Shown one piece after another: positions 1 through 23,497 of a DNA stretch of 23,497 nucleotides. Source of the stretch: a candidate division WOR-3 bacterium (GTDB lineage: Bacteria > Hydrothermota > Tepidihabitantia > Tepidihabitantales > Tepidihabitantaceae); NCBI GenBank assembly GCA_965648905.1, contig CBFGIT010000037.1:1-23497 (forward strand). The letters are read 5' to 3'. A model generated the notes under the pieces. The model was not told where the DNA came from and did no database searches. It saw nothing but the letters and a program-made list of their open reading frames with translations. Every line of letters starts with the position of its first letter. Positions within the stretch are counted from its first letter, which is position 1. Made by a program: the position numbers and the translations under genes.

Positions 1-320
1 CTGCCAGTACCACAACCCGGACACTTCACGTTGGCCGGTTTGTTCGTGCCCGGCAGAGCGGCGGGAGCAGATACGGTCCAGGTGTATACCGTTCCGTTCG
101 GGCAGTTGTGCTGGTACTTGACCGTGACGTTCGTACCGTGGCACTTGGGGCAGTGTACCGGCGCAGATTGGACGGCTGCAGCGCTGGACTTTGCGGGCCG
201 GCTTGTTGCCGGGGCCGTCTGCTCGATCGCCCGGCGCAGAGCGCCGCAGCCGGACGCAAGCCAGCAGACGGTCAACAGCAACCCGACTAGGCACGCAGGT
301 CGACGAGCACGACGCGACAT
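1..320 (-). CDS. Cys-rich zinc-ribbon-like lipoprotein, 3'-truncated by the window edge; paralogue of 322..558
   Basis: Not in the ORF track. ATG at 320-318 lies 1 nt after the TGA of 322..558 and the frame stays open to base 1: MSRRARRPACLVGLLLTVCWLASGCGALRRAIEQTAPATSRPAKSSAAAVQSAPVHCPKCHGTNVTVKYQHNCPNGTVYTWTVSAPAALPGTNKPANVKCPGCGTG... It has a basic n-region, hydrophobic h-region and LASG|C lipobox, and aligns by eye with the upstream 78-aa protein. Confidence 0.8.
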   Translation of the reverse strand, partial: MSRRARRPACLVGLLLTVCWLASGCGALRRAIEQTAPATSRPAKSSAAAVQSAPVHCPKCHGTNVTVKYQHNCPNGTVYTWTVSAPAALPGTNKPANVKCPGCGTG

Positions 321-321
321 A

Positions 322-558
322 TCAGAACGGCGCGGGGAAATACTGGCCGCAGTTGTTGCAGTAGACCCCGATTGCCGGTATGTCGGCCGAGCAGCCAGGG
401 CACTTGACGTTCTTCGGCCTGGAGCTGTCACCCGGCATTGGGCCGATGTTGCCGCCGGCCGAGTTAACGTGCGTGAATCCATCCGGACAAGAGTGCTCGT
501 AGTAGATGACCGTGTCATTGCTGCCGCATCCGCCCGGACAAGGGAAAGGGGCTGCCAT
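322..558 (-). CDS. 78-aa Cys-rich double zinc-ribbon-like protein
   Basis: AGGAGG RBS (569-564) 5 nt before the ATG. Motifs CPGGC, HSC, CPGC and CNNC give 8 potential metal ligands. A paralogue follows directly and a promoter candidate lies at 668-641. Confidence 0.85.
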   Translation of the reverse strand: MAAPFPCPGGCGSNDTVIYYEHSCPDGFTHVNSAGGNIGPMPGDSSRPKNVKCPGCSADIPAIGVYCNNCGQYFPAPF

Positions 559-640
559 CTGGTCCTCCTGATTGTTCTACCTGCTTGATTTCGAGCTCGT
601 AAGCCCGATTTCGGCCATCAGGCCTCAAGCCCATCGCGCT

Positions 641-668
641 AATGTAGCGAATCGCCAGTCGATGTCAA
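641..668 (-). promoter_or_regulatory. sigma70-like promoter for the Cys-rich gene pair
   Basis: Minus strand TTGACA (668-663), N16, TACATT (646-641). Confidence 0.6.
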
Positions 669-696
669 GCATGTCGAGACGCATGCGAATCCGCTC

Positions 697-724
697 TTGA
701 CAGGCGCTGGACGGTAACTATCAT
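697..724 (+). promoter_or_regulatory. sigma70-like promoter for the TPR-AAA+ regulator (near-leaderless)
   Basis: TTGACA (697-702), N16, TATCAT (719-724). ATG is 9 nt downstream with no SD. Confidence 0.6.
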
Positions 725-733
725 GAACCTGAC

Positions 734-3427
734 ATGTCGAGCGTGGACGAAGTGAGAGCTCGGGTTCGGGAGCTCGAGCGTGAGATGTCGCTCGCGGCCA
801 CGATCGCGGAGCGACTACGTCTGCTTAACGCGATGGGCGAGGAGCTGCTTAAGCGGAGTTATACCGAAGCACAACCGTGGTTTGAACAAGCCATCGCGCT
901 GGCTCGGAAGACGGGCTGCTACGAAGAGATGGCTCATGCGGCGAGGGTTATGGCCGAGGCGTGCTGTGATGTCCCGGAAATGGCACTGGCCGAGAAGTTC
1001 CTTGCCGTTCTCAAAGAGGCGGCCGACGCCTCAGGCACCCTGCGTCTCCGTGGTTCCTATCACTTTGTCAGCGGCTCGATTGCCATATCTCGGGGTGACT
1101 ACGAACAGGCGCGTCGGGAATACGATGAGTGTCGCCGGCTCTGGCAGGCCGATGGCTTCATCACAGGCGAGGCGTTCGTCTTGAACCAGCTCGGCAACAT
1201 CTGCGGCCAACAGGGTGACGCGGGCGGTGCCCTGGAGTGCTATCAAGATGTTCTGGCTCGAGCGAACGAACTGGGCGAGCGTGAGTTGCTGGCAACAGCC
1301 TGGAACAACGTCGGCTGGGCCTTAGTTCAACTCGGTCGATGGGAAGACGCCGTCGATTCATTCTACCGAGCGCTGGCGTTGAGTGAATCGGCTCCGGACA
1401 GCGCGCTGGTTCTCAATTCGCTGGGCGAGTTGTTCATCCGCCGCGACAAGCTGGACAAGGCAATTGACATGCTCCGCCGAGTGGTGGGCGAGTCGGGCTC
1501 GTCTGAGCACGTCCCGGCTCCAATGGTGCTCGACGCGTGCGTCAACCTCGGCCTGGCATACCAGCGTCAAGACAACGTTGCCGGCGCGGCTGCATGGTTT
1601 GAACGCGCTCTGGTGCTTGCCGACCGGAGCATGAACCACCACGACCGTGCTCGGGTACTCGCTCACATGGCGGCACTGGCCATCGCTCAGGGAGACGCAG
1701 CCCGGGCCAGCGAGCTTGCTGATGAGGCAGTGGCGCTGGCACACCGGGTCGGTGCCCGCCGGGATGAGAGCGCGGCACTGCGCATCCGGGGTCAGGCACA
1801 GGCCGCGCAGGGCAAGATCGCCGACGCCCTGGCCTCACTTGAGATGGCAATCGCCGCGGTGCAAGACGCCGAGGACGGATACGAAATGGCCATGGCCCGG
1901 TACCAGTATGGCCGTGTTCTCATCGAAGCCGACCGCCGAGAGGCAGGAGTCAGCCAGTTGAAGGCCGCGTCCCGGGTCTTCAGGAAGTTGTCGATCGTGC
2001 TTGAGGCCGAGGAGATCAACCGGCTGCTTTTTCGGCTCGAACTGCGCACGGACAACGACGTGGCTCTGCTCCAGGGCATCTCCCGACTTGTTCCACTCGG
2101 CCTTGAACCCAAAGTCATGGTTGACCAGACTCTGCGACTGATCTGTGAAGCGCTGGAGTTTGAGAGCGCGGCGGTGTTCTATCAAAATCAGCCAGTCTTC
2201 GTTCTTGGCACTCCTGACCTGGCCCACGCGATTTCGACCTTGGACGCCGGTCAAGACAGCACCCGCACACCAAAGAGCCTGAGTTGGCCGGTGAGCTACG
2301 GCCAGAACGTCGACGGTCGCATCTACCTCGAACGAAGTCGTCCTTCGAGAATCGAGCAGAGCCCGCTTGTGCTGGAAACGGTCGCTAATCTACTGGCGCT
2401 GCCCATCCAGCGCACTGCCGAGACCGCCATCAGGGTCGTGCAGGACCGGGTTGACCTTGCCGGCCTGCGGTTCAACGGCATAGTCGGTCACAGCCCGGCA
2501 ATGCTTGGTGTCCTTGCCCGGGTCTGCCACCTGGCCAGCACGGACATGAGTGTGCTTATCCAAGGCGAGACCGGAACCGGCAAGGAGCTTCTGGCCCGGG
2601 CTCTGCACGACTCCGGCCCACGTGTGGCGATGCCGTTCGTGCCGGTCAATTGCGCCGCAGTACCAGAGAACCTGCTTGAGGCCGAGTTCTTCGGCGTCGA
2701 ACGCGGTGCCGCTTCTGGTGTAGCATCACGACCGGGCAGGTTCGAGGTCGCGGGGGCTGGCACGGTTTTTCTCGACGAGGTTGGAGACATGAGTCCGGCC
2801 CTGCAGGCCAAACTGCTGCGTGTGCTCGACGACCGAACCGTGGTTCGGGTCGGCGGCCATACGCCAATCAAGGTCGAGGCCCGCGTCATCGCCGCGACCA
2901 ACCAGGACCTGAAGAAGAAGGTCGCCGAGGGTACGTTCCGCAGCGACCTGTACTACCGTCTCAACAGTGCTGAACTCTGCGTGCCGCCCTTGCGTCAGCG
3001 GTCCGAGGACATTGAGGAGCTTACCGGGCATATCATCGCGACGCTGAATCAGGAGTACCATCGCCAGGTACGAGGGGTCAGTCCCGAAGCGCTGCAGCGG
3101 CTTCGGACTTACCACTGGCCCGGCAACATCCGCGAGCTTCAACACGTACTGGAGAGGGCTGTTATTTTAGCCACGTCTGACATCCTGGAGGTTTCAGACC
3201 TGCCTTTGCCGGTCGCCGCGCCCAGCGCCGATCACCCACCGTCCTTTCGCGAGGTTCGCCGGCGCGCCCGGGCCGATGCCCGCGACGACACGGAGCGACT
3301 CGCGCTGCTGGACTGCCTCAAGCGGGCAGACGGAAACGTCACCAGGGCGGCCGAGCTTGCCGGTTACAGCCGCGCCCAGTTCTACCGGCTGATGCGCAAA
3401 TTCGGGATCAGCCGGCGGTTGGAGTAA
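734..3427 (+). CDS. TPR-repeat sigma54-interacting (bEBP-type) AAA+ transcriptional regulator with Fis-type HTH
   Basis: N-terminal TPR repeats (e.g. LNQLGNICGQQGDAGGALECYQ, WNNVGWALVQLGRWEDAVDSFYRAL) and a short GAF-like linker. Walker A GETGTGKE (2564-2587), VNCAA, Walker B FLDEVGDM, FRSDLYYRLN, WPGNIRELQHVLERA, and HTH GNVTRAAELAGYSRAQFYRLMRKFGI. Confidence 0.95.
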   Translation: MSSVDEVRARVRELEREMSLAATIAERLRLLNAMGEELLKRSYTEAQPWFEQAIALARKTGCYEEMAHAARVMAEACCDVPEMALAEKFLAVLKEAADASGTLRLRGSYHFVSGSIAISRGDYEQARREYDECRRLWQADGFITGEAFVLNQLGNICGQQGDAGGALECYQDVLARANELGERELLATAWNNVGWALVQLGRWEDAVDSFYRALALSESAPDSALVLNSLGELFIRRDKLDKAIDMLRRVVGESGSSEHVPAPMVLDACVNLGLAYQRQDNVAGAAAWFERALVLADRSMNHHDRARVLAHMAALAIAQGDAARASELADEAVALAHRVGARRDESAALRIRGQAQAAQGKIADALASLEMAIAAVQDAEDGYEMAMARYQYGRVLIEADRREAGVSQLKAASRVFRKLSIVLEAEEINRLLFRLELRTDNDVALLQGISRLVPLGLEPKVMVDQTLRLICEALEFESAAVFYQNQPVFVLGTPDLAHAISTLDAGQDSTRTPKSLSWPVSYGQNVDGRIYLERSRPSRIEQSPLVLETVANLLALPIQRTAETAIRVVQDRVDLAGLRFNGIVGHSPAMLGVLARVCHLASTDMSVLIQGETGTGKELLARALHDSGPRVAMPFVPVNCAAVPENLLEAEFFGVERGAASGVASRPGRFEVAGAGTVFLDEVGDMSPALQAKLLRVLDDRTVVRVGGHTPIKVEARVIAATNQDLKKKVAEGTFRSDLYYRLNSAELCVPPLRQRSEDIEELTGHIIATLNQEYHRQVRGVSPEALQRLRTYHWPGNIRELQHVLERAVILATSDILEVSDLPLPVAAPSADHPPSFREVRRRARADARDDTERLALLDCLKRADGNVTRAAELAGYSRAQFYRLMRKFGISRRLE

Positions 3428-3479
3428 GTCGCCTTCCCCAATTCCGATATTGAGCCTCGGATTTGATGGGATCACGCGG

Positions 3480-3496
3480 TTGGCAGTCTAATTGAC
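3480..3496 (+). promoter_or_regulatory. possible sigma54 (-24/-12) promoter
   Basis: TTGGCAGTCTAATTGAC versus consensus YTGGCACGNNNNTTGCW. GG(3482-83)-N10-GA has correct spacing but A replaces the -12 C. It lies about 50 bp after the bEBP stop. Confidence 0.3.
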
Positions 3497-3514
3497 CAAG
3501 TAGACCGTCGTCTG

Positions 3515-3916
3515 GTGGGTTTCGGAGTGCGACACACTTGCGGAATCGGCCGTTATCAGACGCTTGCGGGCAAGCCGGGTGGTCCGGATGGTCTCTGGTG
3601 TCGTCTTCCCTGCCGGGCTGAGGGGTACTGCGGTGGTTTGGGCAAGGGGAGGCGCGGGCGGATGGGCAGGGGGGTCGGCACCGGTCTGGGCCCGGGTCTG
3701 GGACCCGCGAACGCATCGGGCCAGGGTTCTGGCCGCCGAACCCCCCGGGGCGGCGGCAGGCGCAGGGGTTGCCGAAAGGACTGGGGCAGGGGAAGGCGTA
3801 ACCGCTTCGCCTGGGGCTGCCCAATGGGTTTCGGCCGGGGTCGGGGCAGGGGGTTCGGAAAGGGGAACCGTCCCCCTTACCAGCCAGGGGATGGTCATAT
3901 GGTAGGACGAAGGTAG
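3515..3916 (+). CDS. possible Gly/Arg-rich low-complexity protein (may be a non-coding repeat)
   Basis: Open frame through the 12-nt repeat giving (G-x-G-R/K)n, e.g. GRGRRNRFAWGCPMGFGRGRGRGFGKG, loosely like DUF5320-type proteins. GTG start without a clear SD; several other frames are also open. Confidence 0.2.
   Translation: MGFGVRHTCGIGRYQTLAGKPGGPDGLWCRLPCRAEGYCGGLGKGRRGRMGRGVGTGLGPGLGPANASGQGSGRRTPRGGGRRRGCRKDWGRGRRNRFAWGCPMGFGRGRGRGFGKGNRPPYQPGDGHMVGRR
3635..3874 (+). repeat. degenerate G-rich 12-nt tandem repeat (~20 units, consensus ~GGNNNNGGCAGG)
   Basis: Units in 12-nt phase from 3635: ggtttgggcaag, gggaggcgcggg, cggatgggcagg, ggggtcggcacc, ggtctgggcccg, ggtctgggaccc ... gactggggcagg ... 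ggtttcggccgg, ggtcggggcagg, gggttcggaaag. Strong G skew on the + strand. Confidence 0.65.
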
Positions 3917-3981
3917 ACTGCAGAAGGCAGAATACAGATTGCAGAGTGCAGAATGGCAGAGGTGCAGAAAAGACGAAAGTA
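3909..3981 (+). repeat. degenerate heptamer tandem array (consensus GA[A/T/G]TGCA)
   Basis: gaaggta gactgca gaaggca gaataca gattgca gagtgca gaatggca gaggtgca gaaaagac gaaagta; decays further to ~4020. Confidence 0.8.
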
Positions 3982-4110
3982 GGCAGGAGTGCGGACAAAG
4001 GCCGAAGGCAGAGTGAGAATCGACTGCCAAGATGGCTCCCGCGGACACCCGGTGCCAGCGCGGCTTTCTGATCACACCGCAATGTCGGAACTGGGGGGTG
4101 CTGGTCAGGC

Positions 4111-4138
4111 TTGTGCGACGCCGAAACCGCGCTATAAT
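4111..4138 (+). promoter_or_regulatory. sigma70-like promoter for the FG-GAP/CARDB-PorV gene pair
   Basis: TTGTGC (4111-16), N16, perfect TATAAT (4133-38). Confidence 0.6.
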
Positions 4139-4305
4139 ATCTTCAGGAGCGCGATTAGACAAATGGGAAGGTTTGCGGGACAGCATGTCCCCCGGGTTAT
4201 CAATCAGTCCGCGGCGTCAGCCGCACCATATTCAGCAGCGACAATCCAGCCCGAACCCGCTTGCCGGTCCAGGCGCTTCATCTGTCTGGTCAGAAAGGAG
4301 GGGTC

Positions 4306-7300
4306 ATGGTCGCGCTGGCAATCGTAACGGTGCTTGTCGGGCAATCAGTCCGCTGGGTTGAGACGACCCACGCCGATTTTGCCGATGGCATTATTGACCC
4401 ACAGATGTACGTCTCGTTGCGGGGTCAGTTGGAGCCTGACTCAGGTTGTGTTGAGTTCTTTTCCCGGTTTGACGTGAACAGTGACGGCTGGTACGACCTG
4501 GGCTGCTCGGACGACTCCGGGCCGAACCTGACCATCTACCTGGGCTCGCCGGCCGGGTACTTCCCGGATAACCGGTTGCAGTACCCGGTTGGGTCAGGCG
4601 GGAACATCGACCTTGCTGACTTGAACCTGGACGGCCATGCCGAGCTCATCCACTCGGGCTGGCGCGATGGACGGGTGACAATCTACTGGGGCACTCTGGC
4701 TGGGCCGTCTTCGACCGATACGACCGTGCTCGACTATGACGGCCAGGGCGAGGACGTCAGTGTCTACGACCTGGACAAAGATGCCTATCTCGACATCCTG
4801 CTCGGCTCAGGCAACGGCGTGCTCTACATCTTCTGGGGCAGCAAGGACGGTTACTCGACGAGCAATCGCTCAAGCATCAATCTCGGCCATTCGATCGGCC
4901 ACAACATCGAGGTTGCAGACCTTGACCGGGACGGGTGGGGTGACGTTGCCCTGTCGTCATGGACATGGAACGAAAACCCGATTATCTACTGGGGCCCGAA
5001 CCGGCAGCCGCGCAACACGGTGTGGCTGCCCGGTCGCTGGAACAACTTCCATGGCATCTCGGTTGCCGACCTGGACAAGAACGGCTGGCTCGACATTGTC
5101 TACACCGGCTATGATACGGTGGTGACGAGTTTCATCTACTTCGGCTCGGACTCGGGATTCTCGGTGAACTGCCGGACCGATGTTCACCCAGGTCAGTGCT
5201 ACGGCGGCAGCGCGATTGTCGACGTCAACGACGACTCCTGGCTTGATATCGTGTTCCTGCGCGGCAACTGGATTCACGGCGGCACCTGGAAGCCGGTCGT
5301 TTACTATAATACGCTCCGCGTACCTTACTTCAGCGATAACAACCGGGTCGACCTGGGCACAGGCACTTTCAACGCCTCAGGCGGGTTCATCGGCGACTTC
5401 GACCGCGACGACATCAACGACATCTTTGTTAACAACATGATTAATGACGACTCAAGCTACATCCTCTGGGGCCCGGAGTACCTGCGGCGCACGGCCCTGC
5501 CGAGTGACATGGACCATCACGGTGTGTTCCGCGAGCCGGGCAATGTCTACGACCGAAGCCTGACCGCGTACTACCGTTCGTCGGTCTTTGATGCCGGCGA
5601 CAGTGCCCGGCTGATGGACGGAGCCTGTCGCTGGATGGCATTCGAGCCGCCCGGGTCAAAGGTCCTGGTGGCGTGCCGGAGCGGCAATGTCCCGGTTCCG
5701 GATTCGACCTGGGCCGAGTTCGGCTTTGTCGATTCGATAACCGGCCGGATTCCGGACAACTGCCTGGGCGGCCGGTACCTGCAGTACGAGGTCGTATTCC
5801 GTTACCTTTGGCCCTGCTTTCTGCCGAACCTTGAGCGAATCGAACTCGACCTCGTGCTCGGGCCCAGGCCGTTTGCCGACGTCGGCGCAACCGACATCCT
5901 CATTCCGCAAGCGACCGTGGATTCGGGGATTGTGGTCGTTCCGGCCGCGGTCGTGCACAACTTCGGGACTCAGTCGAGCAATTTCACGGTGCGGATGCGC
6001 ATCGGGCCGGACTATGACGACTGGGCCTTTGCGACCTTGACACCCGGTCAATCAGACACAGTGACGTTTGCTCCCTGGTCTTCAACCCGGCGCGGGACCT
6101 GGCCGGTCAAATGCAGTACGGCGCTTGCGAACGATGCTAACCCGGGGAACGACGCGTGCTCCAGCTCGGTCGCGGTGCGGGTGGAAGACGTTGCTGCGGT
6201 GCGCATCATCGCTCCGGTCGGCACGATGTACGAGCAGGACACAGTCACGCCCCGGGCAGTAGTCCGCAATCTCGGCACCGAGACAGCATCCTTTCCGGTC
6301 GATTTCCGGGTCGGCGACGTCTATCTCGACCACGCCATCGTTTCAGAACTCGCCCCGGACTCCGAAGCGGTCGTCTCGTTCCGTCTCTATCGTGCTGAAC
6401 CGGGGACATACGTTGTCGCCTGTACGACCGCGCTTGTCACCGACATGATTGCCGCCAACGACAAGGTCGAGGACACGGTTCGCGTGCTCAGCCGACCGGT
6501 CTTCGACGTCGGCGTCACCGCGATTCTTGCACCAATTGACACGGTTGACTCCGGCTCAACTGTCCGGCCCCGGGCAGTGATTCGGAACTTCGGGACCCAG
6601 CCGGCATCGTTCTCTGCCAGGTTCTACGTCGGGGATTCCTACGCCGACGAGCAGCCGGTCCGGCTCAACGCCAGTGAGCTTGATACGGTTGAGTTCACCT
6701 CCTGGACTGCGTTCGAGTGCGGGCCGTTACCGGTTCGCTGCACCGTTGCATACGTCGATGACTCAAACCCCGCCAACGACCAGATGCAGGCAACGGTCGT
6801 GGTCATGCCGTTGCCGGTCTTTGACGTGGCGGTGTCCGCGATTGTCGCACCTGCCGGAGTGCTCGATTCCGGCACGGTAGTCGTGCCCCGGGCAGTGGTG
6901 CGCAATCTGGGCAACCGGCCTGCGAACTTCCCGCTGCGATGTTACATCGGTCTTGGCTACTTTGACGAGCAACCAGTCAGGCTTGATCCGGGTCGGGCCG
7001 ATACAGTGTCATTTCGTTCCTGGGCCGCATTGCCACGCGGTGACCTGGTCGTCCGATGCACGGCCGTGTACGTACTGGACCAGAACCCGACCAACGACAA
7101 GTGTGAGCAGCCGGTCTTTGTCCGGGTGCACGACGTCGCTGCGACCGCGATTCTCGCACCGGTCGGAACGGTCCCGGCCGGCTGCGAGATTGCACCCAGC
7201 GCCGTGGTGAGGAATCTGGGCAACGTGCGTGAGAGTTTTGCCGTACTCGCCCGGATTACGACCGACTATGTCGATACCACAAGCGTCAGCGGCCTGTGCC

Positions 7301-9501
7301 CGGACTCAGTGGCAGTCGTCACGTTCCGAACATGGCGGGCGGTCACTGGTCTGCGCACGGTGACCTGCTCGACGATGCTTGCCCTTGATGCGGTTCGAGC
7401 GAATGACCGGGTTCAGGATACGGTGCGTGTTGTGCCGGTGGCACAGCAGGACGTGGGCGTGGTCGAGATACTGGCGCCGGTGCCGGTTGCCGATTCGGGC
7501 CGAAGTGTGCTGCCGGCTGCAGTCGTCGCAAACTACGGCACGGCAGTGGCGAGTTTTGCCGTCCGGATGACAATTGGCAGTTCGTACCTTGACGAGCGGA
7601 TCGTCACGCTGTCGGCCCAGGAGATCGACACGGTGACGTTCCGGCAGTGGGATGCAATCGGTCGGGGCCAGCGGCTGGTGCGCTGCTCGACGATGATGGC
7701 CGGTGACTCGAATCCGGCAAACGATACGCTCACCCGGGTGACGCGGATTCGCGTGCGCGATGTCGGCGCGGTCAGAATCATCTCTCCGCCCGGGCAGGTG
7801 CGCAACGGTGAGCTCATTACGCCTCAGGCTGAAGTTGAGAACTTCGGGACCGAGAACGAGAGCTTCGACGTGGTCTTCCGCATCCAGGGTGGCTATGCTG
7901 ACACGGTGCGGGTTGGCGGACTGGCGCCGAGTTCGTGGTCAAGAGTCCGGTTCCGCACGTGGCCGGCGGTCACGGGCGACTATGGGCTTTCCTGCTCGAC
8001 CCGGCTGAATGTAGACATGCAGCCGGGGAACGACAAGGTTTCAGGTGTGGTCTATGTGGTGCAACGAGCCCTGCTTGTTGTTCCGGATACGTCGGCCTGG
8101 GTCTTTCCCGCAGCCACGGTTGACTACGGTCTGCGCGTCACCAATCTCACTTCGGAGATAGATACGATCGACCTCTCGGTGACCAGGCCCAGACCAGGCT
8201 GGCAGCTTGCCCTGCTCGATGCAGCTAAGTCCGGCCCGCTGCCTGACCACAACAGCAACGGTCTGCCTGACATTGCCGGGCTGTGGCCAGGTGCGACCAC
8301 GCCTTTCACGGTCAGGGTCACGGTCCCAGCAAACGAACTCGCGCTGGTTGAGGACTCGGTCGTCGTCACTGGCCGTTCAAGCCGGGACACCGCGGTGACC
8401 GACCAGGCGCGGCTGCGCACCGGCGTACTCACGGTCGCGTCGCTCAACCTGAGTCCGGACGTACATGACTCAATTCCGGCTGGTGGCGTCATTGACTACC
8501 GGCTCGGTGTCAGAAATCTGGGCAATGCGTTCGACCTCGCCGATTTGGAACTTGAGTACATCGGCCGCAGACCAGGCTGGTACTACCAGCTTCTGAGTCT
8601 CTCCGGTAGTTCGCTCACCGACGGCAACCACAACGGCAAGCCCGATGTTGGGCCGCTTGAACCGTTTGACGGCAGTGCCGAGTTTCTGCTCAGGGTAAGG
8701 GCGCCGGTTGATGCGCGTCCAGGCGAAACCGACACGGTTCGGGTCTGGACGTCGTCCGGCAATAACCCGCCCACGCGTACCCGTATCACTGCGCGTACCA
8801 CGGCCCTCGGTCTGCTCACTGGTCTTGTGGTCGCGCCGGACCAGGAAGACCAGCAGCCAGCCGGAACCAGCTCAACTTATCGGCTGTATGTGAGGACCCG
8901 AGGCAACATGACCGACATCGCGGGCCTTGTGGCACTGGCAGACCAGCCGGACTGGTCGGTTGACATCTGCGACGAGCAGGGGAGAGGCCGGCTGCCGGAC
9001 TCAGACCACGACGGGCTTGTCGAGCTTGGGCCGGTTGTGCCTGACACTGAGCGCTATTTCACCCTGCTGGTGCGGGCCCCGGACAACATTCCTGACGACC
9101 TGTCCGGCAGCATCGACTCACTGGGCAAGTGCCGCATTAAGGTCATTGGCCGGTCAACCAGATTCGACGGACTTGGCGACACAGCTTTGGTTGTTATCCA
9201 GGCGATTCCCCGTCTTGCCATCCACAACTTCCGTAATCCGTTCCGTGAACAGACTCGGTTCATTTTCTCGATTCCCCAGCCAGGTCGGGCAAGCCTGCGG
9301 GTTTACAACCGGGCCGGCGAGCTTGTTGGCCGGGTGTTCGAGCAGGAGGAGTTCGCAATCGGCATTCACACTCGGTCCTGGTCTGGTACGAATCAGAACG
9401 GCCGCCGGCTCGCACCGGGCACTTATCTGTACGTCTTTGAGCTGACCGGTACTCCCGACAACCTTGACCGACGCCTGACCAGAAGACTGATGATTGAGTA
9501 G
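4306..9501 (+). CDS. large secreted FG-GAP beta-propeller / 7x CARDB-like / 3x Ig-like protein with FlgD-Ig (T9SS-like) C-terminal sorting domain, 1731 aa
   Basis: Start moved from 4261 to ATG 4306 (AAAGGAGG RBS, signal peptide MVALAIVTVLVGQ). FG-GAP loops ADLNLDGHAEL, DLDKDAYLDI, ADLDRDGWGDV, ADLDKNGWLDI, DVNDDSWLDI, GDFDRDDINDI. Seven DV[GA]..I..P...V.N.G...C....D....ND repeats (~5878-8065). C-terminus NFRNPFREQTRFIFSIP...LRVYNRAGELV...WSGTNQNGRRLAPGTYLY. Confidence 0.92.
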   Translation: MVALAIVTVLVGQSVRWVETTHADFADGIIDPQMYVSLRGQLEPDSGCVEFFSRFDVNSDGWYDLGCSDDSGPNLTIYLGSPAGYFPDNRLQYPVGSGGNIDLADLNLDGHAELIHSGWRDGRVTIYWGTLAGPSSTDTTVLDYDGQGEDVSVYDLDKDAYLDILLGSGNGVLYIFWGSKDGYSTSNRSSINLGHSIGHNIEVADLDRDGWGDVALSSWTWNENPIIYWGPNRQPRNTVWLPGRWNNFHGISVADLDKNGWLDIVYTGYDTVVTSFIYFGSDSGFSVNCRTDVHPGQCYGGSAIVDVNDDSWLDIVFLRGNWIHGGTWKPVVYYNTLRVPYFSDNNRVDLGTGTFNASGGFIGDFDRDDINDIFVNNMINDDSSYILWGPEYLRRTALPSDMDHHGVFREPGNVYDRSLTAYYRSSVFDAGDSARLMDGACRWMAFEPPGSKVLVACRSGNVPVPDSTWAEFGFVDSITGRIPDNCLGGRYLQYEVVFRYLWPCFLPNLERIELDLVLGPRPFADVGATDILIPQATVDSGIVVVPAAVVHNFGTQSSNFTVRMRIGPDYDDWAFATLTPGQSDTVTFAPWSSTRRGTWPVKCSTALANDANPGNDACSSSVAVRVEDVAAVRIIAPVGTMYEQDTVTPRAVVRNLGTETASFPVDFRVGDVYLDHAIVSELAPDSEAVVSFRLYRAEPGTYVVACTTALVTDMIAANDKVEDTVRVLSRPVFDVGVTAILAPIDTVDSGSTVRPRAVIRNFGTQPASFSARFYVGDSYADEQPVRLNASELDTVEFTSWTAFECGPLPVRCTVAYVDDSNPANDQMQATVVVMPLPVFDVAVSAIVAPAGVLDSGTVVVPRAVVRNLGNRPANFPLRCYIGLGYFDEQPVRLDPGRADTVSFRSWAALPRGDLVVRCTAVYVLDQNPTNDKCEQPVFVRVHDVAATAILAPVGTVPAGCEIAPSAVVRNLGNVRESFAVLARITTDYVDTTSVSGLCPDSVAVVTFRTWRAVTGLRTVTCSTMLALDAVRANDRVQDTVRVVPVAQQDVGVVEILAPVPVADSGRSVLPAAVVANYGTAVASFAVRMTIGSSYLDERIVTLSAQEIDTVTFRQWDAIGRGQRLVRCSTMMAGDSNPANDTLTRVTRIRVRDVGAVRIISPPGQVRNGELITPQAEVENFGTENESFDVVFRIQGGYADTVRVGGLAPSSWSRVRFRTWPAVTGDYGLSCSTRLNVDMQPGNDKVSGVVYVVQRALLVVPDTSAWVFPAATVDYGLRVTNLTSEIDTIDLSVTRPRPGWQLALLDAAKSGPLPDHNSNGLPDIAGLWPGATTPFTVRVTVPANELALVEDSVVVTGRSSRDTAVTDQARLRTGVLTVASLNLSPDVHDSIPAGGVIDYRLGVRNLGNAFDLADLELEYIGRRPGWYYQLLSLSGSSLTDGNHNGKPDVGPLEPFDGSAEFLLRVRAPVDARPGETDTVRVWTSSGNNPPTRTRITARTTALGLLTGLVVAPDQEDQQPAGTSSTYRLYVRTRGNMTDIAGLVALADQPDWSVDICDEQGRGRLPDSDHDGLVELGPVVPDTERYFTLLVRAPDNIPDDLSGSIDSLGKCRIKVIGRSTRFDGLGDTALVVIQAIPRLAIHNFRNPFREQTRFIFSIPQPGRASLRVYNRAGELVGRVFEQEEFAIGIHTRSWSGTNQNGRRLAPGTYLYVFELTGTPDNLDRRLTRRLMIE

Positions 9502-9558
9502 GCTGATTGTGTCTTCAGGCCGTCCAAGTGTGAGCGGGCATCAATCCCGGAGGAAATG

Positions 9559-10998
9559 ATGAGCTATCTTCAGATGGTGCTGTCCCTGGGTCTGACTGTT
9601 TGGTTCGGCAGCAGCGAAGTGGGCACCACCGCGTTGCCGATCCTGAAAGCCCCGGTCGGACCCAGGGCGTCTGCATTGGGCGAGACATTTGTCGGTCTGG
9701 CCGACGATGTCACCTCGCTCTACTGGAACCCGGCCGGGCTTGCCCGGAGCAGCGGGCCTGAGTACTTTGTTTCGCACCAGGAGTGGCTGCGCGGCATCAG
9801 AGACGAGCATGTTTCGGTCGCGATGAACGCAGGCCGAGGACGGCTCGGGCTTGGTCTGGCCTATTCAGGCGTGGCCGGAATCGAGGCCTGGGACGAATTC
9901 AACCATCGGACAAGCGAACAGACCGTGGCCGACCAGACCGCGGTCTTCTTCACCGGCTACGGAGTCCCGGTTGTTGACTGGGTCCACGCCGGCGCCGGTA
10001 TCAAGGTGGCATATGACTACATGGGAGCGGCTCCGACCGGAGGTCTGGGAGTCGGGGCCGACCTCGGCGTGCTCGTCCGCCCGGTTGCGCGGCTCAACAT
10101 CGGATTCTCAGCCCGGAATCTCGGTGCTGCGTCCTATGCGAGCCGGACCGGGCTCCTGCTTCTGCCCGCGAACCTGCGCGTCGGAGCAGGCTACCGCCTG
10201 GAGCATCTGAATCTCGTGGCTGACCTGGCCGTGCCGATAGACAATCGTCCCAGTCTCCATGTCGGCACCGAATACACCATGCTCAATACCATCACTGTGC
10301 GCTGCGGGTACCGAACCGGGCCTCAGGACCTGGGCACACTCGGGCTTGCCAGCGGGCTCTGTCTTGGACTCGGACTGTCGCTCGGTCAGGTTGCGGTCGA
10401 TTATGCGTTTGCCCCTTACGGCAGCCTGGGCAACGTACACCGCATCGGTCTCAGAGCGGGGGGGAGTGGCACAGGCCGGGGCAGCCTGGAATTGGCTGTG
10501 GTTGACGGCGCAACCGGTGAGCCGATTCCCGCTGCGGTCGAGTTGTCCGGTGTGCGTGAGGGAAGGTTCGAGGCGGTCCGACGCCAGCCGTTCAGAATGC
10601 GCGGCATCCGCGAGGGTTGGGTAAGAATCGCGGCCAATTCAGCCGGGTATCAACCGACCTTTGATTCGGTGTATGTCTGGGGAGACCGAGACCAGAGGGC
10701 AAAGGTCGCACTGTTCCGGCCAGGACGAGGCACCATCTGGGGCACGTTCCTTGATGCTGAGACGAAGAAGGCGATTCCCGGACTGGTGACCTATTCGGGC
10801 AGGACCTCGGGCGAAGTTGCGGTTGACGAGCAGGGCGGTGCGTACTGCATAAGGAACCTCGGTGGTGGAAGTTATGTGCTCCAGGCTTGGAGCACACGGG
10901 AGTATGTCGCGCAGTGCTGCACGCTCGAAGTCACGCCCGACAGGGTCGTTGTCAAGGACTTTCTCCTGCAGCGCAAGGCCGCGTCTGCACCGCGGTAG
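9559..10998 (+). CDS. PorV/PorQ (UPF0164)-family outer-membrane beta-barrel with two C-terminal carboxypeptidase-regulatory-like Ig domains
   Basis: Family-typical N-terminus GTTALPILKAPVGPRASALGETFVGLADDVTSLYWNPAGLA, alternating beta-strands, and barrel end VDYAFAPYGSLGNVHRIGL. Then VVDGATGEPIPA and GTIWGTFLDAETKKAIPG domains. GGAGG (9549-53) is better spaced for ATG 9559 than 9556. Confidence 0.88.
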   Translation: MSYLQMVLSLGLTVWFGSSEVGTTALPILKAPVGPRASALGETFVGLADDVTSLYWNPAGLARSSGPEYFVSHQEWLRGIRDEHVSVAMNAGRGRLGLGLAYSGVAGIEAWDEFNHRTSEQTVADQTAVFFTGYGVPVVDWVHAGAGIKVAYDYMGAAPTGGLGVGADLGVLVRPVARLNIGFSARNLGAASYASRTGLLLLPANLRVGAGYRLEHLNLVADLAVPIDNRPSLHVGTEYTMLNTITVRCGYRTGPQDLGTLGLASGLCLGLGLSLGQVAVDYAFAPYGSLGNVHRIGLRAGGSGTGRGSLELAVVDGATGEPIPAAVELSGVREGRFEAVRRQPFRMRGIREGWVRIAANSAGYQPTFDSVYVWGDRDQRAKVALFRPGRGTIWGTFLDAETKKAIPGLVTYSGRTSGEVAVDEQGGAYCIRNLGGGSYVLQAWSTREYVAQCCTLEVTPDRVVVKDFLLQRKAASAPR

Positions 10999-11024
10999 GG
11001 CCGAGCCGGGCACAATGCAGTAGC

Positions 11025-11052
11025 TTGACTCCGGTCCAAACCCGGGTAGATT
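11025..11052 (+). promoter_or_regulatory. sigma70-like promoter, leaderless aspS
   Basis: TTGACT (11025-30), N16, TAGATT (11047-52), 6 nt, then ATG (11059). Confidence 0.65.
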
Positions 11053-11058
11053 GAGGCC

Positions 11059-12363
11059 ATGCAGCGTACCTTGGCCGCAGAAGTCCCTAGGCATATCGGT
11101 GAGGAAGTAAGGCTGCTCGGCTGGTTGCACCACGTCCGAGCGCTGGGCTCGATCTCGTTCGTCATCGTCCGCGACCGGACCGGGCTGGCCCAGGGTGTCG
11201 TTCTCGACCCTGCGAAGCTCGACGTGTCCGGGCTCAAACGCGAGAGCATCGTCGAGGTCATCGGCACGGTCAAGGCCGAGCCTCAGGCGAAGAGCGGCGC
11301 TGAGATTGTCGTCACGAGCATCACGCCCCTGATTGAGTCGGTGACCGAGCTGCCGTTTGAGGTCAATCGCTCACGGAAGAAGCTGAACCTGAAGATAGAC
11401 GCAATCCTCGACCACCGGGCGTTCAGCCTGCGCAACCCAGAGTTTGCCGCCCCGTTTCGGGTTCAGGCCGAGATTGTCCGGACGTTCCGCGACTTTCTAC
11501 GCAGTCAGGGATTCCTTGAGGTTCACACTTCGAAGATTGTCGCCGCGGGAACCGAAGGCGGAACCGCCTTGTTTCCCATCAAATATTTTGAGCAGACCGC
11601 CTACCTGGCCCAGAGTCCGCAGTTCTACAAGCAGATGCTGGTCGGCGCCGGGTTCGAGCGGGTCTTTGAGGTCGGGTTTGTCTATCGGGCCGAGGACCAT
11701 GCCACCTCGCGTCACATCAACGAGTATCTGTCACTTGACTACGAGATGGGGTTCATCGAGTCGTATACCGACGTGATGGATGTGGAGCGCGGTTTCATCA
11801 AGGCGCTGGTCGACAATCTCGAGAAGAACTGCCGCAGCGAGTTTGAGCTGCTCGGCGCCGAGTTGCCGAAGCTCGGCCAGATTCCGGAAGTGCCATTGAG
11901 CGAGGCGGTCAAGATACTTGCCCGGGATTATGGCCGCGATGTCACCGGCATGGTTGACCTTGACCCGGAAGGCGAGCGCCAGATCTGCGACTACGCCTTG
12001 AAGAACTACGGCAGTGAGTTTGTGTTCATCAGCCGGTACCCGCGTTCGGCCCGGCCCTTCTACACCATGCCGGACCCGGAAGACCCGGAATCAACGCTCG
12101 GATTCGACCTGCTCTTCCGGGGCCTTGAGGTTACGACCGGCAGTCAGCGTATCCACGAATACCAGATGCTCGTTGACAGCATCCGCCGGATCGGCGGCAA
12201 CCCGGATAACTTCAGCTTCTACCTTGAGATTTTCAAGTACGCCATGCCTCCCCACGGCGGGCTGGCAATCGGCACTGAGCGGCTGACCCAGCAATTGCTC
12301 GGGCTCGGCAACGTCCGAGAAGCGAGCTTCTTTCCGCGCGACCGGTTCCGCATCACGCCCTGA
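11059..12363 (+). CDS. aspS: archaeal-type aspartyl-tRNA synthetase (aspartate--tRNA(Asp/Asn) ligase family)
   Basis: 434 aa with no bacterial GAD insertion. OB fold GWLHHVRALGSISFVIVRDRTG, TEGGTALF, AYLAQSPQFYKQML, motif 2 YRAEDHATSRHINEY, GSQRIH, motif 3 PPHGGLAIGTERL, FPRD. Confidence 0.95.
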   Translation: MQRTLAAEVPRHIGEEVRLLGWLHHVRALGSISFVIVRDRTGLAQGVVLDPAKLDVSGLKRESIVEVIGTVKAEPQAKSGAEIVVTSITPLIESVTELPFEVNRSRKKLNLKIDAILDHRAFSLRNPEFAAPFRVQAEIVRTFRDFLRSQGFLEVHTSKIVAAGTEGGTALFPIKYFEQTAYLAQSPQFYKQMLVGAGFERVFEVGFVYRAEDHATSRHINEYLSLDYEMGFIESYTDVMDVERGFIKALVDNLEKNCRSEFELLGAELPKLGQIPEVPLSEAVKILARDYGRDVTGMVDLDPEGERQICDYALKNYGSEFVFISRYPRSARPFYTMPDPEDPESTLGFDLLFRGLEVTTGSQRIHEYQMLVDSIRRIGGNPDNFSFYLEIFKYAMPPHGGLAIGTERLTQQLLGLGNVREASFFPRDRFRITP

Positions 12364-12410
12364 CTCGGGTCCGGCTGCGTCCCAGGGCCTGAGTACGGGT
12401 CTAAGAAGAC

Positions 12411-13064
12411 ATGTCACTGTTGAATGAGTCGGTACGTGGTCTGACCCGGGAGCACCTGTCCCGGCTGCCTAATCCGGTCAGACTCGTGGTATTCACCCAG
12501 GAACTGGAGTGCGCCCACTGTCGCGAGAACCGCCAGTTGGCCGAGGAACTTGCAGCGCTGTCTGACCGGCTTTCCCTTGAGACCTACAGCCTGCTGATTG
12601 ACAAGGAGAAAGCGGCCGAGTTCGACGTGGCCATGGTTCCGGCAACAGCCGTCCTCGGCGAGCAGGACTACGGAATCAGGTTCTATGGCGTTCCGGTCGG
12701 GTTTGAGTTCACATCGTTGCTCAATGCCATCGAACTTGCTGGCAATCGAGAATCGAAGCTCAAGCCCGAGACCCGGAAGCTCCTGGCCGAACTGGACGGC
12801 CCGGTCGAGCTGCAGGTGTTTGTCACCCTGACCTGTCCATTGTGCCCGCGTGCGGTCATTACTGCCACACAACTGGCGGTGGAGAGCAGGCACGTGACAA
12901 CCAGCATCATCGATGCGGCAGAATTTCCGCATCTTGCCCAGCGCTACAGTGTGACCGTAGTTCCGAAGATTGTGGTGAATGGCCGCCACTCATTTGAAGG
13001 GGCTCTACCCGAAGACCAGTTCGTGGCCGAGGTGCTCAAAGGGTCGAAGCCAAAGGCAGATTAG
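12411..13064 (+). CDS. protein disulfide oxidoreductase with two thioredoxin folds (PDO / AhpF N-terminal-like)
   Basis: Active sites CAHC and CPLC; YGIRFYGVPVGFEFTSLL, VFVTLTCPLCPRAV, IDAAEFPHLAQRYSVTVVPKIVVN, FEGALPE. Confidence 0.92.
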   Translation: MSLLNESVRGLTREHLSRLPNPVRLVVFTQELECAHCRENRQLAEELAALSDRLSLETYSLLIDKEKAAEFDVAMVPATAVLGEQDYGIRFYGVPVGFEFTSLLNAIELAGNRESKLKPETRKLLAELDGPVELQVFVTLTCPLCPRAVITATQLAVESRHVTTSIIDAAEFPHLAQRYSVTVVPKIVVNGRHSFEGALPEDQFVAEVLKGSKPKAD

Positions 13065-13083
13065 CCAGAGTCAACGCGCCTTG

Positions 13084-13111
13084 TTGACTTCGCTGCCTCG
13101 GGCGCTATCCT
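13084..13111 (+). promoter_or_regulatory. sigma70-like promoter for the lipoprotein-nuclease pair
   Basis: TTGACT (13084-89), N16, TATCCT (13106-11); AAGGAG RBS at 13125-30. The -35 overlaps the inverted repeat AGTCAAC-N7-GTTGACT (13069-89). Confidence 0.55.
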
Positions 13112-13136
13112 GCCTTTGTAAATCAAGGAGATACCA

Positions 13137-13589
13137 ATGTCGAGAATCACTGTCTTTGTCGTTCTGTGTCTGGTCGGGGCTGTGCTCGTCGGGTGCGGCG
13201 GCGGTGAGAAATCCAAGGTCGAGTCCGCACGCGCCAAGGCACGTCCGGCCCGTGAAGGTTTGTGGATAACCGACCCGCCGGATAGTGCCCGGGTACCTTA
13301 TCGGCCCTATGTGCTGGGAACCATTTCGGACACATCGATCAGCGCCCTGTTTCTTGTCGTCCATCCCACACCGACCAAGGAGTACTGGATTCAGCCGCCG
13401 TGCATGTTGCGGCCGGATGGCGCCTGGCTGGGCCAGCCCTATATCGGCCTAGAAAACACGCCGGCTGGTGTCCCGTTTGAGATTCGCGCCGTGGCCGACC
13501 CGGCAGACGACATCAAGCCCGGCATGAGTCTGAAGGACTGGCCGTCGGCGCGGTACAGCTCCAATGTTGTAACCGTGTTCCGGCAGTAG
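13137..13589 (+). CDS. hypothetical lipoprotein with a single Ig-like beta-sandwich domain
   Basis: AAGGAG RBS; signal MSRITVFVVLCLVGAVLVG|C; beta-rich body LWITDPPDSARV...LGT...FLVVHP...YWIQ...DGAW...YIG. Confidence 0.85.
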   Translation: MSRITVFVVLCLVGAVLVGCGGGEKSKVESARAKARPAREGLWITDPPDSARVPYRPYVLGTISDTSISALFLVVHPTPTKEYWIQPPCMLRPDGAWLGQPYIGLENTPAGVPFEIRAVADPADDIKPGMSLKDWPSARYSSNVVTVFRQ

Positions 13590-13592
13590 GGG

Positions 13593-14447
13593 ATGCTGCT
13601 CGGGTTCAGGCAGGAGATGGTGCTGGTCTGGACCGTTCTCATTCTGGCCGGCGGTTGCGGCGGCCCGAGCGGGTCGGTTCCTTCTCCGAACGCAACCCGG
13701 CCCGACTCGCTCGTGCTTGACACTGCGTTCGATGCTGCCCGTGCCGGACACTGGGTAACGCCCAGCCGCGGGCGGCCGCTGGCCGAGTACTACTACTACA
13801 TCTGTTACTCTGATTCCTGGCGCATGCCCTACTGGGTGCTGCACTACGTGTCGCGGTCCCGGCTGGCCGGCAACGTCAGTCGGTCGGACAACTTCCGTTC
13901 CGACTCGACGCTGCCCGAGGAGCTGCGCGTTCGGCCCGGTGACTACCGCGGGACCGGCTTTGACAAGGGCCATCTGGCCCCGGCAGCCGACTTCGCGTTC
14001 GACCCCTCGGCCATGTCGGCTACCTTCTTGATGTCGAACATGAGTCCGCAGTATCCGGGGACCAATCGTGGTTCCTGGCGCAGAGTCGAAGAACAGGTGC
14101 GTTCAGCGATCAACCACTACGGGCAGGGCTGGGTAGTCACCGGCAACATTTTCATTGCTGCGGACAGCAGCCGTGTTGTGCCGGCAAAGTGGTTGCAGCG
14201 CGACCGGCAGAACTGGGTTGCGGTGCCGACCCATCTGTTCAAGGCGGTGCTGCTCCGGGATTCGGCCGGCAGATTCGGGATGCTGGGTTTTCTCGTTCCC
14301 AACCAGGCCGGGCAGACGGTGCAGCCGGTGGCGGACTACGTCATCCCGGTGCGCCGGCTTGAGGAGATTACGGGCTGGGACCTTTTTCCGCTCCTGCCTG
14401 ACCAACTGGAGGAGAGCCTGGAGACACGGGCCGGCGCGCTCAATTGA
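13593..14447 (+). CDS. DNA/RNA non-specific endonuclease (NucA/Serratia His-Me finger family), lipoprotein
   Basis: PYWVLHY, RSDNFRSD, DYRGTGFDKGHLAPAADF (DRGH-type motif at 13962-73), TFLMSNMSPQYPGTNRGSWRRVEEQVR, VAVPTHLFK, LEEITGWDLF; ILAGG|C lipobox. The exact start (13593 or 13617) is uncertain. Confidence 0.93.
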   Translation: MLLGFRQEMVLVWTVLILAGGCGGPSGSVPSPNATRPDSLVLDTAFDAARAGHWVTPSRGRPLAEYYYYICYSDSWRMPYWVLHYVSRSRLAGNVSRSDNFRSDSTLPEELRVRPGDYRGTGFDKGHLAPAADFAFDPSAMSATFLMSNMSPQYPGTNRGSWRRVEEQVRSAINHYGQGWVVTGNIFIAADSSRVVPAKWLQRDRQNWVAVPTHLFKAVLLRDSAGRFGMLGFLVPNQAGQTVQPVADYVIPVRRLEEITGWDLFPLLPDQLEESLETRAGALN

Positions 14448-14472
14448 CACAACCGGCCCGAATGACTAGCAT
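14444..14472 (+). promoter_or_regulatory. sigma70-like promoter, leaderless or near-leaderless EF-G gene
   Basis: TTGACA (14444-49, contains the nuclease TGA stop), N17, TAGCAT (14467-72), 8 nt, then ATG; no SD. Confidence 0.6.
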
Positions 14473-14480
14473 TCTGCCCG

Positions 14481-16595
14481 ATGAGTGATTCCCTGCTGCG
14501 TCGGACGCGCAACATCGGCATTGCCGCGCACATTGATGCCGGCAAGACGACAACAACCGAGCGCATCCTTTATTATTCGGGCCGAATTCACCGGATGGGC
14601 GACATTGACGACGGCAATACCCAGATGGACTGGATGGCTCAGGAGCGCGAGCGGGGCATCACCATCACCTCGGCCGCAACCACGGTGCAGTGGCGCGAAC
14701 ATCGCATCAACATCATCGACACACCCGGACACGTTGACTTCACGGTCGAGGTCGAGCGCTCGCTCAAGGTACTGGACGGCGCGGTGGTTGTCCTGTGCGG
14801 TGTGGGCGGGGTCGAGCCGCAGACCGAGACTGTCTGGCGTCAGGCCGACCGCTACCGGGTTCCGCGCATTGCGTTCGTGAACAAGCTTGACCGGCTCGGA
14901 GCCGACTTCGAGCGGGTCGTGAAGATGATGGCGGAGAAGTTCGAACAGATACCGGTTCCGGTGCAACTGCCAATCGGCGCTGAGGACGGCTTTGTCGGCG
15001 TGGTTGACCTGGTTGCCGAGCAGGGGTTTGTCTGGCGGACCGAAGACTTGGGTGCGACCTTCGACACCGTGCCGGTGCCGGATGAGCTGGCCGACGCGGT
15101 TGCCCGGTATCGGCACGAAATGGTTGACGTGCTCAGCCGGTTCGACGAACACCTGCTCGAGCAGTATGTCGCGGGTGTGCCGATCACCGGTGATGACCTG
15201 AAAACTGCTCTGAGGGCGGCAACCGTGGCGCTCAAGGTCGTGCCGGTCTTCTGCGGCTCAGCGTTCCGGAACCGGGGCGTACAGAAACTGATTGACGGCA
15301 TCGTTGACTATCTGCCTTCGCCGCTCGACATTCCGCCGGCGCACGGCACTGACCCCAAGTCCAACCGAGCTGAGGTGCGTCCGGCCGACCCGACCGCGCC
15401 GTTCTCTGCCCTGGTGTTCAAACTTGCGGCCGACGCACAACGGGGCATGATGTCGTATGTCCGGGTCTACTCGGGCAGCGTCAGGCAGGGTGACGTCGTG
15501 CTGGCAGTGCCGCAGATGAAACGGGTGCGGCTGCCCAAGCTGGCCTTGATGCACGCCAACCGGACCCAGGAGGTCGAAGGTCTGTCGGCCGGGGAGATTG
15601 GCGTGGTCATCGGGCTGAAGGAAACTGCCACCGGCACGACTCTGGCCGACCTGGCTCATCCGGTTGCCTTCGAGCCAATCAAGTATCCGGAACCGGTTGT
15701 CTTCCTTGCCATCGAACCCCGAACCAAGGCTGACGACGACCGGCTGCACCAGGCACTCTCGGTGCTGGCGCTGGAGGACCCGACCTTCAAGGTTCGCACC
15801 GACGACGAGACCGGCCAGCTCATCCTGTCGGGTATGGGCGAGCTGCATCTTGACATCCTGACCGACCGACTGATGCGCGACTACAAGGTCGACGTCCGCT
15901 CGGGCAAGCCGCAGGTGTCGTACCGCGAGACCGTGACGGCAGCGGCCGAGGCCGAAGGGCGGTTCGTCCGCCAGTCAGGCGGGCACGGCCACTTCGCCGT
16001 TGTCCGGCTGGCCCTGGAACCATCGGCCGACGGCAACGCGGTCGTCGACGAGCTTGCGCCGGGCACGCTGCCCCGGCAGTTCGTTGCCGCAGTCGAGCAG
16101 GCGATTCACGACAGCTTTGAGTCGGGTGTAATGGCCGGGTACGAGGTAATCAACACCCGGGTGCGTATCGTCGACGGAGCCTGGCATGACGTCGACTCAT
16201 CGGACGTTGACTTCAAGCTGGCCGCGGCCGGCGCGTTCCGCGACGCATTCATGGCCGCAGCACCGACGTTCCTTGAGCCGATCATGGAGCTTGAGGTCGT
16301 GGTGCCTGAGCAGTACCTCGGAACCGTTCTGCAGGATGTGACGGCGCGGGCCGGTCGGGTCATGCATCTTGACGCGGTCAAAGGCCACCAGATTGTCAAG
16401 GCTGAGCTGCCTCTGGCCCGAACCTTCGGCTATGCCACCGTGCTTCGCTCGCTCAGCCAGGGCCGGGCCACCCATTCGATGCAGTTCGCCCGCTTCAGCC
16501 CGGTGGACGAGGAGACGCGGGTCCGGCTCTATCCGCTGTTTGCCGGCCGGACACCGCCTCAGTCGGCAGGGGAAACGCCGAGTCGTTCTCCTTGA
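14481..16595 (+). CDS. fusA: elongation factor G, stand-alone paralogue outside the str operon
   Basis: [99 protein letters not shown]. No rpsG or tuf neighbours. Confidence 0.95.
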
Positions 16596-16619
16596 CACGC
16601 CTTTTGTAGCTGGTAGTAT
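16592..16619 (+). promoter_or_regulatory. sigma70-like promoter for tRNA-Asn
   Basis: TTGACA (16592-97, contains the fusA TGA stop), N16, extended -10 TGg-TAGTAT (16614-19). Confidence 0.65.
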
Positions 16620-16633
16620 CTTCTCCTCTCGAT

Positions 16634-16706
16634 TCCAGCGTAGCTCAACCGGTAGAGCATCCGGCTGTTAACCGGAGGGTCACAGGTTCGAGTCCTGTCG
16701 CTGGAG
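16634..16706 (+). tRNA. tRNA-Asn(GUU), CCA not encoded
   Basis: Acceptor TCCAGCG/CGCTGGA plus discriminator G; D arm GCTC/GAGC; anticodon stem TCCGG/CCGGA with loop CT-GTT-AA (anticodon 16667-69); T arm ACAGG-TTCGAGT-CCTGT. Followed by TGA rather than CCA. Confidence 0.97.
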
Positions 16707-16707
16707 T

Positions 16708-16740
16708 GAACCGCTGCCCAAGCCGGCAGCGGTTCTGTTT
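16708..16740 (+). terminator. intrinsic terminator-like hairpin after the tRNA
   Basis: 11-bp stem GAACCGCTGCC (16708-18) / GGCAGCGGTTC (16725-35), 6-nt loop, then TGTTT. Confidence 0.7.
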
Positions 16741-16756
16741 CAGCTCTGGTCTTGAT

Positions 16757-16784
16757 TTGACCGCTCAGGCGACCGGACTAGAAT
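16757..16784 (+). promoter_or_regulatory. sigma70-like promoter for the C25 peptidase
   Basis: TTGACC (16757-62), N16, TAGAAT (16779-84). Confidence 0.65.
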
Positions 16785-16877
16785 TGTGTTGTCCAGACCG
16801 CCGGATTGCGGTCTTCAGAACCGGCCGGCTGAGTTCTGATCATGACCAGATACGAAAATGACCAATGGAGGTTGTCG

Positions 16878-19800
16878 ATGCATCGTCTTGCTCACCTGCT
16901 CCTGTTGCCGACCCTGCTTCTGGCTGGAACCGGCACTCTGACCCAGACGTTCCGGTTCACGCCGGACGATTTCGTGTTCGACAAGGCGAACGGCTTTGAC
17001 GTTGTGGCCCTGCCCGGCCACTACTTCACGTCCGAGCCGGGCAGTCCGTATCTGCCGCTCGCGACGTACAACGTGCTCATCCCGCCTGATGCTGAGGTTA
17101 CCGGGGTCGAGATTGTGCAGGTGACGAGAGTGATTCTGCCGGGCGAGTTTGATATCCACCCCTGCCAGCGACCTCAGGTCCTGTCGCGGCCGGCAGGTGA
17201 TTTCATCCTGCCCGACCCGGCGGTCTATCTTCAGGACAAGCCGTATCCGGCTGAACCCGTGCGCTTCACGCGCTCCGGACTCTTGGGCGGTTTCCGGATT
17301 GCCGGGCTGCAGGTAGCACCGCTTCAGTATCTGCCCGCGCAGAAGCGGCTGGTCCTAGCCACAAGTATCACGGTTGCCGTGCGGTACGAAAAGAACCGGC
17401 ACGAGGTGCTGTCGCTGGACCAAAGCCAGGTGGGTTTGATGGAAGAGCAGGCAAGGCGCATCGTCGTGAACCCGGGACAGACAGCTTCCTGGGCGCCCGC
17501 AGTGCGCCAGACCGATGACTGGCTCTGTGACATGATGGTCGTTACTTCGTCCACGCTCGCCGCAAGCTTCCAGCCGTTTGTCGACTGGAAGACTCGTCGG
17601 GGCATCAAGACCGTGGTGGTGAAGACCGAGTCAATCTACTCGACCTACCCGGGCCGGGACAATCAGGAACGGATTCGGAACTGCATCATCGATTACTGGC
17701 AGAACCACGGTCTGAAATGGGTGCTGGTGGGTGGGGATGCCGAAATCGTGCCGGTGCGACTGGCCCGCATCACCTGCGAAGGCATCACCGAAAACATCGC
17801 GACCGACTTCTACTACGCTGACCTGCAGTACTCGTGGGATTCAGACCACAACAACTACTTCGGCGAGATGACCGATTCGGTGGACCTGTTCCACGACCTG
17901 TTCATCGGCCGGACTCCGGCCGACAACGCGGCCGATGTTGCCCTGTTCTTCTCCAAGTGCACGACCTATGAGAAGAACCCGGACACAACGTACCTGAAGA
18001 AAGGGCTAATGGGTTCGACCATGCTCTTTTCGCCGTTCCACGGTCGGGTCATCAACCGGATGATTGCCGAGATGTATCCGACCGGCTGGCAGTTCTCGCA
18101 CCTTGAGGACCCGCCCTCTGGTCAGTACGCGAGCCAGATGAGCGCAGGCCACGGCATCTCGCACGTTGCCGCGCACGGAAATCAGACCAGCTTTTCGGTG
18201 ATGAGTGCGTCTGAAGCGCCGGGCCTGACCAACGGGCTGCGCAAGCTCTGTTTTGTCAATTCGATTGCCTGCCAGTCAGGCTGGTTCGACGGTTATGAGT
18301 GTCTGGCCGAGGCGCTGGTCAAGGCCCAGAACGGCGGCTGCATCGCGGTCTGCCTGAACTCGCGCTACGGGTTCGGGTACCCGCCCGGGTTCGGGCCGTC
18401 GGAGATGCTCGACCTGCAGTTTTACCGCTACCACCTTAGCAATGATGGGTTTCAGTTCGGGGTCTTGAACGCTCTGTCCAAGGACTATTTCCAGAGTCTG
18501 ACCATGGGCCAGGAGGTCTGGCGCTGGTGTGTCTATGAACTGAACCTGTTCGGGGACCCGAGTCTGGGCATGTGGAGTGAGAAGCCGGCAACGCTTCAGG
18601 TGAGCGCGCCGGTGTCAGTCCCGACCGGGGCTCAGACCATGCGGGTGACAGTGACAAGAGCCGGTTCACCGGTGGCCGGGGCCTTAGTCTGCGCCCGGAA
18701 GTCAGGAGAGACCTATGCTCGGGCCTGGACCAATTCCGCCGGCTGGGTTGACCTGCTGTTCAATCCGACAACTACGGGCAGCCTTGAATTGAGTGTGAGC
18801 GCCCGCAACTGCTATCCGAGCGAGCGCCAGATTACGGTGTCCGGTTCGTCCAGCCAACCGGCTCTGGTATTCGGCCGGCTGCGCATCGATGACACCGACG
18901 GTAACGGCCGGCTCGACCCGGGCGAGACCGCCGACCTTTATATCTCAATTGTCAATCATGGTGCGGTTGCCGCGACCAGCGTGACCGCAAAGCTGAGAAC
19001 GACCTGCCCGTATCTTTCCCTGCTTGATTCGACCTCGAACTATGGCATGGTCAATCCGGCCGACACGGTCGAAGGCGACCGGTTCCGCGTGAGCGCGTCC
19101 TCGTCAACACCATCCGGAACCTTAGCCGAGCTTGTGACCTTCTGCACTTCACCCCAGGGCAACTGGGAGCCTTACTGCCAGACGCGCATCGGCGAGCTGC
19201 CGCCGGCCCGGAAGCTCTGGGCTGACCACGATACCGGCAACATGATTCTCTCGGTGACCACGGTCGGCTCGATCGGTACGCTCGGGCCGTACCGTGAAGG
19301 CTCAGGGCTGAAGTACCCGCGGGACGCCGGGTATGGCTCGCTCTATTTCACCAGCCTGGCCTGCGGCAACTCACCGAGCTATGTTGTGGACCGGTGGTAC
19401 GGACAGCCGACTTCGACCTACCAGACCGACTGGCGGGCGGTGGACACGCTCCATGCGGTTCGGCCGCCGATTGGCGCCCACGAGGAGTACCAGTGCGTGA
19501 TTGACGACGCCGCCCACCCGAACCCCAAAGGCCTGCGTGTAACCCAGTGGTCCGGCGCGCTGGCCGACTCGGCGTACCGCGACTTCGTTATCATCACCTA
19601 CAACGTGGAGAATACCGGGTCGGCACCAATCAACGGCCTGTACGTCGGCATCTTTTCGGACTTCGACGTCAACAACACGACCTCGAACAACGTCTACACC
19701 GATGCCGGACGCAGGCTGACCTACATGACCCAGTCTTCAAGCTACACCAACTCGGCCGGCATCAAGCTCCTTTCGCCGACCGTGGCGGCAAATCTCTCGG

Positions 19801-21761
19801 CGATTGACCATGCCGTGTATGTCACCCCGGGCAACATGATGACCGAGGCGGTCAAGGACAGCTTCCTGCGCGGCGCGATTTCCCGGCCCAACTCGAACGG
19901 CGCACGCAACTGGTCGTGCGTGGTTTCGGCCGGGCCGTTTAACCTTGCCCCGGGTGCGCGCACCCGGGTCGCGTTCGCCCTGGTCGGCGGCAACACCCAG
20001 CAGGAGATGCTCAGTCATGCCGATTCGGCCCAGTCGTGGTATGACCATCAGATGCCGAGCGGCCTGACCTTCTTGAAGGCGACAATTGACGACGGTGCGG
20101 GCGGCAACGGCGACGGTATCATCAATCCGGGCGAGCGCATCAACCTGCCGACCTGGGTGGTGAATCGGAGCGACCGGGGCGCTGCCGGGGTTTGGGGCAT
20201 CCTGCGCAAGACCTCGGCTGACACGCTCGTGACTGTAACCGACTCGGTTCGACGGTTCGGGACCGTGGCCGGCGGCGACTCAGCCTACACCGGACCTGAC
20301 GGCTTCAAGTTCCGGGTCGCGGCCGCATGTACGAACCGCTATGCCCTGCCTTTGGTACTCGTCTGCGTGGACACGCTCGACTCGGTCTACACCTCGTCCC
20401 TGCCTCTGGTTGTTGGCGCACCGCAACTCGTGCCCGGCGGCGTCCAGTGCTGGGACCCGCTGCCCGGCGGAAACAACAACGGCCGGCTCGACCCGGGCGA
20501 AGAGGCCGACATCGCGCTCGGGATTCAGAACATCGGCCTGGGCCATGCTGAGAACGTCGCGGCCCGGCTCAGGTCGACTGATTCCCGGCTCCTGGTTCTT
20601 GACTCGCTGGGGACATATGGCAATGTGCGGCGCGACTCGACCGTGTTCAACACCCAGGACCGGTACCGGGTGCGGGCGAGCAGCTCGATTCCGCCCGAGA
20701 CCCAGATTCCCTGCACACTCGTTGTTTCCGGCACCGGCTACCAGGCAAAGCGGCTGGTCCTCGTGGCGGTCGGCGCTCTGACCGCAATTGACCCGATTCC
20801 AGACGGGCCGCGTGTGCCGCCGCGCTACTATGCCTATGACGATGTCGATTCGTTCTACGTCTCCTGTCCGGAATTCAACTGGGTCGAAATCCGCGACCTC
20901 GGCACGCGGCTTGTGCTTTCCGACGACCAGACCGTGGTGCAGAACCTGCCGCCCGGTTTCGGGCTGTGGCGGTACTACGGGGTGAACTACAGCCAGATTT
21001 CCATCTGCGGCAACGGCTGGGTTGCACCGGGCAGCACCGCCAGCTCAGTCTACTCAAACACGGCCCTGCCTGGTGGTCCGGTTCCCCTGATGGTTGCGCT
21101 CAACTGGGACGACCTGTACCCGCCGACCGGCGGCGGCGTCTGGTACTATCACGATACGGCCGGACACCGCTACATCGTCGAATGGGACTCGGTCGCCTAC
21201 TACTCACAGCGCACCGTGTTCGACAAGTTCCAGATTGTCATCTACGACTCGACCGTGCGCAGTGCGACCGGCGACAATACCTTCGACATCCAGTACCTGA
21301 CCGCGAACAACTACGTCTCGAACACGGTCGGCCTGCAGGACCAGACCATGGCCATCGGGATTCAGTGTCTGTTCAACGGTGCTTACCATCGGGCAGCCGC
21401 GCCGATTGTCCCAGGCCGGTGCATCCGGTTCACGACCGACTCGGTCCAGACCGAAGTCAACGAGTTGACCGGAGTTCAGGGCCGGCTTCAACTGGCGCTT
21501 GCGGCCTGGCCCAACCCGGTAAGCCGGGCTGCACAGGTCAGCTTTACTCTGCCCCAGGACAGCCGGGTCAGGCTGAGCGTCGTGGACGCAACCGGCCGAC
21601 TGGTGCGAACCCTGGCTGAGGGAGAGTTCGTCCGTGGACCGCACACCGCGGTCTGGGACGGCAAGGACAGCCAGGGACAACGAGTGGCAAACGGCATCTA
21701 TCTTTACCGAATCGAGACCAATGCGGGCACGCGCCAGCACAAGGCGGTCGTGCTGCGATAG
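16878..21761 (+). CDS. gingipain-like C25 cysteine peptidase with propeptide, Ig-like repeats and FlgD-Ig/T9SS-like C-terminal domain, 1627 aa
   Basis: Start moved from 16842 to ATG 16878 (GGAGG at 16867-71; signal MHRLAHLLLLPTLLLA). Propeptide SEPGSPYLP...LIPP; C25 motifs FVDWKTRRG, IRNCI, WVLVGGD, TDFYYADL, DLFIGR, LNLFGDP; catalytic His in AAHGN (18174-76) and Cys in SIACQSG (18270-72). Three D..G.NG.(L/I)(D/N)PGE domains. C-terminus AWPNPV...LSVVDATGRLVRTL...WDGKDSQGQRVANGIYLY. Confidence 0.94.
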   Translation: MHRLAHLLLLPTLLLAGTGTLTQTFRFTPDDFVFDKANGFDVVALPGHYFTSEPGSPYLPLATYNVLIPPDAEVTGVEIVQVTRVILPGEFDIHPCQRPQVLSRPAGDFILPDPAVYLQDKPYPAEPVRFTRSGLLGGFRIAGLQVAPLQYLPAQKRLVLATSITVAVRYEKNRHEVLSLDQSQVGLMEEQARRIVVNPGQTASWAPAVRQTDDWLCDMMVVTSSTLAASFQPFVDWKTRRGIKTVVVKTESIYSTYPGRDNQERIRNCIIDYWQNHGLKWVLVGGDAEIVPVRLARITCEGITENIATDFYYADLQYSWDSDHNNYFGEMTDSVDLFHDLFIGRTPADNAADVALFFSKCTTYEKNPDTTYLKKGLMGSTMLFSPFHGRVINRMIAEMYPTGWQFSHLEDPPSGQYASQMSAGHGISHVAAHGNQTSFSVMSASEAPGLTNGLRKLCFVNSIACQSGWFDGYECLAEALVKAQNGGCIAVCLNSRYGFGYPPGFGPSEMLDLQFYRYHLSNDGFQFGVLNALSKDYFQSLTMGQEVWRWCVYELNLFGDPSLGMWSEKPATLQVSAPVSVPTGAQTMRVTVTRAGSPVAGALVCARKSGETYARAWTNSAGWVDLLFNPTTTGSLELSVSARNCYPSERQITVSGSSSQPALVFGRLRIDDTDGNGRLDPGETADLYISIVNHGAVAATSVTAKLRTTCPYLSLLDSTSNYGMVNPADTVEGDRFRVSASSSTPSGTLAELVTFCTSPQGNWEPYCQTRIGELPPARKLWADHDTGNMILSVTTVGSIGTLGPYREGSGLKYPRDAGYGSLYFTSLACGNSPSYVVDRWYGQPTSTYQTDWRAVDTLHAVRPPIGAHEEYQCVIDDAAHPNPKGLRVTQWSGALADSAYRDFVIITYNVENTGSAPINGLYVGIFSDFDVNNTTSNNVYTDAGRRLTYMTQSSSYTNSAGIKLLSPTVAANLSAIDHAVYVTPGNMMTEAVKDSFLRGAISRPNSNGARNWSCVVSAGPFNLAPGARTRVAFALVGGNTQQEMLSHADSAQSWYDHQMPSGLTFLKATIDDGAGGNGDGIINPGERINLPTWVVNRSDRGAAGVWGILRKTSADTLVTVTDSVRRFGTVAGGDSAYTGPDGFKFRVAAACTNRYALPLVLVCVDTLDSVYTSSLPLVVGAPQLVPGGVQCWDPLPGGNNNGRLDPGEEADIALGIQNIGLGHAENVAARLRSTDSRLLVLDSLGTYGNVRRDSTVFNTQDRYRVRASSSIPPETQIPCTLVVSGTGYQAKRLVLVAVGALTAIDPIPDGPRVPPRYYAYDDVDSFYVSCPEFNWVEIRDLGTRLVLSDDQTVVQNLPPGFGLWRYYGVNYSQISICGNGWVAPGSTASSVYSNTALPGGPVPLMVALNWDDLYPPTGGGVWYYHDTAGHRYIVEWDSVAYYSQRTVFDKFQIVIYDSTVRSATGDNTFDIQYLTANNYVSNTVGLQDQTMAIGIQCLFNGAYHRAAAPIVPGRCIRFTTDSVQTEVNELTGVQGRLQLALAAWPNPVSRAAQVSFTLPQDSRVRLSVVDATGRLVRTLAEGEFVRGPHTAVWDGKDSQGQRVANGIYLYRIETNAGTRQHKAVVLR

Positions 21762-21770
21762 AGAGGAACC

Positions 21771-22547
21771 ATGAACCGAATAATCCGACTCCTGCTGCTG
21801 GCCGTGGTCGGGTTCGCCCTGTTTGGCCGGGCGACCTGCGGCCGGACAAAGCCTGCGGCCCGGGGCATCACGCCGGTGCTCAAACTGACCATCAAAGACC
21901 ATGTCTACTATCACAACATGGGCATTACCTGGGACAGCGAACACTACTACACGGTCAACGGCGGCAACTCAGACTACTGCAACCTGAACAAGTACGACCG
22001 CAAGGGCAACCTGGTGGCGAGCTACGATGTCGGGATTGACGGCCGGGCAATCTTCTGGCATCCGGAAGACGAAGAACTGTTTGTCAAGGTTCACGGCACG
22101 AGCCTGTACTCGGTTGACCTTGAGGACGAGTATGCCGACGAGGCGACCGAAGACATCGCGACCGAGGACAACTCCTCGGTCGGTTTCTCGCCGGACGGCG
22201 AAAGGGTTTATGAACTCTCCGGCGGCACGGTTACGGTCCGGGACTTTGACTCAGGCGACGAACTGGCGAGCTTCGAACTCGCCGGCGCAGCGAGCGACGA
22301 AGACCAGGGCCGCGACAAGAGCATCGCGGTTTCGGACAAGTACATCTTTGCCTGGGAAGACGAAAACACCATCCGGGTCTACAACCTCGAGGGCGCGTAC
22401 CTTGCGCGGTTTGACCTGCCCCGGCCCGGGTTCGGCTTCTCTCTGTCATGGGCCAACGGCCTGCTCTGGATTGCCGAAGATGCGGACGGCAAGGATTCGG
22501 GCGCAGACGGGTACTGGTACGGGTATCAGTTGAAAGGACTCGAGTAG
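21771..22547 (+). CDS. secreted acidic hypothetical protein, probable beta-propeller
   Basis: GAGAGG RBS, 9 nt after the C25 stop. Signal peptide MNRIIRLLLLAVVGFALFG. Blade-like motifs GITWDSEHYYTV, KYDRKGNLVASY, VGFSPDGERVYEL, IRVYNLEGAYLARF, LSWANGLLWIA. Confidence 0.85.
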   Translation: MNRIIRLLLLAVVGFALFGRATCGRTKPAARGITPVLKLTIKDHVYYHNMGITWDSEHYYTVNGGNSDYCNLNKYDRKGNLVASYDVGIDGRAIFWHPEDEELFVKVHGTSLYSVDLEDEYADEATEDIATEDNSSVGFSPDGERVYELSGGTVTVRDFDSGDELASFELAGAASDEDQGRDKSIAVSDKYIFAWEDENTIRVYNLEGAYLARFDLPRPGFGFSLSWANGLLWIAEDADGKDSGADGYWYGYQLKGLE

Positions 22548-22572
22548 CCCGGGCCCAGCAGCGCAGTCAATA

Positions 22573-22605
22573 CAACCGGCAGGCGCGGGCCTGCCGGTTG
22601 CTTTC
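22573..22605. terminator. probable bidirectional terminator hairpin between convergent genes
   Basis: Perfect 12-bp stem CAACCGGCAGGC (22573-84) / GCCTGCCGGTTG (22589-600), loop GCGG. Followed by CTTTC on + and TATTG on -; both U tracts are weak. Confidence 0.65.
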
Positions 22606-22669
22606 GCAGTCGGTCGCGGGAGACAACCTTAGCGGCTGCCATGACCCTGACCTCCAACCCAGCCCGGGC

Positions 22670-22789
22670 TTATCCGCAGCACAGAACGTGATCGAGACAG
22701 CACACGTCAGGGCAGACATAGCACTGGCAGCAGACACTCTTCTGCTCCTGGCACTCACGCTGCTGCTTCTTCTCCTTGCGTCCTTTCAT
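22670..22789 (-). CDS. 39-aa peptide with 9 Cys (metallothionein-like or RiPP-precursor-like)
   Basis: Below the ORF-track size cutoff. ATG 22789-87 to TAA 22672-70: MKGRKEKKQQRECQEQKSVCCQCYVCPDVCCLDHVLCCG. Purine-rich RBS region GAAGAAAGAAGGTGAGAGCC directly upstream; terminator-like hairpin ~70 nt downstream. Confidence 0.75.
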   Translation of the reverse strand: MKGRKEKKQQRECQEQKSVCCQCYVCPDVCCLDHVLCCG

Positions 22790-22866
22790 GGCTCTCACCT
22801 TCTTTCTTCACCTGGTTAGACGCGCAGTCGTTGCGGCCAGATGCCGGCGACCTGGGCGCAGCGCGT

Positions 22867-22936
22867 GGACGCAGAGGTCGGAATGCAGAATGCAGATTGC
22901 AAATGCCAAAGCGCAGAATCGCGAACGGCGAAAAGC
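22867..22936 (+). repeat. degenerate heptamer tandem array (~10 units, consensus GAATGCA)
   Basis: ggacgca gaggtcg gaatgca gaatgca gattgca aatgcca aagcgca gaatcgc gaacggc gaaaagc; same family and orientation as 3909-3981. Confidence 0.8.
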
Positions 22937-22945
22937 GGTCAGCGG

Positions 22946-22973
22946 TTGACTTCGGCGCTGGTTTGGTGAGAAT
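22946..22973 (+). promoter_or_regulatory. weak sigma70-like promoter candidate pointing into the rod-like fold-back
   Basis: TTGACT (22946-51), N16, GAGAAT (22968-73). The predicted +1 near 22980 coincides with the base of the fold-back; the -10 deviates at its first base. Confidence 0.35.
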
Positions 22974-22976
22974 ATA

Positions 22977-23206
22977 GCTGCTGCACGCCAGCCGGGCAAC
23001 GTGCTGACAATTCACCCGAAGGAGTCTTCGCAGTCCCGGGCCGGCTCAAGCGCCATCGTGCGGATATTGCGCGGGGTGCGGAGATTCTTCCAACCATATG
23101 CAACCGCGTAGTGCTACGCGGCGAAGACCCCCGCACCCCTTGTATCGCCGAAAAAAGACAAGCCCCGGGCCCGGCACATGCCGGAACACGGGGAACGGGC
23201 AGCAAC
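22977..23206. ncRNA. candidate ~230-nt rod-like structured RNA (strand unresolved)
   Basis: Nested helices by eye: 22977-84/23199-206, 23000-05/23185-90, 23006-09/23179-82, 23036-42/23168-74, 23043-48/23159-64, 23073-84/23128-39, 23086-90/23123-27, apical 23104-11/23114-21. About seven mismatches become G-U pairs on the minus strand. Confidence 0.4.
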
Positions 23207-23257
23207 GGTCGGAATACTCGCGGTCGGTCTGGTCAACCAAGTCCTTTGTTCAGAAGA

Positions 23258-23285
23258 AGAGTAGCACCATCGACGACATAGTCAA
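23258..23285 (-). promoter_or_regulatory. sigma70-like promoter pointing left (toward the rod RNA and Cys peptide)
   Basis: Minus strand TTGACT (23285-80), N16, TACTCT (23263-58). Confidence 0.5.
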
Positions 23286-23295
23286 GGCCGGCGTT

Positions 23296-23324
23296 TTGAC
23301 GAAAGAGCGCTGCTGTGGTATAAT
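23296..23324 (+). promoter_or_regulatory. strong near-consensus sigma70 promoter pointing right
   Basis: TTGACG (23296-301), N17, extended -10 TGg-TATAAT (23319-24); predicted +1 near 23331. Confidence 0.8.
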
Positions 23325-23353
23325 TATTACGCATATGGTTAGGAGAATCACAC

Positions 23354-23497
23354 ATGGGGCCTTGCCGCAGCCACCGCCGCTACCCACTTAGCACAATAGC
23401 ATTTGCCTGCACCGGCCAAGCCCGGTCGGTTCTGCTTTGCCGGCCCAGGGGGCCGGACAATGCTGGCCCCAAGGGCACACCGTTGCACCATCCTCAG
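23354..23497 (+). other. start of a structured transcript or possible ORF running off the window
   Basis: AGGAG (23341-45) then ATG 23354, open to the window end (MGPCRSHRRYPLSTIAFACTGQARSVLLCRPRGPDNAGPKGTPLHHPQ...). No recognisable family, and the region folds extensively, so it may be leader or ncRNA. Confidence 0.25.

Follow-up and report, generated by a model that had tools for sequence, protein, structure and literature searches.

Near one end of a contig from a candidate division WOR-3 bacterium lies a short open reading frame (ORF) that would code for a peptide of 39 residues, nine of them cysteines. Is it a gene, and what might such a peptide do? The window analyzed here is the whole contig (C37; 23,497 nt) of genome G000, an assembly of 3.0 Mb with 62% GC that is 99.6% complete. 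The features to which the text refers are as follows.

21771 to 22547, plus strand: convergent neighbor gene, listed for context; its 258-aa product is without a match in Pfam or NCBIfam
22573 to 22600, no strand assigned: perfect GC-rich hairpin of 12 bp that separates the peptide gene from its convergent neighbor
22670 to 22789, minus strand: coding sequence of the 39-aa Cys-rich peptide P0001, stop codon TAA, from ORF translation and the orthologue at L002:1501-1620
22793 to 22806, minus strand: purine-rich ribosome-binding block, 14 nt identical in the orthologue
22816 to 22821, minus strand: GTCTAA hexamer just 5′ of the Shine-Dalgarno (SD) block, kept in both genomes
23073 to 23497, plus strand: multicopy repeat with no part in the control of P0001, from repeat searches of G000 and G001

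A cysteine-rich ORF with a strong ribosome-binding site

Translation of the ORF gave the 39 residues, nine cysteines and Cys spacing reported in a first-pass annotation of the contig. Eight of the cysteines and one histidine fall within the last 20 residues, in a core with three CC pairs and the spacing CC-x-C-xx-C-xxx-CC-x5-CC. The N-terminal half is charged, predicted to be helical (residues 3 to 20), and contains Cys13. The gene is single-copy in G000. Direct inspection of P0001 revealed no hydrophobic stretch, in agreement with the earlier statement that it has no signal peptide, and the ribosome-binding site described as good is indeed present, as AGGTGA (22800-22795) spaced 5 nt from the ATG in a block identical in the orthologue.

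To put these properties in proportion, the ATG-to-stop ORFs of 30 to 50 aa in G000 were counted (n = 10,797, nested starts included). At least nine cysteines were found in two of them, and 88 had SD pairing as strong as that of P0001, scored with a generic anti-SD sequence; by the same measure, two ORFs, P0001 among them, combined an SD this strong with at least seven cysteines. The combination of Cys content and SD in P0001 is beyond chance. To call the peptide unannotated was too strong, as the exact protein is already present, as a one-member cluster, in an NCBI-derived predicted-protein collection, from which the orthologue is absent. A gene caller has thus detected it before.

The downstream hairpin of the first-pass annotation proved to be a perfect 12-bp stem located 70 to 97 nt downstream of the gene (z -3.96 versus shuffles). 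The stem is conserved at the orthologous locus, whose spacer has a z of -4.31. Its position points to a probable terminator common to P0001 and the 258-aa gene; the U tails are weak, and a terminator scan made no call there. The 5′ region of P0001 folds no better than shuffles (z 0.15 and -0.79 in the two genomes), no palindrome common to the two upstream regions was found, and Rfam yielded no match at gathering score near P0001, with four weak chance hits (E 0.17-2.3). The conserved GTCTAA hexamer is a possible promoter element. A sigma-70-like site at 22999-22971 (9/12) was not adopted as the P0001 promoter, the DNA there not being conserved in G001, and the conserved upstream bases did not fit the spacings of sigma-54 or RpoE promoters. 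No RNA run was listed as containing the locus, and among contigs from four runs the coding sequence was covered by nothing but 33 nt of a contig that is otherwise dissimilar; neither result argues for or against expression.

The cysteines are conserved in the sister genome

A search of 61 related genomes returned a clear match to P0001 (E 5e-7) in G001, the only other genome of the genus. The orthologue, P0002, has 39 aa, is 62% identical to P0001 and converges on the same 258-aa neighbor, so that the locus is syntenic. All nine cysteines of P0001 are kept in P0002 despite changes at 15 of 38 positions (P = 0.005, for one sequence pair), and four Cys codons differ silently. P0002 has two additional cysteines (11 in total) and has lost the residue corresponding to His34 of P0001, which argues that thiol number matters more than exact spacers. 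Identity in the N-terminal half amounts to 12 of 19 residues; outside the cysteines, 10 of 17 helix residues are kept (Met excluded) versus 4 of 12 in the core.

Substitutions between the two genes are biased toward synonymous changes (pS 0.75, pN 0.25), similar to the 258-aa neighbor gene (0.59/0.17). A Cys-conserving, synonymous-biased homologue in a related genome, for which the first-pass annotation had suggested to look, therefore exists in G001. In four other frames pS is about equal to pN; the fifth, with 0.54/0.28, is the stop-containing mirror frame. Judged from this one sequence pair, P0001 is under purifying selection with its cysteines conserved, and we regard it as almost certainly a real small gene. 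The opposing view, that the ORF is non-coding and arose by chance or as the shadow of another constrained feature, can appeal to the existence of a single orthologue only, but it is most improbable given that the skew of the P0001 frame has nothing comparable in four other frames, the fifth being the mirror frame, and that the 14-nt SD block, start, length and stop codon position (TAA versus TAG) are retained while the flanks align poorly.

The upstream repeat is not a conserved regulator

Control of the peptide by the structured region upstream, as first proposed, was not borne out, since this region is a multicopy repeat missing from the genome of the orthologue. Positions 23280-23497 form the left half of an approximately 435-bp non-coding, MITE-like element with inverted GTCAAGG/CCTTGAC ends, which occurs on eight G000 contigs (C37, C12 at 27875-28308, C44, C55, C42, C41, C7 and C19), three of them broken inside it; the adjoining segment 23073-23279 is common to C37 and C44. 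Together, 23073-23497 matches five places in G000 and none in G001, and 68 nt of it were matched in one of the other 42 family genomes. The left part of the element was not found in G001, and Rfam has no match to 23073-23497. As the orthologue does without the repeat, it is not the conserved regulator of the gene.

The element has features of its own. It carries an 11/12 sigma-70 site at 23296-23324, after which come AGGAG and an ATG (23354). A 19-nt inverted pair (23083-23101/23331-23349; 89% complementary) is arranged in the same way on C44; its upstream arm lies antisense to the SD and the 5′ end predicted for a transcript made from the element promoter, and the pair could provide antisense or fold-back control. 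Degenerate GCAGAAT heptamer tracts are present at 22871-22937 and about 3916-3957. Tandem tracts of this type number 107 genome-wide and often adjoin element ends.

The neighborhood does not indicate a function

In G001 the peptide gene is preceded by a thiolase gene, a ChsH2-type OB-fold/zinc-ribbon gene and a GC-rich hairpin, in that order, and followed by the convergent 258-aa gene and then a gene of the C25 peptidase type. The thiolase and OB-fold genes of G000 are found on C12, and after them comes a copy, in compatible orientation, of the repeat element with which C37 ends. The G000 order was probably as in G001 before an insertion and then a rearrangement or mis-join. The link between the peptide and the OB-fold gene is positional, because a hairpin separates the two and other genera have the OB-fold gene but not the peptide. 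On C37, a tRNA gene lies at 16634-16706 (plus strand), between an EF-G-like gene and the C25 peptidase gene.

The P0001 gene is monocistronic, with no downstream same-strand partner. A role as a cysteine-sensing attenuator leader was excluded because no same-strand gene lies 3′ of the peptide gene in either genome. The absence of a modifying enzyme from the window, reported at first pass, extends to the surroundings of the gene in both genomes, and the search for metal or RiPP genes next to the homologue that was proposed at the same time came back empty: no enzyme, exporter, metal regulator or transporter is linked to P0001 or P0002. ArsR, ArsD, ArsA and Fur matches are on contigs other than those of the peptide (the G000 ars genes being on C31 and C53), and profile searches detected the CsoR family in neither genome (controls positive in 6 of 14).

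The family appears restricted to one genus

With a profile built from the two sequences, matches at E 0.1 were obtained in 13 of the 272 phylum genomes, of which G000 and G001 alone were below 0.01; at class level, 5 of 132 genomes matched. Those weak WOR-3 matches that were inspected, a set that excludes loci L339 and L342, were ferredoxin-type proteins or off-frame and were rejected as members. A word-indexed search of 5.8 billion proteins, using the 42-aa ORF and the two-sequence profile, recovered P0001 itself only, as did HMMER against 1.84 billion representative proteins; none of four candidates in the protein search was a longer form of P0001. ESM Atlas gave no usable match to either peptide, and P0001 has no match in Pfam, NCBIfam, PHROGs or PDB sequences.

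Pattern searches at the DNA and contig levels gave the same picture. An 8-Cys-plus-Asp DNA pattern run on one genome per species had 56 hits, one of which (L310) is the G001 peptide, with no other member. Peptide patterns found no member among 321 hits in genome contigs, and among the matches listed for metagenome contigs (593 pattern hits) the one that passed was an off-frame chance match. The matches listed by Cys-pattern scans were mostly antisense or low-complexity tracts. In the order, 24 of 66 genomes contain a match to the 258-aa protein, and at its 20 homologous loci beyond the genus the peptide is missing, the DNA downstream (228-900 nt) encoding at most 6 Cys per 25 residues. Downstream of 22 of 23 OB-fold gene orthologues there is no Cys-rich ORF, the exception being G001 itself. 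Contigs at least 99% alike to the neighbor genes of P0001 came from one hot-spring metagenome run (X1), which may have a connection with the sample of origin.

As profile, neighbor-gene and large-collection searches yielded no third member, the peptide family is, as far as searched, restricted to one genus. The openly accessible literature that was searched, including PMC10612145, PMC12301328, PMC12542636 and PMC8326336, yielded no description of the peptide.

A metallothionein-like peptide is the favored reading

We consider it fairly probable that P0001 is a cytoplasmic metallothionein-like peptide, in which a charged helix at the N terminus precedes a metal-thiolate core rich in CC pairs. 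The earlier idea of a new metallothionein-like family stands insofar as no described family matches and this reading is the best one, while the metal binding that it implies is an inference. With no export signal, P0001 would stay in the reducing cytoplasm with its thiols reduced. The CC/CxC/CxxC core, probably together with Cys13, would fold into a metal-thiolate cluster with a few thiophilic ions; nine or 11 thiols may hold about three to four Zn or Cd ions, or more Cu(I), and the CC pairs could take As(III) or Hg(II). Animal metallothionein domains bind three metals with 9 Cys and four with 11 Cys. The charged helix may confer solubility and possibly offer a docking surface.

The defining features of metallothioneins are a mass of 3.5-14 kDa and the motifs C-X-C, C-X-X-C and C-C (PMC13578184). 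Low mass and Cys-rich CC, CxC and CxxC motifs, a trait of the functional superfamily, are found in both P0001 and P0002, and the trait of selected cysteines is found as well (9/9 kept), in two sequences. The lack of a linked metal regulator argues for metal buffering or storage, the role that we propose for P0001, rather than an induced resistance operon. PMC7387436 describes Pseudomonas metallothionein operons without metal-responsive regulators, and a metallothionein induced in stationary phase and dispensable for resistance. Against the metallothionein-like reading, the helix is conserved beyond the needs of a passive sink, which also fits a leader or docking role. The reading is further weakened because a microprotein with Cys motifs may fail to bind the metal expected of it: of 14 such microproteins, 5 were zinc-free (PMC11241148).

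An AlphaFold model built from the two sequences without metal (mean pLDDT 69) shows residues 3-20 as a helix and the core as mostly irregular. Foldseek returned no hits with this metal-free, pLDDT-69 model, and the best structure comparison with it by VIA, again from two sequences, had a Z of 2.5 and an rmsd of 2.9 over 33 aligned residues.

Two alternatives assign more to the helix, and we hold each to be unlikely, though worth weighing. In the first, P0001 would be a metal-stabilized regulatory microprotein, with one or two ions, structural or sensed, in its Cys core and a conserved K/E/Q helix that binds a protein or nucleic acid partner. The modeled helix (3-15/17-20) has the best local confidence (pLDDT 75 for residues 11-20), the N-terminal half is well kept at the identity given above, and the residues that vary tend toward one side of the helix (p = 0.08). 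The latter test is not significant, however; a single finger needs fewer than 9 to 11 cysteines, no partner is linked, and the model derives from two sequences. In the second, with a similarly low probability, P0001 would be the founding member of a separate, recently arisen bacterial class of metal-thiolate microproteins, its conserved charged helix contributing Cys13 to a vicinal-CC cluster and docking on a partner, with metal being delivered or sensed and not just absorbed. If true, this would mean that a protein of the metallothionein type originated independently in one genus of WOR-3.

The other proposal made at first pass, an orphan RiPP precursor, fared less well. A leader-plus-core precursor modified in trans by an unlinked enzyme would account for the conserved charged N-terminal half and the Cys-rich, spacer-variable C-terminal half, and 5 of the 18 radical SAM proteins could be assigned to no named family: four have no NCBIfam match at 1e-25, and one is B12-binding and below all cut-offs. 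One of the four (364 aa, on G000 contig C6) has a twitch-like tail by eye. Thioether-forming enzymes typically have SPASM/twitch and RRE domains (PMC8326336). The other 13 of 18, though, have non-RiPP families as best match, and the defining maturases were not found in the two near-complete genomes (99.6% and 99% complete). YcaO cyclodehydratase, SPASM (PF13186) and PqqD/RRE (PF05402) were detected in neither, in searches whose controls were positive, including the WOR-3 genome G155 for all three. MNIO (DUF692/MbnB) was not found in the three genomes searched (control positive in 1 of 14), and neither was the C39 peptidase (PF03412; controls positive in 7 of 14) that marks the exporters of glycocins and double-glycine bacteriocins. 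LanC/LanM was found in neither of the two genomes, with silent controls as well, and P0001 and P0002 lack the GG motif of a double-glycine leader. Because the maturases were not found and neither an enzyme nor an exporter adjoins the gene in either genome, we judge this explanation improbable.

Slightly less probable still is a thiol redox buffer, or a carrier of sulfane sulfur or Fe-S clusters, in an anaerobe: the genome encodes the HydE and HydG maturases, many WOR-3 bacteria are anaerobic (PMC12542636) and metallothioneins also scavenge reactive species (PMC7387436), but P0001 has no ferredoxin-like spacing or family match and is unlinked to Fe-S or sulfur genes.

Implications of a metallothionein-like P0001

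Few types of bacterial metallothionein have been characterized (SmtA/BmtA, Pseudomonas metallothionein and MymT). If the metallothionein-like reading is correct, a CC-rich protein of 39 residues unrelated to these in sequence would bring in a new cluster architecture, and its existence would suggest that proteins of this kind evolve repeatedly and escape the libraries of known families. The natural pair with 9 and 11 cysteines is a ready-made comparison that can be tested cheaply by synthesis. Its significance is limited by the two genomes of an uncultured genus and the uninformative neighbors, and in vitro metal binding by a Cys-rich peptide would be no surprise.

Other small Cys-rich peptides

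The searches brought up further peptides. The locus L194:1740-1862 (plus strand) of G001 contig C26 encodes a 40-aa peptide with eight cysteines and a 3-His-free leader; it overlaps an ArsR-family gene at that gene's end, is followed downstream by genes for ABC transporters, has no Pfam or NCBIfam match, was not found in G000 and is unrelated to P0001. It would be a better candidate for a regulated metallothionein than P0001. In two Longimicrobiaceae genomes, conserved SD-led peptides of 28-30 aa with 10-13 Cys (L279:2492-2578, minus strand; L302 near 2480-2570, plus strand) adjoin a gene that we take to be rpsT. Their Cys spacing is the same, a property for which the search pattern selected, and they have no significant similarity to P0001. 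Kinship of P0001 with the Longimicrobium peptide L279 or the ArsR-linked G001 peptide was rejected as not significant (E 0.72-7.5).

At L149:1477-1605 (minus strand) of G155 contig C263, a precursor of 42 aa that has two runs of Cys and a GG site, presumably similar to streptolysin-S-type precursors, is followed by a SagC-like cyclodehydratase partner and YcaO, forming a LAP/TOMM cluster in this other WOR-3 genome. The minus strand of G000 contig C1 has a stand-alone 49-aa ORF with a very strong SD and CxxCxGxG repeats, which we assume to be a DnaJ-type zinc finger. Loci L289, L303 and L294 of clostridial genomes encode SD-led Cys/Asp/Glu-rich proteins of 67-104 aa with an N-terminal hydrophobic segment.

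Comparison with known systems

The precursors of ranthipeptides (SCIFF), sactipeptides, LAP/TOMM and MNIO products resemble P0001 in their length of about 40 aa, charged N-terminal half and Cys-rich C-terminal half. Unlike them, P0001 is stand-alone and has no NCBIfam precursor match, and neither genome gave a match to SPASM, RRE, YcaO, MNIO or C39. CC pairs occur in ArsD-type proteins, and P0001 likewise has vicinal Cys pairs, including a C-terminal one, whereas no ArsR or ars gene is linked to it. Metallothioneins of the cyanobacterial type have a divergently oriented SmtB/ArsR repressor, which P0001 lacks; the ArsR matches are on other contigs in both genomes.

MymT, a mycobacterial Cu(I) metallothionein, was likewise a non-annotated ORF, and it is similar to P0001 in size (4.9 versus about 4.5 kDa), lineage restriction and the ease with which annotation misses it (PMC7558416). 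P0001 gave no sequence match to it through NCBIfam and PDB sequences, libraries that may lack MymT, and a CsoR-family regulator was not found in G000 or G001.

BmtA/SmtA and Pseudomonas metallothioneins (PF02069) are, like P0001, small and Cys-rich and have no signal peptide. Pfam, including PF02069 with its zinc-finger Cys/His pattern, gave no match for P0001 (E 0.1) or P0002 (E 0.01), and PF02069 was detected in neither genome (control positive in 1 of 14, Synechococcus). PF02069 proteins have about 60 aa and 16% Cys (PMC13578184), versus 39 aa and 23-28% Cys in the pair described here; P0001 further differs in its three CC pairs, its non-conserved His and its long charged N-terminal helix. 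By these sequence comparisons, P0001 is not a BmtA/SmtA member. The Pseudomonas proteins, like P0001, have no metal regulator beside the gene, and the Cys9His cluster of PflQ2 metallothionein has nine cysteines, as does P0001 (PMC7387436).
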